NCBI GenBank assembly: GCA_963720805.1 | Contig: CAVRGT010000001.1 | Location: forward strand, 170,187 to 234,186 | Reading direction: 5' to 3' | DNA length: 64,000 nucleotides | From: an uncultured Solirubrobacterales bacterium | GTDB taxonomy: Bacteria; Actinomycetota; Thermoleophilia; Solirubrobacterales; 70-9 | In this document: positions 1 to 64,000 of the stretch, piece by piece | Position numbering within the stretch: position 1 is the first letter of the stretch | How the letters are laid out: each line of letters starts with the position of its first letter | The notes under the pieces: model-generated | Seen by the model: the letters and a program-made list of their open reading frames with translations, nothing else | Databases searched by the model: none | Told to the model about the DNA's origin: nothing | Made by a program: the position numbers and the translations under genes

Positions 1-737
1 TTGAGGACGCCGAGCGCACAGCGTGCCGTCGTCGATCTCGACGCCCTCGCAGACCCGCACCGGTTTGCTGGCGAAGTAGGTGAAGGGGTCGGAGTTCTGG
101 GTCAGCGCGGTGACGCCCTCGACGCTCTCGCCGTCGATCTGCACTCGCAGGCGGACGGGGTTGTGCAGGTAGGCGCGGTAGAAGGCCGGAGACCGCCGCC
201 CAGGTGAAGTAGTAGGGCCCGGCCGCCGACTTCAGCCGCGGGTGGGCATCGACCCGCTTGACCACGGTGGCGTCGATCCCGGCACCGCAGGAGAAGACGA
301 AGTGGCGGTCGGTCGGCCATGCCGAGGTCGATCTTGCGCGGCTGCCACTCGTCGGCCAGCGCCAGCAGGTGCTCGGTCGCGTCGACGACGTCGTTGGGGA
401 TGCCGAGCGTGCGGCAGACGACGTTGGTCGAGCCGCCCGGAATCACCGAGACCGGCACATCGGTCCCCGCCAGCCCGTTGACCACCTCGTTCAGCGTCCC
501 GTCCCCGCCAAAGGCGACAACCACGTCATAGCCGTGATCGCGCACCTCCCGCCCGATCTCAGTCGCATGATTCTGCGCCTCGGTCGAGACGGTTTCGACC
601 TCATAGCGTCCCTGCAGCGCATAGACGACCAGGTTCTTGAGCCGATCCGAGACCGTCGTCGCGTAGGGGTTGACGATGATCAGCATCCGCTTCTTGGCAG
701 ACTTGCGCGGCTTTCTGGAGAGGATTTTCGCTTGCAT
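1..737 (-). pseudogene. Diacylglycerol/lipid kinase family protein (DAGK catalytic domain); 3' end runs off the window; two apparent frameshifts
   Basis: The first ~135 aa of ORF 102..737 show the DAGK catalytic-domain pattern (MLIIVNPYA, VVVAFGGDGTLNEVVNGL, VIPGGSTNV). After KIDLGMAD this frame degenerates. HFVFSCGAGIDATVVKRVDAHPRLKSAAGPYYFTWAAVS and FYRAYLHNPVRLRVQIDGESVEGVTALTQNSDPF continue in the other two minus frames. The breaks coincide with a GGTC-GGTC tandem duplication (~307-314) and one extra G/C (~186-190). Confidence 0.75.
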
Positions 738-771
738 TCAGGTCTCGTGCGCCAGTTGGTGCGCCAGTGGT

Positions 772-1000
772 CTATGCGGCGCGGCGCTGTTGGTTACGTT
801 CGGAGCGCTCACGTTGGGCCGCGAGGTAGGCGTCTAGGAGTTCTGCCGCCTCCGCCTCAGACCCAGGAGTGTCGACACTCGTGGAGCGTAATGCGATTGA
901 GACCGGCGGACTTCCACGCTGCATCGGCGCGCTCGCTCAGCTTCTCCCCGCTAAAGGGCCGCGCCGTGGTCGAGCCGAAGATCCGACCCGATCCGGCTCG
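772..1000 (-). pseudogene. Tyrosine recombinase (phage-type integrase) C-terminal remnant with an internal deletion
   Basis: The minus-frame peptide GRIFGSTTARPFSGEKLSERADAAWKSAGLNRITLHECRHSW matches the HxxR box region of tyrosine recombinases. It hits a stop, and a neighbouring frame continues with GSEAEAAELLDAYLAAQRERSERNQQRRAA*, a typical integrase C-terminal tail. The N-terminal two thirds are absent. Confidence 0.55.
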
Positions 1001-1042
1001 CCCAGCCGCCCCTACATGGCGGTCGCACGGGCGCGAAGCTCC

Positions 1043-1140
1043 AGGGCGGTGCTTTCCAGCTCTAAGTGAGCCGTCCGCGATGTAGCGCGGCGCTGACTGA
1101 ACCGTTTGCCCCCGTATGCGGGGGTCAATTGACCACTCAG
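1043..1140. repeat. Solo remnant (~100 bp) homologous to the transposase-proximal end of the IS at 13099-14234
   Basis: 1043-1140 aligns by eye at roughly three quarters identity with the reverse complement of 14108-14200. The match includes the hairpin block CGCTGACTG..TTTGCCCCCGTATGCGGGGGTCAAT.GACCACTC. No transposase ORF follows it. Confidence 0.6.
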
Positions 1141-1440
1141 CCCCAAGCATCTCCGTCTGGCGAGCCCGCAATTGCGAGCCCGGCCGGCCCGTTGTTCACG
1201 AATTTCCGTGGAATCAACCAGAGCTTTCTCAGTGGCTGGACGCGGTCACCTTGCCGCGGTACGCCTTAGGGCCCGCGAGGACTTCGTTCGGACCGCATGG
1301 CTGTGGGGACGGCCCGGCGGCACAGTTCCAGAATGGACCCCCGCCGAGCGGCACCTGGACCTGAGCGCAGATCACCTGCGCGTGGTAACGGGGAGCGCCC
1401 CGCATAGGCGGAGCATAGCTTGCGGATTACCAGGAACCGG

Positions 1441-1533
1441 AGCGTCGACCCGCTCGAAGAATGTGGCGTCGATGCCAGCGCCGCAGGAGAAGGCGAAGTG
1501 GTGCGCCAGGAGCCCCGGCTTGCCGTCAGCGAC
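1441..1533 (-). pseudogene. Short duplicated fragment of a DAGK-family gene
   Basis: The peptide VADGKPGLLAHHFAFSCGAGIDATFFERVDA lies inside the otherwise meaningless ORF 1372..1836. It parallels MAD(R)HFVFSCGAGIDATVVKRVDA of the gene at 1-737, and nucleotides ~1445-1510 resemble ~245-310. Confidence 0.5.
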
Positions 1534-1948
1534 GCGAGGCGGGGTTGGTGCCCGCGCAGCGTATTGCGGCGCAGGGGCTGCTGCGCCTCGGGCAGATGCT
1601 CTCGCGGCGATTGAGTGAGGCGAGCAGGCCACGCATCGCCTTGTGCTCTGCCACCACGCGTCCGTACTCGTTGCCCTCGTCAACGATCTCGGCCAGTTCC
1701 TCGAGCACCGCGCAGAGCTCGGGGTCGGGGATGACGCGCCGATCTTCGACCGCCCCGAGCAGGCGTTCGTAGGCGGCCGCCTCGCGGCGCAGGCGACGCG
1801 GTTCCAGCACTTGCTCACCGTGCTCGCGGAGCTCATCGCGAACGCCGTCCCGCGCCATCGTCAGAACCTCTTCGAGGAACTTGCGGTCTCGCCGGGGGAC
1901 ATCAAGTTGGACCGGCATCCGGTCCCTCGTTGGATCGGTCCCAGTCAT
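1526..1948 (-). CDS. Hypothetical protein; true stop uncertain because the tail runs into the DAGK fragment
   Basis: A strong SD (GAGAAGGAGG) lies 6-7 nt upstream of the ATG at 1948. Composition looks coding for ~105 aa (MTGTDPTRDRMPVQLDVPRRDRKFLEEVL...AEHKAMRGLLASL). I do not recognise the family. Confidence 0.5.
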   Translation of the reverse strand: MTGTDPTRDRMPVQLDVPRRDRKFLEEVLTMARDGVRDELREHGEQVLEPRRLRREAAAYERLLGAVEDRRVIPDPELCAVLEELAEIVDEGNEYGRVVAEHKAMRGLLASLNRRESICPRRSSPCAAIRCAGTNPASRR

Positions 1949-2083
1949 GGGGGGTGGCCTCCTTCTCTCAGGTCCTCGGCCGGCGTCGATGCGCTGCCAG
2001 GGACCGCTCTATCGAACCGGCGCGGCCACTCCGCCCACTACCTAAAGCTAACGCCGTGCCCGGACGCTGCAAGCAGCCGAGCC

Positions 2084-3091
2084 TTAAGGAGCAACGGCCT
2101 CATAGCGAACCACCTCGCCGTCGCCGGCTTCCCGCACTCGCCCCTCGTTGACGAGAAGATCGGCGTGCCCGATCACCTCTGACAGCGTCAGGAAGGCCTG
2201 GGTTACGGCGACGTTGCCCCAGATCGACTGGGCGATCTCGAAGCCGCTGCTCGGCTGCTCGGCGATCAGCTTGTAGATCTTCTCCTTGCGGCGCTCGTGC
2301 TTGGCGATGCGGTCGTCGATCAGGGCGACGTGGTCGGTGATCGGCTCGCCGTGGCCGGAGAGGACGATCTCGGCCGGCATCTCGCGCGTCTTTCGCATCG
2401 ACTCGATGTAGGTGACGAGCGCCTGGAGCCGCTCGCTGGAGCCGTCGAGGGGGCGGCTGATCAGCGGGTTGGAGGAGATGTGGGCGATCAGGTGATCGGC
2501 GGCGATCAGGATCTTGCGCTCCTCATCCCAGAAGACGGTGTCCGAAGGGCTGTGGCCGGGGCGGTGGATCGCCTGCAGGGTGCGGTCGCGGAAGGGCAGG
2601 ACCTGGCCGTCGGCGAGCGGGTGGGTCACCTGAACGTGCGAGCCCCAGCCGCGGAAGCTGCGCGAGACGCTGCGCAGCGCCACGGTCACCTCCTCGGGGA
2701 TGCCGTTGCGCAGCATCAGGTCGACCGCGAAGCGGTCCTCGGCCTCGGCGTCCTCGTCGAAGTTGGCGAGGCGCTCGCGGGCGGCGCCGAGCGCAGCGAC
2801 TTTCGCGCCGGAACGCTGGACGACGATCTCGGCCAGGCCGAGGTGGTCGATGTGCTGGTGGGTGACGATCAGCAGCTCGAGGTCCTCGATCGCGTGGCCG
2901 TGCGCGGCCAGCTGCGACTGCAGCTCGTCGAGCGCCTTGCCCGAGTTGGGCCCGGTGTCGATCAGGGTCAGCGGCTCGTCCTTGAGCAGGTAGCAGTTGA
3001 CCCGACCGACCGCGAAGGGGGTGGGGATGCGCAGGCAGTGGATCCCGGCCAGCGCCGCCTGCTCGAGCGCCTGCTCGGGCGTCAGGGTCAC
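2084..3091 (-). CDS. MBL-fold metallo-hydrolase
   Basis: HxHxDH motif (LLIVTHQHIDHLG) with later conserved His and Asp residues. The GTG start overlaps the upstream stop (GTGA). The rest of ORF 2084..3703 lies upstream of this start and is antisense-type noise. Confidence 0.85.
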   Translation of the reverse strand: MTLTPEQALEQAALAGIHCLRIPTPFAVGRVNCYLLKDEPLTLIDTGPNSGKALDELQSQLAAHGHAIEDLELLIVTHQHIDHLGLAEIVVQRSGAKVAALGAARERLANFDEDAEAEDRFAVDLMLRNGIPEEVTVALRSVSRSFRGWGSHVQVTHPLADGQVLPFRDRTLQAIHRPGHSPSDTVFWDEERKILIAADHLIAHISSNPLISRPLDGSSERLQALVTYIESMRKTREMPAEIVLSGHGEPITDHVALIDDRIAKHERRKEKIYKLIAEQPSSGFEIAQSIWGNVAVTQAFLTLSEVIGHADLLVNEGRVREAGDGEVVRYEAVAP

Positions 3092-4470
3092 GCGCGGATC
3101 AGCCCAAGCACCTCGTCGCGCTTGGCCTCCATGTCCTCGCGCGAGACCAGCGACTCGAGGTTGAGGCGCAGCAGCGGCTCGGTGTTGGAGCGCCGCACGT
3201 TGAAGTGCCACTCGGGGTAGTCGACCGAGATCCCGTCGAGCGTGGTCTGCTCGCCGTCGCCGTAGCGCTCGGTGATCTCGGCGATCTTCGCCGCCGGGTC
3301 GGCGACCTCGGAGTTGATCTCGCCGGAGATGAAATAGCGCGAGCGGAACTCGGCCATCAGCTCGCCGAGTGAGCGGCCGTCGACCGAGAGCAGCTCCAGC
3401 ATCAGCAGGGCCGGGATCGTGCCCGAGTCGGCGTTCCAGAAGTCGCGGAAGTAGTAGTGGCCGGAGACCTCGCCGCCGAAGGCGGCACCTTCCTCGCGCA
3501 TCCGCGCCTTGAAGAAGGCGTGCCCGACCCGCGAGAGGTCCGAGCGCCCGCCCTCGGCGGCGACCAGGTCGGGCACGGCCCGGCTCGAGCGCGGGTCGTA
3601 GAGAATCGTCGCGCCGGGGTTCTTGGCCAGCGCCGCGCGGGCGAGTAGGGCGCAGATGAAGTCGCCGTCGCAGAACTCGCCGCTGCCGTCGATGAAGAAG
3701 CAACGGTCGGCGTCGCCGTCCCAGGCGATGCCGAGGTCCGCGCCGGAGCCTCGCACCCGGTCGATGATCATCCGTCGGTTCTCCTCCAGCAGCGGGTTGG
3801 GCTCGTGGTCGGGGAACTCGCCGTTGGGCTCGAAGTACATCTCCTCCAGCTCGAGCGGCAGCTTCTCCAGGATCGGCCCGACCATCGGTCCGCCCATGCC
3901 GTTGCCGCCGTCGACAACCACCTTCATCGGCTTCACCTTGCCCGGGTCGATGAACGACAGGGCGTGGGCGCGGAACTCCTCCCAGACGTCGACCTCCTCC
4001 AGCGAGCCGCCACCCGGGGCGTGCCCGAGCCCGGCCTCGATCTCGGCCTTGACGTCGCCGATCCCGGCGTCACCGGAAAGCGGCAAAGCGCCCTCGCGGA
4101 CCAGCTTCACCCCGGTGTAGGCCTTGGGGTTGTGCGAGGCGGTGACCATCGCGCCGCCGTCGAGCTCACGGGAGCCGACCAGGTGGTAGAGCATCTCGGT
4201 CGCGACCATGCCGGCGTCGATCACGGTGGCGCCCTCGAAGATCAGGCCGTCGCGCAACTCCGCCGCCATCGCCGGCGCGGTCAGGCGCATGTCGCGGCCG
4301 AGCCCGACCCGCAGCTCGCCCGTCGGCTTGCCGCGCAGCTTGCCCAGCACGCGGGCGAAGGCGCGACCGATCGCGTGCGCCGTCGTCTCGTCCATTTCCG
4401 AGCCGTAGAGGCCGCGGATGTCGTAGGCCTTGAAGATTCCCGGCGGGGCCAGGGTCGGCTTCTCGCTCAA
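3088..4470 (-). CDS. Phosphomannomutase/phosphoglucomutase (alpha-D-phosphohexomutase family)
   Basis: Active-site loop TASHNP, metal loop DGDADR and the overall four-domain layout; the 460-aa ORF is intact. Confidence 0.9.
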   Translation of the reverse strand: MSEKPTLAPPGIFKAYDIRGLYGSEMDETTAHAIGRAFARVLGKLRGKPTGELRVGLGRDMRLTAPAMAAELRDGLIFEGATVIDAGMVATEMLYHLVGSRELDGGAMVTASHNPKAYTGVKLVREGALPLSGDAGIGDVKAEIEAGLGHAPGGGSLEEVDVWEEFRAHALSFIDPGKVKPMKVVVDGGNGMGGPMVGPILEKLPLELEEMYFEPNGEFPDHEPNPLLEENRRMIIDRVRGSGADLGIAWDGDADRCFFIDGSGEFCDGDFICALLARAALAKNPGATILYDPRSSRAVPDLVAAEGGRSDLSRVGHAFFKARMREEGAAFGGEVSGHYYFRDFWNADSGTIPALLMLELLSVDGRSLGELMAEFRSRYFISGEINSEVADPAAKIAEITERYGDGEQTTLDGISVDYPEWHFNVRRSNTEPLLRLNLESLVSREDMEAKRDEVLGLIRA

Positions 4471-4955
4471 AATGCTCCCTTCAGAGCCTCGTAGCTCTGC
4501 TCAAGTGTCTGCGGCATCACCCTGGTGTCGGCGATGACCGGCATGAAGTTGGTGTCGCCGCCCCAGCGCGGGACGACGTGCATATGTATGTGGTGCTCGA
4601 CCCCGGCGCCGGCGACGCGGCCCTGGTTGAAGCCGACGTTGTAGCCATGCGGGCTGTAGACGTCCTCGAGCCGGCTCATCGCCCGCTGCGCAAAGCCCAT
4701 CATCTCCGCCACGGCCTCCGCCGGTAGCTCCTGGATGCGGCCGATGTGCCCGTAGGGAGCAACCATCAGGTGACCGTTCGTGTAGGGGAAGAGGTTGAGG
4801 ATCACGAAGCTGTGCTCGCCGCGGTGGACGATCAGGTTCTCCTCATCGGCATCCGCCGCCGGCTTGGCGCAGAAGATGCACTCCTCCTCGTTGTCCTTTG
4901 CTGCGTCCTTCACGTAGGCGAGGCGCCAGGGCGCCCAGATGCGGAAATTTGCCAC
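4467..4955 (-). CDS. HIT-family nucleotide hydrolase/phosphorylase (Ap4A-phosphorylase-like)
   Basis: Histidine triad HHIHMHVVPRW plus the N-terminal APWRLAYV...CIFC pattern. Its stop overlaps the start of the next gene. Confidence 0.8.
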   Translation of the reverse strand: MANFRIWAPWRLAYVKDAAKDNEEECIFCAKPAADADEENLIVHRGEHSFVILNLFPYTNGHLMVAPYGHIGRIQELPAEAVAEMMGFAQRAMSRLEDVYSPHGYNVGFNQGRVAGAGVEHHIHMHVVPRWGGDTNFMPVIADTRVMPQTLEQSYEALKGAF

Positions 4956-4965
4956 GCCCCGGAGG

Positions 4966-5973
4966 CTATAGCCAGCCGCGCTTGCGGAAGTAGGCGACCA
5001 TGCCGACCAGCAGGGCGAGCATTGCGCCGAGCACGACGAGGAAGCCGGTCACATCGTGCTCCCAAGGCACCCAGGAGTTCATCCCCCAAACGCTGGCCAG
5101 CAGGGTCAGCGGCAGCACGATGACGGTAATCGAAGTGAGCACGCGGAGGATGTCGTTGACCCGGTGGGAGATCACCGACTCGTTGGTCTCGGCCAGCGCC
5201 TCGATTACCTCCTTGTAATTTTCGAGCATGTCCCAGATTCGCTCGTGAGCGTCGACGATGTCGTCGAAGTAGATCTCGAGGTCGAGGTCGGTGGCGAGGT
5301 AGCGTTGCTTGACCTTCTCCAGGTCGCGCAGCACCGGGCGCTGCGGCCGGATCACCTTGCGGAAGTTGATGATCTCCTGCTTGACGTTGGAGATGTCGCG
5401 CACGACCTCCTCCGAGCGCCCCTCGAAGATGTCGTCCTCGAGCGCGTCGAGCTTGTTGCCGATCTTGCGCAGCATCGGGAAGCAGTAGTCGAAGCTGTCG
5501 TCGACCAGGCGGTAGAGCAGGTAGCCGGAGCCGCGCGAGAAGAGCTGCTCGCGCATCTCCTCCTTGGCGCGGCAGCGCTCGAAGAGGTACTCGACCGGCT
5601 GCAGCCGCTGGTTGGGGATCGTCACCACATAGCCGGGCCCGACGAAGAGGTCGAGCTCGCCGGTGCCCAGCCTGCCGGCGGCCCGATCGAAGATCGGAAA
5701 GTGCAGGACGATGAAGAGATAGTCGTCGTAGACGTCGATCTTCGGCCGCTGGTTGCGCGAGAGCACGTCCTCGAGGTCGAGGGCGTGGAAGTCGAAGTTC
5801 TCCTCCAACCAGGTGCGCTCCAGCTCGCCGAGGCGCTCGATGTTGACCCAGCGCAGGCCGGAGGACTCGATCTGCTCGACGCGCGGTGCCTGCGGCTCAG
5901 CCTGAGCTGCGGCGGAGATCAGCTCGTCGCGCCGGCCGACGCGTCGCAGCCTCGGCTTCGGAAGGTTCGGCAT
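4966..5973 (-). CDS. corA: Magnesium/cobalt transporter CorA
   Basis: C-terminal two TM helices with the GMN motif (VWGMNS) and the ending YFRKRGWL. Confidence 0.9.
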   Translation of the reverse strand: MPNLPKPRLRRVGRRDELISAAAQAEPQAPRVEQIESSGLRWVNIERLGELERTWLEENFDFHALDLEDVLSRNQRPKIDVYDDYLFIVLHFPIFDRAAGRLGTGELDLFVGPGYVVTIPNQRLQPVEYLFERCRAKEEMREQLFSRGSGYLLYRLVDDSFDYCFPMLRKIGNKLDALEDDIFEGRSEEVVRDISNVKQEIINFRKVIRPQRPVLRDLEKVKQRYLATDLDLEIYFDDIVDAHERIWDMLENYKEVIEALAETNESVISHRVNDILRVLTSITVIVLPLTLLASVWGMNSWVPWEHDVTGFLVVLGAMLALLVGMVAYFRKRGWL

Positions 5974-6135
5974 CGTTCGGGCTCATCGTCTCGTCGGGCA
6001 TGGGCGGACAAGGTTAGCCAGTGCGCGTGGAGATGCGTGGGCGATCGGTGTCACGCAATTGGGATGGCCCGGACCTCTCGCGCTAACTCCTAACGCGCGT
6101 CAGACTTTCCGGTATGGTCACTCCTTACATAAGCG

Positions 6136-6252
6136 CCACATCTAGAGGGGTGGAGGGACTGGCCCGATGAAACCCCGGCAACCGCCCCGGACCAACAGGT
6201 TCGGGGGAGGTGCCAACTCCAGCAGGTCAAGTCGAAGGCCTGGAAGATGTGG
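6136..6252 (+). promoter_or_regulatory. SAM-I (S-box) riboswitch aptamer
   Basis: P1 is CCACATCT (6136-6143) paired with AGATGTGG (6245-6252). The conserved core AGAGGGGTGGAGGGACTGGCCCGATGAAACCCCGGCAACC and ...GGTGCCAACTCCAGCAG... matches the S-box consensus as I remember it. Confidence 0.85.
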
Positions 6253-6268
6253 GGAATGTCCGATCGGA

Positions 6269-6299
6269 CCTCTGCCCCACAAAAGGCGGAGGTTTTTTT
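6269..6299 (+). terminator. Riboswitch expression-platform intrinsic terminator
   Basis: Stem CCTCTGCC/GGCGGAGG (one G-U pair) followed by T7. GTGGGG (6249-6254), which overlaps the 3' strand of P1, can instead pair with CCCCAC (6275-6280) as an antiterminator. Confidence 0.75.
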
Positions 6300-6332
6300 G
6301 TTGGCGGTAACGCAACGAGAGGGAAAGATCGG

Positions 6333-7565
6333 ATGGCCATCGAGAATCTGAAATGCAAGGAGTGCGGGGCGAGGTATGACCTCGGCGCGCACTTCGCCTG
6401 TGAAAACTGCTTCGGGCCGCTGGAAGTGGCCTACGACTACTCGGCGCTCGACCCGGCCGAGACCAAGCGCAAGATCCAGGCCGGCTCGCAGGGAATCTGG
6501 CGCTACGCCGACTTCCTGCCCTTCGAGGGCCGCCCCGGCGACCCGCTCGAGCCCGGGCTGACGCCGCTGCTGCGCGCCGACCGCCTCGCTGAACGCCTTG
6601 GCGTCGAGGCCGAGATCTGGATCAAGAACGACGCCGCCAACCCGACCCACTCCTTCAAGGACCGGGTCGTCGCCGTCGCCGTGGCGAAGGCTCAGGAGCT
6701 CGGCTTCGACACCGTCGCCTGCGCCTCGACCGGCAACCTCGCCAACGCCGTCGCCGCCCACGCCGCCGCCGCCGGGCTCAAGTCCTACGTCTTCGTGCCC
6801 GCCAACCTCGAGGAGCAGAAGCTGCTCGCGACCGGCATCTACGGCACCAACCTGGTCGGCGTGCGCGGCAACTACGACGACGTCAACCGCCTCTGCACCC
6901 AGCTCGCCGAAACCCGGCCCTGGGCCTTCGTTAACGTCAACCTGCGCCCCTACTACGCCGAGGGCTCGAAGACGCTCGCCTACGAGACGGCCGAGCAGCT
7001 CGGCTGGAAACTGCCGGACCGCGTCGTCTGCCCGATCGCCTCGGGCTCGCTCTTCACCAAGGTCGGCCGCGGCTTCCAGGAGTGGCTGGACATCGGTTTG
7101 GTCGAGGGCTCCCAGCCGGTCTTCAACGGCGCCCAGGCGGAGGGCTGCAGCCCGGTCGCCACCGCCTTCGCCGAAGGCTGGGACGTCTGCAAGCCGCAGC
7201 GCCCCGACACGATCGCCAAGAGCCTGGCGATCGGCGATCCCGCCGACGGCCCTTACGCGGTCGAGCAGGCCCGCCGCACCGGCGGCGGGGTCGACTCGGT
7301 CAGCGACGCCGAGATCCGCGACGCGATCAGCCTGCTGGCCGAGACCACGGGCATCTTCACCGAGACCGCGGGCGGCGTCACCGTCGGCGTGCTGAAGAAG
7401 CTGGCCGACCGCGGTGAGCTGGCGGCCGGCGAGCGCGTCGTCGTCTACATCACCGGCGAGGGGCTGAAGACGCTCGACGCGACCCGCGATAGGTTCCGCA
7501 TGCACGAGATCGACCCCCACCTCGACAGCTTCGAGTCCGAGTTCGCCCAGGAGGTAAGCGTCTGA
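6333..7565 (+). CDS. Threonine-synthase-family PLP enzyme with an N-terminal Cys4 zinc ribbon; possibly a homocysteine-forming MetM-type enzyme
   Basis: PTHSFKDR lysine motif and ThrC-like fold. N-terminus CKECG..(x12)..CENCFG. An SD (GAGAGGGAAAG) precedes the ATG at 6333. The stop overlaps the next start (TGATG). Confidence 0.9.
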   Translation: MAIENLKCKECGARYDLGAHFACENCFGPLEVAYDYSALDPAETKRKIQAGSQGIWRYADFLPFEGRPGDPLEPGLTPLLRADRLAERLGVEAEIWIKNDAANPTHSFKDRVVAVAVAKAQELGFDTVACASTGNLANAVAAHAAAAGLKSYVFVPANLEEQKLLATGIYGTNLVGVRGNYDDVNRLCTQLAETRPWAFVNVNLRPYYAEGSKTLAYETAEQLGWKLPDRVVCPIASGSLFTKVGRGFQEWLDIGLVEGSQPVFNGAQAEGCSPVATAFAEGWDVCKPQRPDTIAKSLAIGDPADGPYAVEQARRTGGGVDSVSDAEIRDAISLLAETTGIFTETAGGVTVGVLKKLADRGELAAGERVVVYITGEGLKTLDATRDRFRMHEIDPHLDSFESEFAQEVSV

Positions 7566-7837
7566 TGGCAGTCACCGTGAAGATCCCGACCCAGCTGCGC
7601 GCCGCCACCGACGGCGAGGCCGAGCTCGAGGTCGCCGGCGCCACCGTCGGCGAGGTGCTCGACGCGGTCTTCGAGGCCCACGGCACCCTGCGCGAGCGGA
7701 TCACCGAGGACGGTGACCTGCGGCGGTTCGTCAACGTCTATGTCAGCGGCGAGGACATTCGCTTCCAGCAGGGGCTGGAGACTCAGATTGACGATGGCGC
7801 CGAGGTGACCATTCTCCCGGCCGTCGCGGGTGGTTGA
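7565..7837 (+). CDS. ThiS/MoaD/CysO-type sulfur-carrier protein (C-terminal GG)
   Basis: 90 aa, ubiquitin-like length, ending ...ILPAVAGG*, and translationally coupled to the upstream ThrC-like gene. Confidence 0.8.
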   Translation: MAVTVKIPTQLRAATDGEAELEVAGATVGEVLDAVFEAHGTLRERITEDGDLRRFVNVYVSGEDIRFQQGLETQIDDGAEVTILPAVAGG

Positions 7838-7952
7838 GCGGTCATCCCGGTAGGGGTTTCGCTTAACTTTTTGGGTGGAGACGGAATTGCTGTCGCCTCG
7901 GGGGTGGACGCCCAAAAAGTGCAAGACGCTCCACCCCTACCGGGATGACCGC
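7838..7952. repeat. 115-nt nested palindrome filling the whole intergenic region and including the rfbF start codon
   Basis: The outer 20-nt arms GCGGTCATCCCGGTAGGGGT (7838-7857) and ACCCCTACCGGGATGACCGC (7933-7952) are perfect complements. The inner imperfect arms are CTTAACTTTTTGGGTG and CGCCCAAAAAGTGCAAG. Confidence 0.8.
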
Positions 7953-8733
7953 TAAGCCGCCCGTCGTCATTCTCTGCGGGGGCCGCGGGACCAGGCTGCG
8001 GGAGCGGACGGAGACTGTGCCCAAGGCGCTCGTGGAGATTGGGGCGAAGCCGATCGTCTGGCATGTGATCGGGATCTATGCGGCGCAGGGGTTCGAGCGG
8101 TTTTTGCTTGCGACCGGATATTTGGGCGAGATGGTGGAGGAGTTCGTGGCGGGGGAGAGCTGGGCGGGTGGGGTGGAGGTCGAGTGCGTCGATACGGGGC
8201 TCGATACACCTACGGGGGGGCGAATCGCCAGGCTGGGTGAGCAGCTCGATGGCGGGACGTTTTGCGCCACCTACGCGGACGGGGTCGCCGATATCGACCT
8301 GGATGCGCTGCTCGATTTCCATCGCGCCCAGGACACGCTTGGCACGGTGACCGTCGTGCAGCCGCACCTGCAATGGGGGGTGGCGGAGATTGGCGCAGAC
8401 CACAAGGTCGCGGGCTTCGTCGAGAAGCCGCGCAGCGAGCACTGGATCAACGGGGGGTTCTTCTGCTTCGAGGCGGCTGCGCTGGACTACATCGGCGAGG
8501 ACAGCGTGCTCGAGCGCGAGCCGTTGGAACGCCTTGCCGCCGACAGCCAACTCGGCGCATACCGCCACGAGGGCTTCTGGGATTGCATGGACACCTACAA
8601 GGACGCGGTCGAACTCAACGACATCTGGGCGTCGGGCCATGCCCCTTGGTCTGACCTTCCGAGCGTTCGATCGATTGACCACCGGATCCGTGGGTCAATC
8701 GATCAAACGGCGCTGCCGGCGAGGCGAAGATGA
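7945..8733 (+). CDS. rfbF: Glucose-1-phosphate cytidylyltransferase
   Basis: N-terminus VVILCGGRGTRL...PKALVEIG plus a full-length RfbF-like sequence up to WASGHAPW. The last ~27 aa are encoded by a palindrome (see findings). Confidence 0.85.
   Translation: MTAKPPVVILCGGRGTRLRERTETVPKALVEIGAKPIVWHVIGIYAAQGFERFLLATGYLGEMVEEFVAGESWAGGVEVECVDTGLDTPTGGRIARLGEQLDGGTFCATYADGVADIDLDALLDFHRAQDTLGTVTVVQPHLQWGVAEIGADHKVAGFVEKPRSEHWINGGFFCFEAAALDYIGEDSVLEREPLERLAADSQLGAYRHEGFWDCMDTYKDAVELNDIWASGHAPWSDLPSVRSIDHRIRGSIDQTALPARRR
8665..8708. repeat. 44-nt palindrome inside the 3' tail of rfbF
   Basis: GTTCGATCGATTGACC-ACCGGATCCGTG-GGTCAATCGATCAAAC. The arms are complementary except for one mismatch, and the centre CGGATCCG is itself palindromic. 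Confidence 0.8.
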
Positions 8734-9728
8734 CTGTCCTTGTCACTGGAGCGCACGGTTTTGTCGCCTCGCATCTCGTCGGGGCGCTGCTCGAGCGCGG
8801 CGACGAGGTGCGGGTGCTCGACCGGCCCGACCCGCGCATCGCCGACGTCGGGGGACCGCGGCTCTCGGGGCTCGATCTTCTCGGCCTGCGCGATCAGGTT
8901 GAGCTAGCGGAGGGGGACCTGCGCGACGCCGATGCGGTCGCCGCTGCCGTCGCCGGCTGCGACACGGTCTTCCACCTGGCCGCACAGACGATCGTCGGCG
9001 TCGCCCGCGAATCGCCACTGGAGACGCTCGAAGTCAACGTGCGGGGCGCCTGGAACGTCTTCGAGGCCTGTCGCGAGCACGAGGTCTCCCGCGTCGTCTT
9101 CGCCTCTTCCGACAAGGCATACGGCGCCAGTCCGGAGCTTCCCTACCGCGAGGACTTCCCGCTGCGGGCCGCCTACCCATATGACGCCAGCAAGGCAGCG
9201 GCCGACATCATCGCCCGCAGCTACGCCGGCGCCTACGGTCTGCCGCTGGCAGTCACCCGCTTCGCCAACATCTACGGCGGCGGCGACCTCAACTTCTCGC
9301 GCCTGATCCCGGAGACGACGATCGCGGTGCTCGACGCCCGCCCGCCGGTGATCCGCTCGGACGGCAGCCCCGAGCGCGACTTCCTCCACGTCGACGACGC
9401 CGTCGCCGCCTATCTCGCGATCGAGGCAGCGCTCGAGCGAGGCGAGGCCAGGGGCGAGGCCTTCAACGCCGGCGGCGAGCGCCCCCACTCGGTGCGCGAG
9501 GTGGTCGGCCTGATCGCCGCCGCGGCGGGAACCGGGGTGGAGCCCGAGTACCTCGGCAGCGGCACTCCCGACGGCGAGATCGACCGCCAGTACGTCGACT
9601 CGGCCAAGCTGCGCGAGCTGACCGACTGGAGTCCCCAGGTCGAGCTGGCCGACGGTCTGCGGCGTACGCTCGAGTGGTACCGCGAGCATCCCGAGGCTCG
9701 GCCCGCACCGGAGATAGCTTCCAAGTAA
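8730..9728 (+). CDS. NAD-dependent sugar epimerase/dehydratase (extended SDR; CDP-glucose 4,6-dehydratase-like)
   Basis: Rossmann motif VTGAHGFVASHL and catalytic YxxxK (YDASKAAAD). The ATGA overlap with rfbF indicates an operon. Confidence 0.85.
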   Translation: MTVLVTGAHGFVASHLVGALLERGDEVRVLDRPDPRIADVGGPRLSGLDLLGLRDQVELAEGDLRDADAVAAAVAGCDTVFHLAAQTIVGVARESPLETLEVNVRGAWNVFEACREHEVSRVVFASSDKAYGASPELPYREDFPLRAAYPYDASKAAADIIARSYAGAYGLPLAVTRFANIYGGGDLNFSRLIPETTIAVLDARPPVIRSDGSPERDFLHVDDAVAAYLAIEAALERGEARGEAFNAGGERPHSVREVVGLIAAAAGTGVEPEYLGSGTPDGEIDRQYVDSAKLRELTDWSPQVELADGLRRTLEWYREHPEARPAPEIASK

Positions 9729-9752
9729 GAGTCTTACCGGTGTTACTCTTAC
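9725..9752. promoter_or_regulatory. Inverted repeat upstream of vapB (candidate operator and/or terminator of the sugar operon)
   Basis: GTAAGAGT-cttaccggtgtt-ACTCTTAC, located 4 nt upstream of the vapB ATG. GTAAGAgTCTTAC is also palindromic on its own. Confidence 0.4.
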
Positions 9753-9755
9753 TCC

Positions 9756-10034
9756 ATGTCGAGAGTCACGAGCAAGGGGCAGGTCACGATTCCGAAGGAG
9801 ATCCGAGACGCCTTCGGGTTGCTCCCCGGCACCGAGGTGGAATTCGTCTCGGATGACACAGGCGTTCGCGTTCGCCGGTCGCCTGGTGGGCAGCGACGGG
9901 GTGAGGAGGTCGTCAAGCATCTGCGCGAATCGGGGAAGAACTTCACGATGACGACCGAGGAGGTCATGCGGCTCACCCGGGGCGAGGATTGGGGCACCGG
10001 GCACTTGGAGGAGGGTGGCGGCGACTCTAGTTGA
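9756..10034 (+). CDS. vapB: AbrB/SpoVT-family antitoxin (VapB-like)
   Basis: N-terminal SpoVT-AbrB signature VTSKGQVTIPKEIRD. The small protein overlaps the downstream PIN gene by 20 nt. Confidence 0.85.
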   Translation: MSRVTSKGQVTIPKEIRDAFGLLPGTEVEFVSDDTGVRVRRSPGGQRRGEEVVKHLRESGKNFTMTTEEVMRLTRGEDWGTGHLEEGGGDSS

Positions 10035-10422
10035 CTCCAATGTCCTGATCGACATCGTGGCCGAGGATCCACGCTGGGCTCCTTGGTCGGAAGAGGCGCT
10101 GGTCAGCGCTCTCGACGAGGGACCGGTCTTTGTCGACCAGATCGTCTTCGCCGAGATCTCGATTGGCTACACCTCGGCCGAGTCCTGTCAGTTGGCGCTT
10201 GCCGGGAGGGGGCTGGAGCTCATCCCGATTCCCTGGCCGGCGGCTTTCCTGGCGGGTCGGGCCTATGCCGCATACAAGCAGCGTGGAGGGACCAAGCTCG
10301 CGCCCCTGCCAGACTTCTTCATCGGGGCCCATGCCGCAGTCGCCGGCCTACGCCTGCTCACCCGCGACGCGAGCCGATACCGCAGCTACTTCCCCACAGT
10401 CGAGCTGATCGCGCCGGAGTAG
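10015..10422 (+). CDS. vapC: PIN-domain ribonuclease toxin (VapC-like)
   Basis: LVDSNVLID start with the first acidic residue, followed by FAEIS and DFFIGAHA motifs. About 135 aa, GTG start. Confidence 0.85.
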   Translation: MAATLVDSNVLIDIVAEDPRWAPWSEEALVSALDEGPVFVDQIVFAEISIGYTSAESCQLALAGRGLELIPIPWPAAFLAGRAYAAYKQRGGTKLAPLPDFFIGAHAAVAGLRLLTRDASRYRSYFPTVELIAPE

Positions 10423-10450
10423 CGCTGCCGGCACGGCTACTCTGGGCCGC

Positions 10451-11257
10451 ATGTGCGGACGATTCACGGTCACGGCCAAGGACACAAAGAAAATCGCCGA
10501 CCACTTTCAGGTCGAGCTCGAGAAGGCGCTGGAGCGGAACTCCGCGGGCAACGCGCCGGCGCCGACCGCCGAGCGGGTGAAGAAGGTCGAAGGGGCGTTG
10601 GGCCGCTTCAACGTCGCGCCGACGCAGGAGGTGCTGACCGTGCGCTCCTCTCCGGATCCCGAGGAGGCGGCGCAGGGCGAGCGCGAGGCGCGGTTGATGC
10701 GCTGGGGCCTGGTGCCGCGCTGGGCCAAGGACCTCAAAGTCGGCTACCGGATGATCAACGCCAAGGCCGAGAACCTGAGCTCCAGTCGGGCCTACTCGCC
10801 GCTGGTCGGCAAGTTCCGCCACCGCTGCCTGATCGTCGCCGACGGCTTCTACGAGTGGATGGTGGCGGAGGACCCCAAGCAGCCGCGCCAGCCCTGGCGC
10901 TTCACCGTCGACGGCGGTGAGACCTTCGCCTTCGCCGGACTCTGCACCCGCAAGGAGTGGGAGGACCCCGAGGACCGCGGCTTCGACGACGGCTGGCTCT
11001 ACAGCTGCACGATCGTCACCACGACACCGAATGAGCTGGTCGCCAAGGTCCACGACCGGATGCCGGCGATTTTGCCCAATGCCGAGGCCGAGGCCGCCTG
11101 GCTGCGTCCCGACCTCGAGCTTGAGGAGGCGGTGGCGATGTGCGGGCCGCTGCCCGCCACGCGGATGGAAAGCGCCCCGGCAAACCCGAAGCTGAACAAG
11201 GTCGGCAAAGGCAGCGAGGAAGGTCCCGAGCTGTTGGTCGCGCCGCGGGACGCCTGA
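10451..11257 (+). CDS. SOS-response-associated peptidase (SRAP/YedK/HMCES family, abasic-site processing)
   Basis: Invariant MCGRF N-terminus (catalytic Cys2), RWGLVP, FYEW and HDRMP motifs. Confidence 0.9.
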   Translation: MCGRFTVTAKDTKKIADHFQVELEKALERNSAGNAPAPTAERVKKVEGALGRFNVAPTQEVLTVRSSPDPEEAAQGEREARLMRWGLVPRWAKDLKVGYRMINAKAENLSSSRAYSPLVGKFRHRCLIVADGFYEWMVAEDPKQPRQPWRFTVDGGETFAFAGLCTRKEWEDPEDRGFDDGWLYSCTIVTTTPNELVAKVHDRMPAILPNAEAEAAWLRPDLELEEAVAMCGPLPATRMESAPANPKLNKVGKGSEEGPELLVAPRDA

Positions 11258-11260
11258 GCC

Positions 11261-12046
11261 TCAGCCTTCCGTTTCTTCTTCTTCGGCCCGTTCGCGGTTT
11301 TCGTCTTCGGCTTCTTCGTCGATCGGCGGCGGCACCTTCTTCAGCATCAGCCCGGTGCGCACCGTCGCCTTGCCGGCGCTGGTGCTCAGCGTGCAGGCGA
11401 GCCTGGCGCCGGGGACCGATGTCGTCCGCCAGACCGTCTCGAAGGGCAACACCAGGTCCACCTTCGGCTTGCCTTCGGGGAGGAAGTATTCGATGTGCTC
11501 GACCCCGACCTGGTATTCGGGCCATTCCAGCTTGACCCCTTTCTCGCTGCTGAAGTGGGGCGGCAGGCCGTCCAGTTCGAGCACAGCCAGTTCGGTTCCG
11601 TGCGAGCTGAAGTCGAGCAGGATCACTTCCGGCACTTCCTGGTTGAAGAGCCCGGTGCTGGAGCGCGGGTAGGTGGCGCGCAGGCCGCCGGCGCTCTGGG
11701 CGATTTCCGCCCGCCCGGTGCCGCTGACCGAGCAGAGGATGCGGCCGCCGCCGACCGGGGCGCCGGCGTCGATCCGCAGCTGCGAGGAGACCCGGAAGAG
11801 CGAGTAGGCGCTGACGTTGAGCCCGGTCGTCCGAATCGACCCGCCGACCAACTGCATCGAAGCGCCGCCGGGCAGCGGCGCGGGCCGTGAGTCCGGCATC
11901 GGCAACTTCACCACCCATTCGAGCTGGGCCGCTTCGCCGCCGGCCTTGTCGGTGGCGAGCAGGGCAGCGGCGACGGTGGCGATCAGCCCGATCGCGATCA
12001 CGATCAGGGCGCCGCGCGGCGGTCGGTTCTTCTTCTCGTCGGCCAC
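11261..12046 (-). CDS. Hypothetical membrane-anchored protein with an acidic C-terminal tail
   Basis: GTG start at 12046. One N-terminal TM segment (ALIVIAIGLIATVAAALLA), a ~200-aa extracytoplasmic part and the tail EEAEDENRERAEEEETEG. The long upstream extension of ORF 11261..12877 is antisense to the hydrolase gene. Confidence 0.6.
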   Translation of the reverse strand: MADEKKNRPPRGALIVIAIGLIATVAAALLATDKAGGEAAQLEWVVKLPMPDSRPAPLPGGASMQLVGGSIRTTGLNVSAYSLFRVSSQLRIDAGAPVGGGRILCSVSGTGRAEIAQSAGGLRATYPRSSTGLFNQEVPEVILLDFSSHGTELAVLELDGLPPHFSSEKGVKLEWPEYQVGVEHIEYFLPEGKPKVDLVLPFETVWRTTSVPGARLACTLSTSAGKATVRTGLMLKKVPPPIDEEAEDENRERAEEEETEG

Positions 12047-12073
12047 GGCTGGGCCGCAAGCTACCGTGTAGGA

Positions 12074-12994
12074 GTGGCCAAGAGCGCAACGCCGTCCCCT
12101 CCGGCCGAGGTCAGCTTCGAGACGGTGACGCTGCACGGTCGCGAGAGCGGCTACCTCGTCGGCGGCGAGGGCCCGGTCCTGCTGCTGATCCACGGCATGG
12201 CGGGTACCTGTGAGAACTGGCGCGACGTGATCGAGCCGCTGGCGCGCCGGCACACCGTGATCGCCCCCGACCTGCCGGGGCACGGCCTCTCGGCCGGCGG
12301 CCCGGGCGACTACTCGCTTGGCAACCTCGCTTCCGGGCTGCGCGACCTGCTGCTCGTCCTCGGCCACGAGCGGGCGACGATCGTCGGCCACTCGCTCGGC
12401 GGCGGCATCGCGATGCAGTTCTCCTACCAGTTCCCCGAGATGGTCGAGCGCCTCGTCCTCGTCTCCAGCGGCGGCCTCGGGCTCGAGGTGAGCCCGGTCC
12501 TGCGCGCCGCCGCCCTGCCCGGTGCCGACCTCTTCATCGCCGCCACCGCGACCACCGGCCAGAAGCTCGGCGGCGCGATCGGCCGCGGCCTCGCCAAGGT
12601 CGGGATCAAGCCCGCCGCCGACGTCGCCGAGGTCGCCCGCGGTTACGGCTCGCTGGCCGAGCCGGACCGTCGCAAGGCCTTCCTCGCGACCCTGCGTTCG
12701 GTGGTCGGCACCGAGGGCCAGCGCGTCTCCGCCACCGATCGCTTCTACCTGGCCGAGGCGGTGCCGGTGCTGATCGTCTGGGGCGCCCGCGACCCGATCA
12801 TCCCGGTCGGTCACGGCGAGGACGCCCATCGCGCCCTGCCCGGCAGCAAGCTGGAGATCTTCGACGGCGTGGGCCACCTGCCCCAGGTCGAGCAGCCCGC
12901 CCGCTTCATCGCCGTGCTCGAGGACTTCATCGCCGCCAACGAGCCGGCGGTCTTCGATCGCGACGAGTGGCGCGCCCGCTTCAAGGTCGCCTGA
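12074..12994 (+). CDS. Alpha/beta-fold hydrolase
   Basis: HGMAG oxyanion region and nucleophile elbow GHSLGGG. Divergent from the previous gene, with only 27 bp between the two start codons. Confidence 0.85.
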   Translation: MAKSATPSPPAEVSFETVTLHGRESGYLVGGEGPVLLLIHGMAGTCENWRDVIEPLARRHTVIAPDLPGHGLSAGGPGDYSLGNLASGLRDLLLVLGHERATIVGHSLGGGIAMQFSYQFPEMVERLVLVSSGGLGLEVSPVLRAAALPGADLFIAATATTGQKLGGAIGRGLAKVGIKPAADVAEVARGYGSLAEPDRRKAFLATLRSVVGTEGQRVSATDRFYLAEAVPVLIVWGARDPIIPVGHGEDAHRALPGSKLEIFDGVGHLPQVEQPARFIAVLEDFIAANEPAVFDRDEWRARFKVA

Positions 12995-13012
12995 CCAGCG
13001 GGCAGGCCAAGA

Positions 13013-13086
13013 CGCGCCCGACAGGATTCGAACCTGTGGCCTCTTCCTCCGGAGGGAAGCGCTCTATCCAGCTGAGCTACGGGCGC
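13013..13086 (-). tRNA. tRNA-Arg (anticodon CCG)
   Basis: The reverse complement is GCGCCCGTAGCTCAGCTGGATAGAGCGCTTCCCTCCGGAGGAAGAGGCCACAGGTTCGAATCCTGTCGGGCGCG. It folds as a cloverleaf with a 7-bp acceptor stem, anticodon stem CTTCC/GGAAG, anticodon loop CTCCGGA and T loop GGTTCGAATCC. CCA is not encoded. Confidence 0.9.
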
Positions 13087-13119
13087 TCAGCGGCCAGTCT
13101 AGATGAGTAGTTCCACGAC

Positions 13120-14009
13120 TCAGGCCACGTAGTCGACCAGCGCCCTCGAGGGGCGCCCGAGCTGATGGTTGAGCGAGATCGCCGCAGCCAGCGCCAAGAA
13201 GCGGCTGGCGAGGCGAGCATGAATGCCACGAAGTGTGCGGGCGCCGTGGCGCTCGAGGCCGAGGATGTCCTTGGCGGTCCAGTAGATCGACTCGATCCGC
13301 TGGCGCAGTGGGGCGAGGTGGAGTCCGCCCTCGGGCTCATCCTTGCGACGCGGGCGCACCACGGTCGCGCCGAGGGCGGCGGCATCTACTTCGAAATCGG
13401 CACCGGCATAGCCCTTGTCGCCCAGGACGGTGATCGGGCCCGAGCGGTTGACCCGTTCCAGCAGCCGCAGGCAGACCTCGCGCTCACCCTCCTTGGGTGA
13501 GGTCAGCGCCATCGCGCGGGGGGTTCCGTCGGGAGCCATCAGCGTGTGCAGGCGAAAGCCCCAGAAGTAGCGGGAATGCGAGGCGCAGTAGCCGTAGTCG
13601 GCGGCGTCTGCGGTCGCGCCGCCGAGGCTGTTGGCTCCGGCCCGCTTCACCGTCTGGCGCGAGCGGGCGCACTCCACGGGGGTGGAGTCGACGAGCAGCA
13701 GGTCATCGTGCCAGCCGGGGCTCTGGAGGCAAAGGCCGAGATCATCGCCTCGATCGTCTCGGCCAGTCGGTCGCGGCGCTTGTGAAAGCCCGAGCGCTTG
13801 GTCAGGGCAGGGAACAGGTGACCCAGTCGCTTGGGTGCGACCCGAGCAAAGCGGGCATCGGAGTTGATGCCCATGATCGCCTGCGCCACGCAGAGCGTCA
13901 CGACCTCCGCGTCGGTCAGGCTTCGGCGGGCGTTTCCTGGCTTTTCGGGCAGGAGATCGTCAACGGTGCAGAACACAGAGGTGAGCAGCAGGTCGAGGTC
14001 GGCGAGCAT
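13120..14009 (-). pseudogene. IS982-like DDE transposase, split into two frames
   Basis: The N-terminal part is MLADLDLLLTSVFCTVDDLLPEKPGNARRSLTDAEVVTLCVAQ...SGFHKRRDRL. The C-terminal part is ...VECARSRQTVKR...GYCASHSRYFWGFRLH...VLGDKGYAG.... The two parts join only after a 1-nt frame change near 13690-13710 (..FASRAP/GWHDDLLLVDSTP..). Confidence 0.8.
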
Positions 14010-14107
14010 CGTGGCCCCCTTCGGGTCGGCGGTGAGAACTGAGCACCGCCGACTTCGACCCCGCTGCCTATCTCCCCTTGGCACGCCTGGGGCCAACCTC
14101 CCAGTGC

Positions 14108-14156
14108 CGAGTGGTCGATTGACCCCCGCATACGGGGGCAAATCGACCAGTCAGCG
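14108..14156. repeat. Subterminal imperfect palindrome inside the IS, between the transposase start and the terminal repeat
   Basis: CCGAGTGGTCGATTGACCCCCGCATACGGGGGCAAATCGACCAGTCAGCG: a core hairpin CCCCCG-CATA-CGGGGG with extended imperfect arms. A second copy lies at 1091-1140. Confidence 0.7.
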
Positions 14157-14279
14157 TCCGCGCCGCCCACACGGACTGCTCACTCCGAGCTGGGAAGGGT
14201 CGGCACGGCAGTCGCCGTGGAACTACTCATCTAGCTCCGGGTGGCGGAGCGCCTGCGTCGCGTAGGCTCGCAGGCTCGC

Positions 14280-15269
14280 ATGGATCTCTCGGCGATCTTC
14301 CTCGGCACCGGCGGTTCGGTGCCCTCGGCGCGGCGCTCGACCGCGAGCGTGATGCTGATCCGCGGCGGCAAGCGGATGATGTTCGACTGCGGTGAAGGAA
14401 CCCAACGCCAGCTGCAGCGCTCGCTGGGCCTGGCCCAGGTCGACGAGATCTTCCTCACCCACTTCCACGCCGACCACATCCTCGGCCTGCCGGGCCTGCT
14501 CAAGACCTATGACCTGACCGCCCGCGAGGAGCCGCTGACGATCTACGGGCCGCGCGGCCTGCGCGACCTCTTCAAGACGCTCGGCCGCCTGATCGGCCGC
14601 ACCGACTACAGCATCGACCTGATCGAAATCGACCCCGGCGAAGCGGTGCGCCACGACGGTGCCGAGGTGCAGGCCTTCGCGGTCGAGCACAGCGTGCGGG
14701 CCAACGGTTACGTGCTGATCGAGCAGGACCGCCCGGGGCGCTTCGACCCCGACGAGGCGAAGCGGCTCGGCGTTTCCGAAGGACCGGCCTTCGCGGCGCT
14801 GCAGCGGGGGGAGGAGGTCGCCGGGAGCAACGGAGCGGTGCGACCGCCCGACGTGATGGGCGAGGCACGACCCGGCCGCATCGTCGCCCTCACCGGCGAC
14901 ACGGCCCCCTGCCACTCGACCGTGGCAGCGGCGGCCGACGCCGACCTGCTGATCCACGACGCCAGCTTCTCCGAGGAGGAGGTCCAGCGCGCCGCCGATA
15001 CCGGCCACTCGACCGTCAGCCAGGCCGCCGCGGTCGCCCGCGAGGCCCACGTCAAGATGCTCGCCCTGGTCCACATCTCCTCGCGCTACCACGTCGGCAG
15101 CGTGCTCGAGGAGGCCCGCGATGTCTTCGAGCCGAGCGTCGCCCCGAAAGACTTCGACCTGGTCGAGATCCCCTTCCCCGAGCGCGGCGAGCCGGAGCTG
15201 ATCGTCAAGGGCGCCCGCGAGCGGGCCGAGCGGCCCGATCCCGAGCCCGCTCCCTCCTCAGAGGGCTAG
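14280..15269 (+). CDS. rnz: Ribonuclease Z (tRNA 3' endonuclease)
   Basis: MDLSAIFLGTGGSVP start and HFHADH zinc motif (FLTHFHADHILGLPGLL). The ATG at 14280 is preferred over the GTG at 14241. Confidence 0.88.
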   Translation: MDLSAIFLGTGGSVPSARRSTASVMLIRGGKRMMFDCGEGTQRQLQRSLGLAQVDEIFLTHFHADHILGLPGLLKTYDLTAREEPLTIYGPRGLRDLFKTLGRLIGRTDYSIDLIEIDPGEAVRHDGAEVQAFAVEHSVRANGYVLIEQDRPGRFDPDEAKRLGVSEGPAFAALQRGEEVAGSNGAVRPPDVMGEARPGRIVALTGDTAPCHSTVAAAADADLLIHDASFSEEEVQRAADTGHSTVSQAAAVAREAHVKMLALVHISSRYHVGSVLEEARDVFEPSVAPKDFDLVEIPFPERGEPELIVKGARERAERPDPEPAPSSEG

Positions 15270-16121
15270 TTCGGCGACCGCGTCGGCGATCTCGGCCGTC
15301 CGGTCCTCCTGCAGGAAGTGCTTGGCCGGCAGCAACGTCGCCTGCTCCAGGCCGAGGGCGCGCTGGACCTCCGCGCGGCGGTGGGAACCGAGCATCGTGT
15401 CCTTCTCGCCCCAGACGACCTGGGCCGGGTACTGGCGCTTGCCGAGCCCGTCGAAGAAGAAGCGCTCCTTCGCGGCGCTCAACTCGAAGCCGCGCATGAT
15501 CTTCAGGAACGCCCGGCCGCCGTCGCCGCGCTTGAGCAGGGCATGGTGGGCGTCGACCTCGGCGCCCGGCACGGCCTCGCGGTCCTCGATCCCAATCAGG
15601 TAGTAGAGCCGGCGAAAGAGCGGCCGCACCATGCCCGCCAGCCAGGCCTCGCCGACGCCCCGAATTGAGAACGGATGCATCGGCCAGGGCCGGCGAAAAC
15701 TCGCTACGTCGGCGAGCGTGTTGAGCGCGGTCAGCGAGAGCACACGGTCCGGGTTGCGGATCGCCCACTCGAAGCCGATCGGCCCGCCGATGTCATGGAC
15801 GACGAGGTGGCAACGCTCAATCCCGAGCGCCTCGATCGCCGCCCCGGTCCACTCGGCCAGCCCGCCCCAGCTGTAGTCGAAGCCCGCGGGCCGCTCGGCG
15901 AGCCCGAGCCCGGGCAGATCGAAGGCGACGCCCCTCAGGTCCCGCGCGGCGAGCTCCGGCACGACCCGGCGGTAGAGGAAGCTGCTGGTCGGGACGCCGT
16001 GCATCAGCACGACCGCCTCACCGTCTCCCTGATCGAGGACGAAGCTGTCGAGGCCGGCGGCGCCGAAGCGCCTGCCCGACGCCTCGTGCTTGGCAAGCGT
16101 TTCCGCAACGTCCGCTCTCAC
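15258..16121 (-). CDS. Alpha/beta-fold hydrolase (haloalkane-dehalogenase-like)
   Basis: VLMHGVPTSSFLYR and the nucleophile region LVVHDIGG. GTG start at 16121. The 3' end overlaps rnz convergently by 12 nt. Confidence 0.8.
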   Translation of the reverse strand: MRADVAETLAKHEASGRRFGAAGLDSFVLDQGDGEAVVLMHGVPTSSFLYRRVVPELAARDLRGVAFDLPGLGLAERPAGFDYSWGGLAEWTGAAIEALGIERCHLVVHDIGGPIGFEWAIRNPDRVLSLTALNTLADVASFRRPWPMHPFSIRGVGEAWLAGMVRPLFRRLYYLIGIEDREAVPGAEVDAHHALLKRGDGGRAFLKIMRGFELSAAKERFFFDGLGKRQYPAQVVWGEKDTMLGSHRRAEVQRALGLEQATLLPAKHFLQEDRTAEIADAVAELAL

Positions 16122-16170
16122 CCGGCAAGCGTGGCAGGAATCGTCGCCACCCGCTGCTACGCTGCGGCCG

Positions 16171-16203
16171 TCCTTTAACCAGGCCCTGTGAGGCCGAGAA
16201 GGA
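16171..16203 (+). promoter_or_regulatory. Probable PyrR-binding RNA hairpin overlapping the pyrR Shine-Dalgarno sequence
   Basis: TCCTTTAACCAGGCCCTGTGAGGCCGAGAAGGA: outer stem TCCTT/AAGGA and inner GGCC/GGCC. It resembles the UCCUUUAA...GAGAAGGA PyrR binding-loop consensus as I recall it. GAAGGAG (16197-16203) is the SD for the GTG at 16214. Confidence 0.55.
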
Positions 16204-16213
16204 GCCAACAGAA

Positions 16214-16774
16214 GTGAACGAGACGGTCGTGCTTGAGCGCGACGATTTGAGGCGGACGCTGCGGCGGATCGCCCACGAGATCGCCGAGAAGAACCCGGAT
16301 CCCGGGGCCCTAGCGATCGTTGGCATTCACACTCGCGGCGCCCTGCTCGCCCGCCGCCTGCACTCCTCGCTCGCCGAGCTGACCGGTGCCGAGCTGCCGA
16401 TCGGCGACATCGACATCTCCTTCTACCGCGATGACGTCGGCGCCAAGTCACCCGCCACGCAGCCGGTCGTCCACGCCTCCCACATCGACTTCGACCTCGC
16501 CGGGCGCACCGTCGTCCTGGTCGACGACGTCCTCTTCACCGGTCGCACGGTGCGGGCCGCGATCGACGCCCTCTTCGACTACGGCCGACCGCAGCGGGTC
16601 CAGCTCGCCGTGCTCTGCGACCGCGGCCACCGCGAGCTGCCGATCCGCCCCGACTACGTTGGCAAGAACCTGCCGACCGGGCGCGAGCAGCGGGTCAACG
16701 TCCACCTCGAGGAGCTCGACGGCAGCGACGAGGTAGCGATCGCCGACGCCCGGCCGGCGGAGGTCGGCGCGTGA
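16214..16774 (+). CDS. pyrR: Bifunctional pyr operon regulator / uracil phosphoribosyltransferase PyrR
   Basis: PRPP-binding motif VVLVDDVLFTGRT, the expected length, and its position at the head of the pyr operon. Confidence 0.93.
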   Translation: MNETVVLERDDLRRTLRRIAHEIAEKNPDPGALAIVGIHTRGALLARRLHSSLAELTGAELPIGDIDISFYRDDVGAKSPATQPVVHASHIDFDLAGRTVVLVDDVLFTGRTVRAAIDALFDYGRPQRVQLAVLCDRGHRELPIRPDYVGKNLPTGREQRVNVHLEELDGSDEVAIADARPAEVGA

Positions 16775-17727
16775 GGCACCTGCTCTCGATCGAGCAGCTC
16801 TCCAAAGCCGAGATCGAGGCGATCCTCGACCGCGCCGAGAGCTTCGCCGAGGTCGGCCGCCGCGACATCAAGAAGGTGCCGACCCTGCGCGGCCGCACCG
16901 TCGTCACCCTCTTCTACGAGGCCAGCACCCGCACCAGCTCCTCCTTCGAGCTGGCCGCCAAGCGCCTCTCCGCCGACCTCGTCTCGGTCAAGGCGGCCGG
17001 CTCTTCGGTCGACAAGGGCGAGTCGCTGAAGGACACGGTCGCCACCCTCTCCGCCTATGACCCGGCGGCGATCGTGCTGCGCCATCCCTACGCCGGCGCC
17101 GCCCAACTGGTCGCCGGCTGGGCCGACGCTGCGGTGATCAACGCCGGCGACGGCAAGCACGAGCACCCGAGCCAGGCACTGCTCGACGTCTACACCCTGC
17201 GCCGCCGCCTCGGCTCGCTCGAGGGCAAGCGGATCTGGATCGTCGGCGACGTCCTGCACAGCCGCGTTGCCCGCTCCAACCTGATCGCCTTCAAGGCGAT
17301 GGGCGCCGAGCTCACCGTCTGCGGCCCGCCCGCCCTGATTCCACGCGGCCTAGAGCAGCTCGGCTGCGCGGTCGAGCACTCGCTGGAGCGGCTCGGCGAG
17401 GCCGACGTGGTCTACGCGCTGCGGCTGCAGCGCGAGCGGATGAACGAGAGCTTCGTGCCCTCGATCCGCGAGTACGCGGCTCACTTCCAGATCGACTCCC
17501 GCCGCCTCGGCCCGCGGCAGCTGCTGATGCACCCGGGCCCGGTCAACCGCGGGGTCGAGCTCTCCGGCGAGGTGATCGACTCGCCGCAATCGCTGATCGC
17601 CGAACAGGTCGCCTCCGGCCTGGTCGTGCGGATGGCGATCCTCTACGAGCTGCTTGCCGCGGGCGATCAGGAGCCCGCGCCGGCCGCCGGCAACGGTCAC
17701 GCGACCCCGATCGGACAACCGGCGTGA
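16771..17727 (+). CDS. pyrB: Aspartate carbamoyltransferase catalytic subunit
   Basis: STRTSSSFE carbamoyl-phosphate motif and HEHPSQALLD. Overlaps pyrR (GTGA). Confidence 0.95.
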   Translation: MRHLLSIEQLSKAEIEAILDRAESFAEVGRRDIKKVPTLRGRTVVTLFYEASTRTSSSFELAAKRLSADLVSVKAAGSSVDKGESLKDTVATLSAYDPAAIVLRHPYAGAAQLVAGWADAAVINAGDGKHEHPSQALLDVYTLRRRLGSLEGKRIWIVGDVLHSRVARSNLIAFKAMGAELTVCGPPALIPRGLEQLGCAVEHSLERLGEADVVYALRLQRERMNESFVPSIREYAAHFQIDSRRLGPRQLLMHPGPVNRGVELSGEVIDSPQSLIAEQVASGLVVRMAILYELLAAGDQEPAPAAGNGHATPIGQPA

Positions 17728-19070
17728 GCGAGATGCGGCTGCAGATGCGCGCTGGGGAGCGCGCGAGCATCGTCCTGCGCGGCGCCACCGTTCTTGACCC
17801 AGTGGCCGGGATCGACGCGGAGCACGACATCGTCGTCCGCGACGGCGTGATCGCCGAGCTGGCGGCACCCGGCGAGGCCACGGCCGACGGGATCGAGGAG
17901 ATCGATGCCGGCGCCCTGCACGCCTTTCCGGCCTTCTTCGACCCCCACGTCCACCTGCGCACGCCCGGCCAGGAGCACAAGGAGGACATCGAGACCGGCG
18001 CCCGCTCCGCCGCCGCCGGCGGCTACAGCGGCATCCTCGCGATGGCCAATACCGAGCCGCCCGTCTCGACTCCCGCCGACGTCGAGGCGCTGCTCGCCGA
18101 CGCCGGCGTTGCCGCCGCGGTCAAGGTCGGTTTCCTCGCCACCGTGACGCGGGGTATGGAGGGGGAGGAGCTGACCGAGATGGCCTCGCTGCGCGATGTC
18201 GGCGCCGCCGGCTTCAGCGACGACGGCCTGCCGATTCGCAGCGCCCGGATGCTGCGTCGGGCCCTCCAGTACCAGCGCCTCTGCGGCGGCACTATCGCCC
18301 TTCACGAGGAGGACCCGGAGCTCTCCGGAGCGGGCGTGATGCACGAGGGCCCGGTCTCCGCCGTGCTCGGCCTCGAGGGCATCCCCTCGGTCTCGGAGTC
18401 GACGATGATCGCACGCGACGCCGCCCTGGCCGGCTACGAGGGCGGCCGCATCCACGTCCAGCACCTCTCGGCGGCCGAGTCGGTCGAGGCGGTGCGCGCG
18501 GCAAAGGCCGCCGGAGTCCAGATCAGCTGCGAGGCCTCGCCGCACCACCTCTGCCTCACCGACGAGGAGGTGCGCAGCCTCGACCCGCAGCGCTTCAAGA
18601 TGAACCCGCCGCTGCGCAGCGAGGCCGACCGCCAGGCCCTGATCGAGGGGCTGCGCGACGGCACGATCGAGTGCATCGCCACCGACCACGCTCCCCACGC
18701 GGCCGAGGAAAAGGAAGTCCCCTTCGAGCAGGCGGCGATGGGCGTGACCGGCCTGGAGACCGCGTTCGCCGCCCTCTACACCGAGCTCGTCCTGCCGGGC
18801 ACGATCGAGCTCGGCCTGCTGATCGAGCGCCTCGCCGGCGGTGCCGAACCCTTCGAGGTAGAGCGCCCCTCGCTGGCCCCGGGCAGCGAGGCCAACATCG
18901 CCATCTGCGACCTCTCGGCCCGCTGGACGGTCGGCGAGGACGGCTACGAGAGCCGCTCCTCCAACTCCTGGTGCGCCGGCAAAGAGCTGACCGGCCGCGT
19001 CCAAATGACCCTGGCCGCCGGTCAAATCGCCTACCGCCTCCGCTCCTTCTCAATGGGAGTCGCAGCATGA
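17724..19070 (+). CDS. pyrC: Dihydroorotase
   Basis: DPHVHLRTPG metal motif and DHAPH. GTG start overlapping the pyrB stop. Confidence 0.93.
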   Translation: MSEMRLQMRAGERASIVLRGATVLDPVAGIDAEHDIVVRDGVIAELAAPGEATADGIEEIDAGALHAFPAFFDPHVHLRTPGQEHKEDIETGARSAAAGGYSGILAMANTEPPVSTPADVEALLADAGVAAAVKVGFLATVTRGMEGEELTEMASLRDVGAAGFSDDGLPIRSARMLRRALQYQRLCGGTIALHEEDPELSGAGVMHEGPVSAVLGLEGIPSVSESTMIARDAALAGYEGGRIHVQHLSAAESVEAVRAAKAAGVQISCEASPHHLCLTDEEVRSLDPQRFKMNPPLRSEADRQALIEGLRDGTIECIATDHAPHAAEEKEVPFEQAAMGVTGLETAFAALYTELVLPGTIELGLLIERLAGGAEPFEVERPSLAPGSEANIAICDLSARWTVGEDGYESRSSNSWCAGKELTGRVQMTLAAGQIAYRLRSFSMGVAA

Positions 19071-19074
19071 CGAC

Positions 19075-19120
19075 CCTTCCGGTGCGCTTTATGCACCCCC
19101 CAGGTTCAAAAGGCGCACCG
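19075..19120. repeat. Hairpin repeat (CCTTTTG..TGCATAAAG family) between pyrC and carA
   Basis: CCTTCCGGTGCGCTTTATGCAC (19075-19096) is identical to the reverse complement of 34211-34232. The arms CGGTGCGC(-)TTT and AAAGGCGCACCG are complementary with one bulge. Confidence 0.75.
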
Positions 19121-19122
19121 CA

Positions 19123-20233
19123 ATGAACGAGGGATACCTGCTGCTCGCGGACGGGGCTCGGTTCGACGGGATTCCCTGTGGCGCCGAGGGGCCCGTGACC
19201 GGCGAGGTCGTCTTCAACACGGCTATGACCGGCTACCAGGAGTCGGTCACCGATCCCTCTTATGCCGGGCAGATCATCGTCTTCACCTACCCGCTGATCG
19301 GCAACTACGGCGTCTCGGCGGCGGCGATGGAGTCCGACCGCGCCCATGCCCGCGGCGTGGTCATGCGCGATCCAAAGAACGGTGAGGACGTCGCCACCGC
19401 CGAGGGCGGCTGGCTCGACTGGCTCGCCGACTGCGGCGTGCCGGCGATTGGCGGCGTCGACACCCGCGCCGTCGTCCGTCACATCCGCGACCGCGGCGCG
19501 ATGCGCGGCGGCATCTTCCCCGCCGGCACGCCCGAACCCGAAGCACGTGAGCGCGTCGCCGCCGAGCCCTCGATGGACGGCGCCGACCTCGCCCGCACTG
19601 TCACTCCCGCCGAGCCGGTCCGCTTCGAGGGGGAGGGCGGCCCGCACGTGGTCGGCATCGACACCGGGATCAAGCTCAACATCGTGCGCCAGCTGCGCGA
19701 GCGCGGCTGTCGGCTGACGCTGCTGCCCTGCACCTCCACGCCGCAGGAGGTTCTCGCCGAAGAGCCCGACGTCGTCTTCCTCGCCAACGGCCCCGGCGAC
19801 CCGGCGGCGCTCGGCTACGTAGTCGACACCGTGCGCGAGCTGGTCGGCCAGAAGCCCCTCTTCGGCATCTGCCTCGGCCACCAGCTGCTCTGCCGCGCCG
19901 TCGGCCTCGAGACCTTCAAGCTCCCCTTCGGCCACCGCGGCACCAACCACCCGGTCAAGGAGCTGGCCACGGGGCGGATCGACATCACCTCGCAGAACCA
20001 CGGCTTCGCCGTCCAGGGCCCCGGCGGCGAGCCGCGGATCGAGGCCGACGAGCCGGTGCGCTGGGAAACCGACTTCGGCGCCGCCGAGCTCTCCCACCTC
20101 AACCTCTACGACCGCACGGTCGAGGGGCTGGTGCTGAAGGAGGTCGGCGCGGCGACGGTCCAGTACCACCCCGAGGCCGGCCCCGGACCGCATGACGCCC
20201 GTCACCTATTCGATTCCTTCCTGGAGCTGACCA

Positions 20234-20241
<8 letters not shown>
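19123..20241 (+). CDS. carA: Carbamoyl-phosphate synthase small (glutaminase) subunit
   Basis: GICLGHQLL catalytic Cys motif and a full-length CarA-like sequence. Confidence 0.95.
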
Positions 20242-23389
<3,148 letters not shown>

Positions 23390-23393
<4 letters not shown>

Positions 23394-25243
23394 CCGCCCC
23401 CTTCGGGCGGCGGCTCTGTGCGGTTTCCGAGAGCCGTGCGACGGGCGGCTACAGGCTCTTTTCCCTGATCGACACCGAGGGTCCCGAGCCCCGGCCGGGC
23501 CAGTTCTACATGCTCGCCACCGAGAACCACTGGGAGCAGAGCGGGCAGCGCCCCTACCTCCCGCGAGCGCTCTCAGTCGCCGAGACCGGACCGGCGGCGG
23601 GCGGCGTCCGCCTCGACTTCCTGATCGAGGGCATCGGCCCCGGCACCGACCGCCTCTGCGAGCTCGAGCCCGGCGAGAACGTCTGGGTCAACGGCCCCCT
23701 GGGCAACTCGTTCTCAACCCCCCGCGAACTGCATCAACTTCTCCACCCGCTAGATGGAGAAGTTGATGCAGTTCGGCCGAGCGGGGCGGTCTTGGTGGGG
23801 GGTGGGATCGGGATCGCGCCGTTGGCGCTGCTGAGGCGCCGCTTCGCCGCGAAGAACATTCCGACCCGGGTCCTGCTGGGCTTTCGCGACGCAGCTCACT
23901 CTGGCGGCCTCGATGAGCTCTTCTCGTGTTGCGAGGTTCGTCTGGCCAGCGACGACGGCCACTCCGGTCACCACGGCTACGTCACCGACCTGCTCGCCGC
24001 GATACTCGCGGGCGACGACGCATCCAGCGCCGCCGTTTATTCCTGTGGCCCGCCGCAGATGCTCGACGTGGTCGCCGCCACCTGCACCGCGGCCGATGTC
24101 CCCTGTGAGCTCGCCATGGAGTCCCCAATGGCCTGTGGCTACGGCGCCTGCTTCGGCTGTGCAATCCCCAAGCCCGGGGGCGGCTTCATTCGGTTGTGTG
24201 TTGATGGGCCCGTGTTGCGTGGGGGGCCGGCGGGTCCTGTCGCCGCAGGGGACCCCCCACCGCCTGCGGTAGCTAAAGCTTCCTCGGCGGCGGGTCCCCC
24301 TACGGCGCCACCCCCCGGCAGCCACGGATCAGCGGGCCCGTCGACTCCGATCGAGTTTTGCGGGATTGAGTTGGCGCACCCGGTGGTCAACGCGTCCGGG
24401 ACGTTTGACGCGATAGCGGGCCGGCGCGTGTACGGCGACGCCCTGCTGACCGACTTTCCCTTCTCGGCCTTTGTCTCCAAGACGATCACGCCCGAGTCAC
24501 GCACAGGTAACGAGCCGCAGCGGATCTGGGAGACGCCGGCGGGAATGATCAACTCGATCGGGCTGCCGAACAAGGGGCTCGAGGGGTTCCTGGCCGAGGA
24601 CCTGTCACAGCTGGCGGAGCTACCAGTGCCTCTGATCGTCTCCGTCATGGCGACCGCCCACGAGGAGTTCGCGCGACTGGTCAAAGGTGTGGGGGAGAGG
24701 GACGAGGTGACGGCGATCGAGCTCAATGTCTCCTGTCCCAACGTGCACTCAGGACTGATCGTCGGCGAGCAGCCGAGCGAGACCGAGGCCCTGCTCGAAG
24801 CGTTGCGGCCGTTGACCGAGAAGCCGTTGATCGTGAAGCTGACGCCGAACGTGGCGAACCCGGTTGATGTTGCAGTTGCGGCTGAGCAGGGTGGGGCTGA
24901 CGCGGTTTCGCTGATCAACACGCTCAAGGCGAGCGCAATCGATCCAGCAACGGGCCAACCGGGCATCGCGGCCGGGCACGGTGGACTCTCCGGCCCCGCG
25001 GTGCGGCCGGTGGCCGTCGCCCAGGTGCGCGCGGTTGCCGCCGCGGTGAGCATCCCGATCGTCGGTATGGGCGGAATTTCGAGCGGGGCCGATGCGGTCG
25101 AAATGCTCTCCGCCGGGGCAACTCTCGTCGCCGTCGGGACTGAGAACTTCCGCGACCCGCGGGCGGGCAGCCGAGTAGCGGGCGAGATTGCCGGAGCGCT
25201 CCAAGCCGGTCGAAGCAGGGCTCCAATCACCCCCACCGCCTAA
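23390..25243 (+). CDS. pyrD: Dihydroorotate dehydrogenase B: PyrK-like electron-transfer subunit fused in one ORF to the PyrD catalytic subunit
   Basis: Residues 1-~280 have the FAD/NAD-binding fold plus a 2Fe-2S Cys cluster (MACGYGACFGCA...CVDGPV). From ...IEFCGIELAHPVVNASGTF onward the sequence is a class-1 DHODH (GLPNKG, NVSCPN, GLSGPA). The ~35-aa Pro/Ala linker is encoded by a repeat element. Confidence 0.88.
23725..23775. repeat. Perfect 21+9+21 nt palindrome inside the pyrK part (51 nt = 17 codons)
   Basis: CGAACTGCATCAACTTCTCCA-CCCGCTAGA-TGGAGAAGTTGATGCAGTTCG, translated in frame as (R)ELHQLLHPLDGEVDAV(R). Confidence 0.85.
24230..24311 (+). repeat. ~82-bp palindromic repeat, copy 3 (inside the ORF at the pyrK-pyrD junction)
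   Basis: GCGGGTCCTGTCGCCGCAGGGGACCCCCCACCGCCTGCGGTAGCTAAAGCTTCCTCGGCGGCGGGTCCCCCTACGGCGCCAC. It is homologous to 44221-44300 and to the reverse complement of 27871-27952. Confidence 0.85.
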
Positions 25244-25293
25244 ACCTCAACTGGAGGTTCAGGTGAATTTCAGCGTTTTTGGCCCGCATGGCC

Positions 25294-25321
25294 TTGCACG
25301 CCCCCAACCCGCGGCTATACT
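25294..25321 (+). promoter_or_regulatory. Candidate sigma-70-type promoter for mihF (near-leaderless transcript)
   Basis: TTGCAC (25294-25299), a 16-nt spacer, then TATACT (25316-25321). The ATG at 25332 lies only ~10 nt after the -10 element and has no SD. Confidence 0.45.
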
Positions 25322-25331
25322 CGCCGCCCAC

Positions 25332-25664
25332 ATGCCTGTCCCAGTCAAGACTTCCGCCGCCGCCCCCGAGCGCTCGCTGGACCAACGGATGGACGCTCTC
25401 AAACGAGCCAACGACATCCGCACCGCGCGCGCGAAACTGAAGAAGGACCTCAAAGCGGGCAAGGCGAACATCCACGCGCTGCTGCTCGACCCGCCGGAGT
25501 ACGTGCTCACCGCCAAGGTCTTCGACATGCTCTTGGCGGTGCCGAAGTACGGCCGGGTGAAGACGAATCGGATCCTCAACCAGTGCCGGATCTCGCCGTC
25601 AAAGACAATCGGCGGCCTCTCAGAGCGCCAGCGCGCAGAGCTTGTAAGTCAGCTGCGCCGTTAG
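25332..25664 (+). CDS. mihF: Actinobacterial integration host factor (mIHF)
   Basis: RMDALKRANDIRTARAKLKKDLKAGK...VFDMLLAVPKYGRVKTNRILNQCRISPSKTIGGLSERQRAEL is typical of MihF, and it occupies the conserved position upstream of gmk-rpoZ. Confidence 0.88.
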   Translation: MPVPVKTSAAAPERSLDQRMDALKRANDIRTARAKLKKDLKAGKANIHALLLDPPEYVLTAKVFDMLLAVPKYGRVKTNRILNQCRISPSKTIGGLSERQRAELVSQLRR

Positions 25665-25681
25665 CGCGGCCGCTGCAAACC

Positions 25682-25753
25682 GGCGCATATCGCCGTCCTC
25701 GGTCGCTCGCGTGCAGAGCACGCCACGCTCCCTGCGTCCGGTCGATCTGCTTG
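25682..25753 (+). repeat. ~70-nt repeated 5' element, copy a (upstream of gmk)
   Basis: GGCGCATATCGCCGTCCTCGGTCGCTCGCGTGCAGAGCACGCCACGCTCCCTGCGTCC..CTGCTTG aligns with 54337-54405, with few mismatches in a ~58-nt core. Confidence 0.75.
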
Positions 25754-25770
25754 GTTTTCGCGGCCGATCC

Positions 25771-26364
25771 ATGTCCAAGGTCTTTGTAATCACAGGTCCA
25801 TCTGGCGTCGGAAAGGGGACGCTGATCTCGACATTGCTCGAGCGCGTGCCTGATCTCGAGTTGTCGATTTCCGCAACCACGCGCGAGCCTCGCAAGGGCG
25901 AGGTCAACGGGCGCGACTACCACTTCCTGACGGCGGAGGAATTCGACCAGCGGGTCAAGGCCGAAGACTTCATCGAGTTCGCCACCTACAGCGGCCACCG
26001 CTACGGCACCCTGCGCTCCGAGGTGCGGCGGCGCCTCGACCAGGGCCACTCGGTCGTGCTCGAGATCGAGGTCCAGGGCGCCCGCCAGGTTCGCGCGGCG
26101 ATGCGCGAGTCGGTGCAGGTCTTCATCGCCCCGCCCGACCCGGCCTCGTTGCGGCGCCGGCTCGAGTCGCGCGCCACCGACAGCCTCGAGGCGATCGATG
26201 CCCGGCTCGAGGTCGCCGAGCAGGAGCTGGCCGCCCAGGGCGAGTTCGCCCACACCCTCGTCAACGACGATCTCGACCGCGCCGCCGACGAGCTGGAGGC
26301 AATCGTGCGCACCGAGGTCGGGATACCTCTAGACTCCGGAGCAGATGATCAAACCACGCGTTGA
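25771..26364 (+). CDS. gmk: Guanylate kinase
   Basis: P-loop GPSGVGKGT and the TTREPRKGEVNGRDYHF motif. Confidence 0.93.
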   Translation: MSKVFVITGPSGVGKGTLISTLLERVPDLELSISATTREPRKGEVNGRDYHFLTAEEFDQRVKAEDFIEFATYSGHRYGTLRSEVRRRLDQGHSVVLEIEVQGARQVRAAMRESVQVFIAPPDPASLRRRLESRATDSLEAIDARLEVAEQELAAQGEFAHTLVNDDLDRAADELEAIVRTEVGIPLDSGADDQTTR

Positions 26365-26578
26365 CAAGCTTCTCGACCACACTGACTCCCACTACGCGGC
26401 CGTAGTTGTCGCCGCCAAGCGGGCCCGTCAGATCAACAGCTACTACCACAGCCTCGGCGAGGGCAGCTTCGGCGAGTACCCGCCGCCGATGGTCGATATT
26501 CCCGGCGACAGGAACTACCTCTCGGTTGCGCTCGAAGAGGTCGCCGCGGGCAAGCTCAAATACGAGTACCGCTCCTAA
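26345..26578 (+). CDS. rpoZ: DNA-directed RNA polymerase subunit omega
   Basis: 77 aa with VDKLL...YAAVVVAAKRARQI, in the conserved position after gmk. Confidence 0.9.
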   Translation: MIKPRVDKLLDHTDSHYAAVVVAAKRARQINSYYHSLGEGSFGEYPPPMVDIPGDRNYLSVALEEVAAGKLKYEYRS

Positions 26579-26613
26579 GCGCGCTCCGGCGCGGCCGGAC
26601 TTAAGGAACAGCC

Positions 26614-27861
26614 ATGGCCAGAATCCTGCTCGGCGTAAGCGGAGGGATTGCCGCCTACAAGGCGCTCGAACTGGCGCGCCTGGCGACAACCGCCGGCCAC
26701 GGCGTTCGCGTGTTGATGACCGAGGGGGCGACGCGATTCGTCGGCGCCGCCTCCTTCGAGGGCATCGTCGGCGCCCCGGTCCTGCTCTCCGAGTTCGAGC
26801 GCGACCCGATGCGCGGCGCCTTTCCTGGCGACCCCGCTCCCTCGCATGACCCGATCGGCCACCTCGAGTTGGCCGCCGGCTGCGACGCCTACCTCCTCTC
26901 CCCGGCCTCGGCCAACACAGTCGCCAAGCTCGCCAGTGGCGCCGCCGATTCGATGGTGACCACCTCCTTTCTCGCCTGCACGGCGCCGCGGCTGGTTGCG
27001 CCGGCGATGAACGACCGCATGTACGCCGACGCCGCCACTCAGGCCAACCTGGCGACCCTGGCCGAGCGCGGCGTGGTCGTGATCGACCCCGAGGAGGGAG
27101 CCCTCGCCTCGCGCGGCGAGCACGGCAAGGGCCGCCTGCCCGACCCGGCGAGCCTGCTGGCTCGCGTCGAAGCGGAGCTGCCCACGGGCGAGCGCCCCTG
27201 GGACGGCCTCCGCGTCCTCGTCACCGCGGGCGGTACCCGCGAGCCAATCGACTCCGTCCGCTTCCTCGGCAACCGCTCCAGCGGCCGCATGGGCATCGCC
27301 CTCGCCGCCGCCGCCGTCCGCCGCGGCGCAGACGTCACCCTGATCGCCGCCAACGTCAACCTCGCGGAGCCCCCAGGCGTTCACCGCATAGACGTCGAGA
27401 CGACCGCAGAGCTTGCCAGGGCGACGCGTGACCAGTTCGCCACGACGCATGTTCTGCTGATGGCCGCCGCCCCTGCTGATTTTCGTGCAGCTGAGTCTTC
27501 GCCCGGCAAGATCGAGCGCACGGCCGAGGGGATCGAAGTTCCTCTGGAACCCACAGAGGACATTCTCGCCAGCCTCAAGGCGTCCCGCGCCGACGACCAA
27601 ACCATCGTCGCCTTCGCCGCCGAAGCCGGCGACAACGTCGACCGTGCCCGCGAGAAGCTCCAACTCAAGGGCGCCGACCTGATCGTCCTAAACGACATCT
27701 CGAACCCCGCAATCGGCTTCGAGAGCCAAGAAAACGCCGTAACCCTGATCGACTCAACGAGCGCCGACCCCGTCCCACAAGCTCCGAAGGACGTCGTGGC
27801 CGACGCGATCCTTGCGAGAGTCGACCAGCTTCGAGCCCGGACAGCTCAACCGAAGACGTAG
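26614..27861 (+). CDS. coaBC: Bifunctional phosphopantothenoylcysteine decarboxylase / phosphopantothenate-cysteine ligase
   Basis: N-terminal flavoprotein motif GVSGGIAAYKA, PAMN and the C-terminal CoaB domain (ITAGGTREPIDSVRFLGNRSSG). Confidence 0.93.
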   Translation: MARILLGVSGGIAAYKALELARLATTAGHGVRVLMTEGATRFVGAASFEGIVGAPVLLSEFERDPMRGAFPGDPAPSHDPIGHLELAAGCDAYLLSPASANTVAKLASGAADSMVTTSFLACTAPRLVAPAMNDRMYADAATQANLATLAERGVVVIDPEEGALASRGEHGKGRLPDPASLLARVEAELPTGERPWDGLRVLVTAGGTREPIDSVRFLGNRSSGRMGIALAAAAVRRGADVTLIAANVNLAEPPGVHRIDVETTAELARATRDQFATTHVLLMAAAPADFRAAESSPGKIERTAEGIEVPLEPTEDILASLKASRADDQTIVAFAAEAGDNVDRAREKLQLKGADLIVLNDISNPAIGFESQENAVTLIDSTSADPVPQAPKDVVADAILARVDQLRARTAQPKT

Positions 27862-27870
27862 CTCCAGCGG

Positions 27871-27952
27871 GTGGCGCCGTAGGGGGACCCGCCCCCTGAG
27901 GAAGCTTTAGCTACCGGAAGGGGGTGGGGGTTCCTGCGGCGACAGGACCCGC
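27871..27952 (-). repeat. ~82-bp palindromic repeat, copy 1 (intergenic, after coaBC; opposite orientation)
   Basis: Its reverse complement is GCGGGTCCTGTCGCCGCAGGAACCCCCACCCCCTTCCGGTAGCTAAAGCTTCCTCAGGGGGCGGGTCCCCCTACGGCGCCAC. Its terminal 19 nt (27939-27957) are duplicated exactly at 27991-28009. Confidence 0.85.
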
Positions 27953-28066
27953 TGGCCCTACGGCTCTCGAGCACATGGGGGAGGGCCATCGCGACAGGAC
28001 CCGCTGGCCAGCCACCTCCGCCGAGCTATACTGCCCCCAAGCTTTTAGTGAGTCCCGATGTACCCG

Positions 28067-28090
28067 AAGTGGGCCTGGCCCACTTTTTTT
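28067..28090 (+). terminator. Intrinsic terminator/attenuator in the leader of the rimP-nusA-infB operon
   Basis: AAGTGGG-CCTGG-CCCACTT followed by a T-tract running through 28090. It lies ~35 nt after a TATACT box (28027-28032) and 15 nt before the rimP ATG. Confidence 0.65.
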
Positions 28091-28104
28091 GCGCCTCAAC
28101 GCCA

Positions 28105-28344
28105 ATGGCAGACCTCCAGCAAGACATCCAACACCAGCTCCGCGAGCTCGATGCCGAGCTCGATCTGGTCGCGCTCGAGCAGCCGAGCAAAGAAGCGCTG
28201 CGCCTCTTCATCGACCATCCCGCCGGCGTCGACCTCGCGCTTTGCGAACGGGTCACCAATCACCTCAACCACCTGCGGGCCGAGTACGCGTTGGAGGTTT
28301 CCTCGCCCGGCCCCAAGTACAGCAATCAGAAGGAGATCCAGTGA
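28105..28344 (+). CDS. rimP: Ribosome maturation factor RimP, N-terminal domain only (truncated)
   Basis: MADLQQDI...LRLFIDHPAGVDLALCERVTNHLNHLRAEYALEVSSPG matches the RimP N-domain up to the conserved EVSSPG. Only 10 more residues follow before the stop, which overlaps the nusA GTG. Confidence 0.7.
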   Translation: MADLQQDIQHQLRELDAELDLVALEQPSKEALRLFIDHPAGVDLALCERVTNHLNHLRAEYALEVSSPGPKYSNQKEIQ

Positions 28345-29926
28345 GCAAGGAGATCGTCGAAGCAGTCAAGGCACTGGAGCAGGAGAAGGGGATCGCCGCC
28401 GACAAGCTGATGGACGCGCTTGCCGATGCGCTCCTCTCCGCCTACAAGAAGACGCCCGGGGCGGCCAAATACGCCCGCGTCGATCTCGATCACGAAACCG
28501 GTGACTTCCTCGTCTTCGAACTGATCCTGCCGCCCGAGCTGGAGGAGAAGCTGCTGGCCGAAGCGGCCGAAGCGCAGGAGGAGGAAGAGCGCGAAGTCGA
28601 TCCCGAGACCGGTGAGTTGCGGGAGCCCGAGGACCCCGAGCTCGATCCCGAGATGATCGCGCCCTACGAGGACCAGATCGAGACCCGCGACGTCACCCCC
28701 GAAGACTTCGGCCGGATCGCCGCTCAGACCGCCAAGCAGGTGATCCTGCAGCGGATCCGCGAGGCCGAACGGATGATGATGTTCGAGGAGTACCAGGACC
28801 GCGTCGGCGAGCTGATCACCGGGATCATCCAGCAGTCCGACAAGCGCTACACGCTGGTCCAGCTGAAGGAGCGGGTCGAGGCATTGCTGCCCAAGTCCGA
28901 GCAGGTGTACAACGAGCGCTACGACCATGGCATGCGGGTCAAGGCCGTGATCACCGACGTCTCGGACTCGACCAAAGGGCCGGCGATCGTGGTCTCGCGG
29001 CGCAGCTCGGAGCTGATCAAGAAACTCTTCGAAATCGAGGTTCCCGAGATCGCCGACAACCTGGTCGAGATCGTCGGCGTCGCCCGCGAGCCCGGCTACC
29101 GCTCGAAGATCGCCGTGATCTCCCACGCTGACGGGGTCGACCCGGTCGGCGCCTGCGTCGGCCCACGCGGCTCGCGGGTGCGGATGGTCGTCTCCGAGCT
29201 GCGCGGCGAGAAGATCGACATCATTCCCCACAACGACGAGCCCGCCCGCTTCGTCGCCAAGGCGCTCTCGCCGGCCCGCGTGCGCGAGGTGATCGTCGAC
29301 GACGACGAGCGCCAGGCGACTGTGATCGTGCCTGACGACCAGCTCTCGCTGGCGATCGGCCGCGACGGTCAGAACGCCCGTTTGGCCGCCCGGCTGACCG
29401 GCTGGCGGGTCGACATCAAGTCCGAGACCGAGTTCTCCCAGGAGGACCCGGACGTCGAGTACGAGGGCGAAGAGAACTTCGACGGTCGCTGCATGGCGGT
29501 GCTCTCCAACGGCCGGCGCTGCCCCAACGCGGCGATCGAGGGCTCGACCTACTGCGGCCTGCCGCAGCACCAGGCGCTGAGCCGCTTCGAAACCAACCAG
29601 ATCGCCGTTCTCGCCTCGATTCCCGAGGCGGAAGTCGAAATCCTCGCCGATCCGGATGCGGACCAGGGTCAGATCGATGAGATCGTCGCCAAGGCCGAGT
29701 CCGAATTTGTTGAGGAGACTCCCGATGAGGCTCCAGAGGAATCGGCTGCGGGTCCTGTCGTGACAGAGGACTCCTCGTCCTCGCAAGCTGCGGGCGAGGA
29801 GCCCACCGCCACGCCACCCGCAGAAGATTCGTCTGATGAGCCTCAGGACGAGGCGCCCGAGGAATCCGCAGAGGAACCTGTCGCTGAGCAGGCTGAACCA
29901 GTTGCCGAGGAGGCAGAGCAAGCGTA

Positions 29927-29927
<1 letters not shown>
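28341..29927 (+). CDS. nusA: Transcription termination/antitermination factor NusA with a long C-terminal extension
   Basis: An AGGAG SD precedes the GTG at 28341. The N-terminal domain, S1 and two KH domains are present (IAVISHADGVDPVGACVGPRGSRV; LSLAIGRDGQNARLAARLTGWRVDI). A ~160-aa extension follows, with a Cys/His cluster and an acidic tail. Confidence 0.92.
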
Positions 29928-32185
<2,258 letters not shown>

Positions 32186-32186
32186 G

Positions 32187-32525
32187 ATGGCCGCTCCTCG
32201 CATGCGCCGCATCAACGAGGTGCTCCGCGAGGTGATTGGCGCTGCCATCGCCGAGTTGAGTGACCCGCGCATCGGCTTCGTGACCGTGACCTCTGTGGAG
32301 ACAAGCCCGGACCTGCGTGCCGCCAAGGTGCACGTCAGCGTGCTCGGCAACGAGGAGGAGAAAGGGGCGACGATGGTCGGTCTCGCCTCCTCGCACGGCG
32401 TCCTGCAGGCGAAGATCGCCGCCGAGACGCGGATGAAGCGCACCCCGACCCTGAGCTTCCGCTACGACGAGACGGTCGAGCAGGGCATGCGCATCAACGA
32501 ACTGCTCGAGGGGGACGAGCCATGA
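32187..32525 (+). CDS. rbfA: Ribosome-binding factor A
   Basis: RMRRINEVLREVI...DPRIGFVTVTSVETSPDLRAAKVHVSV is typical of RbfA. Confidence 0.92.
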   Translation: MAAPRMRRINEVLREVIGAAIAELSDPRIGFVTVTSVETSPDLRAAKVHVSVLGNEEEKGATMVGLASSHGVLQAKIAAETRMKRTPTLSFRYDETVEQGMRINELLEGDEP

Positions 32526-33523
32526 GTGACGGCTTGCTCACCACGGCGAGCATCGAGGAGGTCGTCGGCGAGCTGCGCTCGCGCGAGCGCTTCCTGCTGA
32601 CCGCCCACGAGGGCCCCGACGGCGACGCGCTCGGCTCGCTGCTGGGCATGCACCACCTGCTCGGCCAGCTCGGCAAGGACTCGGTGATGTTCATGGCGGC
32701 GAAGGAGTTCCCGCTGCCGATCGAGTACCGCTTCCTGCCCCTGGAGGAGGTCTTCCACGAGCCGCCCGCCGACATGGCGGATCGCACCGTGATCTTCCTC
32801 GACTGCGGCAACATCGACCGCATGCCGGTCGAGTTCCTCAGCGAGGGCGACAACTTCCGCATCAACATCGACCACCACCACGACAACACCCGCTTCGGCG
32901 ACGTCAACCTGGTCGAAGTCGGTGCCTCCTCGACCGCCGAGATCGTCTACCGCCTGGCGGTTGCGCTGGGGGCGGAGATCACGCCTGAGATTGCCGCGGC
33001 GCTCTACGTCGGCCTGATCACCGACACGGGCAAGTTCATGTACGAGAACACCAACGCCGAGACGCACCGGATCGCCGCTGAGCTGATCGACGCCGGGGTT
33101 GTCGTCGACGACACCTACCGCCGCCTCTACGAGCACGTGCCGATCGAGAAGCTGCGCCTGCTTTCGCGCGCCCTTGAGGGTATTCAGCGCTACTGCGGGG
33201 AGCGGCTGATCGTCTCCTACATCACCGCTGCCGATTACGAGGCCAGCGGCGGTGGCGAGGAGATGACCGAGGGAATCATCGACCACCTGCGCTCGATCGA
33301 GGGTTGCAAGGTGGCGGCGATGGTCCGCGACAAGGGCGATCGCGGCCGCGCCGCGCGCAAGGTCAGCCTGCGCTCCAGCGGCGGCGAGATCGACGTCTCG
33401 GCGATGGCGCGCAAGCATGGGGGAGGGGGGCACAAGCGGGCAGCGGGGTTCTCCACCGACCTTGAGCTCGATGACCTCGTCAACTTCCTCTGCGGCGAAG
33501 TTAAAGCCCAACTCGGGCCGTAG
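32522..33523 (+). CDS. nrnA: DHH-family phosphoesterase (NrnA-like oligoribonuclease/pAp phosphatase)
   Basis: DHH motif (NIDHHHDN) and DHHA1 motif GGGGHKRAAGF, in the conserved position between rbfA and truB. Confidence 0.85.
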   Translation: MSDGLLTTASIEEVVGELRSRERFLLTAHEGPDGDALGSLLGMHHLLGQLGKDSVMFMAAKEFPLPIEYRFLPLEEVFHEPPADMADRTVIFLDCGNIDRMPVEFLSEGDNFRINIDHHHDNTRFGDVNLVEVGASSTAEIVYRLAVALGAEITPEIAAALYVGLITDTGKFMYENTNAETHRIAAELIDAGVVVDDTYRRLYEHVPIEKLRLLSRALEGIQRYCGERLIVSYITAADYEASGGGEEMTEGIIDHLRSIEGCKVAAMVRDKGDRGRAARKVSLRSSGGEIDVSAMARKHGGGGHKRAAGFSTDLELDDLVNFLCGEVKAQLGP

Positions 33524-33526
33524 GGC

Positions 33527-34180
33527 ATGGCCGCAGCCGAGGCAGGCGCGGTCCTGCTCTGCGACAAGCCGGCGGGCAAGACCTCGCACGACATCGTCCT
33601 TGCCGTACGGCGCGAGCGCCGCGGCGAGAAAGTCGGCCACGCCGGCACCCTCGACCCGTTCGCCACCGGCCTGCTCCTGGTCCTGACCGGTCGGGCGACC
33701 CGCCTGCAGCGCTTCCTGGTCGAGCTGCCGAAGACCTACGTGGCGCGGGCGCGCTTCGGCTGGCGCTCCAGCACCGGCGATCCCGACGGCGAGCTGCGCG
33801 AGACCGGGCGCGTGCCGGACGCCCTCGCGCTGCCGACTGGAACGGTGCGCCAGCGGGTGCCGATGACCTCGGCGGTACGGGTCGGGGGAGAGCGGCTCTA
33901 CCGCAAGGCGCACCGGGGCGAAGTGGTCGAGACCCCCGAACGCGAGGTCGAGGTCTACCGCGCCGAGTTGTTGAGCAGCGACACCGTGGGCGCCTCCTAC
34001 GAGGTCGAGTGCTCCGCCGGCACCTACATCCGCACCCTGGTCGAGACCCTCGATGACGCCTACTGCGCCGAGCTGCGCCGCACCGCGATCGGCCCCTTCC
34101 GGGTCGACGACGCGGGCCATGAGTTCACCCTGAGCGAGGTCGCCGACATGGTCCCCACGGCGGCCGAGGCCCTACGATGA
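33527..34180 (+). CDS. truB: tRNA pseudouridine(55) synthase
   Basis: DKPAGKTSHDIV and the catalytic HAGTLDPFATG motif. Confidence 0.93.
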   Translation: MAAAEAGAVLLCDKPAGKTSHDIVLAVRRERRGEKVGHAGTLDPFATGLLLVLTGRATRLQRFLVELPKTYVARARFGWRSSTGDPDGELRETGRVPDALALPTGTVRQRVPMTSAVRVGGERLYRKAHRGEVVETPEREVEVYRAELLSSDTVGASYEVECSAGTYIRTLVETLDDAYCAELRRTAIGPFRVDDAGHEFTLSEVADMVPTAAEALR

Positions 34181-34182
34181 GG

Positions 34183-34233
34183 CTTCCGGTGGTCCTTTTG
34201 CTCCCTATACGTGCATAAAGCGCACCGGAAGGA
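34183..34233. repeat. Hairpin repeat (CCTTTTG..TGCATAAAG family) between truB and ribF
   Basis: CTTCCGGTGGTCCTTTTGCTCCCTATACGTGCATAAAGCGCACCGGAAGG. The outer arms CTTCCGGTG/CACCGGAAG are complementary, and the 3' 22 nt are identical to the reverse complement of 19075-19096. Confidence 0.75.
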
Positions 34234-34355
34234 TTTGCTCTGAGCATCCAGGTCACCTCACTTCCCGACGCCGAGCCGCGGCCGCGGCATGTCGCGATCG
34301 GCACCTTCGACGGCGTCCACCGTGGTCACCAGGCGGTGATCAAGGGGCAGACACC

Positions 34356-35129
34356 GTGCTCACCTTCGATCCTCACCCGCTGGAGATCATCCACCCGGCG
34401 GCGCTGCCGAAGCTGATCATGCCCTTCGGGGTCAAGCGCGACGTGATCGAGGGGCTTGGCGTCGACGAGCTCGTCGTCATCCCCTTTGACCAGCAGTTCG
34501 CCCAGCGCAGCGCCGAGGAATTCATCGAGGACGTGCTGATCGCCAAGCTCGGCGCCGAGCAGGTCTCGGTCGGCGAGAACTTCCGCTTCGGCGCCAAGGC
34601 CAAAGGCGATCCCGCCATGCTGGCCGGCCGCGAGGAGTTTGAGACGCGGGTGGTGCCGCTGGTCGAAACCGACGGCGAGACGATCTCCTCGACCCGGATT
34701 CGCGCCCTCGTCGCCGCCGGCGACATGGAGGGCGCCCGCCACTGCCTCGGCGCCCCCTTCATGGTCGAGGGCGAGGTCGTCAGCGGCGACCAGCGCGGCC
34801 GCAAGCTTGGCTTCCCAACCGCCAACATCGTGCCCGATGATCGCCTCGCGATTCCGGGCCACGGCGTCTACGCGGCCTTTGCCAACGGCATCCCGGCTGC
34901 GGTCAACGTCGGCGTGCGGCCGACCTTCGAGAGCGGCCGCGGGGTGCTGATCGAGACCTACCTGATCGACTTCGACGGCGATCTCTACGGCACCGAGCTG
35001 CGGGTCGCCTTCGTCGAGCGCCTGCGCGGCGAGAAGCGCTTCGCCAGTGTCGAGGAGCTGATCGCCCAGATGCGGATCGATGTCGAGGACGCGAAGCGCG
35101 TCTGTGCTAGCTTCACCGGCGCGCCATGA
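34356..35129 (+). CDS. ribF: Riboflavin kinase / FMN adenylyltransferase RibF; 5' part disrupted (the HxGH motif lies upstream in another frame)
   Basis: ORF 34356.. begins at VLTFDPHP and contains GENFRFG and the kinase motif [10 protein letters not shown]. The expected N-terminus (VAIGTFDGVHRGHQAVIKG) is encoded at ~34288-34344 in a different frame. Confidence 0.85.
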
Positions 35130-35395
35130 GCCTGACCAAGGAGAAAAAAGACGAGCTGATCGGCAAGTACGGTCGCGCCGATGGCGATACCGGCTCAGCC
35201 GAGGTTCAGGTTGCCCTGCTCACCGAGCGGATCAACGAACTCACCGAGCACCTCCGCGGGCACGCCAAGGACCATCACTCGCGCCGCGGCCTGCTGATGC
35301 TGGTGGGGAAGCGCCGCCGCATGCTGCGCTATCTTGAGCGCCACGACCTGGAGCGCTACCGCGCCCTGGTCGCTGAACTCGGTCTGCGGCGATGA
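35126..35395 (+). CDS. rpsO: 30S ribosomal protein S15
   Basis: 89 aa with [38 protein letters not shown], the canonical S15 sequence. Confidence 0.96.
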
Positions 35396-35856
35396 TCGCC
35401 GCCGGGCAACCGGCGCCTGAGTTCACCCTCCGCGATCAGGACGGAGAGAAGGTCTCGCTCTCTGACTTCCGCGGCAAGAAGGTGCTGTTGGTCTTCTACC
35501 CGCTCGATTTCAGCCAGGTCTGCAGCGACCAGCTCTCGGTTTACCAGGAGGTCAAGCCGGAGATCGAGGCCAAGGGCGCGACCATGGTCGGGATCAGCGT
35601 CGACAGCGGCTTCGCCCACAAGGCCTTCCAGGAAAAGCTCGGTATCGACACGCCGCTGCTCGCCGACTTCGAGCCCAAGGGCGAGGTCGCCCGCGCCTAC
35701 GGCGCCTACCTCGAGGAGAGGGGCCACAACAACCGCTCACTCGTCCTGATCGACGCTGAGGGCACGGTGGAGTGGGTCCACGAGTCGCCGACGCCGCTGG
35801 AGATCCCCGGCGCCAATTTGATCTTCGACGCGCTCCAGGGCGCAGAGAGCGAGTAA
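35392..35856 (+). CDS. Peroxiredoxin (AhpE/Bcp-like, AhpC/TSA family)
   Basis: [42 protein letters not shown] contains the peroxidatic Cys context. ATGA overlap with rpsO. Confidence 0.85.
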
Positions 35857-35860
35857 CGAG

Positions 35861-36838
35861 ATGAGCTTTGGCTGGGGAAGAGGATCGCGCCTCGCTGCGC
35901 TGACCGTGGGTGCCTGTCTGACGATGGCCGTGGTGCTCGCGCCGGCCAGCTCGGCGGATGTGACGATCGGGGCGAACGTCAACCAGAGCACGGGGACTTC
36001 GGGCACCTGTGGATACAGCTCCTTCTCCGAACGTCCCTGCACATTCGTCAACAACGTCGTGCCAGGCCAGATGATGACCGCTCCTTGCGCCGGCACGATC
36101 ACCCGCTTCCGCATCAACGGGATCCCGAAAGCAGCCAACCACTACCGGCTCCGGGTGGTTCGCAAGAACGCGGACGGGAGCTATACCGGCACCGCGAGCA
36201 GCGCTCAGGTCGCGATCGGGCCCGAAGGTATCAACGAATACCCGACCAGCCTGCCGATCGCAGCGGGCGAACTGATCGGACTCGATTTTCAGGACTCCAC
36301 CGAAGACCTCGGCGTGCGCGATGTCTTTGGTTCGGAAGTCAGCGGCTTCTACTTCTATGTCTTCCCGGCCGATGGCGGATCCGCTTTCCCGCCAAATCCT
36401 CCTGCCCCGTTCTACTACCTCTTCAACGCTGACATCGCCTGTGCGCCAGCGAATCCAGCACCCACTCCGGCCCCCAGCAACAAATTCAAGATCGTCAAGC
36501 TGAAGGGGACGACGGTGACCCTCGAACTTGCCTCCGCGGGCGCGGTGGCGGTCACCGACGCGAGCGCCAAGCCCAAGAAGGCGAAGGCCTCTGCCTCGAA
36601 GGCGAAGGCGAAGCCCAAGCTGCTGAAGCCCTCGACCGCGACCGGTGGACCCGGTCTGGCCAAGGTCAAGCTGAAGCTGACCGGCGCGGCGAAGAAAACG
36701 CTGAAGGCGAAAGGCAAGGTCAAGGTGAAAGCCAAGATCACCTTCACGCCAACCGGCGGCACGGCGTCGACGCAGACTCGGCCGTTCACGGTCAAGGCGC
36801 CGAAACCGAAGCACTCCAAACCGAAGCACTCCAAGTAG
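35861..36838 (+). CDS. Secreted hypothetical protein with a Lys-rich C-terminal region
   Basis: Signal peptide (..VVLAPASSA/DV), a Cys-containing beta-rich middle section, and the tail KPKKAKASASKAKAKPKLLK...KGKVKVKAKITFTPTGG...KPKHSKPKHSK. Confidence 0.7.
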   Translation: MSFGWGRGSRLAALTVGACLTMAVVLAPASSADVTIGANVNQSTGTSGTCGYSSFSERPCTFVNNVVPGQMMTAPCAGTITRFRINGIPKAANHYRLRVVRKNADGSYTGTASSAQVAIGPEGINEYPTSLPIAAGELIGLDFQDSTEDLGVRDVFGSEVSGFYFYVFPADGGSAFPPNPPAPFYYLFNADIACAPANPAPTPAPSNKFKIVKLKGTTVTLELASAGAVAVTDASAKPKKAKASASKAKAKPKLLKPSTATGGPGLAKVKLKLTGAAKKTLKAKGKVKVKAKITFTPTGGTASTQTRPFTVKAPKPKHSKPKHSK

Positions 36839-36881
36839 CGAGGCGGGTCCCAGCCCGGGCGGCCCCTGTCAGGCTGTCGGT

Positions 36882-37337
36882 GTGAGCGAGCTGACCAGCG
36901 CCGCGGTCCCGCCCGTCGGGCCCGCGGACCACAGGCGCGGCTCCGGCCCCGAGCTGATCGTCTACGCCGACCTCGGTTGCCCGCACTGCGCCTCGGCCTG
37001 GCTGGAGATCGGCGAGCGCGAGGCGACGATCGTCTTTCGCCACTTTCCGGTCGCCAGCAAGCACCCGCGCGCGCCGGCCCTGCATGCTGCCGCCGAGGCC
37101 GCCGGCCTCCAGGGCCATTTCTTCGAGATGGTGGACTCGCTTTACGGCGACCGCGGCCACGTCGACGATCCGCACATCTGGCAACGAGCCGAGCGCCTCG
37201 AGCTCGATCTCGATCGCTTCGAGGCCGACCGCCGCTCCGAGGCCGTCCTCACCCGCGTACGCAGGGACTTCGAGTCCGGCATCCGCGCCGGCGTCACCAG
37301 CACCCCAGCCCTCTTCCCACCCCCCACGACACGCTGA
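36882..37337 (+). CDS. DsbA-family thiol:disulfide oxidoreductase
   Basis: Thioredoxin-fold CPHC active site (YADLGCPHCASAW) and C-terminal GVTSTPALF. Confidence 0.8.
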   Translation: MSELTSAAVPPVGPADHRRGSGPELIVYADLGCPHCASAWLEIGEREATIVFRHFPVASKHPRAPALHAAAEAAGLQGHFFEMVDSLYGDRGHVDDPHIWQRAERLELDLDRFEADRRSEAVLTRVRRDFESGIRAGVTSTPALFPPPTTR

Positions 37338-37385
37338 CTGTGGCTTTGACCGCGCTATAGGGGGGTCAAAGCCACAGTCAGCGTG
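37330..37385. repeat. Perfect 22+12+22 nt palindrome bounded by CGCTGACT/AGTCAGCG; it supplies the stop codon of the dsbA-like gene
   Basis: CACGCTGACTGTGGCTTTGACC-GCGCTATAGGGG-GGTCAAAGCCACAGTCAGCGTG. The TGA at 37335-37337 lies within the left arm. Confidence 0.85.
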
Positions 37386-37479
37386 CAAGGCGGGCGGCGT
37401 GTACTCTCCTCAACGAAAGAGAACGAGAGTTCTGAAAGCAGATGGCCGTCATCCGGGCGGCCGGAGGTAGGACAACTAA

Positions 37480-39714
<2,235 letters not shown>

Positions 39715-39717
39715 ACA

Positions 39718-40992
39718 TTGAGCGCTGTCCTTAGCACGCAGGACTCGGGCGTCCGGGTCGTCACCGAGGAGGTTCCCTCGGTGCGATCCGTGGCGCTCGG
39801 GCTCTGGGTGCGCACCGGTTCTCGCAACGAGACCCCGGCCCAGGCCGGCGTCTCGCACTTCCTCGAGCACCTGCTCTTCAAGGGCACGGCGCGTTACTCG
39901 GCGATCGAGATTGCCGAGAAGCTCGACGGCCTCGGCGCCTCGGTCAACGCCGCGACCGGCAAGGAGACCACCCACCTGCACGCCCGCTTCCTCGACGAGC
40001 ACACCGAGGAGGTCTTCGACCTGCTGGCCGAGATGCTGCTGGCGCCGACCTACCCGGAAGTCGACTCCGAGCGCGAGGTCGTGCTCGAGGAGATCGCGAT
40101 GTATGAGGACGAGCCGCAGGATCGCGTCCACGACATCCTCGCCGAGGCGGTCTTCGGCCGCCACCCCTTGGGCCGCCGCGTGCTCGGCGAGGCCGAGGTG
40201 ATCAGCTCGGTCCCGGTGCCCGATATCGAGGCCTACCGCAGCTCTCGCTATACGGGCGAGACGATCGTCGTCGGCGCCGCCGGCAACGTCGATCACGCCC
40301 GCATCGCCGAGCTCTCCCAGCGGCTGGTGGGGCCGCCGAGCGCCGCCGCCAACGGGCACCCGGCATCGGCGCAGACGGATGAGTCTGCCCGCCTGTGCTT
40401 CTACGAGAAGGACACCGAGCAGTACCACATCTGCTTCGGCGCTCCCGGCATCACCCGTGAGGACGAGCGGCGCTACGCGCTTGCCGTCCTCGACTCGATC
40501 TTCGGCGGCTCGAGCTCCTCACGACTCTTTCGCGAGGTGCGCGAGAAGCGCGGCCTCGCCTACGCGGTCGGCTCCTACAACGAGCAGTACACCGACTCCG
40601 GACTGATCGCCAGCTACGTCGGCACCCGCGAGGACAACGTCGAGGAGGCCTGCGCGATCATCGGCGCCGAGATGGCCCGACTGCGCAGCGAGCCGGTCTC
40701 GGCCGAGGAGCTCTCGCGGGCGAAGGAGAACGTCAAGGGCCGCCTCGTGCTCTCCTCGGAGTCGACCGCGGCGCGGATGTCGCGGATCTCGCGCGCCACT
40801 CTGTTCAACCTGCCGATCGACAGCCTCGACGAGATAATCGCCAAGGTCGACGCGGTCAGCGTCGGCGACCTGACCGCGCTTGCCGAGGAGCTCTACGGCC
40901 CCGAGCGGCTCTCCGCCGCCTGCGTCGGCCGCGACGAGAGCCGCTTCCGCGAGGCGCTCGGCCCGGTCAGCGAGACTCTGGTCGCGGCATGA
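39718..40992 (+). CDS. M16-family (pitrilysin-like) zinc peptidase
   Basis: Inverted zinc motif HFLEHLLFKG, in the conserved position after pnp. TTG start assumed. Confidence 0.88.
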   Translation: MSAVLSTQDSGVRVVTEEVPSVRSVALGLWVRTGSRNETPAQAGVSHFLEHLLFKGTARYSAIEIAEKLDGLGASVNAATGKETTHLHARFLDEHTEEVFDLLAEMLLAPTYPEVDSEREVVLEEIAMYEDEPQDRVHDILAEAVFGRHPLGRRVLGEAEVISSVPVPDIEAYRSSRYTGETIVVGAAGNVDHARIAELSQRLVGPPSAAANGHPASAQTDESARLCFYEKDTEQYHICFGAPGITREDERRYALAVLDSIFGGSSSSRLFREVREKRGLAYAVGSYNEQYTDSGLIASYVGTREDNVEEACAIIGAEMARLRSEPVSAEELSRAKENVKGRLVLSSESTAARMSRISRATLFNLPIDSLDEIIAKVDAVSVGDLTALAEELYGPERLSAACVGRDESRFREALGPVSETLVAA

Positions 40993-41654
40993 TCAGGGTC
41001 GCGGTCTCCGGCGCCGCCGGGCGCATGGGCCAGGCGGTCTGCGAAGCCGTCGAAGCGGCCGCTGACACCGAGCTCAGCGGCAAGGCGGATCCCTCGCTCG
41101 GGGTCGCGCTGGCCGAGGTGCTGGGCGACGCCGACGTCGTCGTCGACTTCAGCACGCCGGCAACGGCGCTGGGCAATGCCGAAGCCTGTCTGGCGGCCGG
41201 CGTGCACGTGGTCGTCGGCACCACCGGCTTCGATCTCGACGCGCTGAGGGCCGCGGCCGAGGCCTCGGCCGCGAACTGCTTTGTCGCTCCCAACTTCGCG
41301 ATCGGCGCCGTGCTGCTGATGGAGGTCGCGCAGACGATCGCCCGCCACATGCCCGAGTGCGAGATCATCGAGTTGCATCACGACCGCAAGCTCGACGCGC
41401 CTTCGGGCACGGCCAAGCTCACCGCCGAGCTGATCTCCGGCGCCGGTGGCAACGTCCACGCGCCGATCCACTCGGTTCGCCTGCCCGGCCTGGTCGCCCA
41501 TCAGGAAGTGATCTTCGGCGGCGAGGGGCAGACCCTCAGCCTGCGCCACGACTCGATCGACCGCCGTTCCTTCATGCCCGGCGTGCTGCTCGCCGTGCGC
41601 AAGGTCGCGGGTCTTCCCGACCGCTTCACCATCGGCCTGGAAAAGCTACTCTGA
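40989..41654 (+). CDS. dapB: 4-hydroxy-tetrahydrodipicolinate reductase
   Basis: VSGAAGRMG dinucleotide motif and ELHHDRKLDAPSGTA signature. Confidence 0.92.
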   Translation: MIRVAVSGAAGRMGQAVCEAVEAAADTELSGKADPSLGVALAEVLGDADVVVDFSTPATALGNAEACLAAGVHVVVGTTGFDLDALRAAAEASAANCFVAPNFAIGAVLLMEVAQTIARHMPECEIIELHHDRKLDAPSGTAKLTAELISGAGGNVHAPIHSVRLPGLVAHQEVIFGGEGQTLSLRHDSIDRRSFMPGVLLAVRKVAGLPDRFTIGLEKLL

Positions 41655-41659
41655 GCGCG

Positions 41660-42538
41660 ATGAAGCAGATTCGAGGAATCCTTACTGCGATGGCGACGCC
41701 GTTCGACGAGAGCGGTGCCGTCGACGAGCCCGCCGCGCTGAAGCTGGCGACCCACCTGCTCGAGCACGGCTCGCACGGCCTGGTGATCTCCGGCTCGACT
41801 GGCGAGGCACCGACGCTGACTGACGAGGAGGCGCTCGTCCTGCTGCGGGCGGTGCGCCGGGAGGTCGGCGACGACGTGCTGCTGGTCTGCGGCACCGGCA
41901 CCAACTACACCGATCACTCGATCGAGCTGACCAGCGGCGCAGCCGAGGCCGGGGCCGACGCGGCGCTGATCGTCACGCCCTATTACAACAAGCCCAACCG
42001 CGCCGGCATCCAGGCTCACTTCGAAGCGATCGCGGCAGCGGTCCCGAATTTGCCGCTGATCGCCTACAACATCCCCTCGCGGGTGGTCGTCAACGTGCCG
42101 CCCGCCGATCTGGCGGAGCTGGCCAAGATCGACAGCGTCGTCGCGGTCAAGCAGGCCAACAACGATGAGCTGCAGCCGATCGAGGGGCTCGAGATCCTCG
42201 CCGGCAACGACGACATCTTCCTCAAGACCCTTGAAATCGGCGGCGCCGGCGGGATCTGCGTCGCCTCGCAGCTGGTCGGCCCGCAGATGCGGGAAGTCTG
42301 GGACGCGGCCCAGGCGGGAGAGATGGAGCGAGCGGGTCAGATCGACGCCGGCCTGCGCCAGCTCTACGCCGCAATGGGCGTGACCACCAACCCGATCCCG
42401 GTCAAGGCGGCGCTGGAGATGACCGGCCTGATTCCGTCCGGAAGACTTCGACTGCCCCTCGTTCCCGCCGATGCGGAGCAGAGGGCGACTGTGCGAGCGG
42501 CGCTCGAGAGCGTCGGCCTCACCGCGGTGACTCCCTAG
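41660..42538 (+). CDS. dapA: 4-hydroxy-tetrahydrodipicolinate synthase
   Basis: MATPFDESG, SGSTGEAPTLT and YNIPSR motifs. The ATG at 41660 is preferred over the long upstream extension of ORF 41357. Confidence 0.92.
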   Translation: MKQIRGILTAMATPFDESGAVDEPAALKLATHLLEHGSHGLVISGSTGEAPTLTDEEALVLLRAVRREVGDDVLLVCGTGTNYTDHSIELTSGAAEAGADAALIVTPYYNKPNRAGIQAHFEAIAAAVPNLPLIAYNIPSRVVVNVPPADLAELAKIDSVVAVKQANNDELQPIEGLEILAGNDDIFLKTLEIGGAGGICVASQLVGPQMREVWDAAQAGEMERAGQIDAGLRQLYAAMGVTTNPIPVKAALEMTGLIPSGRLRLPLVPADAEQRATVRAALESVGLTAVTP

Positions 42539-44202
42539 TGGCCGCCGGCAAGCTGCGCGTGCTGCCGCTCGGGGGACTGGGCGAGATCGGCAAGAACATG
42601 ACCGTGATCGAGTACGACGGTCGCATCGTTGTCGTCGACACCGGCCTGATGTTCCCGACCGCGGAGATGCTCGGCATCGACCTCGTCCTGCCCGACTTCT
42701 CCTACCTGCGCGATCGGGTCGATGACATCGAGGCGATAGTGCTCACCCACGGCCATGAGGACCACGTCGGCGCCCTGCCCTACGTGCTGCGCGAGCTCGG
42801 CTCGCCGCCGGTGATCTACAGCGGCCTGCTGACGGTCGGCATGGTGCGGGCCAAGCTCGACGAGCACAAGCTCAAAGATGCGCCGCTGCAGGAGTTGCCG
42901 GCGGGGGAGAAAGTCCAGGTCGGCCCGTTCGAGCTGGAGTTGATCCACCTCTCGCACTCGATCCCCGACGCCCGTGGAGTGCTGCTGACGACCGAGGCCG
43001 GCAACGTGCTGATGACCGGCGACTACAAGTTCGACCAGACCCCGGTCGACGGGCGCCCCGCCGACATCTCGCGGCTGGCGGAACTCGGGCGTGACGGCCT
43101 GACGCTGCTATGCGGCGACTCGACCAATGCCGATCGCTCCGGCGTCGCCCCGTCGGAGTCGAGCGTCGGTCCGGCGCTGCTGGAGACCTTCGCCGCCTGC
43201 GAGGGCCGCATCATCGTCACCTCCTTCGCCTCCAACATCCACCGCGTCCAGCAGGTGATCGACGCCGCCGTGCAGCTCGACCGCCGCGTCGCCTTGGTCG
43301 GGCGCTCGATGCGCAAAAACTTCAACATCGCCTCCAACCTCGGCATCGCCAAAGCGCCGTCCGGGCTCTTCATCCAGCCGCGGGAGATCGAGAACTTCCC
43401 CGACGAGAAGGTGATCGTGATCTCGACCGGCAGCCAGGGCGAGCCGCTCTCGGCCCTGCGGCGAATGGCCAACAACGACCACCGCGATGTCGAGCTGCAC
43501 TCCGGCGACACCGTGGTTTTCTCGGCGACGCCGGTGCCCGGCAACGAGCGCGCCGTCAACGAGACGATCGACCGCATCTACGAGATCGGCGCCACGGTCG
43601 TCACCGCCAAGGACGCCCCGATCCACGCCTCCGGACACGGTTGGCAGGAGGAGCTCAAATTGATGCTCAACCTGACCAAACCGCGTTTCGTGCTGCCGGT
43701 CCACGGCGATTACCAGCGCCTGCGCCTGCACGCCGGGCTGGCGGAATCGGTCGGGATCGCGCCGGAGAACATCTTCCAGGGCCGCAACGGCTTGCCGCTG
43801 GAAGTCGACCAGGACGGCGCCGGCTTTGGCGAGCAGATCCACGCCGGGGTGATCTACGTCGACGGCGTCAACGTCGGCGAGCCCGACGACGTCGCCCTGC
43901 GCGACCGCCGCGAGATATCGGCCGACGGCCTCTTCATCGTCGTCGCCACGATCTCCTCCGAGGACGGCCACATCGTCGCCGACCCAGAGGTGCTCTTCCG
44001 CGGCGTCGCCTTCCTCGAGGAGGCCGACGCCCTGGTCGAGGACCTGCGCGACCTGGTCGAGGACTCGCTCGAAGATGCGGCCAAAGCGGGGACGCGGGAG
44101 CTGCACCTGGTCCAGGAAGACGTTCACGACGCCGTGGCGGGTCTGGTGTACGAAAAGCTGCGGCGGCGGCCGATGATCGTTCCGGTCGTTGTAGAGGTCT
44201 GA
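42538..44202 (+). CDS. rnj: Ribonuclease J
   Basis: MBL motif THGHEDHVGALP, a beta-CASP region and a C-terminal domain; 554 aa. Confidence 0.92.
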   Translation: MAAGKLRVLPLGGLGEIGKNMTVIEYDGRIVVVDTGLMFPTAEMLGIDLVLPDFSYLRDRVDDIEAIVLTHGHEDHVGALPYVLRELGSPPVIYSGLLTVGMVRAKLDEHKLKDAPLQELPAGEKVQVGPFELELIHLSHSIPDARGVLLTTEAGNVLMTGDYKFDQTPVDGRPADISRLAELGRDGLTLLCGDSTNADRSGVAPSESSVGPALLETFAACEGRIIVTSFASNIHRVQQVIDAAVQLDRRVALVGRSMRKNFNIASNLGIAKAPSGLFIQPREIENFPDEKVIVISTGSQGEPLSALRRMANNDHRDVELHSGDTVVFSATPVPGNERAVNETIDRIYEIGATVVTAKDAPIHASGHGWQEELKLMLNLTKPRFVLPVHGDYQRLRLHAGLAESVGIAPENIFQGRNGLPLEVDQDGAGFGEQIHAGVIYVDGVNVGEPDDVALRDRREISADGLFIVVATISSEDGHIVADPEVLFRGVAFLEEADALVEDLRDLVEDSLEDAAKAGTRELHLVQEDVHDAVAGLVYEKLRRRPMIVPVVVEV

Positions 44203-44220
44203 CGCGGGCGTCCCGGCCCC

Positions 44221-44300
44221 GCGGGTCCTGTCGCCGCAGGAACCCCCACCCCTTCCGGTCGCTAAAGCGTCCTCAGGGGCGGGTCCCCCTACGGCGCCAC
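44221..44300 (+). repeat. ~82-bp palindromic repeat, copy 2 (intergenic, after rnj)
   Basis: GCGGGTCCTGTCGCCGCAGGAACCCCCACCCCTTCCGGTCGCTAAAGCGTCCTCAGGGGCGGGTCCCCCTACGGCGCCAC. Confidence 0.85.
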
Positions 44301-44370
44301 CCCCGGGGAGGGGCGCCCCCGGCAGAGCTTGCTGCGAGGGACCAACGCCTCCGCGTCAGAGTTTGCGGGC

Positions 44371-44415
44371 AAAAAAAGACCCGCCGGAAGATGTTGGGGA
44401 GAGTTCCGGCGGGCC
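44371..44415 (-). terminator. Intrinsic terminator of the two-component operon
   Basis: On the minus strand: GCCCGCCGGAA-ctctccccaacatc-TTCCGGCGGGTC followed by TTTTTTT, about 50 nt downstream of the kinase stop. Confidence 0.75.
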
Positions 44416-44463
44416 TTTGTGTCTCGTCCGCGGATAAAAATAAGTCGGCCCGCTAAAGCGGAA

Positions 44464-45918
44464 CTAAAAGGTTCTGGCGGGTTGCTGGGCGGGTTGGAGG
44501 GGGAGGCGGACGCGGAATTGGGCGCCGCCTGAGGCGGATTCGCCTACTTCGACGGTGCCGTTGTGGGAGGTGGCTACGGCGCGGACTATGGAGAGGCCGA
44601 GGCCGCTGCCGGGGCCGACGGCGGTGTCGGCGGGGCCCTCGCCGCGGACGAAGCGGTCGAAGATCTGCTCGCGTAGGCGCGGGGGGATGCCGGGGCCGTC
44701 GTCGGCGACCTCGACCACGGCCTCCTCGCCGAGGCGGCGGACGTGCAGTTCGATCCGGGCGCCGAGTGGCGTGTGGCGGGAGGCGTTGTCGAGCAGGTTG
44801 AGGACCATGCGGTGCAGCTCGTCGGCGTTGCCCGTCACCGGTAGCGCGTGCTGGTTGTCGATGTCAAGTTCGCGATCGCCCATCAGGGGCGCCAGCTCGA
44901 CGGCGACGTTGCCGGCAATCTCGGCCAGATCGCAGGGGACGTGTTTTCCGGCCCGGCCGGCGTCGGCGCGGGCCAGCAGCAGCAGGTCCCCGACCAGGCG
45001 GCTCATCCGCTTCGAGGAGCGCAGGGCGGAGTCGACCATGGCGCGGTCTTCGTCGTGATTCGGCGCTCGCAGAGAGGCCTGCAGAAGCTCGAGGTTGGCG
45101 AGCACGCTGGTCAGCGGCGTGCGCAGCTCGTGCGAAGCGTCGGCGACGAACTCGCGCTGTTTTTTCATCGCCGCCTCGCGCTCGGTGCGGGCGGCGTCGA
45201 GCGAGCGCAGCATCTGCTCCAGCGTGCGCGCGAGCTCGCCGACCTCGTCGTCGACCTTCGGATCCGGCATGTGACGCGACGGGTCCCCGGTTGCGGCGAT
45301 CTGGCGGGCGGTCACGGTCAGGGCCGAGATAGGCCGCATCGCCCTGGAGGCGACGGCGACGCCGCCGAGGCTGGCGAGCAGGGTACCGCCGAAGATTCCC
45401 GCGGCGATGAAGAGCCAGAGCCGGTCGACCGTCGAGTCGACGTGGGCGATGTTGCGGCCGTACTGAATGAACCCTGTGGTCGCGCCCGATTCACCGCTGG
45501 TCCGGGTGGTCGCGACCCGCATCTGGCCGTAGTCGGCGAGGCCGAGAGAGGACGAGGACCCCATTGGCTCGGCACCCGTGCTCTCTTCGATCAGGTTGCC
45601 TTCGGCGTCGAATACACGCGCCGAGGCGCCGTCGGGGCGGACGAAGTCATCGAGCTTCGGGCCGCGAAATTGGACGCCGAGAAGGGTCCGGAAGACCCGG
45701 CTTTCCGCCGCCAGCGTCTGGCCGGCGCTGCTGACCTGACGGTTGAAGTCGTCGCGGATGCGGCTGGTTGCCACCTGGCCGATCACGGCGCCGAAAACGA
45801 GCAGGATGATGAGCGTCAGCCCGGCGGAGACCCCGGCGAGGCGCCAGCGGACCGGCCAGCTGCTCGGTCGCAGCCGGTTGGGCCAGCGAGCGGCGAGCTT
45901 GCGAGCGAACCGCCTCAT
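44464..45918 (-). CDS. Two-component sensor histidine kinase (two TM segments, HAMP, HisKA, HATPase_c)
   Basis: H-box SHELRTPLTS, N-box LLDNASRHT, and G-boxes DDGPGI and GSGLGLSIV. Confidence 0.9.
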   Translation of the reverse strand: MRRFARKLAARWPNRLRPSSWPVRWRLAGVSAGLTLIILLVFGAVIGQVATSRIRDDFNRQVSSAGQTLAAESRVFRTLLGVQFRGPKLDDFVRPDGASARVFDAEGNLIEESTGAEPMGSSSSLGLADYGQMRVATTRTSGESGATTGFIQYGRNIAHVDSTVDRLWLFIAAGIFGGTLLASLGGVAVASRAMRPISALTVTARQIAATGDPSRHMPDPKVDDEVGELARTLEQMLRSLDAARTEREAAMKKQREFVADASHELRTPLTSVLANLELLQASLRAPNHDEDRAMVDSALRSSKRMSRLVGDLLLLARADAGRAGKHVPCDLAEIAGNVAVELAPLMGDRELDIDNQHALPVTGNADELHRMVLNLLDNASRHTPLGARIELHVRRLGEEAVVEVADDGPGIPPRLREQIFDRFVRGEGPADTAVGPGSGLGLSIVRAVATSHNGTVEVGESASGGAQFRVRLPLQPAQQPARTF

Positions 45919-46652
45919 TACTCCTTGAGGACGTAGCCGGCGCCGCGTTTGGTGTGCAGGAGACGGGGCTCGCCGCCGGCCTCGAGCTTGCGGCGCAGGT
46001 TGGAGATGAAGACGTCGATCGTGTTCGTCGCCGCGGTCGGGTCGTAGCCCCAGACGTCGTCGAGCAGGCGCTCGCGCGAGACGACGAGGCGCTCGTTGCG
46101 CATCAGGTACTCGAGCAGCTCGAACTCGCGGTTTGTCAGCTCCAACTCGCGCTCGCCGCGACTGACTTCGCGAGTGTCAGGGTTGAGCGCGAGGTCGCCG
46201 ACTTCCAACGAGGCGGCGCCGCGCGGCGGGCGGCGGCGCAGCAGCGCGCGGATCCGCGCCAGCAGCTCCTGACGCTCGAAGGGCTTGACCAGGTAGTCGT
46301 CGGCGCCGCTGTCGAGACCGCTGACCCGGTCCTCGGTCTCGGCCCGGGCGGTCAGCATCAGGATCGGCACGTCTCCTTCGGCCCGCAGGCGCCGGCAGAC
46401 CTCGACCCCGTCAAGGCGGGGGAGGCCGAGATCGAGGACGACGAGGTCGGGGACGAAGCCCGTGGCCACGTCAAGCGCCTCGACTCCGTCGGCGCTGGTC
46501 TTCACCTCGTAGCCCTCCTGGCGCAGCGAGCGGCGCAGGACGTCGGCGATCTCGGCGTCGTCCTCGACCACCAGCACGCGGCCGGTGGCAATTTCGGGCT
46601 CGGCGTTCAGCACAAAAGCGATGTTAGAGCCAAGCCTCAGGTTCAAGCCCAA
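45918..46652 (-). CDS. OmpR-family response regulator (start codon uncertain)
   Basis: Receiver domain (VLVVEDD...DLVVLDLGLP...MLTA) plus winged-helix domain (LTNREFELLEYL...GAGYVL). Its stop overlaps the kinase ATG. Confidence 0.9.
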   Translation of the reverse strand: MGLNLRLGSNIAFVLNAEPEIATGRVLVVEDDAEIADVLRRSLRQEGYEVKTSADGVEALDVATGFVPDLVVLDLGLPRLDGVEVCRRLRAEGDVPILMLTARAETEDRVSGLDSGADDYLVKPFERQELLARIRALLRRRPPRGAASLEVGDLALNPDTREVSRGERELELTNREFELLEYLMRNERLVVSRERLLDDVWGYDPTAATNTIDVFISNLRRKLEAGGEPRLLHTKRGAGYVLKE

Positions 46653-46674
46653 CTTTTACCCCCGCCTTATCTGC

Positions 46675-46720
46675 TGACTTCCTCTTTTTGGGCGCATAGG
46701 GGATACAAAAGAGGAAGTCA
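46675..46720. repeat. Hairpin repeat (CTGACTTCC-armed) in the divergent regulator/ftsK intergenic region
   Basis: TGACTTCCTCTTTT-TGGGCGCATAGGGGATAC-AAAAGAGGAAGTCA with perfect 14-nt arms. It is homologous to the reverse complement of 56485-56532. Confidence 0.8.
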
Positions 46721-46766
46721 CCGGCTGGGCGAAGGGGTGGGCAGGCCGACGTCGAAGGGGGGGCTC

Positions 46767-48920
<2,154 letters not shown>

Positions 48921-48941
48921 CTCTAGTAGGACAATGCGCCG

Positions 48942-50279
48942 ATGCACGAGCAGCTCGGCAGTGAAGACGAGGCTACGGCCACCCGGCCGGCGGGCCAGGT
49001 GAGGGCGGGCATAGTCGTCACCGGCACCGAGGTCCTGACCGGGCGGATCGCCGATCGCAACGGTCCTTGGCTCTCCGAACAGCTGGCCGAGCGCGGGGTC
49101 GAGGTGGCCCACATCCTCGTCGTCGCCGACCGGCCCGATGACCTCGAGGCCGCATTGCGCTTCATGGCCGCCGAGCGGATGGACCTGATCCTCACCTCCG
49201 GTGGGCTCGGTCCGACCGCCGATGACCTTACAGCCGAGGTGGTCGGCCGCTTCGCCGGTCGCCCGATGGTCCTCGACGAGGAGGTGGAGGAGAAGATCGC
49301 CGAGATCCTTCGCGGTTTTGCCCGCCGCGCCGGTGTCATGCAGTTCGACGCCGAGGCGCTGCGCGAGGCCAACCGCAAGCAGGCGATCGTGCCCGAGGGC
49401 TCGATCGCGCTCGACCCGGTCGGCACCGCCCCAGGTCTGGTCGTTCCCGCCGGAGACAGCGTGGTGGTTGTTCTGCCCGGCCCACCGCGGGAGCTGCAGC
49501 CGATGTGGCCGGTCGCGGTCGAAACAGATCCGGTCGCGGACGTGCTGGCGCGCGCGACGCCCCTGCGCGCCTACACCCTGCGCATGTTCGGGACCCCTGA
49601 GTCGGAGATCGCAAAGAGCCTGCGCGAGATCGAGGAGGAGGGCGTGGCCCTGCCTGAGGTCGAGATCACGACCTGCCTGCGCCGCGGCGAGATCGAGATC
49701 GACGTGCGCTACCGCGACAACGCCGCCGAGACGGCGGACGCCGTGCGCGCGGGGCTGCAATCCCGACACCCCCGACACCTCTTCAGCCTCGACGGAGAGA
49801 CGATCGATTCGCAGGTGGCGACTCTCCTACAGGGGCACCGCCTTGGCCTGGCGGAGTCCTGTAGCGGCGGTCTCCTCGCGGCCCGCATCACCAATCTGCC
49901 CGGCGCCTCGGCCTACATGGCCGGGGGCGTCGTCTCCTACTCGGACGAGGCCAAGGCAGAGCTGCTCGGCGTCGATCCGGAGCTGATCAAAGAGAAGGGC
50001 GCTGTGTCGCTGGAGGTGGCCGAGCAGATGGCGCTCGGTGCCCTGGAGCGCTTCGGCGCCGACGTCGCCGTCTCGATCACCGGCATCGCCGGTCCCGACG
50101 GGGGCAACGAGGAGAAGCCGGTCGGCTACGTCTGCTTCCACGCCCGGCTTGCCGACGGCACCTTCCTCGCCCGCGACCCGGTGATCCCGGGCGGTCGCGC
50201 CGACATCCGCGAACGCTCGGCCCTGGTCGGCATGCACCTGCTCCGCCTCCTGCTGCGGGGCGAAGAGGCGCCGCTGTAG
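48942..50279 (+). CDS. cinA: CinA-family protein (MoCF-biosynthesis-like domain plus nicotinamide-nucleotide amidase domain)
   Basis: IVVTGTEVLTGRIADRNG start, TSGGLGPTADD, and C-terminal ESCSGGLLA. Confidence 0.9.
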   Translation: MHEQLGSEDEATATRPAGQVRAGIVVTGTEVLTGRIADRNGPWLSEQLAERGVEVAHILVVADRPDDLEAALRFMAAERMDLILTSGGLGPTADDLTAEVVGRFAGRPMVLDEEVEEKIAEILRGFARRAGVMQFDAEALREANRKQAIVPEGSIALDPVGTAPGLVVPAGDSVVVVLPGPPRELQPMWPVAVETDPVADVLARATPLRAYTLRMFGTPESEIAKSLREIEEEGVALPEVEITTCLRRGEIEIDVRYRDNAAETADAVRAGLQSRHPRHLFSLDGETIDSQVATLLQGHRLGLAESCSGGLLAARITNLPGASAYMAGGVVSYSDEAKAELLGVDPELIKEKGAVSLEVAEQMALGALERFGADVAVSITGIAGPDGGNEEKPVGYVCFHARLADGTFLARDPVIPGGRADIRERSALVGMHLLRLLLRGEEAPL

Positions 50280-50342
50280 AAGGCTCCGACCCGCGTAGCT
50301 TGCAATTTCCAAGTAACTCTGGTCGTATATCGGTACGCACCC

Positions 50343-51170
50343 ATGCCGGAAAGACGAACCCGGATCTTGCTGTTTTTTGCCTTCGCCTTGGTCGCCCTTG
50401 CTGGAATCTCCTCCGCAAGCGCCAACGCCGCGTGGAACGGTGAAATCACTCGGGCCGAGGCTGACGAAGACTGGGCCTTTGCCCACATTGCTGGGGCGGT
50501 CGAATGGACCGGATGCGAACACTGGGTCACGAGGCGAGCTTGGGAAGAACCAGGTGACCATCCGCATTGCGGGTGGCTTCCCTATGTCACGCTGGGACCA
50601 GGTTCCCAGACTTCAGACTGCGAAACGTACGACCGCGACCTTGCTCATCTCGGCGAAGAAGTCACCCTCGTCTGGCAGGGCGAAGAAAGGGTTCGCTACG
50701 AGCAGGATTTCTTGGATTTAGCGTCCTTCGACGGAACCAGTGTGCCTCTGAGTGGGCCTGACGATCAGCTCGTCTGCCTCTCCATCACTGAAACCGCACC
50801 CGAACAGGTACTTATCTTTTGTCCAGCGCAATTCGGCTTCCCCTGCCCGTGGTTTAAAACGCGCAAATTCCACCATGAGGTTGCATCGGCGTTGCTGGGT
50901 GCGGTCGAACTCGAAGAAGCCGAACCAGAACCCGGCCAAGGTGGCGAAGAAGAGCCCGAATCACAGCCCAGCGCCGGCGAAGAGCTGTCGACAAGCGAAT
51001 CGCCCGAGATCCCGGGATCGGCAGGGGGGTCGCCTGCGGTCATGCCACCTTCGTTGACCTTGCCGCACACCGGCAAGAAGCATCACCGACGCTGCAAGGG
51101 GGGAAAGCGCCAAAGGGCCGCCCATCACCGTCGCTGTCGCCATCGCCTTGCTTCCGGACCCCATATCTAA
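50343..51170 (+). CDS. Secreted Cys-rich hypothetical protein with an Arg/His/Cys-rich basic tail (paralogue 1)
   Basis: Signal peptide (..ISSASANA/AW) and a clear local GC drop. It shares motifs with the next ORF (TRAEA.xDW, WTGCEH, PYVT(L/V)GPG, (V/A)C(L/I)S(I/L)(T/I)ETA). Confidence 0.7.
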   Translation: MPERRTRILLFFAFALVALAGISSASANAAWNGEITRAEADEDWAFAHIAGAVEWTGCEHWVTRRAWEEPGDHPHCGWLPYVTLGPGSQTSDCETYDRDLAHLGEEVTLVWQGEERVRYEQDFLDLASFDGTSVPLSGPDDQLVCLSITETAPEQVLIFCPAQFGFPCPWFKTRKFHHEVASALLGAVELEEAEPEPGQGGEEEPESQPSAGEELSTSESPEIPGSAGGSPAVMPPSLTLPHTGKKHHRRCKGGKRQRAAHHRRCRHRLASGPHI

Positions 51171-51179
51171 TGGTCGAAA

Positions 51180-51920
51180 ATGTTCCTTGAGCGCCACTAC
51201 TTTGCGGGCTATCTCGTCTTCTGCGCCGCTCTCGCGTTGTCACTCGCCGGACCGGCCGGCGCTATCGGCTCCAGCGGCGAATTCACCCGGGCCGAAGCCA
51301 ATGCTGACTGGACCGGTGGCAGCATCGCCGGGTCGGTCACCTGGACCGGCTGTGAACACCCGGTGGAGCCCCCGCAGGAACCGCCAGGACCCGGGCCAGA
51401 AGGGGGAGGGATGACGCCTCTCGCGCCTCGGTATTGCGCCTGGACTCCCTATGTCACCGTCGGTCCGGGCTTCGATGCCTCCGAGTGCGCCGCCCCGGAT
51501 CGTCACCTCGGTCAGCTCGGCGACGGGATTAGCCTCGTCTGGTCTGGCGGAGAAACGGAGGCGCTCGGAACCGTGGCCTTTGACCTCTCCGCGGTTCCGC
51601 TGAGTGGGATCTCTCCCCATCTCGCCTGTATTTCCCTGATCGAAACAGCGGAAACGGGGGTCGAACTTCCCTGCGTGCCTCCAGGGCCCCCGCTGCCGCC
51701 GGGCTGGCACTGTCCTTTCCGGACCGCTCGCACCGACTACACGCTCGCCGCCGCGTCACTTTTGGCACCACCCGTCACGGACGCGACCCAACCGGCGACC
51801 GCTCGACACCGAAGGAAAGCCTGTGCGCGGAGGATCCGGCACGCACACCGTCACCCGTCCCGCTCGGTTTGCGTTCGTCGGCGTCATCACCATCATCGCC
51901 GACATTTGACGCATTCGTAA
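51180..51920 (+). CDS. Secreted Cys-rich hypothetical protein with an Arg/His-rich basic tail (paralogue 2)
   Basis: Signal peptide (..LSLAGPAGA/IG) and the same conserved Cys pattern as 50343..51170. The tail is ARHRRKACARRIRHAHRHPSRSVCVRRRHHHHRRHLTHS. Confidence 0.7.
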   Translation: MFLERHYFAGYLVFCAALALSLAGPAGAIGSSGEFTRAEANADWTGGSIAGSVTWTGCEHPVEPPQEPPGPGPEGGGMTPLAPRYCAWTPYVTVGPGFDASECAAPDRHLGQLGDGISLVWSGGETEALGTVAFDLSAVPLSGISPHLACISLIETAETGVELPCVPPGPPLPPGWHCPFRTARTDYTLAAASLLAPPVTDATQPATARHRRKACARRIRHAHRHPSRSVCVRRRHHHHRRHLTHS

Positions 51921-51966
51921 CCCCTCGGTGTTGTTCCGTGCGTCGGCGGCCCGTAGCGTGGTCGCG

Positions 51967-52569
51967 ATGGTGAAGGAAGGCGAGAAGAGCTTGCGAGTGC
52001 GATTGTTCGTCGCCCTCGATCTGCCTGCGGGCATGCGCGACGGCCTCGTGGCGTGGGGGGAGCGGGAGCTGCGGGATCCGGCGCTGCGTGTGGTCGCGCC
52101 CGAGTCGCTGCACGTCACGCTCGCCTTCCTCGGCTACCTGCCCGAGCGGGAGATCGAGAGGCTGGGCGAGATCGTGGCTGGACTCGGGGCGGCGGCGCCG
52201 ACGGTGGCGCTGGAAGATCCGGTCGCCAAGCCCTCGCTGAAGCGAGCGCGCCTCGTTGCCTTGCCGGCAAACGCCCCCGCGGCGGCGGCGCTGCAGCGCG
52301 AGCTCGAGCAGAAGCTCGTCGCCGAACGGCTCTACAAGCCGGAGAAGCGCCCGTTTTGGCCACATGTGACGGTCGCCAGGGTCAAGTCGGCGGGACGGGG
52401 CTCAAGGAGGCCCGCGGCCGTCGAGAGCCCTCCGGCAGGGCTCCCGAAAAGGCTCTTAGAACCCGCTCTTTGCGTCCGGGTGACGCTCTACCGTTCTGTA
52501 CTCCAGCCGCAGGGTTCGCAATACACCCCGCTGGCGCAAGTTGAGCTGTCCCGAGACGGGCGGCAGTGA
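51967..52569 (+). CDS. thpR: RNA 2',3'-cyclic phosphodiesterase (2H phosphoesterase, ThpR/LigT)
   Basis: Two HxT motifs (HVTLAFLG and HVTVARV) at the expected spacing. ATG at 51967. Confidence 0.8.
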
Positions 52570-52582
52570 GGTGAAAGAAGAG

Positions 52583-53677
52583 ATGGCAGACAAGAAGCTT
52601 TTGAACGATGTGTCGGCGAAGGAAGCCAAGGCAAAGGACGCGGCACTCGAGGCCGCGGTAACCCAGATCGAGCGCGATTTCGGGGCGGGCTCGCTGATGC
52701 GGCTCGGCGCCGACAGCAAGCTGCCGGTAGAAGCGATTCCGACCGGCGCCGTGGCGCTCGACCTCGCGCTCGGAATCGGCGGGGTGCCGCGGGGCAGGAT
52801 CGTCGAGATCTTCGGCCCTGAGTCCTCCGGAAAGACGACGCTGATCTACCACATCATCGCCGAGGCTCAGGCCAAGGGCGGGGTCTGCGTCTTCATCGAC
52901 ACCGAGCACGCGATGGACCCGATCTACGCCCGCGCGATCGGGGTCGACACCGACGAGCTGCTCGTCTCCCAACCCGACTACGGCGAGCAGGCGCTGCAGA
53001 TCGCCGATCGTCTGATTGCCTCCGCCGCCGTCGATGTCGTCGCGATCGACTCGGTCGCGGCGCTGACGCCGAAGGCCGAGCTGGACGGCCAGATCGGCGA
53101 CACGACCGTCGGCCTGCAGGCGCGGCTGATGTCACAGGCGATGCGCAAGCTGGCCGGCAACCTCAACCGCACCAACACGGTCTGCGTCTTCACCAACCAG
53201 ATCCGCGAAAAGGTCGGCGTGCAGTTCGGCTCGCCGGAGACCCAGCCGGGCGGCCGGGCGCTGAAGTTCTACTCCTCGCAGCGCCTCGACATCCGCCGTA
53301 TCGAGACCCTCAAGGACGGCACCGAGGCGGTCGGCAACCGGGTCCGGGTCAAAGTTGTCAAGAACAAGTGCGCGGCGCCCTTCCGTCAGGCCGAGTTCGA
53401 GATCGAGTACGGCCAGGGGATCTCGCGCGAAGGCGAGCTGCTGGACTTCGGCATCGAGCATGACATCGTTCGCAAGTCGGGGGCCTTCTTCTCCTACGGC
53501 GAGACGCGGCTCGGCCAGGGTCGCAACAACGCCAAGCAGTTCCTCGCCGAGAACCCCGAGATCGCCGGCGAGATCGAGGACAAGGTCCGCACCGCGCTCG
53601 GCATCGGCGACGAGGTCGCCGCCCCGGCCGAGGCTACGCCGGAAACGCCGCCGGTCGCCGAGGCGCAGGCTGCCTGA
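52583..53677 (+). CDS. recA: Recombinase RecA
   Basis: Walker [10 protein letters not shown] and [18 protein letters not shown]; a full-length RecA. The ATG at 52583 is preceded by GAGGTGAAAGAAG. Confidence 0.97.
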
Positions 53678-53712
53678 CGGCGCCTGCGCCGCGTGGATAG
53701 GATTCCCGCCGC

Positions 53713-54333
53713 ATGAGCAACGAAACCCTGTTCTTCGTCTGCGGGATCGCGCTGGCGGTCTCCGCGGTGGTGGTCAGCTTCATTGGCCTGCGGGTCAAGA
53801 GCTTCCCCGGTAAAGCCGGGCCGTTCGTCGCGCTCGGATTCGCGGTCTTGATCGGCGCCACGACGACCTTCGCCGTGCTCCACGCCAAGGACGAGGACAA
53901 GGCCAAGGCCGCTGAGCTCTCCAAGGCGAACGAAGAGGTCGAAAAAGAGGAGTCCTCGCCGGTGGAAGAGAAAGCCGCGCCGGGACCAGGCCCCAAAGAC
54001 GAAAACCGGGTAGCGCCGACGCCAAAGCCCGAGGCGGGCGCCAAGGGACCGGGAGGGACTCTTAGCCTCGTCGCCTCGCCGGAAGCGCTTGCCTTCGACA
54101 CGACGCACCTGAGCAGCAAGCCGGGCAAAGTCACGATCGACTTCAACAATCCGTCGGCGCTCGAACACAACGTGGCGATCGAGCAGGACGGAAAGCAGAT
54201 AGCCGTCTCCGAAACCCTCGCCGAAGGCAAAACCTCGGTCAGCGCCGATCTCGCTCCCGGCACCTACACCTACCTCTGCACGATCCCAGGGCATGCGGAA
54301 GCAGGCATGGAAGGCGTACTGACGGTTCGGTAG
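53713..54333 (+). CDS. Membrane-anchored cupredoxin (type-1 blue copper protein, plastocyanin/azurin-like)
   Basis: N-terminal TM helix, an acidic/Pro linker, and Cu ligands H...C..H....M (EHNVAI ... YLCTIPGHAEAGMEG). Confidence 0.8.
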   Translation: MSNETLFFVCGIALAVSAVVVSFIGLRVKSFPGKAGPFVALGFAVLIGATTTFAVLHAKDEDKAKAAELSKANEEVEKEESSPVEEKAAPGPGPKDENRVAPTPKPEAGAKGPGGTLSLVASPEALAFDTTHLSSKPGKVTIDFNNPSALEHNVAIEQDGKQIAVSETLAEGKTSVSADLAPGTYTYLCTIPGHAEAGMEGVLTVR

Positions 54334-54336
54334 GCG

Positions 54337-54405
54337 GTGCATTTCGGCGTCCTCGGTCGCTCACGTGCGGAGCACGCTTCGCTCCCTGCGTCCTTGAACT
54401 GCTTG
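54337..54405 (+). repeat. ~70-nt repeated 5' element, copy b (upstream of miaB)
   Basis: GGTGCATTTCGGCGTCCTCGGTCGCTCACGTGCGGAGCACGCTTCGCTCCCTGCGTCC..CTGCTTG aligns with 25682-25753. Confidence 0.75.
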
Positions 54406-54434
54406 CCTACCGCACCGTCAGTACCCTGACTGGC

Positions 54435-55757
54435 GTGGCAAAGCGCTATCACGTAACAACCTTCGGCTGTCAGATGAACGTGCACGATTCCGAGCGCATG
54501 CAGGGGATGCTCGAGTCGCTGGGCTATGAGGAGGCCGAGGGTCCCGACGACGCCGATCTGATCCTCTTCAACACCTGCTCGATTCGGGAGTCGGCGGACA
54601 ACCGGTTCATCGCTCGTCTCGGCGAGGCGAAGCGGCTCAAGAACGAGAACCCCGACCGGATCGTCGGCGTGGGGGGCTGCTGGGCGCAGTCGGTCAAGGA
54701 CGAGGTCTTCCAGCGCTTTCCCTTCGTCGACGTCGCCTTCGGGCCGGGCCAGATCCACAAGCTGGCCGAGTTCCTCAACTCCGACTCGCTCAGCGCTCAG
54801 GGCTACTTCGAGTTCGAGGACTTCTCCGGGCACCTGCCGACCCGACGCCTGCGCGAGTTCCAGGGCTGGCTGCAGGTCTCCCAGGGCTGCAACTGCAACT
54901 GCGCCTATTGCATCGTTCCCTCGACCCGGGGGCGTGAGGTAAGCCGCGACCCGGCCGAGCTCGTCGCCGAGGCCCAAGCGTTGGCCGCCGACGGCGTCAG
55001 CGAGGTGACGCTGCTCGGCCAGAACGTCAACAGCTACGGCCGCGACCTGCCAAAGGACAGCCGGATTGGCTTCGCCGAGCTGCTCGGGCTTGTCGATGAG
55101 ATCGACGGGATCGAGCGCATCCGCTACACCAGCCCGCACCCCAAGGACATGAAGGAGGACGTAATCCGCGCTCACGCGGACCTCTCCTCGGTCTGCGAGC
55201 ACATCCACCTGCCACTGCAGTCGGGCTCGAGCGCGATCCTCAAGCGGATGCGGCGCACCTACGATCGCCGGCGCTACATGGATCGTGTCTCGCTGATCCG
55301 CGAGCACGTTCCAGACTGCGCGATCACCACCGACATCATCGTCGGCTTCCCGGGCGAGACCGAGGAAGATTTCGCCCAGACGCTGGAAGTGGTCGACGAG
55401 GTCGGCTACGACAGCGCCTTCACCTTTATCTTCTCGCCGCGGCGGGAGACCGAGGCAGCCGAGTTCGGCGACCAGATTCCCCACCCGGTCAAGGTCGAGC
55501 GGATGGAGCGGCTGGTCGAGCTGGTGCAGCGGCGGGCGACCGAACGGGCTCAGCGGTTCGTCGGGCGGGAGGTAGAGGTCTTGGTCGAAGGCACCAGTCG
55601 CACCGACGAGACCCGGCTGCGCGGCCGCAGCAGGCACAACAAGGCGGTCAACTTCGAGGGCACCGCAGGCCCCGGCGAGTTGGTCGAGGTCGAGATCACC
55701 GCCGCAACCTCTCAGACCCTTACCGGGGCCGAGAGGTTGCTCAGCCGCGCGCTCTGA
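54435..55757 (+). CDS. miaB: tRNA-i6A37 methylthiotransferase MiaB (radical SAM)
   Basis: UPF0004 N-domain (TFGCQMN), the radical-SAM CxxxCxxC motif (GCNCNCAYC) and a TRAM domain. Confidence 0.93.
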   Translation: MAKRYHVTTFGCQMNVHDSERMQGMLESLGYEEAEGPDDADLILFNTCSIRESADNRFIARLGEAKRLKNENPDRIVGVGGCWAQSVKDEVFQRFPFVDVAFGPGQIHKLAEFLNSDSLSAQGYFEFEDFSGHLPTRRLREFQGWLQVSQGCNCNCAYCIVPSTRGREVSRDPAELVAEAQALAADGVSEVTLLGQNVNSYGRDLPKDSRIGFAELLGLVDEIDGIERIRYTSPHPKDMKEDVIRAHADLSSVCEHIHLPLQSGSSAILKRMRRTYDRRRYMDRVSLIREHVPDCAITTDIIVGFPGETEEDFAQTLEVVDEVGYDSAFTFIFSPRRETEAAEFGDQIPHPVKVERMERLVELVQRRATERAQRFVGREVEVLVEGTSRTDETRLRGRSRHNKAVNFEGTAGPGELVEVEITAATSQTLTGAERLLSRAL

Positions 55758-55759
55758 CG

Positions 55760-56488
55760 GTGCACGTGATCGCAATCTTCGGTCCCACCGGTGTGGGGAA
55801 GACCGGCGTCGCGATCGAGCTCGCTGAGTTGCTGCGGGCGCGGGAGGAGGATCCCGTGGCGATCTCCTGCGATGCGCTGCAGGTCTACGAAGGTCTCTCG
55901 GTCCTGACCGGCGTGGCCTCCGCCGAGGAGCAGGCTCGCCTCGAGCACAGGCTTGTCGGGTTCGTGCCGGTGACCGAGCGGTTCAACGTCGGCGATTACA
56001 TGCCGCTCGCGCACGCCGAGATAGATCGGGCACTGGAGGCCGGCCGGCGGCCGATTGTCGTCGGCGGGACCGGCCTCTACCTGCGAGCAGCGCTGGGCGA
56101 GCTTTCCCTCGTCAAGGCGCCGGCGGAATCGAAGGACTCGGAGCTGTGGTCGCCCGAGACGCGGCATCCGACGGCGATCTTTGGGCTCGATATGGAGCGC
56201 GAGCAGCTCTACGAGCGGATCGACGCGCGGACGGAGGCGATCGTTGCGGGCGGGGCGCGCGCGGAGGTCGAAAGGGCGGAGGCGGCAGGGCCGTCGCGGA
56301 CCGCGCGCAAGGCACTCGGCTTCGACGAGGTGCTCAGCGGCGACCTGGCGCGGATGCAGCAGCGCTCGCGCAACTACGCCCGCCGTCAGTTGACCTGGAT
56401 GCGCAAGGTTCCCAACCTCCGCTGGATCGACCGCGCCGAGCGCACCGACGCGGAGGTGGCCGCCGAGATCGCCACCCACCTGCGCTGA
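55760..56488 (+). CDS. miaA: tRNA dimethylallyltransferase MiaA (compact, 242 aa)
   Basis: P-loop GPTGVGKT, VGGTGLY and RNYARRQLTWMR motifs. Confidence 0.88.
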   Translation: MHVIAIFGPTGVGKTGVAIELAELLRAREEDPVAISCDALQVYEGLSVLTGVASAEEQARLEHRLVGFVPVTERFNVGDYMPLAHAEIDRALEAGRRPIVVGGTGLYLRAALGELSLVKAPAESKDSELWSPETRHPTAIFGLDMEREQLYERIDARTEAIVAGGARAEVERAEAAGPSRTARKALGFDEVLSGDLARMQQRSRNYARRQLTWMRKVPNLRWIDRAERTDAEVAAEIATHLR

Positions 56489-56532
56489 CTTCCTCTTTAT
56501 GCATGCCATTGCGCCCAAAAGGGGGAAGTCAG
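56485..56532. repeat. Hairpin repeat (CTGACTTCC-armed) that supplies the miaA stop codon
   Basis: CTGACTTCCTCTTT-ATGCATGCCATTGCGCCC-AAAAGGGGGAAGTCAG. The miaA TGA (56486-56488) lies in the left arm. Flanked by CG..CG, giving CGCTGACT / AGTCAGCG. Confidence 0.8.
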
Positions 56533-56563
56533 CGACGGGGGAATGGGTGAATAGGCTTGCCCG

Positions 56564-57410
56564 ATGAGATTTGAGAAGTGGCAGGCGCTGGGGAACGACT
56601 ACTTGATCGTCGAGGCGGAGGGGCTTCCGTGGGAGTTGACGCAGGGGCGTGTCCGGCTGCTCTGCGATCCGCATTTCGGGGTCGGATCGGACGGCGTGCT
56701 GCTGCTCTCGCGCAGCGAGGACCCGGCATACGTTGCCTCGCTGCGGATCTTCAACCCCGACGGCTCCGAGGCCGAGCTCTCCGGCAACGGCGCGCGGGAG
56801 GCGATTCTCTACCTGCGCCGGCACGGCTGGACAGCGGCGGACACCTTCTCGATCCTCACCGCCGCCGGGCCGGTGACGCCAACTATTACTTCGGAGCGCA
56901 TCTGCTCGGTGGCGATGGGGCGCGCAAGCACGGCGTCAAAGGATTTTCCATCGGGGCCGGGTGACGGTCGCGGATTAATCGAGGTCGCCGGTCGCGAGAT
57001 GGGCTTTCCAGCACGTCTCGATCGGCAACCCGCAGTGCGCGATCGTGGTCGGCGGGGAGCTGGAGAGCCTCGATCTGGGCGCGATCGGTCCCGGGATCGA
57101 AGGCCACGACCTCTTCCCCAACCGCACCAACGTCTCCTTCCTGCGTATCGACGGCAGCCAGGTCAGGGCGCGGATTTTTGAGCGCGGCGTGGGGGAGACG
57201 CTCTCCTCGGGGACAGGGGCCAGTGGCGCGGCGGTTACGGCCTTTCTCGACGGCGCCCCGAGCCCGATCACGGTTGAGCTCGACGGTGGTGAGCTGGTGG
57301 TCGAGATCTCCGATCAGCTCGACGTCACCCTGAGCGGCTGGGCCGAGCAGATCTGCGCCGGAGAGCTCTCGGGCGAGCTGCTGAGTGCACTTGCCGAGCT
57401 GGACGGCTAG
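56564..57410 (+). CDS. dapF: Diaminopimelate-epimerase-family protein; one apparent 1-nt insertion; both catalytic Cys positions are Ser
   Basis: KWQALGNDYLIV, FNPDGSEAELSGNGARE and, after a frame change at ~56999 (GAG-A-TGG), FQHVSIGNPQCAIVV...FERGVGETLSSGTGASGAAV. Confidence 0.8.
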
Positions 57411-57459
57411 ATTTCCGCGCCGATGGCGAATCTCGGACCCGTCCAAGCGGCTGGAGGCG

Positions 57460-58594
57460 ATGCCTCCCTACAAGTTCGAGGAACTGGAGCGAACGATCGC
57501 CGACAAGCGCGCCGCCGGCATCGACGTGATCAGCCTCGGTATCGGCGACCCCGACGAACCGACCTATCCGCACGTCGTAGAGGCGATGCAGGAGGCGGTG
57601 GCCGAGCCCGGCAACCAGCAGTACCCGAGCAACCGCGGCCGGGCCGAGTTCCGCCAGGCATTCGCCGAGTTCTACGACCGCCGCTTCGGGGTCGAGATCG
57701 ACCCGGAAACCGAGGTGATCCCGGCGATCGGCGCCAAGGAGTGCATCTACAACCTCTGCTTCGCCTTCCTCGACCCGGGCGACGTCGCGCTCGCCTCCGA
57801 CCCCGGCTACCCGGTCTACACCGGCGGTCCGATTCTCGCCGGGGCGAATGCCGAGCTGCTGCCGCTGGTCCCCGAGCTGGGCTTCGCGCCCGACCTCGCC
57901 GCAATCCCCGCCGACGTCGCCGCCAAGGCCAGGCTGATGTTCATCAACTACCCCAACAACCCGACCGGCGCCGTCGTTCCCGAGGGCTTCTTCGATCGCG
58001 TCGTCTAGTTCGCCCGCGAGCACGAGATCCTCGTCGTCCACGACAACGCCTACTCGGAGACGACCTACGACGGTTACGTCGCGCCCAGCTTCCTCGCCAC
58101 GCCCGGCGCCAAGGAGGTCGGAGTCGAGGTCTTCTCGCTCTCCAAGGGCTTCAACATGACCGGCTGGCGCTGCGCCGCGATCCTCGGCAACGCCGAGGCC
58201 GTCGCAGACCTACTGGCGGCTGAAGACCAACGTCGACTCCGGCCTCTTCGAGGCGGTGCAGATGGCCGGCGTCGCCGCGCTGCAGGGCCCCAGCGGACCG
58301 CTGCAGCGGATGAACGAGACCTACACCCGCCGCCGCGACCTCGTCGTCGGCGCCCTGCGCGAGATCGGCGTCGAGGTCAGCGCGCCGAAGGGCACGATCT
58401 ACGTCTGGGCCCCGGTCCCCGAGGGCCACACCTCGACCTCCTTCGCCGAGCTGGTACTCGAAGAGGCCGCCGTGGTCGTCTCGCCGGGCTCGATGTACGG
58501 GCCCAGCGGCGAGGGCTTCTTCCGCATCTCGCTGACCACGCCCGACGAGCGCATCACCGAGGCGGTCGAGCGGATGCGCAAGTACCTGGCCTGA
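57460..58594 (+). pseudogene. dapL: LL-diaminopimelate aminotransferase (DapL-type, class I aminotransferase) with an in-frame TAG and one frameshift
   Basis: MPPYKFEELERTIADKRAAGIDVISLGIGDPDEPT... and [12 protein letters not shown] (PLP Lys). TAG at 58006-58008 where homologues have a sense codon ([18 protein letters not shown]). The frame changes near 58195-58205 (..GNAEAV / [18 protein letters not shown]..). Confidence 0.8.
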
Positions 58595-58604
58595 TCAGGA
58601 ATGG

Positions 58605-58721
58605 TCTTCCCGGACGGGAAGAAGTTGTGCCAATTCCCAACCAAAACGGCCGAATCATCCCGCCCGGGAAGATCTAGCCGGTTCTAGCCTTGATCTGGCT
58701 AGTATCTTCCCGAGCGGGATG
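58605..58721. promoter_or_regulatory. Three palindromic operator-like sites upstream of hipB
   Basis: TCTTCCCG-GA-CGGGAAGA (58605-58622), CATCCCG-CC-CGGGAAGAT (58656-58673) and TATCTTCCCG-AG-CGGGATG (58703-58721). The last overlaps the hipB ATG. Confidence 0.6.
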
Positions 58722-58940
58722 CCCAATTACGACCGAGTTCAAAGCCCTGAGGACCTTGGAGCGCGGATACGCATGCGCCGGACCGATCTGCGCCTAACGC
58801 AGGAGGAGGTCGCCGGCGTCGCCATGGTCACCCCACGCCTGCTGGGGGAAGTCGAGAGGGGTAAGCAAACGACCCAGCTGAACGGGCTCCTGCGGATCCT
58901 TTCCGCCTTGGGCCTCGACCTCTTTGTGCGAGCGCGATGA
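58719..58940 (+). CDS. hipB: XRE-family HTH antitoxin (HipB-like)
   Basis: 73 aa with LGARIRMRRTDLRLTQEEVAGVAMVTPRLLGEVERGK. ATGA overlap with the hipA N-terminal ORF. Confidence 0.85.
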   Translation: MPNYDRVQSPEDLGARIRMRRTDLRLTQEEVAGVAMVTPRLLGEVERGKQTTQLNGLLRILSALGLDLFVRAR

Positions 58941-60194
58941 GCGCCCTCGATGTCTATTTTCACTCCGATCTGGTCGGCAGACTGGAGCGGCACGACCAGG
59001 CCCGGCTCGAGTTCGCCTACGAGCCCTCATGGGCGAAGCAGGGCGAAGTGCCGCTCTCGTTCAGTCTGCCGCTCAGAAGCGAGCCCTTCGGCGACGCTGA
59101 GTGCCGGCCGTTCTTCGCCGGGTTGTTGCCCGAGGGCGAGTTCCTCAAATCGATCGCGCGGGCATTCCAAGTCTCGGCCGACAATCCTTTTAGCGTCCTC
59201 AGCGAAATTGGAGGGGAGTGCGCCGGCGCGGTGTCGCTGGCGTCGCCTGGTCAGGAACCCCCGTTCGCCGAGCCGACATCTCCCACCTGGCTCGAGGAAG
59301 AGGAGATGGGCAGGCTGCTGGCCAAACTCCCGAGCCGCCCGCTGCTGATCGGTCTGGACGGGGAGGACGAGGGCGTCCGACTCTCCCTCGCCGGCGCGCA
59401 GGACAAGCTGCCCGTCCTCGTCAACGAAGTACAAAGCTCGGCATCACACGGTGTCATCCGTCCGAGCACACACAGAGTCAAAACCCCTATCCCGGATGTC
59501 GAAGGAATGGTCGCCAACGAGGCCTACTGCATGGCCCTCGCAGCTGAAGTCCGGTCTGACCGTTGCCGAGGCGACGCCAATACGCTGTCGGTGCTCAGGT
59601 AGGCGCTTCTGGTCACGCGCTACGACCGCATCGCAACTGATGATGGAGTCCGTCCGCGCCTCCACCAGGAGGACTTCTGTCAGGCCCTCGGTTGCCCGCC
59701 GGCCGCAGAAGTACCAAGGGCCGAAGGTGGGCCGGGTGTGGCAGGCCGTGGGGCGCTGCTGCGCAATCGGGTCGGCGGCTCCGGCGGTCCAACTCCTTGC
59801 CTTCCTCGATGCCCTGATCTTCAACCTTGCCATCGGCAACGCCGACGCACACGCAAAGAACTTCTCAATGCTTTTGGAGGGTGAGCAGAATTCGCCCCGT
59901 ATCGCACCGCTCTACGAATTCGCCGTCAACCCGGCGTTTACGGCCCATGTTTTTTGGGCGCAAGATGGCGATGAAGTATGGTGGCGAGTACCGGTTCGAC
60001 CGGATCCGCCGTCGCCATATGGAGAGACTGGCGGCAGAGCTTGGGATCTCAGACGTCAATTGTTCTCGCCCGCATCAGCGACCTTTGCCACGACCTCCGG
60101 CGCACATCCCGGGAAGCTCGCAACCGCCTGCCCGACGCCTGGCGGGGACGTTTTCAATACCTTGACAGCATCGAAGAGGTTGTTCGTGGGATGA
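58937..60194 (+). pseudogene. hipA: HipA-family serine/threonine kinase toxin, multiply frameshifted
   Basis: HipA motifs are spread over all three + frames: N-domain ...SLAGAQDKLPV...PSTHRVK; GLTVAEATP; ALLVTRYDRIATDDGVRPRLHQEDFCQALG; KYQ; LLAFLDALIFNLAIGNADAHAKNFSML...RIAPLYE; KMAMKYGGEYRFDRIRRRHMERLAAELGIS. At least five or six frame changes are needed. Confidence 0.85.
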
Positions 60195-60235
60195 TGGACG
60201 AACTCTTGGTGTGTTGTCGCCGAACCTGCCTGAGC

Positions 60236-61086
60236 TCACTTCAGCTTTGCGCTCGGCGCGCTTCCTGCCAGCACCGGTTGAGGCCCCGCCACTGGTATTG
60301 GGGCGGGGGACTGTACTGGATCAGCTCCTCTTTGGCCTCCGGGGGCATCAGCGGCATTCTTGGCGACGCGCTCACGGTGGCGGCGCTCGTAGTCATCCTC
60401 CGACAGCTCGCGGGCCAGGTCGGCCTCCTGGCGCAGGCGCCGGCTGGACTTCCTCCAGGCGCTCGATCGGCTTCCTCGATCGCGCCGAAGTGGGTGAGGG
60501 CGAGGCGCTCGGGGCGCCAGTGACTCGACCAGGGGGCGATCGAGTCGAGCCAGATCTCGACGTCGATGTCTGGGGGCGGGGAACTCGGCATGCCCGAACT
60601 CGACGCCAGGGATGCGGAACCGCGGCGACGTCGCCGACGAAGGCGGTGCCACTCTCCTCATGGAAGTAGCTGACGTGGTGGGAGGCGTGGCCCGGGGTAT
60701 AGGCGACCCGCATGCCGAGTACATCCTCGCCGCCCGCCAGCGGCTTCAACGTCGGCCTCGGGCACAGGCACGATCTCACCCCTAAGCTCCTCCATCCGAT
60801 CACCGTAGAGCCGCTCGGCGCTGGCCAGCAGCTTTGAGGGGTCAACCAGGTGCCGCGCTCCGCGCTCGTGCACGTAGACCTCCAGATCGGGCCAGCGCCG
60901 CACCAGGGCGCCGGTCGCAGCGGCGTGGTCGAGATGAATGTGAGTGAGCAGCAGTGCTCGCGGCTGCTCACCGTCGAGAGCCGCCAACAGCGTCTCCATC
61001 GTAGACTCCGCCTGCTCGGCGCTGAGCGGGGTGGCGATGTCCTCCAGGGACTTCCGCTCGGCCTTGACGCCGAGCGCCAGCTCCAC
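60236..61086 (-). pseudogene. MBL-fold metallo-hydrolase remnant, multiply frameshifted and apparently 5'-truncated
   Basis: Fragments lie in different minus frames: ALLLTHIHLDHAAATGALV...VYVHERGARHLVDPSKLL; LKPLAGGEDVLGMRVAYTPGHASHHVSYFHEESGTAFVGDVA; PPPDIDVEIWLDSIAPW...RLALTHFG; MPPEAKEELIQYSPPPQYQWRGLNR. Confidence 0.75.
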
Positions 61087-61101
61087 CAGACCGCCAGATC
61101 A

Positions 61102-62463
61102 TCATGATCGGCGCCGATCACGAAGCGCGAGCACGGTGTCGCCGACCTTGCCGCTGCCGACCAGCTTGGCGAAGAGCAGCGGGCCGGTGATGCCACCGGC
61201 CGCGGTGCCGATCGCGTAGAAGAACGCGATCGCCATCGCCCGGGTCTCCATCGGGAAGATCTCGCTGACCGTCAGGTACGCCGCGCTGGCGCCGGCCGAG
61301 GCGAAGAAGAGGACCACGCACCAGCACGCGGTCATGCGTGGTCGCGTTGAGTGCGCCGGCGTCGAACAGCCAGGCGGTGCCGAGCAGCAGCACGCCGGAG
61401 ACGATGTACGTGCCGGCGATCATCGAGCCGGCGGCCGACCGTGTCGAAGAGCCGGCCCAGCAGCAGCGGGCCGAGCAGGTTGCCGACCGCGATGACCGCG
61501 AAGTAGTAGCCGGTGTTGCCGGACGGCACCTCGAAGAACGTCTGCAGGATCTGGGCGAAGCCGAAGGTGATCGCGTTGTAGAGGAACGCCTGGCCGATGA
61601 AGAGCGAGAAGCCCGAGCGTCGCGCGCTTCGGGTAGCGCGTGAACAGCGTCTTCGCGATCGTGCACGAAGCCGATGGTCTTGCGCTGCTGGATCTCGATC
61701 GTCGCTGTCGACCTCGGCGAGGTCCTTGCCGGTCTCCCGGTCGACCTGCCTGCTCGACGACGTCGACGAGCTGCTCCGCCTCGTCGCCCGGCCGTGGATG
61801 AACAGCCAGCGCGGGCTCTCCGGCACGTGCCGCCGGACCAGCAGGATCACCAGGCCGAGCACGACGCCCAGGCCGAACGCGACCCGCCAGCCGAGGTTGG
61901 CCGGCAGGCCGTTGAGCAGCGGCACGGTCAGCAGCGCGCCGATCGCCGCGCCGAGCCAGAAGCGTGCCGTTGATGATGATGTCGATCCGGCCGCGGTGCT
62001 TGCGCCGGGATCAGCTCGTCGATGGCCGAGTTGATCGCCGCGTACTCGCCGCCGATGCCGATGCCGGTGAGGAACCGGAACAGGAAGAACCACCAGGCGT
62101 CGAAGGAGAGCGCGGTCATCGCGGTGGCCGACCAGGTAGACGGCCGAGGGTGATCATGAACAGCTTCTTGCGGCCGAACCGGTCGGTCGAGCCAGCCGAA
62201 GAACAGCGCGCCGATGCAGGCGCCGGCCACGTAGAGCGCGGCGGCCAGGCCGGTGACCTGGCTCTGCGTGATGTCGAGGCCGCTGCCCGGCTCGGCCAGC
62301 TGGCCGGACGAGGTTGCCGACGATCGTGACCTCGAGGCCGTCGAGGATCCAGACCGTGCCGAGGCCGATCACGATCATCCAGTGCCAGCGGCGACCACGG
62401 CAGCCGGTCGAGCCGGGCGGGGACGTTGGTCCGTACTGTGCCGGTCTGCACGTCGGCGCTCAT
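61102..62463 (-). pseudogene. MFS transporter (metabolite/sugar:H+ symporter-like), multiply frameshifted
   Basis: Start [24 protein letters not shown] (ATG at 62463). [69 protein letters not shown] and FFASAGASAAYLTVSEIFPMETRAMAIAFFYAIGTAAGG are found in alternating frames. Confidence 0.8.
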
Positions 62464-62642
62464 GACGCGCTCCGGATGGTGGGGGAGGTGGGGGCGCGGA
62501 GAAGCGCCTCCGGCGAGAGCTGTTCGTCCATGGCGGCCCAGATGCCCCGCCGCCAGAGGCGTCAATCCTGCTCGGGGGTTTCCGGCTGGGCGTCGGCTGG
62601 ATGCGGGGTGGGAGCCGGGTGGGAGCCGGCTGAAGGCCGGAC

Positions 62643-62670
62643 GGGGGCCGGACCGGACGGTCCGGCCCCC
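62643..62670 (-). terminator. GC-rich stem-loop just downstream of the MMPL stop (terminator-like, no U-tract)
   Basis: GGGGGCCGGACC-GGAC-GGTCCGGCCCCC, a perfect 12-bp stem 6 nt from the stop at 62676. Confidence 0.45.
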
Positions 62671-62675
62671 ACGGG

Positions 62676-64000
62676 TCAGCGGGCGCCGACCAGCTCCGGC
62701 GCGGGGGCGGGCGGCGGCTCGGCCGGCGGGGTGGCCGGCCGGCGGCGCAGGAAGCGCGGCGCCCACCAGTTCGCGTCGCCGAGCAGCGTCATCACCGACG
62801 GCAGCACCACCGCCCGGATGATCGTCGCGTCCAGCAGGATCGCCGCCGCCAGGCCGACGCCGAGCTGCTTCATGTCGATCGTGCTGAGCGTGGCGAAGAT
62901 CGAGAACACCGCCGACCATCACGATCGCCGCGCTCGTCACCATGCCGGCCGAGGCGGTGATGCCGTGCGCCACCGCCTCCCGGTTGGGCACGCCGCGGTC
63001 GACCGCCTCGCGGATCCGGCTGACCACGAAGACGTGGTAGTCCATCGACAGGCCGAACAGCACCACGAACAGGAACAGCGGCAGCCAGGTGACGATCGCG
63101 CCCATCGAGGTGAAGCCGAGCAGCCCCTCCGCCCAGTGGTTCTGGAAGACCAGCACCAGCAGGCCGTACGCGGCGGCCGGCGGAGAGCAGGTTGAGCAGG
63201 ATCGAGGTCAGCGCGACGACCACCGACCGGAACGTCCAGCGCCATCACCAGGAACGTCAGCGCCAGCACGAACGCGACCACGAACGGCAGCTTGTGCCCG
63301 ATGTGGTCGGCGTAGTCCTCGCTGGCGGCGACGCCGCCGCCGACCGCGTACTCCTCGCCGGGGATGCCGCCGAGCGCGGCCGGCACCAGCTTCGCGCGCA
63401 GCTCGTGCAGCGACTCGGCGGCCTCGTCGGCTGCGGCCGGCGAACGGGGTGGCGACCTCCAGCGCGACGACCTCCGGTCGGCCGACACGTCGATCTTCGG
63501 GCCGTGGCCTCGAGCCGGCGCGAAGAGCGGGTCGCGCTGGCGTGCCGCGGGCCAGGTCGGTCAGCGCCGGCCTGGACCGCGGTCGGCCTGGCTCGCCGGC
63601 GCCTCGACGGCCACCAGGTGGCTGGTGCCGTTGCTCGGGAACGCCGCGGCGAGCCGGTCGTACGCCTGCATGGCCGGGGTGGTGCGCGGCAGGTCCTCGG
63701 TCCCGGGAACTTCAGCTTCATGCCCGAGCGCCGGGGCGGCCAGCGCGAGCAGCAGCGCCGACCGAGACGGCGAGGGTGGCCGCCGGGTGCTCGCAGCGCC
63801 GGGCGCAGCACGCCGGCCAGAACCGCGGCCGGCGCCGGCCGCGCGCCGGCGGGCGGTGAGGCGCCAGAGCAGCGGCACCCGGGGCCGGTCGACCCAGCGG
63901 CCCAGCTTGGCCAGCAGCGCCGGCAGCACGGTCAGCGAGCCGATCACGGCGACCGCGACGACCAGGATCGAGCCGACGGCCAGCGACGAGAACGTCGCGT
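62676..64000 (-). pseudogene. MMPL/RND-superfamily membrane transporter, C-terminal half, multiply frameshifted; continues past the window end
   Basis: MMPL-type segments lie in alternating minus frames: IGSLTVLPALLAKLGRWVD; KLPFVVAFVLALTFLVMAL; VVALTSILLNLLSA; LVFQNHWAEGLLGFTSMGAIVTWLPLFLFVVLFGLSMDYHVFVVSRIREA; FSIFATLSTIDMKQLGVGLAAAILLDATIIRAVVLPSVMTLLGDANWW. Confidence 0.8.

Follow-up and report, generated by a model that had tools for sequence, protein, structure and literature searches.

Does a gene of the threonine synthase (ThrC) family that stands behind a SAM-sensing RNA, and ahead of a gene for a small sulfur carrier, serve the synthesis of threonine or that of methionine? The question is raised by a locus in a 64,000-nucleotide stretch of DNA (the window) from a Solirubrobacterales MAG, and the 2.67-Mb assembly, which is 82% complete, was searched for the remainder of the pathway. 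The locus consists of a SAM-I aptamer, a terminator with a competing antiterminator, a ThrC-family gene and a ThiS/MoaD-type gene, in that order (Table 1). The first-pass annotation had decided in favor of methionine, and its observations turned out to be accurate in all details, with one small correction, namely that the start of the ThrC-like gene was placed at 6333. The host is a soil actinobacterium in which the SAM-sensing RNA controls a ThrC look-alike that most likely makes homocysteine together with the small sulfur carrier. The locus is then most likely an example of the MetM/MetO route that has already been published, and no novel type of system is brought to light by it.

Table 1. 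Coordinates of the features of the locus, as positions in the window
Feature	Position	Strand	Basis
SAM-I (S-box) riboswitch aptamer, helices P1-P4	6135..6253	+	RF00162 match
Candidate antiterminator hairpin	6248..6281	+	local fold, computed only
Intrinsic terminator	6266..6299	+	terminator scan and minimum-free-energy fold
Shine-Dalgarno-like AGAGGGAAAG	6318..6327	+	read from sequence; 6-9 nt ahead of the ATG
metM-type gene, ThrC-family PLP enzyme, 410 aa	6333..7565	+	family matches, orthologues, tree, clade-specific residues
metO-type gene, ThiS/MoaD-fold sulfur carrier, 90 aa	7565..7837	+	family matches

The riboswitch and its expression platform

No SAM riboswitch other than this aptamer occurs in the assembly. 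In a cmscan search the aptamer matched RF00162 with 90.3 bits (gathering score 44.4; E 3.3e-20), and the match is untruncated as it covers model positions 1-108 of 108. The description of a well-formed S-box with a P1 helix of 8 bp was correct, P1 being formed in the fold by 6136-6143 and 6245-6252. The terminator has a stem of 10-11 bp (6266-6276 with 6285-6295), a loop of 8 nt and seven consecutive U (6293-6299). In the candidate antiterminator, which has a computed stability of -17.7 kcal/mol in a local fold, the outer pairing joins 6248-6254 to 6275-6281, with 6258-6261 and 6266-6269 forming an inner stem. Since this hairpin uses the 3' strand of P1 as well as the 5' arm of the terminator, its formation would exclude both, and the proposed terminator/antiterminator platform is thus recovered by folding as a pair of mutually exclusive structures.

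The fold of the whole leader deviates clearly from that of shuffled sequences (z = -6.2) and the stability of the 70-nt terminator segment by itself is unremarkable in the same comparison (z = -0.57). The case for the terminator is made by the combination of stem and U-run, by its exclusivity with P1 and by conservation, as relatives of the same family and of the same order have this hairpin too, with compensatory changes. A sigma-70 consensus scan of the 160-nt divergent spacer, which is a weak guide for a high-GC actinobacterium, yielded no promoter. SAM riboswitches govern the genes of methionine and SAM metabolism, and an OFF switch that is triggered by SAM fits an enzyme of the methionine pathway.

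The ThrC-like enzyme and the carrier

The ThrC-like gene starts with an ATG and its stop codon occupies 7563-7565. A longer frame, starting with a GTG at 6210, traverses the aptamer and the terminator; the start was taken to be the ATG. The membership of the threonine synthase family noted at first inspection is evident from the matches to Pfam PALP (245.8 bits) and to the thrC model TIGR00260 (279.5 bits, cut-off 167.1), although the latter cannot tell MetM from ThrC. The cysteine synthase models (cysK/cysM) match weakly, for instance with about 40 bits compared to a cut-off of 387. The PLP lysine is K109, located within an 'SFKDR' motif, and the N-terminus carries a CxxC...CxxC ribbon (C8, C11, C23 and C26). 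The named close homologues carry the label 'threonine synthase', as was anticipated for the output of annotation pipelines.

The stop codon of this gene and the start codon of the carrier gene have one base in common, within the sequence TGATG. The carrier ends in '...PAVAGG' and matches Pfam ThiS (54.8 bits) as well as the NCBIfam MoaD/SAMP1 models, in agreement with the earlier description of an overlapping gene for a ThiS/MoaD-like protein of 90 residues that terminates in GG. Its best relatives of solved structure are of the CysO type: 4n6e_B (E 7e-25) and the CysO of Mycobacterium tuberculosis (3dwg_C, E 2e-19).

Separation from canonical ThrC and conservation of the gene context

Three thrC homologues were identified in the genome, the window gene included. 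One of the others, at C7:33490-34629, is a canonical thrC (306 bits) that is part of a lysA-hom-thrC-thrB cluster, so that the second, bona fide thrC suggested as a check is present and the window gene is not the sole homologue. The phylogeny that had likewise been proposed was made with 30 canonical ThrC sequences and 50 sequences orthologous to the window protein, with the Streptomyces orthologues standing in for MetM. It places the window protein outside canonical ThrC, with maximal support for the split between the two clades (SH-aLRT 100). Within its clade the window protein shares 51-81% identity, and at most 44% with anything outside. In total, 62 core positions are common to both clades and 29 positions are conserved within each clade yet different between them, including neighbors of the catalytic lysine and the 'STGN' motif. 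The four ribbon cysteines were found only in the clade of the window protein.

The window protein is 54-59% identical to its orthologues in all eight Streptomyces genomes sampled, the genus of which was confirmed through protein names, including those of the adjacent MetO proteins. These data support orthology of the window enzyme with Streptomyces MetM, as judged from a comparison with Streptomyces species other than S. albulus. Orthologues were recovered from around 140 of 301 Actinomycetota genomes. The carrier gene lies directly downstream in 45 of 50 orthologous loci, often with an overlap, which argues that the carrier is used. RF00162 was matched upstream in 30 of the 40 loci that were scanned for RNA, and in Streptomyces the orthologue, the riboswitch and the carrier occurred together in 8/8 genomes. 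Judged from this distribution, the module of riboswitch, MetM and MetO appears to be widespread and mostly vertically inherited within the Actinomycetota.

Other genes of the methionine pathway

To specify the metabolic setting, the assembly was searched for the other enzymes involved. ThrB (216.4 bits, cut-off 168.25) and Hom (438.7 bits) are present, and so is MetH (C7:164712-168109), the reading frame of which contains an apparent frameshift in the assembly. With respect to metX, metY and metB, also on the list of suggested checks, none was found in the assembly: the best match to PF01053, the family of the MetY/B/C/Z-type enzymes, scored 30.9 bits over part of the model, and the 82% that is covered did not reveal MetX, MetA (HTS), HcyBio or MetE. 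PF01053 enzymes are absent as well from eight of ten genomes of the same family, some of which are 95-97% complete. As the searches recovered neither MetX nor MetY nor any other known route to homocysteine, it looks as if MetM/MetO is the only homocysteine route of this lineage.

The carrier has to be considered together with its activase and protease. The window itself lacks an E1-like enzyme and a JAMM protease, as was stated in the first-pass annotation: ThiF-family matches were confined to contigs C12 and C3, and Prok-JAB (the Mec type of JAMM protease) had no match anywhere in the assembly. A MoeZ-type activase was not found in the assembly either. The advised search for an activase of the MoeB/ThiF type came down to a single ThiF-family protein (C12:322831-323949), which is without a rhodanese domain, scores below all NCBIfam cut-offs and was not seen in three related genomes (G103, G045 and G145). 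Since nine of ten genomes of the same family possess both a MoeZ-like and a JAB gene, the incompleteness of the assembly is the simplest explanation for their absence here. In the four genomes in which both positions could be read (G317, G309, G310 and G311), the two genes are 8-17 kb apart on one contig, and we infer that a single assembly gap could hide both. When 80 kb of G317 around MoeZ/Mec was compared with the assembly, scattered paralogous matches were obtained and no synteny that would locate such a gap. The genome encodes a ThiS-ThiG fusion, for which it needs an E1 too. A MoeZ-type E1 is expected to charge MetO.

Proposed operon and alternative readings

Considering the above, the two genes very probably form a SAM-repressed operon of the MetM/MetO type, with the chemistry derived from orthology and the switching from folding only. 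The 410-residue protein is predicted to be an O-phosphohomoserine-dependent homocysteine synthase. ThrB, encoded elsewhere in the genome, would make O-phosphohomoserine from homoserine, MetM would exchange the phosphate for sulfur from the C-terminal thiocarboxylate of MetO, yielding homocysteine, and MetH would methylate the latter to methionine. At high SAM levels the bound aptamer would lock P1, allowing the terminator to form and transcription to end ahead of metM. At low SAM levels the 3' strand of P1 would pair with 6275-6281, and the antiterminator thus formed would permit transcription of metM and metO, whose translation may be coupled via the TGATG overlap.

The family relationship of the enzyme leaves room for a second, SAM-regulated isozyme of threonine synthase (or synthase/deaminase), with an adjoining carrier that is functionally unrelated. 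The score above the TIGR00260 cut-off and the conservation of the PLP lysine and of the 62 shared positions agree with this, and threonine synthase/deaminase activity has been reported for a cyanobacterial homologue with 51.6% identity to MetM, which reportedly did not act clearly as a MetM in cells (PMC12172450). As this homologue acts differently, membership of the clade is by itself no proof of activity. Nevertheless, the isozyme is very unlikely: a canonical thrC is already supplied by the hom-thrC-thrB cluster, the window enzyme belongs to a separate and fully supported clade, the linkage with carrier and riboswitch is kept across the phylum, and without the enzyme the genome would be left without a route to homocysteine. 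Moreover, an enzyme that diverts O-phosphohomoserine to threonine would not be expected to be repressed by SAM. The isozyme reading was rejected in view of the phylogeny, the neighboring genes and the logic of the regulation. We consider it equally improbable that the two genes form a CysM/CysO-like pair that makes cysteine from O-phosphoserine and a thiocarboxylated carrier, a reading that draws on the CysO-type relatives of the carrier and on the fact that mycobacterial MoeZ serves multiple carriers (PMC3227635). CysM is a member of the CysK family, and the window enzyme falls far short of the cysK/cysM cut-off and groups with the ThrC family; it is thus of the wrong family, and the CysM/CysO identity was rejected. 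In addition, homocysteine is the reported product of the Streptomyces orthologue, and a SAM riboswitch belongs to genes of methionine and SAM metabolism.

The reading as a homocysteine synthase might also be correct with a different source of sulfur, in that sulfide or a persulfide is the donor, or that MetO is charged by an enzyme other than MoeZ, such as the ThiF-like protein on C12. The failure to find MoeZ and Mec in the assembly, the exact GG terminus of MetO, which may make a protease unnecessary, and the presence of an accessory ThiF-family protein that was not seen in the three relatives searched for it are in line with such a variation. Yet the carrier gene is rarely separated from that of the enzyme, to which it is often coupled translationally, MoeZ-like and JAB genes are common in the family while the assembly is incomplete, and the ThiS-ThiG fusion requires an E1 as well, all of which renders this variation improbable. 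Somewhat less so, but still unlikely, is that MetM/MetO constitutes the sole route and operates without Mec, MetO being born with its GG end, and with charging by a non-MoeZ enzyme (for instance the C12 protein) or with direct use of sulfide.

Comparison with known systems

The preferred reading, a SAM-repressed MetM/MetO operon, has its counterpart in the MetM/MetO/MoeZ/Mec pathway of Streptomyces albulus, in which O-phosphohomoserine is converted to homocysteine (Hasebe et al. 2024, Appl Environ Microbiol 90:e01247-24; PMC11497804), insofar as the pathway is presented in GapMind 2026 (PMC13759103) and PMC12172450, which cite this work. The mention of MetM/MetO in the first-pass annotation agrees with these accounts. 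From the published S. albulus work we infer, via orthology, the chemistry that may operate here. A SAM riboswitch precedes metM in S. albulus, with metO adjacent (PMC12172450), and the present locus resembles that system in having a ThrC-family enzyme with a Cys ribbon, a GG-type carrier downstream, a SAM-I riboswitch upstream and a separate canonical thrC. In contrast to the published system, neither MoeZ nor Mec turned up in this assembly of 82% completeness, and MetX, MetY and other homocysteine routes were likewise not found. MetO is matured by the Mec hydrolase (GapMind 2026, PMC13759103), but as the present carrier already ends in GG this maturation may not be needed. The sampled carriers end in GGC in one Streptomyces and in GGR, GGAG and similar sequences in some other lineages.

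Canonical ThrC (TIGR00260; PDB 6cgq, 2zsj, 1uim and 2d1f) has the PLP fold, the substrate O-phosphohomoserine and the 'SFKDR' lysine motif in common with the window enzyme, which differs by its additional Zn-ribbon-like N-terminus, its clade, its gene context and its regulation. With the CysM/CysO/Mec/MoeZ system of M. tuberculosis (PMC3227635) the proposed reaction would share the attack of a thiocarboxylate on a PLP-bound, aminoacrylate-type intermediate derived from a phospho-amino acid, and furthermore a CysO-type carrier and the expected use of MoeZ as common E1. The differences are the ThrC family of the enzyme, the predicted conversion of O-phosphohomoserine to homocysteine and the control by a SAM riboswitch.

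A ThiS-like protein thiocarboxylate as source of the sulfur in homocysteine would be a feature shared with HcyS of Wolinella succinogenes, whose thiocarboxylate-dependent methionine synthesis by HcyS/MetY/HcyF/HcyD was reportedly described by Krishnamoorthy and Begley in 2011. The Wolinella system employs MetY (PF01053) and an acetylated substrate, whereas in the present case a PF01053 enzyme was not found in the assembly and the substrate would be phosphorylated. Thiocarboxylate-dependent methionine synthesis in Wolinella is mentioned in PMC8191291.

MetM is 'often misannotated' as threonine synthase (GapMind 2026, PMC13759103). Given that label on the present gene and its close homologues, metabolic reconstructions would wrongly predict methionine auxotrophy. 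The issue affects abundant soil actinobacteria, and in eight of the ten family genomes another recognizable homocysteine enzyme is lacking. Finally, the expression platform varies by lineage: the leader analyzed here carries a transcription terminator, whereas the leaders in Streptomyces lack a hairpin of this sort as well as the U-run, and their start codon follows the aptamer at a distance of around 20 nt, which suggests that control is probably translational there.

The riboswitch and the predicted metM-metO gene pair

The first-pass annotation described an S-box aptamer with an 8-bp P1 and a terminator platform, followed by a ThrC-family gene whose stop overlaps the start of a 90-residue ThiS/MoaD-like protein ending in GG. 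It linked these to methionine synthesis via MetM and MetO, in which O-phosphohomoserine is converted to homocysteine with sulfur from a carrier thiocarboxylate. All these elements were recovered at the positions it had given (see the table). On the level of sequence comparison, the view that this is a new Solirubrobacterales member of the published MetM/MetO system, preceded by a SAM-I riboswitch, is supported by orthology, the phylogenetic tree, gene context and the literature.

Coordinates of the features discussed (bare positions refer to the window; C1, C3, C7 and C12 are contigs of the source assembly GCA_963720805.1 unless another genome is named)
Feature	Location	Strand	Remarks
SAM-I aptamer (RF00162)	6135-6253	+	90.3 bits, gathering score 44.4; entire model covered
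P1 (8 bp)	6136-6143 with 6245-6252	+	leader fold
Alternative hairpin	6248-6254 with 6275-6281; inner stem 6258-6261 with 6266-6269	+	-17.7 kcal/mol
Terminator hairpin	6266-6295, then seven U 6293-6299	+	leader fold
ThrC-family gene (predicted metM), 410 aa	ATG 6333, TGA 7563-7565	+	TIGR00260 (thrC) 279.5 bits, cut-off 167.1; Pfam PALP
ThiS/MoaD-family carrier gene (predicted metO), 90 aa	7565-7837	+	ATG shares one base with the upstream TGA; product ends PAVAGG-stop
Nested inverted repeat, 115 nt	7838-7952		-81.2 kcal/mol, z = -8.8
Canonical thrC	C7:33490-34629		306 bits, best thrC-model match in the genome
Third ThrC-family paralogue, 416 aa	C1:33509-34759 (locus L132, 1501-2751)	+	outside the window
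metH region	C7:164541-168208		break near C7:167535
ThiF-family protein	C12:322831-323949		TIGR03882 36.9 bits
CysK-like frame	C3:53008-53700
Second RF00162 match, example from a relative (G317)	C1:917371-917471 (locus L129, 3872-3972)	-

Scanning the whole window with Rfam at the gathering threshold gave two matches, one tRNA and the SAM-I aptamer. Folding of the leader, whose stability was well above that of shuffled versions (z = -6.2), recovered the four-helix aptamer. Forming the alternative hairpin would tie up P1's 3' strand together with the terminator's 5' arm, and the modelled layout is that of a classical S-box OFF switch. Compensatory changes preserve the terminator hairpin in same-family and same-order genomes (e.g. 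CCUCUGCC/GGCGGAGG versus CCUUCGCC/GGCGAAGG). A Shine-Dalgarno-like AGAGGGAAAG lies ahead of the metM start codon. Most same-family genomes also hold, at a separate locus upstream of a small uncharacterised protein, a second, weaker RF00162 match (~101 nt, 39-60 bits); no such match was found in the source assembly.

The nearest solved relatives of the carrier are CysO-type proteins (4n6e_B and 3dwg_C of M. tuberculosis). Directly after the metO stop starts an inverted repeat with perfect arms. The gene that follows, a homologue of glucose-1-phosphate cytidylyltransferase, has its start codon (7945) inside the repeat. Lacking a U-run, the repeat does not qualify as a classical terminator; it could be a repeated element or the operon's 3' boundary.

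Separation from threonine synthase

The alternative to be weighed is that the gene encodes a threonine synthase, as its match to the thrC model would have it. The source assembly (2.67 Mb in 13 contigs, 82% complete) contains three ThrC-family genes, including a bona fide thrC flanked by the genes for homoserine dehydrogenase and homoserine kinase and adjoining lysA, the usual actinobacterial arrangement, and the window gene is thus not the cell's sole threonine synthase candidate. The window protein, searched against 301 Actinomycetota genomes, gave a bimodal result: roughly 140 genomes had a full-length match of 51-81% identity, and everything else lay at 44% or lower. In the reverse search, with canonical ThrC as the query, a protein of 56-72% identity was recovered from almost all genomes, also from those that have a window-type protein. 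A maximum-likelihood tree built from 50 window-type proteins and 30 canonical ones split the two groups with an SH-aLRT of 100, and branching within the window-type clade mostly tracked taxonomy.

Position-by-position comparison of the clades revealed 62 common positions, including the PLP lysine K109 in SFKDR, and 29 that are conserved within each clade yet differ between them. The latter include V112/V113 (G/M in canonical ThrC) after the lysine, L136/A137 (T/S) after STGN and N203/R205/Y208 (S/N/R); the cysteines C8, C11, C23 and C26 occur in the window-type clade only. In its passages on this system, GapMind 2026 (PMC13759103) names threonine synthase as a frequent misannotation of MetM. 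Clade membership alone is nevertheless an unsafe guide to activity, since PMC12172450 describes threonine synthase/deaminase activity for a homologue from a cyanobacterium that shares 51.6% identity with MetM.

Of the 29 signature residues of the MetM type, the third paralogue shares about two-thirds; it also has the N-terminal CxxC...CxxC ribbon, and its branch in the tree is very long. No relative closer than MetM (41-48% identity) was present in 200 sampled Actinomycetota genomes, and neither a carrier gene nor an Rfam RNA was found near it. Recent acquisition or fast evolution of a MetM-family enzyme may account for it.

Homocysteine routes and carrier activation

ThrB and Hom are present in the source assembly; MetH is as well, but its reading frame is broken into two adjacent frames beside a C-run, the cause being an indel of the assembly or else a genuine frameshift. 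Within the 82%-complete assembly we found no MetX, MetA/HTS, HcyBio or MetE and no real Cys_Met_Meta_PP (PF01053) enzyme (best match 30.9 bits). Because the assembly is incomplete, ten same-family genomes were examined; a PF01053 enzyme was absent from eight, some of them 95-97% complete, and the riboswitch was present in all. Based on these absences, the MetM/MetO pair appears to be the only recognisable homocysteine route of the lineage. A CysK-like cysteine synthase frame was also observed, the C-terminal half of which becomes low-complexity Arg/Ser/Pro, suggestive of a frameshift in the assembly.

The earlier observation that the window lacks an E1-like activase and a JAMM protease held for the window; genome-wide, no Prok-JAB protein was found in the 82%-complete assembly, and one ThiF-family protein was, which lacks a rhodanese domain and stays under every NCBIfam cut-off. 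This protein has an N-terminal extension of roughly 95 residues, and its TOMM-like C-terminal region scores barely high enough for the TOMM leader-peptide-binding model; three related genomes (G103, G045 and G145) yielded no counterpart. Across the class, genomes that encode the MetM/MetO pair carry a MoeZ-like gene as well, with a rhodanese next to it and a JAB gene not far away. Both genes occur in 9 of 10 same-family genomes, 8-17 kb apart in the four that have them on one contig, and the only family genomes missing both are the source assembly and one that is 71% complete. The simplest reading is that the predicted MoeZ and Mec genes are both hidden in one unassembled region, for which synteny gave no position. 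The only other ThiS-family domain in the assembly, a ThiS-ThiG fusion, is also in need of an E1.

Comparison with Streptomyces and variation within the clade

Streptomyces MetO, Mec, MoeZ and MetM are listed as experimentally supported in the GapMind passages (PMC13759103, citing 2024 work), which also have the MetO terminus matured by Mec; for S. albulus, PMC12172450 describes a SAM riboswitch ahead of metM, with metO beside the gene. All eight Streptomyces genomes in our sample (7-10 Mb; genus taken from the names of proteins identical to the adjacent carriers, e.g. S. achromogenes) have the window-type gene, with an identity of 54-59%. Differences from the Solirubrobacterales locus are modest and concern the platform type, the carrier terminus and the dependence on the route. 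In contrast to the terminator-type Solirubrobacterales leader, Streptomyces leaders lack a terminator and have the start codon ~20 nt past the aptamer, an arrangement suggestive of translational control. GGC is the terminus of one Streptomyces carrier, and GGR, GGAG and similar termini occur in some other sampled lineages, whereas the MetO of the window has nothing after its GG and would need no Mec-type trimming. Finally, the apparent reliance on this route alone is unlike the Streptomyces case.

A carrier of 90-97 residues with the PAVAGG motif lies directly downstream in 45 of 50 orthologous loci, often with an overlap of 1 or 4 nt, and 30 of the 40 loci scanned, including every Streptomyces locus, have RF00162 a short way ahead of the gene in the same orientation. 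The loci of one family (f17, L033-L042) keep the carrier and showed no riboswitch where scanned; a MetM-type subclade (L053, L054 and L055, from G102, G157 and G299) lacks both a SAM riboswitch and a carrier gene in the 3 kb to each side. Judged from these loci, regulation seems to vary within the MetM-type clade, and perhaps sulfur delivery does too.

Follow-up and report, generated by a model that had tools for sequence, protein, structure and literature searches.

Two palindromic elements of the 64,000-nt stretch of DNA analysed here (the window), E1 between pyrC and carA and E2 between truB and ribF, are copies of an imperfect-palindrome repeat family of Solirubrobacterales of about 50 nt, and two further elements, E3 and E4, represent a sister subfamily. 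The family is a new example of a known, MIRU-like kind of small mobile repeat and not a new RNA class. From the placement of its copies and the reading frames that cross them, we favour, with moderate confidence, the reading that this MIRU-/REP-like palindromic repeat is tolerated, or has been co-opted, as a translational-coupling hairpin by way of a relay mini-ORF.

Four palindromic elements in the window

E1 (19075-19122, plus strand, orientation A) lies between pyrC (17724-19070) and carA (19123-20241), both on the plus strand and identified with NCBIfam. It starts 5 nt past the pyrC TGA (19068-19070), ends 2 nt ahead of the carA ATG (19123), and is laid out as CTTCCGGTGCG CTTTATGCAC N10 CAAAAGG CGCACCG, its right arm being truncated on meeting the carA start. 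The covariance model described below gives it 66 bits, and orthologous copies are found in L014, L015 and L019. E2 (34183-34233, minus strand, 67 bits) is the same element, transcribed in orientation B, between truB (33527-34180) and ribF (34240-35129, with a 1-nt frameshift near 34335), again plus-strand genes assigned by NCBIfam. It starts 2 nt past the truB TGA (34178-34180). Oriented as E1, it has the same layout but with ACCACCGGAAG as its right arm; its 3' arm CACCGGAAGGA includes a Shine-Dalgarno-like GGAAGG, and the element is kept at truB|ribF in L065, L066 and L067. An earlier note on this DNA had placed both elements 2-5 nt behind the TGA stops of pyrC and truB and before the next cistron, with which the positions and NCBIfam identities agree. 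It had also reported a 22/22 identity between 19075-19096 and the reverse complement of 34211-34232; the 22-mer, CCTTCCGGTGCGCTTTATGCAC, is indeed present at the first position on the plus strand and at the second on the minus strand with 0 mismatches, and 100 shuffles yielded 0 matches even when 3 mismatches were allowed.

E3 (56485-56532, plus strand) is positioned 3' of miaA (55760-56488) and ahead of dapF (from 56564), both plus-strand NCBIfam assignments. It has the arms CTGACTTCC/GGAAGTCAG and reads, in orientation A, CTGACTTCC-T-CTTTATGCA-N12-CAAAAGG-G-GGAAGTCAG; the miaA stop TGA (56486-56488) falls within its left arm. E4 (46674-46722, minus strand), with the sequence CTGACTTCC TCTTTTT...CAAAAGA GGAAGTCA, is a variant of E3. 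It lies where a response-regulator gene (45918-46652, minus strand) and ftsK (from 46767), both named by NCBIfam, diverge; oriented alike, it reads GTGACTTCC-T-CTTTTGTA-N13-CAAAAAG-A-GGAAGTCAG. Its surroundings are a promoter or 5'-UTR region, not the interior of an operon. The intra-operon placement proposed for E1 at pyrC|carA and E2 at truB|ribF stands, but it does not extend to E4.

When oriented alike, E1, E2 and E3 have in common CTTTATGCA-N11/12-CAAAAGG, the shared core that had been described before, and E4 reads CTTTTGTA...CAAAAAG. The 9-mer core alone is not significant in the window (3 found versus 2 expected); it is the 22-mer and the family copies elsewhere that make the repeat significant. 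The outer arms had been said to differ between the two pairs, and they do, by a symmetric GGTGCG/CGCACC insert and a CTGA/TCAG extension. They are not independent, however, as both types (E1/E2 and E3/E4) include CTTCC/GGAAG.

RNA folds of E1-E4 range from -20 to -32 kcal/mol. Against shuffled controls, E1 (-23.3 kcal/mol) has z = -4.3, E3 (-31.6 kcal/mol) z = -5.6 and E4 z = -3.6; E2, folded as it is transcribed, stands out less (z = -1.3). Rfam at gathering thresholds returned only a SAM riboswitch and tRNA in the window, permissive Rfam scans of E1 and E2 returned only sub-threshold miRNA-hairpin noise, and a promoter consensus scan gave no matches at the elements. TTTTG-N11-TGCATAAAG was considered as a -35/-10 pair and is ruled out by its spacing (10-12 nt). 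No T-run (U-tract) follows any of E1-E4, nor was there a terminator-like match at E1 or E2, and intrinsic terminators were rejected for want of a U-tract after the hairpins.

A repeat family of uncultured Solirubrobacterales

One genome per species, from 185,579 species, was scanned with the pattern CTTCC-N0-10-CTTTATGCA-N8-16-CAAAAGG, which yielded 64 loci. Twenty-seven are on G+C-rich contigs of uncultured Solirubrobacterales metagenome-assembled genomes (MAGs), and every one of the 27 has the same 38-nt spacing, a GGTGCG that the pattern does not force, and the matching right arm CGCACCGGAAG. The remaining 37, from low-G+C genomes and without the arms, have the appearance of chance matches. 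Two of the 27-locus group of MAGs carry the labels Chloroflexota or Actinomycetota. Proteins of the window are 94-96% identical to those of two element-bearing MAGs, which places the window in the same lineage. The family pattern had no match in viral contigs, and the literature searched held no description of such a repeat for Solirubrobacterales.

A covariance model was built from 29 copies. Run on 216 kb of flanks, it found 3 further copies; it also hit E3, weakly (E = 0.034), and recovered the truB|ribF copies of three relatives, which the exact pattern had missed because of core variants such as GTACATAAAG. In total, the type found at pyrC|carA and truB|ribF amounts to about 40 copies at about 24 distinct junctions in at least 16 Solirubrobacterales MAGs, with arms CTTCCGGTGCG...CGCACCGGAAG that are nearly invariant and an apex that varies. 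There are 3-7 strict copies per near-complete genome, and the covariance model puts the density, roughly, at 1 per 100 kb of unbiased flank. Five G+C-rich metagenome contigs have hairpins that combine the E3/E4 arms GCTGACTTCC...GGAAGTCAGC with another apex, CGCGGATACCGCG, so the sister type is also a family. Both types have terminal inverted repeats (CTTCCGGTGCG / CGCACCGGAAG and GCTGACTTCC / GGAAGTCAGC), and every copy seen is a single unit, with no tandem (VNTR) array.

Copies start 1-12 nt after a stop codon, and the majority are at co-directional junctions: pyrC|carA, truB|ribF, pstC|pstA and about 10 others. With respect to transcription, orientation B is seen at about 12 sites, against about 11 for orientation A. 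In L006/L028 the 3' arm GGAAGGGGG is 5 nt ahead of the start of a downstream gene whose product begins VFVSLEGIDGSGK and which we read as a probable thymidylate kinase gene (tmk). In L018/L049 and L029, the element fills the whole spacer between two convergent stop codons. Together, the folds and the spread over junctions and genomes bear out the proposal of a genuine hairpin-forming repeat family situated right behind stop codons. A PyrR-type pyr attenuator, a candidate for E1, is ruled out because the same element is found at truB|ribF, at pstC|pstA, upstream of tmk and elsewhere.

Filled and empty sites

Comparison of orthologous junctions reveals sites with and without an element for both subtypes. 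At pstC|pstA, the element is present in L035, L089 and L090 and absent in L091 and L092, where the spacer is 2 nt. E3 is absent from L068, which has a 51-nt alignment gap at this point and which, with a RecA 96% identical, is the closest relative among those covering the E3 stretch; E4 is absent from three relatives (L068-L070). As these filled and empty sites show, the family spread as a small non-autonomous insertion element, and the E3/E4 type was still spreading recently. Insertion takes place in the handful of bases that separate a stop from the next start, or between convergent gene ends. A REP/MITE-like mobile repeat, one of several possibilities raised in the earlier note, fits best with these sites and with the many junctions and genomes occupied. 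The same genomes also carry in-frame insertions of unrelated palindromes in carB and pyrK, and unrelated palindromes at further junctions.

RTGA flanks the element on both sides, and a target-site duplication was therefore considered as its origin; the empty pstC|pstA sites speak against it, as the native stop and start already stand 2 nt apart there. No parent insertion sequence with the same ends was detected: in 420 kb of related DNA, the arms were found neither alone nor as widely spaced pairs. The gene tables of the flanking regions examined list no RAYT (IS200/IS605-like) gene, and no candidate protein gene adjoins any copy.

Stems are conserved in sequence

The elements had been described as conserved structure with variable sequence and covarying arms. 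This is not what the alignment shows. In the 29 copies, 90.8% of cells are paired, only 1 base pair has a double change, and the covariation score (0.034, against a shuffled mean of 0.035) is reached by 293 of 500 shuffles. The stems are conserved at the sequence level and the 9-10-nt apex is variable. Among the 4 orthologous pyrC|carA copies, stem plus core is identical at 35/35 positions in all 6 pairs, and the 4 orthologous truB|ribF copies are identical at 38-41 of 41 positions between pairs. Overall, stem and core are 93-100% identical among orthologs versus 59-86% at third codon positions of the flanking genes, and the apex evolves at about the neutral rate. Judged by this comparison, the elements are evidently under purifying selection.

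Both orientations fold stably (means of -30 and -27 kcal/mol), and GGAAG is paired in every copy. The two halves differ: the left half-site CTTCCGGTGCGCTTTATGCAC, of 21 nt, is far less variable than the right arm (1 versus about 15 changes at positions not forced by the pattern). A dedicated cis-regulatory RNA is unlikely, because both orientations are transcribed, at about equal numbers of sites, and no Rfam family matches.

Relay mini-ORFs and the start of ribF

A short ORF bridges pyrC and carA across E1 (19067-19126, plus strand, 19 codons). Its ATGA at 19067-19070 overlaps the pyrC stop, and a second ATGA at 19123-19126 overlaps the carA ATG; the same arrangement is seen in L014, L015 (+6 nt, frame kept) and L019. 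Such relay ORFs recur across the family. Eighteen of the 19 intercistronic copies in orientation B (12 sites) have a 21-24-codon ORF that begins at an ATG or GTG overlapping the upstream TGA (RTGA) and terminates in a TGA that overlaps the ATG, GTG or CTG of the next gene. For orientation A, a relay ORF of 17-21 codons is found in 4/4 pyrC|carA copies and in L008b; the copies in L006/L028, L033 and L017 are without an overlapping one. The distances between the overlapping codons are 49, 52, 58, 61 and 67 nt, all 1 mod 3. RTGA is present at the upstream stop in 19/19 copies versus 19/106 gene ends (18%) in the same genomes. Since the inserted unit has a fixed length, the sites owe their common frame in part to inheritance and not to independent selection, and only about 5 indel events are independent.

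The peptides encoded by the two orientations are unrelated (MSFRCAFC...VHKAHRK versus M..LPVRFMH..GSKGAP), and their apical codons are not conserved. This rules out a functional peptide as the explanation of the ORFs; the product is probably irrelevant, and it is the frame that matters. Translation of the mini-ORFs is predicted from sequence.

At E2, the mini-ORF (34177-34218, plus strand) starts at an ATGA overlapping the truB stop and ends after 13 codons at the core TAA. This early stop is due to an extra G (ATGAGGCTTCC); three relatives have ATGAGCTTCC instead, and there a 21-codon ORF ends at the ribF CTGA. As ribF, carB and dapF of the window are frameshifted too, the extra G is likely an assembly error. 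The putative start of ribF is a non-canonical CTG (34240-34242, plus strand), 6 nt past GGAAGGA, which in the relatives overlaps the relay stop (CTGA). In 4 genomes, this CTG is the only start candidate, no in-frame ATG, GTG or TTG being present between the in-element stop and the essential HxGH motif of ribF. The ORF that opens at 34356 lacks about 50 N-terminal positions of the NCBIfam profile. With no canonical start upstream of HxGH, gene callers place the ribF start about 32 codons late in three related MAGs.

Between miaA and dapF, two consecutive relay ORFs can be read across E3 (56485-56567, plus strand). The first runs from CTG 56485 to TGA 56548-56550 (21 codons) and the second from GTG 56547 to TGA 56565-56567 (6 codons), overlapping the dapF ATG at 56564. 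In L068, which lacks the element, a single 10-codon ORF (GTGA...GTGA) spans the miaA|dapF spacer, and relay ORFs thus seem to be a habit of these genomes.

Discussion

As mRNA, the element folds in either orientation into a 20-22-bp hairpin of about -27 to -30 kcal/mol, whose 5' arm (CUUCC...) starts 1-5 nt past the upstream stop and whose 3' arm ends in a Shine-Dalgarno-like GGAAGG, 6 or 9 nt ahead of the downstream start. We propose that this hairpin locks, or masks, the ribosome-binding site of the downstream gene. A ribosome stopping 1-5 nt before the 5' arm would melt that arm, and ribosomes ending the upstream gene could reinitiate at the RTGA start that overlaps its stop, translate the relay mini-ORF of 19-24 codons through the hairpin, terminate at the TGA overlapping the downstream start and reinitiate there. 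Translation of the downstream gene would therefore be both preserved and strictly coupled to that of the upstream gene. An RNA-unfolding model of translational coupling has been described (PMC12548453). At convergent gene ends, the same hairpin is probably a 3'-end structure.

The closest competitor to a coupling hairpin is a purely selfish MITE/REP-like palindrome, for which the relay ORFs and the post-stop position would merely reflect the survival of those insertions that spared translational coupling. The filled and empty sites of both subtypes, the many junctions occupied in both orientations, the unrelated palindromes that are equally in frame in carB, pyrK and at other junctions, and the relay ORF of the element-free miaA|dapF spacer of L068 are all in keeping with it. 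We nevertheless consider it unlikely: a functionless remnant should decay uniformly, and stem and core are retained at 93-100% against 59-86% at third positions while the apex drifts. The reliance of ribF in 4 genomes on a CTG start at the relay stop argues in the same direction. Alternatively, the hairpin could be an RNase III site (or one guiding RNase E/J) or a barrier to 3'-exonucleases that segments operon mRNAs and gives them differential stability. REP, ERIC, Correia and T7 intercistronic sites have been described as segmenting operon mRNA or affecting its stability. From general knowledge, the stem length and internal mismatches suit RNase III-type substrates, and ERIC and REP offer precedents (PMC3184786). 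The position directly behind stops, including those of convergent genes (L018/L049, L029), is also where 3'-end hairpins are expected, and L006 and L028 have other hairpins at the same convergent junction, which suggests that any stable hairpin is wanted there. But a generic barrier needs no conserved sequence, the elements have no U-tract, and cleavage would cut the relay ORF and the CTG-dependent start of ribF, so that we regard such a processing or stabiliser hairpin as decidedly improbable.

Several observations do count against the combination of hairpin and relay: the orientation-A copies without an overlapping relay ORF, the promoter or 5'-UTR setting of E4, the broken relay ORF of E2 in the window, and the failure to find a cognate transposase or a target-site duplication. 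Nor does the combination account for an asymmetric core and a CTTCCGGTGCGCTTTATGCAC that hardly vary whichever way the element is transcribed and show next to no G-U or compensatory drift. This invariance of the core and left half-site keeps alive readings at the DNA level or with a trans-acting factor. In the first, the asymmetric half-site would be recognised, as duplex or extruded hairpin, by a transposase or RAYT-like enzyme, a recombinase or a nucleoid protein, any RNA effects being secondary. Conservation is indeed equal in either orientation relative to transcription, the left half has a single change to the right arm's 15 or so, and the stems are without compensatory drift. The tight tie to stop and start codons and to frame is, however, a feature of translation; no copy is adjoined by a gene for a candidate protein, strict copies number only 3-7 per genome, the GTAG/CGTC tag used as a criterion for REPs (PMC3733652) is missing, and 420 kb hold no longer element with the same arms. 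To a DNA-level site we would give only a very slight chance. In the second, which is speculative and to which we assign a small chance, the element would be a domesticated, sequence-specific relay cistron: a trans-factor would recognise the 21-nt CTTCCGGTGCGCTTTATGCAC, open or lock the hairpin and thereby co-regulate the genes that follow it in a dozen housekeeping operons (pyr, ribF, pst, tmk and others). This factor could be a protein, or complementary copies on mRNAs that transcribe the element in the opposite direction. If so, dependence on the element would have arisen in some genes, ribF and its CTG start being one example.

Likeness to known repeats

Among known repeats, MIRUs (Supply et al. 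1997, as summarised in PMC12548453 and PMC3184786) provide the nearest likeness. These are repeats of 40-100 bp with 40-50 copies per genome, located within operons, with internal inverted repeats, sites both occupied and vacant, and ORFs that overlap the adjacent gene at either end (-4 nt). The resemblance to the Solirubrobacterales elements extends to actinobacterial intergenic repeats of this size, present in tens per genome and co-transcribed in operons, to the small ORF overlapping the flanking stop and start (-4 nt coupling), to filled versus empty sites and to imperfect terminal and internal inverted repeats. At about 50 nt, with 58-67 nt between the overlapping codons, our elements are in the MIRU size range. 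The likeness is one of description; the two are not known to be related in sequence, and the host order is another. Unlike MIRUs, the Solirubrobacterales elements are single units rather than tandem VNTR arrays, form strong, near-perfect hairpins, and serve as a relay ORF in either orientation, with two different peptides. To judge from the empty pstC|pstA sites, their flanking RTGA is a native stop and start and not a duplication; tetranucleotide direct repeats made by insertion are a criterion for MIRUs.

REP/BIME repeats are likewise short imperfect palindromes that follow coding regions and separate unidirectional or convergent genes; their copies are transcribed and in some cases intragenic, and a role as mRNA stabilisers has been proposed. 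PMC2817692 gives REPs as 20-40 bp, usually with more than 100 copies per genome, and an unpaired GTAG or CGTC tag is characteristic of them (PMC3733652). The Solirubrobacterales element, in contrast, measures about 50 nt and numbers a few to tens of copies; the gene tables examined list no RAYT for it, and no GTAG/CGTC tag is found in the flanks of 34 copies, which read CC/CG/GC/AG...CT/GG. Membership of the REPs therefore fails on size, copy number and tag.

Like our elements, ERIC and Correia (NEMIS/CREE) repeats are imperfect palindromes co-transcribed with operons in either orientation; unlike them, they measure 100-160 bp, have TA duplications and belong to Proteobacteria. To our knowledge, these repeats have not been described as carrying a relay ORF that overlaps its neighbours on both sides. 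They are conserved across species and affect the stability or processing of flanking mRNA (PMC3184786). Rickettsia palindromic elements (RPE) illustrate how palindromes can be tolerated in translated sequence with the reading frame kept (PMC3184786), and the in-frame palindromes of carB and pyrK in the window resemble them. RPEs differ in being 100-150 bp and part of the host protein, whereas the E elements are mostly a separate mini-cistron.

Implications

As far as the searched literature shows, the family is undescribed, and its host is an abundant, uncultured soil lineage. It opens no new class of biology, and its function is deduced from sequence alone. It does produce systematic annotation errors, the truncated ribF calls in three related MAGs being an example. 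As a compact, portable module of hairpin, Shine-Dalgarno sequence, spacer and in-frame stop that would work in either orientation, the element offers natural material for the study of termination-reinitiation and of hairpin-locked ribosome-binding sites. More broadly, a mini-cistron with stop/start overlaps at both ends would not be a mycobacterial oddity, but a recurrent route by which small insertions survive in tightly coupled operons.

Alternative hairpins at orthologous junctions

Two intergenic sites carry an E-type element (the palindromic hairpin repeat of about 50 nt found between genes) in some genomes and another structure in others. At a convergent-gene junction, two genomes have the E-type element (L018 4014-4066 and L049 5016-5068) whereas two others have an unrelated hairpin at the orthologous position (L006 ~3190-3240 and L028 ~190-240, both on the minus strand; GGTGTGGCGACTTTCCCCGTCATATAGACGGGTAACTCGCCACACC, TGGCGATTTAAGCGTCTCTATGACGCATAAGTCGCCA). 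The window junction at 8650-8733 is the ortholog of a site that bears an E-type element in L044, a locus of a related genome, and here the window has a different palindrome, CGTTCGATCGATTGACCACCGGA/TCCGTGGGTCAATCGATCAAACG, at 8664-8709. Remnants resembling E-type arms, CCTTCCGAGCG...GCGCTGCCGGCGAGG, are seen on both sides of this palindrome, which is translated in frame by the upstream ORF (7945-8733), the end of which overlaps the next gene (8730) through an ATGA. The junction looks like one in which the hairpin core has been swapped by nested replacement.

A second hairpin family and the pnp leader

Upstream of pnp, a second hairpin family was aligned at the orthologous site of three genomes (window 37330-37385, L065 12754-12803 and L067 12785-12834). 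The TTGACC-N12-GGTCAA core is kept, while the outer arms are entirely different yet self-complementary; the pattern of a conserved core with changed arms is clearer in this family than in the E-type one. Two occurrences of the core pattern lie in the window, where 0.01 would be expected, and it was also found in L011, L037, L065 and L067; a variant lies at window 14106-14155.

3' of the pnp hairpin, window 37400-37480 is near-invariant across the three genomes, and their alignment reveals a compensatory change in a stem (GGCCGT...GCGGCC versus GGCCAC...GTGGCC). This segment is probably an autoregulatory leader of pnp. Compared with Rfam, it gave nothing above noise, and at gathering thresholds the Rfam search of the whole window returned only a SAM riboswitch (RF00162, 6135-6253, plus strand, 90 bits) and a tRNA gene (13013-13086, minus strand).

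Hairpins inserted in frame and the quality of the assembly

Perfect hairpins are also inserted in frame within coding sequences. One of 20 bp lies at the 3' end of carB (window 23324-23372), where the C-terminus reads ...EIHGL[[18 protein letters not shown]]GAKQAR* in the window versus ...EIHGLERAKQPR* in L065. Another, of 21 bp (window 23725-23775), forms a 36-nt (12-codon) insertion in pyrK that the window shares with L066 and L067 and that L065 lacks; its left arm starts within native codons (CGAACTG).

Several genes of the window are disrupted. carB is divided by a frameshift into two ORFs (20234-23182 and 22926-23393), ribF is shifted in frame by 1 nt compared with three relatives (34335-34356), and dapF (56564-57181) is shortened to 205 residues versus 283-285. 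Such disruptions are characteristic of the indel errors that remain in MAG assemblies from long reads, and single-base details of the window, such as the extra G in E2 (the E-type copy between truB and ribF), should therefore be treated with caution. The merging of pyrK and pyrD into a single 617-aa ORF probably reflects another indel.

Relay ORFs in element-free spacers

Relay mini-ORFs, which bridge an intercistronic spacer by overlapping the neighbouring stop and start codons, are not confined to element-bearing spacers. In L068 the miaA-dapF spacer (13922-13952), which is short and has no element, is spanned by a 10-codon ORF with a GTGA overlap at each end. Thus, relay mini-ORFs may be a general trait of intercistronic spacers in these genomes. 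Among 106 gene ends, the stop codon stands most often in the context CTGA (31 cases).

Follow-up and report, generated by a model that had tools for sequence, protein, structure and literature searches.

The window (the whole stretch of 64,000 nucleotides that was analyzed, from an uncultured Solirubrobacterales bacterium) contains an ORF at 23390..25243 in which PyrK and PyrD form one protein of 617 aa. The PyrK part (23390..24223, plus strand), the electron-transfer subunit of a class 1B dihydroorotate dehydrogenase, ends in ...CVDGPVLRG, and stand-alone PyrK in relatives stops at or soon after the same point (RGG or RG[DE][QR][IV]AEV[AT]HA before the stop). The PyrD part, the catalytic subunit (24353..25243, plus strand), starts with EFCGIELAHPVVNASG; stand-alone PyrD in relatives begins M-P-[DE]-[FL]-C-G. 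No in-frame ATG or GTG occurs from the repeat element described below to the conserved N-terminal strand of PyrD, leaving this part without a start codon of its own. The order of the pyr operon at syntenic loci is pyrR-pyrB-pyrC-carA-carB-pyrKD.

Pfam domains in the 617-aa ORF are NAD_binding_1 (PF00175) at 135-228, DHODB_Fe-S_bind (PF10418) at 244-278, and DHO_dh (PF01180) at 322-601. They flank a copy of a GC-rich imperfect palindrome (24224-24321) through which the ORF is open, and an earlier note on this DNA, which described the palindrome as the linker joining PyrK to PyrD in one ORF, was right in this. The class 1B domain set is complete (FAD/NAD-binding and 2Fe-2S domains in PyrK, the DHO_dh fold in PyrD), and a single ORF takes the place of the two-cistron arrangement of this class here and in the 120 closest homologues. 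The stretches that span the linker are ...LRGGPAGPVAAGD... and ...PPPGSHGSAGPSTPIEFCG.... In an AlphaFold model of the fused protein, which has a low mean pLDDT (59), the linker has a pLDDT of 23-27 and no secondary structure.

Between the palindrome and PyrD is a short linker tail, HGSAGPSTPI (24322..24352, plus strand). Its motif ACGGATCAG resembles GACCGGATC and CCCGATCAG in the pyrK tails of split loci, and its final 10 nt are similar to the right flank of the type B junctions described below. The similarity suggests, rather than proves, that this tail is left over from the 3′ tail of an ancestral pyrK and is now in the pyrD frame.

In carB, near 22,988, the same assembly shows an apparent frameshift of 1 nt. 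The frame argument is therefore built on relatives and not on the window alone.

Copies of the element in the window

There are three near-full copies of the palindrome in the window, with a 90-nt core, a mean column identity of 85%, and 88-95% identity between copies over 84-92 nt (blastn). The in-frame copy (24224-24321, plus strand) consists of GGGC, the core at 24228-24317, and GCAG. Its C-rich strand is the sense strand and the encoded peptide is GPAGPVAAGDPPPPAVAKASSAAGPPTAPPPGS. A second copy (27861-27958, minus strand; core 27865-27954, 90 nt) is intergenic, adjoins the coaBC stop codon (TAG, 27859-27861), and has its G-rich strand on the plus strand, where it folds with -69.5 kcal/mol (z = -5.6). 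The third (approximately 44215-44310, plus strand; core 44219-44306, 88 nt) lies between convergent genes, after the rnj stop codon (TGA, 44200-44202). Alignment and blastn thus recover the three copies, one inverted, and the two intergenic positions after coaBC and rnj that were originally reported. The repeat reported as ~82 bp is real, but it extends further, with a full unit of ~98 nt.

Both intergenic copies are closed to translation from the left end. Compensating internal indels in the 27861-27958 core have moved its center by 1 nt, so that the usual frame on either strand hits a stop in the central loop (TAG on the C-rich strand), and the reading ends ...PFR. The copy at 44 kb is 2 nt short, so its coding frame reaches the loop TAA and gives AGPVAAGTPTPSGR before the stop, as had been claimed. 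The stem changes among window copies are also as first described: AGC/GCT versus CGC/GCG in the loop stem and CCGCC/GGCGG versus CCCC/GGGG in the next stem.

A degenerate fourth copy of 78 nt (29746-29823, plus strand) is in frame in the acidic C-terminal tail of nusA and encodes AAGPVVTEDSSSSQAAGEEPTATPPAE. It keeps the termini CTGCGGGTCCTGTCG...ACGCCACCCGCAG and a complementary T/A position, has lost its loop, and is divergent in the interior. A partial duplicate of the left end (20 nt, about 27985-28006, minus strand; CGCGACAGGACCCGCTGGCC on the plus strand) gives a 19-nt exact blastn match and has the left-end motif at 28006 on the minus strand. At gathering thresholds, Rfam models matched a SAM riboswitch and a tRNA in the window and nothing else, with no match at the element.

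A dispersed hairpin family in Solirubrobacterales

The window element, here named E1, belongs to a GC-rich hairpin repeat family that is scattered over Solirubrobacterales genomes. An 18-mer scan of a genome collection found at least 120 loci, nearly all in Solirubrobacterales/Thermoleophilia MAGs and several per genome, the per-genome copy numbers being lower bounds among the matches listed in that scan. A search with nhmmer gave 132 matches. The full E1 unit is ~98 nt with a core of 90 nt, or 30 codons, has ~75% G+C, and has the ends (GGC)C-N-GCGGGTCC ... CCACCCGC-N'-G(GGAG). The copies in genomes of relatives, a search for which the earlier note had proposed, show that those in the window are not local duplications. 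The dispersed and polymorphic distribution suggests that the family is mobile, at present or until recently.

We found no transposase in 8-kb pieces around copies, and in a set of more than 100 copies none has flanking direct repeats indicative of target-site duplication. A comparison of occupied with empty pyrK/pyrD sites also shows no target-site duplication, and neither these sites nor the copy flanks share a common target motif. The idea that insertion copies the flank in inverted form was rejected as a general rule (mean z of 0.84 over 122 copies, 11% above 3). Some copies probably sit within older hairpins. The locus L040 has a C/D-type core nested inside E1 arms.

The copies fold into one hairpin that is kept by compensatory changes. 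Of 30 predicted pairs in 84 distinct copies, 13 have such changes, and 97.2% of cells are paired, whereas shuffles give 88.9%. For covariation, the alignment scores 0.211 compared with 0.073 in shuffled alignments (reached in 0 of 500 shuffles), and slid controls score at most 0.036. One loop-stem pair is AU in 48 copies and CG in 36, and is broken in none of the 84. The terminal inverted repeats are paired over the outer 8-11 bp in all copies, and their second position covaries (CG 34, GC 34, AU 9, UA 3). These data bear out the original proposal that it is the structure that is conserved.

Copies inside genes

More than half of the delimited copies (57 of 98) are within long ORFs and in an element frame; a copy was counted here if that frame ran open for 70 codons or more in both directions, or as far as the locus end, with a total of 200 or more. 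A filter based on G+C at third codon positions (GC3) was discarded as too strict, losing even the pyrK/pyrD copies of L001 and L002, and ORF extension with Pfam was used instead. The length is a multiple of three in 55 of the 57 coding copies, and exactly 90 nt in 47. Among the copies clearly outside ORFs, 10 of 21 have a length divisible by three.

Pfam confirms real host genes in which the element lies between domains or interrupts one, among them NuoC, Lhr, DnaX, RecG, E2, BCCP, Wzy_C, Peptidase_S11 (DacC-like peptidases), Maf, ribosomal protein S1, the DnaE PHP domain, and FtsZ. The NuoC profile is interrupted at position 64/65, and Lhr has two copies in one gene.

Each strand of E1 has one frame that is seen in use, and both used frames give Pro/Ala/Gly-rich peptides that are predicted to be unstructured (PAGPVAAGDPPPPAVAKASSG.VPPTAPPAG and PAGGAVGGTAPEEALATAGGGGSPAATGPAG). 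On the C-rich strand, the loop GGTAGCTAAAGC places TAG and TAA in the remaining two frames. On the G-rich strand, one frame is blocked by TAG and another is open yet unseen in credible genes. The note's comparison with Rickettsia is apt given this share of in-frame copies.

The pyrK/pyrD junction in relatives

The fusion is not peculiar to the window genome and is widespread in Solirubrobacterales, with E1 in either orientation. All 120 of the closest homologues are fused and open. At the junction of L001, for example, E1 is reverse-complemented and 91.8% identical to the window copy over 97 nt. Among 70 related metagenome junctions, 31 are split and 39 are fused, and all 39 fused junctions are open and in frame. 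A stop or frameshift in the linker, which the earlier note had named as evidence for two genes, is absent from the 120 homologues and the 39 fused junctions alike. Unrelated PyrK-PyrD fusions, whose linkers are not repeats, also occur in distant lineages.

Split relatives without the element (L127, L129, L135-L139) have their pyrK end and pyrD start exactly where the window has its linker. Copies of the repeat are also present at other places in the genomes of relatives. In close split relatives, the genes overlap in the stop/start sequence ATGCCTGA (8 nt) with pyrD in the +1 frame. The +1 offset is found in 30 of the 31 split junctions, and the remaining one (L206) has +2.

A type B junction is equal to the split form S64 plus 98 nt, placed between CGGCC and (G)ATCAG, and a type A junction is equal to an S67-like split form plus 101 nt. 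Either addition makes up for the frame offset and bypasses the stop, and a single insertion is therefore enough for fusion. The insertion boundaries and the single event are reconstructions, because the comparison is between split and fused sequences with 85-90% identity that are not sisters. We rejected an inverted pyrK end as the source of the type A tail, for which the signal was moderate (z up to 5.3) and was absent in the closest A/B pair. The match to the tails of split forms makes an old pyrK tail in a new frame the better explanation.

The same junction is filled by several other hairpin families in other lineages. The fused linkers belong to at least ten families, and 35 of 39 fold as one long hairpin.

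Origin of the fusion

Taken as a whole, the data are probably best explained by insertion of E1-family elements, retention under frame constraint, and fusion of pyrK to pyrD by insertion. Copies that land in a usable frame at a loop or linker site, with a length that is a multiple of three, would be tolerated and kept open by selection, and copies outside genes would decay through small indels. The ancestral pyr state was probably two translationally coupled cistrons, with the pyrD start in the +1 frame and overlapping the pyrK stop (ATGCCTGA or GTGGNTGA). If 98 or 101 nt (2 mod 3) were inserted into the final pyrK codons, the former pyrK stop would fall out of frame and pyrD would join the pyrK frame. 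The element and the old pyrK tail, read in the new frame, would then form a flexible linker of 45-60 residues. Other insertions at this junction would cut pyrD off from its sole means of translation and be lost, which would explain why every occupied junction is fused. Judging from these sequences, we predict that the fusion arose in one step and that the fused enzyme is translated and functional.

An alternative origin for the two orientations is a single ancestral insertion followed by inversion in place, through recombination or template switching in the palindrome, with the linker toggling between two peptides. The domain tree does not separate type A from type B (neighbor-joining trees of linker types have short internal branches, carry no bootstrap values, and are used only qualitatively), and outside the linker P0024 (A) and P0103 (B) have 95.1% identity. 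Both orientations also occur at four or more other host sites (NuoC, Wzy_C, Peptidase_S11, and E2 site 2). One close A/B pair (L131/L132) has the loop variant GCTGAAGC in both members, and another (L133/L134) is ~94% identical over the 90-nt core with one member reverse-complemented and 5 differences. The two types share sub-family variants (TGCGA for TACGG, and the end CCCCCCGGCAG), and such variants, rare in the pool and common to both junction orientations, could mean inversion in place; they are present at other loci too, however, and may just mark a sub-family. The closest A/B pair lacks an inverted-flank signal (z = -0.7), and the occurrence of split among fused forms on the tree fits repeated gain or loss. 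The flanks differ as well: type A has LRGG and a tail with ACGGATCAG, like S67, while type B has VRP and then the element, like S64. With S64 and S67 matching the B and A flanks, we gave inversion less weight as the chief source of both orientations and consider it unlikely.

It also seems improbable to us that the hairpin is mainly a functional nucleic-acid signal (REP-like mRNA stability, a transcription or replication pause, or a protein-binding site) with coding copies placed where they are useful. Compensatory changes do keep the structure across loci and genomes, both clearly intergenic window copies begin right behind stop codons, the G-rich strand is very stable as RNA (z of -4.2 to -5.6), and, by our reading of the alignment, covarying positions in coding copies are synonymous or conservative codon positions. 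Against an RNA signal, the two strands differ greatly in RNA stability and both transcription orientations are used (a stricter coding screen gave 22 copies with only the C-rich strand as sense and 13 with only the G-rich strand). The element matches no Rfam family, its hosts are unrelated in function, copies outside genes decay by indels, and close relatives have the same site without the element. It is still harder to see the repeat as spreading for its peptide, that is, as a selected Pro/Ala/Gly "linker cassette" copied by recombination with an incidental DNA palindrome. Such a view would suit the location of copies at domain boundaries and loops (E2 linkers, BCCP, the stretch of DnaX between domain III and the C-terminal domain, loops between membrane helices), the core of exactly 30 codons, and the similar low-complexity peptides from both strands. 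It is at odds with the non-coding copies, with pairing kept at the DNA level by changes on both arms, and with the junction itself, where at least 10 unrelated hairpins encode quite different peptides, so that the hairpin is shared and not the peptide. Hardly credible, finally, is an assembly or sequencing artifact or a pseudogene, with pyrK and pyrD really separate, despite the apparent frameshift in carB on the same contig (~22,988) and the difficulty of sequencing GC-rich hairpins. The 120 homologues come from independent assemblies (JGI, ENA, NCBI, and Logan), and every one is open, through linkers that differ greatly; the 39 fused junctions are all in frame, and pyrD lacks its own start codon here. 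An identical 617-aa protein is also on record (P0290, NCBI/ENA), probably from the same source contig and thus not independent support.

Insertion with frame-constrained retention remains our preferred explanation, and a bolder extension of it is offered tentatively. E1 and at least nine other families may form a guild of hairpin elements adapted to coding DNA, translatable on both strands, of whole-codon length, and inserted and lost without scars. They could act as mobile "linker cassettes" that toggle pyrK/pyrD between split and fused and swap loops in dozens of essential proteins. If true, bacteria would have in these elements an ongoing mechanism, open to observation, by which domains are fused and separated.

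Comparison with known repeats

The closest likeness is to the Rickettsia palindromic elements. As described by Ogata et al. (2000, 2002; summarized in PMC2229807 and PMC10969869), these are dispersed long hairpins of ~100-150 bp, a large share of them in frame in housekeeping genes, that add a conserved extra peptide tolerated by the host protein and have no known transposase. E1 is similar as a dispersed hairpin of this size class (at least 120 loci, covariation in 84 copies) with frequent in-frame insertion in conserved genes (57 of 98 copies, Pfam-confirmed hosts). It differs in its ~75% G+C, compared with AT-rich Rickettsia, in its free-living soil Actinomycetota host, in having both orientations at orthologous sites and a strict 30-codon core, and in joining two cistrons into one polypeptide instead of adding a loop. 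In Solirubrobacterales, moreover, a single junction is contested by several co-existing families, unlike in the Rickettsia case. Judging by composition and host, homology of E1 to RPE-1..10 is very unlikely, and we regard it as an analogue and not a member.

The comparison with Rickettsia was apt, but the suggestion that in-frame selfish palindromes are known only from there was too narrow, as ERIC, YPAL, the 107-bp Correia element, and intragenic REPs are further cases of in-frame palindromic or MITE insertion (PMC2229807, PMC3733652). The first three of these are small non-autonomous repeats with ORF fusions (Delihas 2008, PMC2229807). E1 resembles such MITEs in its small size, terminal inverted repeats, and stable stem-loop (PMC2229807) and differs in lacking target-site duplications and TA termini, in its much higher G+C, and in that no related insertion sequence was identified in the 8-kb pieces around copies. 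Some GTAG- or CGTC-tagged REPs are intragenic, notably in replication and repair genes, and different REPs occur near the same recB site across species (Di Nocera et al. 2013, PMC3733652). Like REPs, E1 is a GC-rich imperfect palindrome that is often just 3′ of genes and has copies in coding regions, and like a REPIN it is a ~100-nt hairpin from two inverted arms. It has no terminal GTAG or CGTC, with GTAG found only within one arm in most copies (GCCGTAGGGGG) and TCGCAG in a sub-family, and its share in coding sequence is far above the REP norm.

Both E1 and the mycobacterial interspersed repetitive units (MIRU) are found at intercistronic junctions. MIRU, reportedly described by Supply et al. 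in 1997, are said to be short repeats exactly at such junctions of operons in a high-GC actinobacterium, with frames constrained by the flanking stop and start. They are reportedly tandem direct repeats whose flanking genes stay separate, with small overlapping ORFs that preserve translational coupling, whereas the E1 hairpin is translated within one fused polypeptide. IS200/IS605-type and other hairpin-dependent single-strand transposition needs a hairpin and gives seamless presence or absence without target-site duplication. E1 shares the hairpin, the apparently seamless presence or absence, and nesting in each other's centers (as at L040), and differs in having no conserved target tetranucleotide beside copies and no TnpA found in the 8-kb pieces around them. 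Among the papers that we searched, none connects Solirubrobacterales with palindromic repeats.

Implications

By this comparison, E1 is a new analogue, rich in GC, of the palindromic elements of Rickettsia. Protein-coding palindromes, treated largely as a Rickettsia curiosity, also occur in an abundant, poorly studied order of free-living soil Actinomycetota, with more than half of the sampled copies inside essential genes. For gene callers and annotators, inserts in NuoC, FtsZ, DnaX, and others are neither errors nor grounds for splitting genes. The pyrK/pyrD junction may be used as a marker of element activity in metagenomes. It suggests a concrete one-step path from coupled genes to a fused enzyme, through a 2 mod 3 insertion at an overlapping stop/start. 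Alleles from before and after such an insertion exist naturally in close relatives, and it seems to have taken place repeatedly, with different elements. Gene fusion by selfish DNA would be directly testable in this order, where dihydroorotate dehydrogenases of both forms, fused and split, lend themselves to biochemical comparison.

The PyrK-PyrD fusion and the E1 repeat in the window

The ORF at 23390..25243 (617 aa) runs through the first copy of E1, a GC-rich hairpin repeat. Pfam places PyrK domains at residues 135-278 and the PyrD domain DHO_dh at residues 322-601. There is no in-frame ATG or GTG from E1 to the conserved PyrD N-terminus (EFCGIELAHPVVNASG), so PyrD is obtainable only by read-through from PyrK. 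Based on the sequence, we infer that the PyrK-PyrD fusion is translated. A protein identical over its 617 aa (P0290) is encoded on a 245,988-nt NCBI/ENA contig, which is probably the window's own source and not independent support. An AlphaFold model of the fusion is weak overall (mean pLDDT 59) and shows the linker (pLDDT 23-27) as unstructured.

The neighboring carB gene has an apparent 1-nt frameshift at 22,980-22,995. By tblastn, residues 1-918 of an intact 1038 aa CarB (from locus L002) match one frame of the window, to ~22,987, and residues 919-1028 match a different frame, from ~22,989. Either the contig, which resembles a long-read MAG, has a sequencing indel here, or this essential gene is a pseudogene.

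All three E1 copies described in the earlier note are present, with a mean column identity of 85% in alignment and 88-95% identity to one another across 84-92 nt (blastn). The repeat is real but the ~82 bp assigned to it is too short; the true extent is ~98 nt, a 90-nt core with ~4 conserved bases on either side. The coding copy is at 24224-24321 (core 24228-24317). Of the intergenic copies, the one at 27.9 kb is on the minus strand, with a core of 90 nt (27865-27954), and the one at 44.2 kb has a core of 88 nt (44219-44306); both are shifted onto the loop stop, as the earlier note had remarked for the 44.2 kb copy. A fourth, degenerate copy of 78 nt (29746-29823, plus strand) is part of the nusA reading frame, within the acidic C-terminal tail, and encodes AAGPVVTEDSSSSQAAGEEPTATPPAE; its loop is deleted and both ends are conserved. 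The window thus has two translated copies instead of one. As RNA, the G-rich strand folds far better (z -4.2 to -5.6) than the C-rich strand (z -1.8 to -3.6). Rfam has no family at the E1 position in the window.

E1 is a dispersed hairpin family

A scan of a genome collection with an exact 18-mer from the E1 left arm gave at least 120 loci. The matches listed are nearly all Solirubrobacterales or Thermoleophilia MAGs, with several loci per genome, and include complete chromosomes of 2.4-3.1 Mb. A profile of the three window copies has 132 matches in the window and the fetched loci L001-L126 (~1 Mb). The alignment of 84 distinct copies is nearly gap-free, and RNAalifold predicts one hairpin of 30 pairs, 13 of which have compensatory changes. 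Pairing holds in 97.2% of cells; shuffles give 88.9 ± 0.3%. For covariation the score is 0.211 (0.073 for shuffles), a value reached by 0/500 shuffles, and is at most 0.036 when the partner column is slid by 1-3 positions. At the second terminal pair, 34 copies have CG, 34 have GC, 9 AU and 3 UA; at the loop-stem pair, 48 have AU, 36 have CG and none has a broken pair. The stem covariation first seen among the window copies is therefore real and general. Neither a direct target-site duplication nor a common motif is visible in the E1 flanks, and no transposase was identified at the loci around E1 copies. E1 is probably mobile.

Most E1 copies are within genes and kept in frame

Of the three frames of the C-rich strand, two run into stops (TAG and TAA) in the loop GGTAGCTAAAGC; the G-rich strand has one frame closed by TAG. 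One of the used frames encodes ...PAGPVAAGDPPPPAVAKASSG.VPPTAPPAG... and the other ...PAGGAVGGTAPEEALATAGGGGSPAATGPAG.... Copies were counted as in ORFs where the used frame had 70 or more open codons (or ran open to the locus end) on either side and a total of 200 or more. By this measure, 57 of 98 delimited copies are in ORFs, 21 are clearly outside and 20 are ambiguous. The length is a multiple of 3 in 55/57 of the in-ORF copies (47 of these are exactly 90 nt) and in 10/21 of those outside, which are often 1-2 nt off 90.

Pfam confirmed real host genes, including NuoC (the Complex1_30kDa domain is split at profile position 64/65), Lhr helicase (two copies within one gene), DnaX, RecG, E2 acyltransferase (one or both inter-domain linkers), BCCP, Wzy_C ligase, Peptidase_S11, Maf, ribosomal protein S1 (in the tail), a DnaE-type polymerase (in the PHP domain), and FtsZ. 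E1 occurs in both orientations at the same site in NuoC, Wzy_C, Peptidase_S11, E2 site 2, and a membrane glycosyltransferase-like protein. Canonical copies are also found in NuoC and Lhr genes on three contigs (L024, L045, L051) of a MAG, JBLMYD01, labelled Chloroflexota MAG238. These closely resemble the Solirubrobacterales versions, and the bin may be mislabelled or contaminated.

pyrK/pyrD junctions in relatives

The 120 closest homologues (76-91% identity) are all fused (120/120). Linkers are type A, as in the window with the C-rich strand in sense, in 53, and type B, the opposite orientation, in 41. Type B is the exact reverse complement of the window's element; the L001 copy is 91.8% identical over 97 nt. 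Another 14 have A2 or B2 variants, with type A/B ends and a different but still paired interior, 8 have C or D linkers, the two orientations of a different, longer palindrome, and a few have central deletions.

Close relatives with separate pyrK and pyrD exist; L127 and L129 have an 8-nt gene overlap. Separate proteins also share a 90%-identity cluster with the fused protein P0041: 298-aa PyrD proteins starting MPDFCG and a 274-aa PyrK ending ...VRPDQVELAHA. A metagenome scan gave 70 readable junctions, 31 split and 39 fused. The three main split classes, named by junction length, are S43 (PyrK end RGG*), S64 (RPDQVELAHA*), and S67 (RG[DE][QR][IV]AEV[AT]HA*), all with pyrD in the +1 frame and an ATG..TGA overlap; pyrD is in the +2 frame in the 44-nt split junction of L206. 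The earlier note had considered a stop or frameshift in the linker; stops occur in 0/39 fused metagenome junctions. Their linkers comprise E1-A, E1-B, A2, B2, C, D, and at least five other sequence families. With four exceptions (L194, L195, L197, L198), each linker folds into a single long hairpin; several of the hairpins are nearly perfect, with z-scores down to -8.7. Fused and split forms are interspersed in the pyrK tree. PyrK-PyrD fusions also occur in distant lineages (31-48% identity), where the linkers are unrelated and belong to none of these repeats, so the fusion as such is not unique.

The D-type junction hairpin at L006:8150-8200 contains GAGCGGAATCGAACC, the reverse complement of the tRNA T-arm-like GGTTCGATTCCGCTC. 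The C-type copy of L005 is without this sequence, and the resemblance may be chance.

In dnaX of L040 (60-330), a C/D-type core is nested within E1 arms and adjoins a centrally deleted E1 copy. In L089 (1290-1400), an in-frame C/D-type hairpin is at the membrane-protein site occupied by E1 in L081, L084, and L126. This suggests that the hairpins themselves, or certain sites, are preferred targets.

Proposed origin of the fusion

Type B junctions match S64 up to ...GTG CGG CC, where the element begins; after it, L169 (type B) reads AATCAG and S64 reads (C)GATCAG, a net gain of 98 nt. For type A the match is to S67-like genes and runs as far as ...CGN GGN G; past the element, type A has ACGGATC where S67 has GACCGGATC, a net gain of 101 nt. 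Both gains are 2 mod 3. An insertion of this size would cancel the +1 offset of pyrD and put the old TGA out of frame, and the former PyrK tail would become linker, read in the pyrD frame (HGSAGPSTPI in the window). One insertion would thus be enough for fusion. Where the genes are split, the pyrD start lies within the pyrK stop, so that pyrD relies on translational coupling. A non-fusing insertion at the junction would silence pyrD, which would account for fusion at every occupied junction.

The two junction orientations could also stem from inversion of the element in place. One A/B pair has 95.1% identity outside the linker, and on the domain tree linkers of one type cluster only weakly (the nearest neighbor is of the same type in 61/116, compared to 39 ± 6 at random). 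Variants that are rare in the pool are common to both junction orientations, and each of two close A/B pairs has its own loop variants in common; however, variants common to both orientations are found at other loci too, and inverted flanks are not seen in the closest A/B pair. Inversion also sits poorly with the scatter of split forms among fused forms in the pyrK tree and with A flanks and B flanks that match different split ancestors. We favor independent insertions as the source of the two orientations.

Other repeats and RNAs in the window

The window contains a second, unrelated repeat family with the palindromic core GTTTGCCCCCGTATGCGGGGGTCAAT-CGACC, at 1091-1141, 14106-14156 (inverted), and 8671-8715; outside the window it is seen at L009:1260-1300. 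Two copies are 88% complementary across 51 nt, and a relative in another Thermoleophilia genome adjoins C/D-type hairpin arms. A 49-nt inverted pair (CCTTCCGGTGCGCTTTATGCAC...) at 19075-19123 and 34184-34232, 15 kb apart and 78% complementary, is possibly a third small repeat family. A local 31-nt inverted repeat (7827-7857 and 7933-7963) is 90% complementary, with 75 nt between the arms. The only Rfam matches in the window are a SAM (S-box) riboswitch (6135-6253, plus strand, 90.3 bits) and a tRNA gene (13013-13086, minus strand).

Relation to known palindromic elements

The Rickettsia palindromic elements, to which E1 had been compared, are its closest analogue; they are dispersed hairpin repeats, many in frame within conserved genes (PMC2229807, PMC10969869). 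In-frame palindromes are not confined to Rickettsia. In-frame copies of ERIC, of the 107-bp Correia element, and of YPAL have been reported (PMC2229807), as have intragenic REPs, with different REPs at about the same recB site (PMC3733652). E1 has neither a REP head motif nor a MITE target-site duplication, and is thus assigned to neither group. We found no report of such repeats in Solirubrobacterales in the literature searched.

E1 differs from those known systems in being G+C-rich, in its host phylum, in its strict 30-codon core with both orientations used, in how large a share of its copies is coding, and in the bridging of two cistrons, which took place repeatedly and with different elements. 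The in-frame palindromic repeat as PyrK-PyrD linker is real, and its interpretation is supported. The phenomenon is far larger than was visible from the window's sequence alone.

Follow-up and report, generated by a model that had tools for sequence, protein, structure and literature searches.

The question raised by this locus is how a perfect palindrome came to lie, in frame and translated, inside the gene of a conserved enzyme, and what has preserved it there. The window, meaning the whole stretch of 64,000 nucleotides that was analysed, comes from an uncultured Solirubrobacterales bacterium and carries an operon with the order pyrR-pyrB-pyrC-carA-carB-pyrKD. The palindrome, here called site C, starts 335 nt into pyrK, in a gene whose product is the electron-transfer subunit of dihydroorotate dehydrogenase B fused to the catalytic subunit. 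The features concerned are the following.

23390 to 25243, + strand: fused pyrK-pyrD gene, 617 aa, with the Pfam domains DHODB_Fe-S_bind, NAD_binding_1 and DHO_dh.
23725 to 23775, + strand: site C hairpin, 51 nt, recognised by its perfect palindrome, covariation and third-codon constraint.
23725 to 23745, 23746 to 23754 and 23755 to 23775, + strand: 5′ arm, loop and 3′ arm of site C.

The sequence CGAACTGCATCAACTTCTCCA-cccgctaga-TGGAGAAGTTGATGCAGTTCG has arms that are complementary in 21 of 21 positions and a loop of 9 nt, and it is translated in frame as (R)ELHQLLHPLDGEVDAV(R) between the motifs GPLGNSF and VLVGGGIGIAP. This geometry and the in-frame position had been described in an earlier note, made from the letters alone, and were found again on re-verification, together with its remark that the loop contains a TAG, which is not in frame. 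A chance origin, which the note had called unlikely, is excluded by shuffles, Markov resamples and the folding z-score. A second occurrence of the site C arm is expected 0.00 times (100 dinucleotide shuffles), and the longest perfect stem in 100 first-order Markov resamples of the window had a mean of 11 and a maximum of 15, compared with perfect stems of 20, 21 and 22 in the actual window. The RNA folding z-score of site C is −8.9 on the + strand, and the 71-nt stretch 23715-23785, hairpin included, folds at −41.6 kcal/mol. No terminator or promoter was found by scans around the hairpin, which has no terminator-like tail.

The PyrK-PyrD fusion is also seen in 120 homologues from Solirubrobacterales. 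Comparison with related proteins bore out the claim that the palindrome is an insertion relative to most orthologues. It is missing from 185 of the 251 distinct PyrK-PyrD relatives and from every solved structure of PyrK, is present at the identical site in the other 66, and coincides exactly with a gap of 11-12 residues in HMMER. By alignment to the PDB PyrK chains 5ksw_B and 1ep3_B it falls in the linker between the FAD-binding barrel, which ends at GPLGNSF, and the nucleotide-binding domain, which starts at VLVGGGIG; the placement in three dimensions relies on this alignment because the AlphaFold2 model, built from a 30-sequence alignment, had a mean pLDDT of 48.6 and was unusable. The proposed size needed correction. 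Deleting 23725-23775 does give ...STP-R-PSGAVLV..., as had been predicted, but the closest insert-free orthologues do not have this sequence and read ...STPREL-SPGAA-GAILV... instead. An exact insertion of 17 codons is therefore not what is seen, since the codons for REL occur in the empty alleles too and the gain is smaller.

23723 to 23731, + strand: codons CGC GAA CTG for R-E-L, the outer 5′ foot of the stem, located by comparing filled and empty alleles in protein and DNA.

Long filled alleles consist of REL, 15 residues and S.GAA-GAILV, a gain of 45 nt or 15 codons, and the window allele has lost 3 more codons relative to these long forms, for a net gain of 12. Since the residues of the REL foot are also found in insert-free alleles, this part of the stem may, on the sequence comparison, be host sequence rather than inserted DNA.

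The suggestion that the insertion looks recent was not sustained, because the site C hairpin was found in 66 protein clusters and as 26 distinct DNA versions, with compensatory substitutions and intermediates among them, and these versions come from independent assemblies of Solirubrobacterales that have diverged to the level of species. The earlier note had reasoned that orthologues sharing the residues without palindromic DNA would make the insert an old, ordinary loop. The residues are indeed common to orthologues, but the palindromic DNA is shared along with them, so that the insert is old and yet no ordinary protein loop. Judged from these sequences, the palindrome is an old translated hairpin insertion common to many soil Solirubrobacterales. 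The same recurrence disposes of the concern that the palindrome arose in assembly or amplification or is a very recent private mutation. The window does hold at least one probable assembly error, an additional C near 22988 that splits carB, but the hairpin is found with sequence variants in 25 other independent contigs (GTDB genomes, JGI metagenomes, NCBI, ENA and Logan), and because it recurs in independent assemblies from JGI, NCBI, ENA and Logan an assembly artefact is excluded and the probability of this explanation as a whole is practically nil.

Covariation was tested in 18 DNA versions of site C with 500 shuffles, and base pairs were counted in 25 distinct non-decayed versions. In the 18 versions 92.8% of cells are paired, compared with 84.5% in the shuffles, 8 of 20 pairs are altered on both sides, and none of the 500 shuffles attained any of the covariation measures. 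Of the pairs in core columns 4-19 of the 25 versions, 368 are Watson-Crick, 19 are G·T, 1 is A·C and 12 are of other kinds. The 19:1 excess of G·T is a count of cells and not of independent events, and by columns the comparison is 7 with G·T to 1 with A·C (p about 0.07). Such an asymmetry on the sense strand is expected only if the sense strand folds. Paths of change can be followed through their intermediates, in column 17 from C-G in the window by way of U·G to U-A (L091), and in a second case from C-G to G-C (L004) with C·C as the intermediate (L161, L075). Among 16 carriers third-codon identity is 0.88 in the arms, compared with 0.52-0.67 in the flanks. The element has a GC3 of 0.29 and its flanks one of 0.82-0.90, so that the AT-rich arms have withstood the GC pressure of the genome. 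The loop drifts freely among carriers, with an identity of 0.555, and the lower stem CTGCATC/GATGCAG does not vary in any of the 18 aligned versions.

These data also bear on whether the inserted peptide could itself be selected, as an adaptive surface loop of PyrK with the palindromic DNA incidental. ELH and DAV are nearly invariant in the insert peptide and the insert has persisted through considerable divergence, as such selection would have it. The codons of the conserved residues are however complementary to each other, the centre of the peptide is hypervariable, and the changes that do occur come in coupled pairs that follow base pairing (QL..EVD, QI..EFD, QV..ELD), the amino acids co-varying because their codons pair with each other. 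Third positions that should be synonymous are more conserved than in the flanks and rare AT-ending codons are used, and most orthologues and the solved PyrK structures manage without the insert. Selection on the peptide is accordingly regarded as highly improbable.

The preferred reading, to which a probability of about 0.55 is given, is that of an old palindromic insertion whose stem has been kept as an mRNA hairpin, with the peptide as a passenger and with a possible role in operon decay. A short palindromic element would have inserted into the inter-domain linker of PyrK with a gain of about 45 nt, which together with the native REL codons would make up the 51-nt hairpin, and the protein would tolerate the 12-15 extra residues as a passenger peptide. 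The conserved layer would be the approximately 20-bp stem of the sense strand, in which mutations of the arms survive only if pairing is kept, either as Watson-Crick pairs or as G·U in mRNA, and it is this conservation of the sense-strand stem that points to mRNA. Placed just 3′ of carB in the pyrR-pyrB-pyrC-carA-carB-pyrKD transcript, the stem is a putative determinant of decay or processing; it could be a barrier to 3′-to-5′ exonucleases that stabilises the upstream part containing carAB relative to pyrKD, or it could be a site of the RNase III type. As to function, we infer that the hairpin possibly tunes decay or translation of the operon mRNA. Recombination, or else repeated gain and loss, would later have redistributed the allele among lineages. 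If so, one stretch of an essential enzyme gene holds two overlapping codes, of which the nucleic-acid structure and not the peptide is constrained, and these hairpins would be testable candidates for operon-internal signals of mRNA decay or processing in a phylum where such signals are barely known. For annotators and protein modellers it would mean that a loop confined to one lineage of a conserved enzyme can be the footprint of a nucleic-acid element.

A precedent for such a role is found in E. coli, where protective hairpins that are encoded in the neighbouring gene's coding region, and whose wobble positions are more conserved, shape differential decay of operons (PMC5927463) and lie on average 107 ± 56 nt into the open reading frame (Dar & Sorek 2018, PMC5927463). 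Hairpins of the present set stand at −66, +200 and +335 nt relative to the start of pyrK. Like the protective intragenic hairpins of Dar & Sorek 2018, and like REP stem-loops such as that of malE-malF, site C is a stable stem-loop without a U-tract that lies near a gene boundary in an operon, in coding sequence downstream of the segment that would be stabilised, and its structure is conserved between related species with wobble positions more conserved over the structure. The E. coli structures are part of native coding sequence, whereas site C is a discrete insertion and its role is putative. It follows from its patchy carriage that the element cannot be essential to the stoichiometry of the operon.

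The distribution is patchy in several respects. About a quarter to a third of related genomes have any hairpin near the carB/pyrK boundary, and the site C hairpin has decayed in some lineages (L087, P0072, P0075 and P0108); carried by a minority and decayed in some, it is dispensable. In PyrK-PyrD the mean identity of carriers is 0.824 to one another and 0.810 to non-carriers, and a protein and its nearest neighbour are often in different states. Carriers and non-carriers are also interleaved in a neighbour-joining tree, but this tree is star-like and contains two mis-extended sequences, and patchiness was concluded from the pairwise identities and nearest neighbours instead. Divergence of the hairpin is uncoupled from that of its flanks (r = 0.10 for the arms and −0.04 for the loop), and the closest pairs have a third-position flank identity of 0.78 and a loop identity of 0.43. 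Flanking residues within about 15 codons are nevertheless associated with carriage (phi up to 0.54), which suggests one origin followed by recombination over repeated independent insertions. Conserved signature indels of this kind, which can be patchy and pass between lineages by recombination, are for that reason not clean phylogenetic markers. Mobility, recombination or hypermutation specific to palindromes would explain the patchiness and the uncoupling from the flanks no less well than simple purifying selection.

This brings in the strongest competitor of the preferred reading, a selfish or neutral palindromic mobile element of the MITE, REP or RPE-like kind without a role for the host, which would owe its survival solely to an in-frame landing in a tolerant linker. 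Its stem would stay paired through processes at the DNA level, namely quasipalindrome template-switch correction, re-insertion or exchange of alleles by recombination. In quasipalindrome template-switch mutagenesis (the Ripley model, with studies of the E. coli thyA hotspot) a change that arises in one arm is transferred to its partner arm, which keeps palindromes perfect and makes compensatory double changes fast. Template switching inside a palindrome can thereby yield seemingly compensatory DNA changes without selection, and it could explain both the perfect stems and the uncoupling from flank divergence. The patchy carriage, the near equality of the two mean identities, the uncoupling and the decay in some lineages are all in keeping with a mobile element, as are a length that is a multiple of three and a single open frame, as in the RPEs of Rickettsia. 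Homogenisation at the DNA level fails, however, to predict the excess of G·T over A·C on the sense strand or arms that change more slowly than synonymous sites and remain AT-rich despite GC pressure, and the association of near-flank residues with carriage also speaks against a selfish element. So does the sequence of site C, found at one locus only; no second copy was obtained by BLAST over 1.5 Mb of related loci or with a covariance model over the window, which scored the element itself at 75 bits and other hairpins at 16 bits or less. No transposase or RAYT gene was seen in the sequence examined. On balance a purely selfish element is given appreciable weight but is judged less probable than a stem kept as an mRNA hairpin.

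Mobility is also favoured by other hairpins of the same kind, two of them in the same operon.

23324 to 23372, + strand: site D palindrome, perfect, two arms of 20 nt around a loop of 9 nt, within the final codons of carB.
19079 to 19121, + strand: site A hairpin at the pyrC-carA junction, of the family CCGGTGCGCTTT...AAGGCGCACCGG, with one mismatch in the window copy.

Site D adds a net 17 codons to the consensus CarB tail ...EIHGLERAKQPR* and belongs to the family with the foot GCCGACGGGCCG, which occurs at the carB 3′ end, at the pyrC-carA junction and in L074. In L003 it is identical in 49 of 49 nt, with flanks about 88-90% identical; L161 and 120 CarB tails lack it, and relatives of it are found at another site in L001 and L004. 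A search for homologues of the CarB C-terminal tail, which is hypervariable, found the site D peptide in no other protein. Among the window, L161, L003 and other loci all four combinations of presence and absence of sites C and D are found, a further point for mobility. The 3′ arm of site A contains an AAGG motif resembling a Shine-Dalgarno sequence and extends up to the ATG of carA; its folding z is −3.1, and the element occurs in 13 other loci with a conserved U·G pair on the sense strand. Families related to these approximately 51-nt hairpins are also seen at unrelated loci, which again is as a mobile element would have it. The family GCTGACTTC...GAAGTCAGC lies at +200 nt of pyrK in 9 loci and also at 46673, 56484 and 37330 of the window, and a scan of viral contigs for it gave five loci, of which L163 alone looks related. 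L123 has an F3-like copy at an unrelated site, L097 and L159 have the loop in opposite orientations, and hairpins of about 51 nt occur in intergenic DNA too. Two of these families recur at unrelated loci, and families of this size other than that of site C recur at 2-4 loci. Hairpins of about 51 nt (17 codons) form a lineage-specific class in Solirubrobacterales, to which site C belongs and whose members are located at gene junctions or in frame within genes.

From this class a broader proposal can be put forward, tentatively and as a rather doubtful one, of an undescribed set of 51-nt (17-codon) translatable hairpin cassettes in Solirubrobacterales that would spread between loci and genomes and be retained by their hosts as control elements at the level of mRNA, for operon decay, processing or translational coupling. 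Such cassettes could settle in frame in essential genes because one reading frame is open, and the pyrK hairpin would be an old domesticated copy. Were this true, mobile regulatory RNA structures would be writing themselves into coding sequence.

Several known systems of short repeats were compared. Palindromic repeats that lie in frame have been described in Rickettsia and other bacteria (PMC10969869; PMC3184786), and the RPEs are of about 105-150 bp in Rickettsia (Alphaproteobacteria), as the work of Ogata et al. 2000 is summarised in PMC10969869 and PMC3184786. Site C resembles them as a short palindromic repeat that forms a hairpin, lies in frame in a housekeeping gene, here in an inter-domain linker, and is translated as a tolerated extra peptide, with several families and with a site shared by related species and absent from others. 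It differs in its host, an actinomycetotal lineage, in its length of 51 nt (45 nt gained), in being known from a single locus in contrast to a multi-copy repeat, and in the covariation and sense-strand G·U bias that point to constraint on the stem. To our knowledge stem constraint is not reported as a defining feature of RPEs. The comparison would extend in-frame palindromic elements of the Rickettsia type to uncultured soil Actinomycetota, with a much smaller element.

MIRUs, in the account of Supply et al. 1997 given in PMC3184786, are actinobacterial units of 40-100 bp within polycistronic operons, with ORF ends overlapping the flanking genes and both filled and empty sites; among the present hairpins the resemblance is closest for that at the pyrC-carA junction (19079-19121). 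The same account describes tandem direct repeats with inverted repeats that are imperfect and, at filled sites, direct repeats of a tetranucleotide, whereas site C stands alone as one near-perfect hairpin within a gene, and no target duplication is evident. Elements of the REP/REPIN-RAYT (Y1) type and those derived from IS200/IS605 are similar as short hairpins that act through a single-stranded fold and have conserved feet and a clean polymorphism of presence and absence. REPs are extragenic, usually of 20-40 nt, with a GTAG-type head, tens to hundreds of copies and a cognate RAYT gene, unlike site C, which is intragenic, 51 nt long and without a GTAG head. The terminal inverted repeats of a MITE have a counterpart in that the whole element is two inverted arms. 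No target-site duplication was found, a comparison of filled and empty sites showing no more than a 2-nt CG ambiguity, and the 3′ foot CAGTTCG is an inverted and not a direct copy of the upstream CGAACTG.

Finally, the hairpin might be bound by a regulatory protein of the pyr mRNA or DNA such as PyrR, as a second operator or attenuator within the operon. A gene for a PyrR-like phosphoribosyltransferase is present at 16214 to 16774, directly 5′ of pyrB, the loops of several relatives have CCAGAGGG or CCAGCAGAG, which resemble the loop motif of Bacillus PyrR, CCAGAGAGG, and the invariant lower stem suggests sequence-specific recognition. The window loop CCCGCUAGA nevertheless lacks this motif, and the evolution of the loops is neutral. 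The likely PyrR site 5′ of pyrR (GTCCTTTAACCAGGCCCTGTGAGGCC) does not resemble the hairpin, words like TCCAGAGAGG are not enriched in the window, and the Rfam model of the PyrR site (RF00515) gave no match even at E<=10. A PyrR site was for these reasons rejected as the explanation of site C, and protein binding of this kind is considered decidedly unlikely. Nor did any other Rfam family match the hairpin, whether over the window at the gathering threshold or over 23200-23900 at E<=10, and the relaxed search of 23200-23900 and 15000-19300 returned only generic miRNA-hairpin noise. The sole true Rfam matches in the window are a SAM riboswitch and a tRNA, both located elsewhere.

The palindrome at window 23725-23775 reads CGAACTGCATCAACTTCTCCA-cccgctaga-TGGAGAAGTTGATGCAGTTCG, with 21/21 arm positions complementary and a 9-nt loop, and lies within the following gene:

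23390..25243: fused pyrK-pyrD, 617 aa, PyrK Fe-S and NAD-binding domains joined to a DHO_dh (PyrD) domain

It begins on the third base of an Arg codon, is translated as ELHQLLHPLDGEVDAV and has GPLGNSF and VLVGGGIGIAP on its two sides, confirming the perfect palindrome in frame between conserved PyrK motifs that the earlier note had described. At precisely this position the HMMER alignment to the solved PyrK chains 5ksw_B, 1ep3_B and 4ylf_A shows a gap of 11-12 residues. A Pro/Ala-rich linker, GPAGPVAAGDPPPPAVAKASSAAGPPTAPPPG (window 24220-24350, residues about 278-320), connects the PyrK and PyrD domains. The chance origin that had been thought unlikely was indeed so, since perfect stems of 20, 21 and 22 bp occur in the actual window, against a longest perfect stem of 11 bp on average and 15 bp at most when it was resampled 100 times by a first-order Markov model. 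The arm has no further near-match in the window, where a second occurrence is expected 0.00 times according to shuffles, and the + strand RNA of the hairpin region has a folding energy of -41.6 kcal/mol (z = -8.9). The hairpin recurs in independent assemblies from four sources, which rules out an artefact for all practical purposes.

Terminator and promoter identities were rejected for the pyrK hairpin as scans found neither, and so was a PyrR site, which neither model nor motif matches. The hairpin matched no Rfam family, and the sole Rfam matches in the window at the gathering threshold were:

6135-6253, + strand: SAM riboswitch (90 bits)
13013-13086, - strand: tRNA gene

A PyrR-like gene (16214..16774) precedes pyrB, and upstream of it (16170-16213) stands GTCCTTTAACCAGGCCCTGTGAGGCC followed by GAAGGAG, which from its sequence may be a PyrR binding site occluding the ribosome-binding site; Rfam does not detect this region.

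The best 120 homologues are all PyrK-PyrD fusions from Solirubrobacterales with 76-91% identity, and about half of them have the insert at the identical site, the remainder reading ...FSTPREL-SPGAA-GAILVGGGIG. The REL residues (codons CGC GAA CTG, the outer 5' foot of the stem) also occur in alleles without the insert, and the native S.GAA is retained 3' of the insert in long filled alleles, e.g. ...REL-HQISNPADREFDAVR-SEGAA-GAILV, so that originally 15 codons (45 nt) were gained. The gained stretch finishes at its 3' side with CAGTTCG, which repeats in inverted form the native CGAACTG immediately upstream, and apart from a 2-nt CG ambiguity no direct target-site duplication is visible at the insert. 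With three additional codons lost, the window allele has a net gain of +12; the proposed insertion thus stands, but not its exact size of 17 codons. Nor is its supposedly recent origin borne out, as 66/251 distinct sequences, from homologous proteins pooled with translated loci, carry the insert at the same site and 185/251 do not, and 26 distinct DNA versions were recovered from 80 GTDB species-representative genomes, 80 JGI metagenome contigs and nine additional contigs.

All versions except one decayed copy (locus L087) form a common stem of 18-21 bp. In the gap-free covariation alignment A2 of 18 sequences, standard pairs made up 92.8% of cells compared to 84.5 ± 0.9% with shuffled partners, both-sided changes were seen in 8/20 pairs (3.0 expected), and 0/500 shuffles attained any of five covariation measures. 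The signal was abolished when the partner was slid by 1-3 columns. At column 17 the window has C-G and many lineages have U·G, while among individual related loci L091 has U-A, L161 and L075 have C·C and L004 has G-C; CTGCATC/GATGCAG is invariant across the 18 versions. In the register of the stem, first codon positions pair with one another and second positions with third, so that the insert peptide has coupled residue pairs (QL..EVD, QI..EFD, QV..ELD), a pattern that protein-level selection would not give, and retention of the insert as an adaptive peptide loop is very improbable.

The pyrK palindrome is an old in-frame palindromic insertion in which the stem is conserved rather than the peptide, with a sense-strand signature. 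In the 25 non-decayed versions, core columns 4-19 had Watson-Crick pairs in 368 cells, G·T in 19, A·C in 1 and other combinations in 12, with cells rather than independent events being counted; by columns, G·T is found in seven and A·C in one, a 7:1 contrast (p about 0.07). Given the GC pressure on the genome, transitions in A-T pairs are expected to produce as many G·T as A·C, and any G·T reads as A·C on the opposite strand; the asymmetry therefore identifies the sense strand as the one required to fold. In sequence terms this points to mRNA as the folded molecule, the non-template DNA strand being a possible alternative. A protein-binding operator is very improbable.

Mean pairwise identity and GC3 in 16 carriers
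Flanking pyrK, third-codon positions: identity 0.52-0.67, GC3 0.82-0.90
Arms, all positions: identity 0.83
Arms, third-codon positions: identity 0.88
Loop: identity 0.555
Whole element: GC3 0.29

According to these figures the arms are constrained as nucleotides, 'synonymous' positions included and against compositional pressure, and the loop is free. The same signature was given by Dar & Sorek for protective RNA structures within coding regions of E. coli operons, which show raised wobble conservation and are situated, on average, 107 ± 56 nt inside the neighbouring ORF (PMC5927463).

The history of the pyrK hairpin is not one of simple vertical descent. Mean identity outside the insert was 0.824 among carriers and 0.810 for pairs of a carrier and a non-carrier, the nearest neighbour of many carriers is a non-carrier (0.89-0.93 identity), and the residues associated with carriage all lie no further than about 15 codons from the insert. 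Hairpin and flank similarity were uncorrelated (r = 0.10 for arms, -0.04 for loops), and where flanks matched best (third-position identity 0.78) the loops were only 0.43 identical. Among the three closest genomes, the window has both the pyrK hairpin and a second palindrome in carB, L161 the pyrK hairpin only and L003 the carB palindrome only. These three patterns indicate recombinational allele shuffling, repeated gain and loss, or fast evolution specific to the palindrome. The patchy carriage and the uncoupling from flanks also keep alive the main rival, a selfish element like a MITE or a Rickettsia palindromic element (RPE) that would do nothing for the host, owe its intact pairing to template switching in the DNA and have spread through recombination or renewed insertion. 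Against it speak the excess of G·T over A·C and arms that evolve slower than synonymous positions.

Sister hairpins were found at several places:

23324-23372: site D, perfect palindrome within the final carB codons, 350 nt upstream of the pyrK hairpin, 20-nt arms, 9-nt loop
19079-19121 and 13 loci: site A, pyrC-carA junction, CCGGTGCGCTTT-N19-AAGGCGCACCGG
37330-37385, 46673-46722 and 56484-56533: window hairpins with GCTGACT(TC) feet
L159 3204-3258, L097 3201-3255, L017 6200-6250, L020 1738-1788, L086 389-437 and others: second pyrK site of related loci

Site D adds a net +17 codons relative to the consensus CarB tail. It looks much younger than the pyrK hairpin, since L003 has an identical copy between flanks of only about 88-90% identity and all other relatives examined, 120 CarB tails included, lack it. 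In L003 tandem GGGGCCGAC repeats precede it. Its foot GCCGACGGGCCG recurs in L074 and in the pyrC-carA junction hairpins of L001 and L004, which seem to be translated in frame where carA begins. The site A hairpin, with a conserved sense-strand U·G pair and an AAGG motif in a 3' arm ending against the carA ATG, occurs in loci including L002, L003, L005, L006, L008, L009, L011, L012, L015-L017 and L075, and a copy like this family (F3) lies 2.6 kb downstream of pyrKD in L123. Some site A copies hold a mini-ORF (ATG...TGA) overlapping the carA start, suggestive of a translational coupling or occlusion device.

At the second pyrK site, about 200 nt into the gene, a different hairpin of 51-55 nt with arms GCTGACTTCGYCTTT is inserted in frame (...AETGP-PLTSSLVPDSGTKDEVSG-RRLDF...) in L012, L017, L020/L101, L086, L097, L110, L118 and L159, L086 having both pyrK hairpins. 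Its loop is GATAG in L159 and the reverse complement CTATC in L097, with unchanged arms. The arm motif is also present at window 46673 and 56484 and more loosely at 37330, these copies being about 70-76% identical to those in pyrK, and at 37335-37337 (DsbA-like) and 56486-56488 (miaA) the upstream gene has its stop codon in the TGA within GCTGACT. The 37330 hairpin lies ~95 nt upstream of pnp (PNPase). Nearly all sister hairpins are 49-55 nt long and many have CTTT...AAAG, set in by ~13 nt at both ends, with (G/C)ATAG in the centre, so that a common architecture of ~51 nt is suggestive, not proven. Such dispersed sister families again favour the selfish element, but neither the window nor the retrieved loci, roughly 1.5 Mb in all, contain a second copy of the pyrK insert sequence, and with the sequence confined to a single locus this rival is a serious yet doubtful one.

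A selected sense-strand hairpin, at a probability of roughly 0.55, is the preferred reading of the pyrK insert. It would be retained because its mRNA hairpin acts within the pyrR-pyrB-pyrC-carA-carB-pyrKD transcript, most plausibly as a 3'-exonuclease barrier or processing site just downstream of carB, although within this reading a decay barrier specifically is given a third at most. A role of this kind would uncouple carAB, required for arginine as well as pyrimidines, from pyrKD. In likely action the nearest known systems are intragenic protective operon hairpins; in mode of existence they are the RPEs, equally in-frame, translated, palindromic and at tolerated sites, from which the pyrK insert differs in size, in host and in a sequence known from one locus. 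The junction hairpins resemble mycobacterial interspersed repetitive units. Neither in-frame palindromic repeats nor intragenic mRNA structures are new as concepts; the covariation within an enzyme-coding region is striking and opens specific experiments. For Solirubrobacter and its relatives, a literature search retrieved no work on palindromic elements.

In the window, carB is broken into overlapping ORFs (20234..23182 and 22926..23393) by one additional C at 22980-22995 (ACCCAG-C-CTGCAC, relative to L161 and L003), probably an assembly error since L174, L075, L015 and L095 have similar breaks; a real frameshift is possible. A 46-nt near-palindrome, CGTTCGATCGATTGACC...GGTCAATCGATCAAACG (8664-8709), in the C-terminal tail of a nucleotidyl-transferase gene (7945..8733) whose stop overlaps the start of the following epimerase gene, may be another in-frame gene-junction hairpin. 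The viral contig L163 (IMGVR_UViG_3300036854_000091, 64% GC) has at 2325-2416 a long palindrome with GCTGACTTCAGTCTTC...GCATAGG...GAAGACTGAAGTCAGC, resembling the GCTGACTTC hairpin family. A GC-rich imperfect hairpin, CGCGGAGGAGGACTCCTCGTCC...GGGCGAGGAGCC.ACCTCCGCG, is conserved in several genomes ~6.2 kb downstream of the pyrK start:

L001 12275-12329
L061 12120-12174
L065 12177-12239
L067 13231-13291
L075 12303-12357

Follow-up and report, generated by a model that had tools for sequence, protein, structure and literature searches.

Solirubrobacterales share a diaminopimelate epimerase family protein with serine at both catalytic cysteine positions

Our analyses of a 64,000-nucleotide stretch of DNA (referred to below as the window) have identified a dapF gene, by our interpretation the one that serves a Solirubrobacterales bacterium (Thermoleophilia, Actinomycetota) as its housekeeping diaminopimelate epimerase (DapF), in which serine is found at both of the positions that correspond to the catalytic cysteines. 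DapF is the textbook example of a cofactor-free racemase employing a thiol/thiolate pair and it is also an antibacterial target. The replacement of both cysteines, together with that of an active-site histidine by glutamine, defines a Ser/Gln/Ser type of the enzyme which, on the evidence of the comparisons presented here, is a fixed and selected state of the whole order and not a product of decay. The observations as a whole are likely to be jointly explained by a housekeeping Ser/Gln/Ser DapF that works in the synthesis of meso-diaminopimelate (meso-DAP), with the frame break seen in this gene and the lesions in the neighboring gene dapL being errors of the assembly.

Natural DapFs containing two catalytic serines have already been published with bench work (Lamer, van Belkum, Chen et al. 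2025, J Mol Biol 437:169375; PMID 40774471) and, as this work is related in PMC13728532, they are active. Such natural forms overturn the thiol-pair rule for DapF. The gene described here extends the known distribution of such forms to an abundant soil order, the entirety of which would rely on a Ser/Ser enzyme as its sole DapF. What is possibly new is that the Ser/Gln/Ser signature of this order is distinct from that of a multi-phylum Ser/His/Ser family, its origin being probably separate. The Ser/Gln/Ser type also offers a comparison for understanding how a serine hydroxyl gains the acidity or basicity that is needed for abstraction of the alpha-proton.

Family identity and active-site residues

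In the assembly, dapF is divided between two reading frames of the forward strand. The N-terminal part (frame A; 56564..56998, +) encodes residues 1-145, which include the motifs GNDY and FNPDGSE and the first catalytic-position serine, while the C-terminal part (frame B; 57000..57410, +) contains GNPQC, RTN, ERG and the second catalytic-position serine and terminates in a TAG stop codon at 57408-57410. The 1-nucleotide insertion that was noted in an initial sequence-only reading of this region is present in the assembly as an extra A at position 56999 (+; GAG-A-TGG), which shifts the frame and is absent from every orthologue compared. The protein obtained by reading through this position scores 185.5 bits against the NCBIfam equivalog model for DapF (TIGR00652; cut-off 114.65 bits), both of its PF01678 domains lie over the cut-off in a profile search of the genome, and alignments with 16 solved DapF sequences cover it from one end to the other (best E value 1e-42, with Anabaena 9mro), the structures so matched including the enzymes from Arabidopsis (3ejx), E. 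coli (4ijz) and H. influenzae (1gqz). An AlphaFold2 model was examined for an intact orthologue (P0014, 88% identical) in place of the window's own broken protein. This model (pLDDT 95, pTM 0.90) has the two-domain pseudo-symmetric DapF fold and matches the cyanobacterial DapF 9mro with a TM score of 0.89 and an rmsd of 2.2 Å, and its best 26 matches in the PDB are all either DapF or DcsC.

In the alignments with solved DapFs, the segment ELSGNGAR of the window protein is placed on EMCGNGIR, and TLSSGTGAS is placed on TLACGTGAC. The textbook catalytic cysteine pair is therefore absent, serine being found both at the position of Cys73 (codon TCC, 56780..56782, +) and at that of Cys217 (codon TCG, 57207..57209, +) in the H. 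influenzae numbering. The sequence-only reading had recognized the serines at both of these sites and the loss of the neighboring cysteines, while allowing that its manual alignment could be wrong. Both observations are upheld by HMM and structure-database alignments, the neighboring positions being occupied by glutamate (E79) and, at the last position of GTGAC, by serine; a misalignment with the catalytic cysteines located elsewhere is ruled out by four independent PDB alignments and by all of the multiple sequence alignments, which consistently give serine. The same reading counted GNPQC among the retained motifs of the fold, and in this respect it was mistaken, since the canonical motif is GNPH. 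Column statistics indicate that the histidine of this motif is 100% conserved in both of our comparison sets (viz. canonical and Ser/His/Ser DapFs), and the glutamine found here (codon CAG, 57033..57035, +) thus constitutes a third deviation in the active site. The residues N11, N64, G74, N75, N155, N189, E206, R207, and G216, which we take from the H. influenzae structures to be those that bind diaminopimelate, are all invariant in the DapF of Solirubrobacterales. On the role of His159 and Glu208, no statement was found in the review PMC8142540.

Conservation of the Ser/Gln/Ser state and its relationship to other DapF types

The Ser/Gln/Ser combination is found in all 109 of the named Solirubrobacterales loci that were examined, and likewise in 30/30 genomes of the genus and the order, within which the identity of the proteins ranges from 77 to 86% (genus) and from 58 to 69% (order). 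Thousands of intact, 281-aa relatives of the window DapF are available. The serines are encoded among the orthologues by TCC, TCG, TCA, TCT, and AGC, a synonymous turnover of codons which indicates that the amino acid itself is held by selection, and the median pairwise dN/dS within the genus is about 0.29. The suggestion that such a specific replacement of cysteine by serine is not what random decay produces is borne out by the conservation of the state in 109/109 orthologues and by this codon turnover, and the conservation of Ser/Ser in the lineage, proposed as a check, is now established. A number of frameshift-translated fragments of Solirubrobacterales dapF, recognizable by their Arg/Pro-rich tails, also serve as representatives of many of the nearby 50%-identity clusters; the abundance of these fragments among the representatives suggests that this lineage is often represented in public data by error-prone assemblies.

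A library search followed by tabulation of the active-site residues has distinguished three groups in the vicinity of the query, viz. Ser/Gln/Ser, Ser/His/Ser, and Cys/His/Cys. The canonical Cys/Cys enzymes (EC 5.1.1.7), for which the structures considered were those from H. influenzae (1GQZ/2GKE), E. coli (4IJZ), Anabaena (9MRO), C. glutamicum (5H2G), and M. tuberculosis (3FVE), share with the window type the family score, the length, the two-domain fold, the substrate-binding residues (N11, N64, G74-N75, N155, N189, E206-R207, and G216-T217), the gene neighborhood and the role in the pathway. They differ from it in both catalytic cysteines, which are replaced by serine, in the histidine of GNPH, which is replaced by glutamine, and in the residues E79, S191, F205, S214, and G221, which are fixed in the window type. 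Apart from its catalytic trio and some changes that are private to it, the Solirubrobacterales type therefore resembles the Cys/Cys enzymes. Serine in place of a catalytic cysteine within the same fold is also found in the laboratory mutants C73S and C217S of the H. influenzae enzyme (PDB 2Q9H and 2Q9J), which are catalytically hindered and have been used to trap open forms (PMC12039745); these mutants, however, are single engineered changes, whereas the window type carries both serines in a naturally selected background.

The Ser/Ser DapFs of Lamer et al. (2025), as they are described in PMC13728532, have in common with the window protein the DapF fold, the annotation as DapF, serine at both sites, a place in the DAP/lysine pathway and a serine state that is selected; exchange of serine for cysteine inactivated the Ser/Ser DapF of Anabaena sp. 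YBS01. According to the same account, this strain possesses a Ser/Ser copy alongside a Cys/Cys copy, whereas in the window genome the Ser/Ser copy is the sole DapF found. The Anabaena enzyme presumably belongs to the large Ser/His/Ser family, whose members are characterized by the motifs EAEKSGNGLR, GNPHC, and GYTLASGSSS and are found in Chloroflexota, Verrucomicrobiota, Planctomycetota, Desulfobacterota, Methylomirabilota, and cyanobacteria (Nostoc, Aphanothece). The Ser/His/Ser family is about 37-41% identical to the Solirubrobacterales type and its active-site signature is different: column statistics give K72, I79, H157, Q191, E203, W205, Y211, and S217-S219 (SSS) for the former and L72, E79, Q157, S191, R203, F205, E211, S214, and T217-G218-A219 for the latter.

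The other orders of Thermoleophilia contain DapFs of either the Cys/His/Cys or the Ser/His/Cys type, and one cluster labeled as Gaiellales is of the Ser/His/Ser type. The Ser/His/Cys combination was observed in a single genome of Thermoleophilia as well as in a Gaiellales-labeled cluster, and Cys/His/Ser was observed in six of the actinobacterial genomes examined, five of them from one family and one from another. These mixed-state DapFs of Actinomycetota are members of the same family in which one catalytic position is changed and the histidine is retained; they may represent intermediates in the replacement of cysteine by serine or, alternatively, enzymes that have another activity.

In a maximum-likelihood tree, the Ser/Gln/Ser clade (support 100/99) groups with the Gaiellales Ser/His/Ser sequence (98/95), and both are nested within a Thermoleophilia clade that includes Cys/Cys members (100/98), apart from the large Ser/His/Ser clade. 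This topology is kept (100/100) after removal of 45 columns around the trait. A quick tree also indicated separate origins, but an AU test on it did not reject one Ser/Ser clan. A single Ser/Ser clan received p = 0.45 in the AU test when all columns were used and p = 0.07 (delta lnL 26.6) when the trait columns were removed, so that the clan is not rejected in either case; the sampling of Cys/Cys sequences in these trees is limited and the tested group was defined after the first tree had been seen. The trees thus favor an independent origin of the Ser/Gln/Ser type, and a common origin is disfavored but not rejected (AU p = 0.07). We tentatively propose, as a possibility that we hold at somewhat less than even chances, that the Ser/Gln/Ser DapF represents a thiol-free enzyme evolved for a second time and independently, which would have arisen within Thermoleophilia from Cys/Cys ancestors, possibly by way of forms like its Ser/His/Cys and Ser/His/Ser relatives, and which lacks the active-site histidine and would activate its serines differently from the cyanobacterial type.

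Pathway context and function of the enzyme

The source genome is a MAG of 2.67 Mb in 13 contigs that is 82% complete, and the window corresponds to positions 170187-234186 of its contig C1. The named relatives are all MAGs of Solirubrobacterales/Thermoleophilia, many of them from long-read projects, and the gene order miaB-miaA-dapF-dapL is common to these relatives. In the window, gene-order comparison places miaB at 54435..55757 (+) and miaA, the upstream neighbor of dapF, at 55760..56488 (+), and the comparison with orthologues places dapL, which encodes an LL-diaminopimelate aminotransferase of the TIGR03540 type, at 57430..58594 (+). Two further genes of the same pathway also lie inside the window, viz. 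dapB (40989..41645, +; C1:211175-211831) and dapA (41678..42511, +; C1:211864-212697). A gene for MurE carrying the DNPR motif, which marks it as the DAP-type enzyme, is located on contig C6 (161047-162456, -), and lysA, for which a search had been suggested, is present and intact on contig C7. Cultured Solirubrobacterales have cell walls with meso-DAP, which is diagnostic for the order (PMC3035278; PMC10722151).

It had been considered that a canonical dapF might exist elsewhere in the genome, in which case the present copy would be a decaying paralogue. The PF01678 locus at the window dapF is, however, the sole one in the 82%-complete genome, and a second canonical dapF was accordingly not found in it. 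A search for the alternative route through meso-DAP dehydrogenase (Ddh) was likewise negative in this genome at its 82% completeness, and among 80 genomes of the order with a completeness of 90% or more Ddh exceeds the cut-off in a single one; a Ddh bypass is accordingly considered improbable. DapF2, a PLP-dependent enzyme (GapMind 2026, PMC13759103), was also rejected as a substitute, because no match to PF01168 (Ala_racemase_N), and hence neither a gene of the DapF2 type nor a recognizable alanine racemase, was found in the 82% of the genome that is covered. In two genomes from another family of the order, a second and divergent DapF-like paralogue (32-35% identity), which has cysteine at the first catalytic position, was observed (G032:C1:250628-251317 and G027:C3:87026-87775); such paralogues were not seen in the window's genus.

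The presence of a sole dapF together with the genes of the DAP pathway, no bypass having been found, in an order with meso-DAP walls is most simply read to mean that the Ser/Gln/Ser protein makes meso-DAP. In the route that we infer, LL-DAP supplied by the adjacent DapL would be converted to meso-DAP by the Ser/Gln/Ser DapF and would then be used by MurE and LysA. The chemistry would, by analogy with the Ser/Ser precedent of 2025, be a two-base 1,1-proton transfer; its acid/base pair would consist of the hydroxyls of the two serines, which would lie at the N-termini of the active-site helices, one at each of the two, and stand in for the thiol/thiolate pair. The residues E79, S191, F205, S214, and G221 are candidates for the activation of the serines where a conserved histidine is lacking. 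Two points count against this explanation, viz. that the otherwise invariant histidine of GNPH is lost and that the published precedent appears to be of the cyanobacterial type, in which the surroundings of the serines are different (K72, H157, Y211, and SSS).

The same loss of the histidine, along with the hindered catalysis of the C73S and C217S mutants of canonical DapF (PMC12039745; PDB 2q9h and 2q9j), is what can be said for the view that DAP epimerization is not the activity of the Ser/Gln/Ser protein, in which case it would have another activity or would merely bind a DAP-like substrate, and an unrecognized enzyme would make meso-DAP. We regard this view as improbable. Natural Ser/Ser DapFs are reported to be active in the account given in PMC13728532, neither ddh nor a gene of the Ala-racemase fold nor a second dapF was found in the 82%-complete genome, and the order has meso-DAP walls (PMC3035278). 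Strong purifying selection, the synteny with dapL and the retention of all of the substrate-binding residues also speak against it. The sequence-only reading had left the choice between a functionally diverged member of the fold and a dead enzyme. The former part of this alternative holds insofar as the Ser/Ser state is selected and lineage-wide; the latter is not supported for the lineage, given that dapF is the sole copy, that it is syntenic with dapL, that the pathway genes are present, that the walls contain meso-DAP, and that active Ser/Ser precedents exist. Annotators should therefore avoid calling such genes dead.

Frame breaks in dapF and dapL and quality of the assembly

The description of the adjacent dapL as damaged is accurate for the assembly, in which this gene is interrupted by a TAG in frame at 58006-58008 and, near 58204, by a +1 insertion relative to its orthologues. 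All eight of the orthologues compared have either TCC or GAC at the position of the TAG, which represents a two-base change. Three lesions are thus present within 1.3 kb of dapF-dapL, two further breaks are listed on contig C1, and few frame breaks are found in the window upstream of these genes. Other assemblies from the genus that have few contigs and low completeness also contain a broken dapF, the breaks being at different positions.

To place these lesions in context, frame breaks were counted in this MAG in comparison with 480 kb of a congener (G002), it being required that the partner be intact and read in a sense-like frame to either side of the break and that both flanks pass a GC3/GC1>GC2 filter. 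By this count the MAG has 33 unique frame breaks and the congener has 3, over ~89,500 aligned codons; 20 of the 33 are +1 insertions, they are not linked to homopolymers, and 5 of the 28 affected genes contain at least two breaks. Genome-wide counts of in-frame stop codons are useless as a measure of error in this material, since off-frame ORFs of high-GC DNA give equal noise in both genomes. Among individual genes, carB (20234-23318; 1452 bits) has a +1 insertion near 22986 (CCCAG-C-CTGCA) relative to the congener, with which its protein is 96% identical, and the murE gene on contig C6 has two compensating frameshifts that enclose about 65 out-of-frame codons containing a TGA. The compensating frameshifts in murE, an essential gene, are strong evidence of assembly noise.

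From the approximately tenfold excess of frame breaks over the congener and from the breakage of the essential murE as well, we infer that the break at 56999 is probably an artefact of the assembly. The lesions in dapF and dapL are best accounted for by errors in the consensus of a noisy MAG of the long-read type, near a contig end with poor support. What weighs against this is that three lesions within 1.3 kb exceed the prediction from the average error rate. That clustering, in neighboring genes that belong to one pathway, is also an argument that these are real pseudogenes, dapF and dapL having been truly lost from this organism, which would then need external DAP or lysine while its relatives keep a working Ser/Gln/Ser enzyme; the stop codon derived from TCC, which is a change of the substitution type and not a classic indel error, and the small number of breaks upstream in the window point in the same direction. 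We nevertheless consider true loss unlikely, although slightly less so than the absence of epimerase activity discussed above. Lesions of the same kinds occur in carB and murE, the breaks over the same genes are about ten times those of the congener and are biased to +1 insertions, and they cluster elsewhere too, as the genes with at least two breaks illustrate. Both dapF and dapL are situated where the terminal ~19 kb of the contig begins, a zone in which long ORFs collapse, their proteins are 81-89% (DapF) and 94-97% (DapL) identical to those of the relatives with no excess of missense change, and lysA, dapA, and dapB are intact. A third view, by which the break would serve programmed +1/-1 recoding or would be a genuine strain polymorphism with a function, is effectively refuted: the extra base is not conserved, being found in no orthologue compared, other assemblies of the genus break dapF at different places, and the sequence GAG-A-TGG contains no slippery run. 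Under the preferred explanation by assembly errors, the earlier idea that these defects, in dapF and in dapL, have consequences for the synthesis of lysine by this route is probably wrong, the lesions being consistent with assembly noise, and the frame breaks in this MAG provide no basis for inferring a loss of lysine synthesis.

The last ~19 kb of contig C1 (window 57800-64000 and onward) has lost nearly all of its long sense-like ORFs. The share of such ORFs is 0-0.3 from C1:228000 to the end of the contig at 245,988 and 0.5-1.0 before this point, and the density of indels relative to the congener G002, which is 4 per kb at 56-60 kb of the window, reaches 17 per kb in the last interval (60-64 kb). 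This part of the contig has the appearance of a contig end with poor support or else of an accessory region that varies among strains (hipBA, transporters). At 58719-60200 of the window, an intact gene for a HipB-like antitoxin (TIGR03070) is followed by a gene for a HipA-like kinase toxin, in which the HipA N-terminal domain is recognizable and which is spread over at least three frames.
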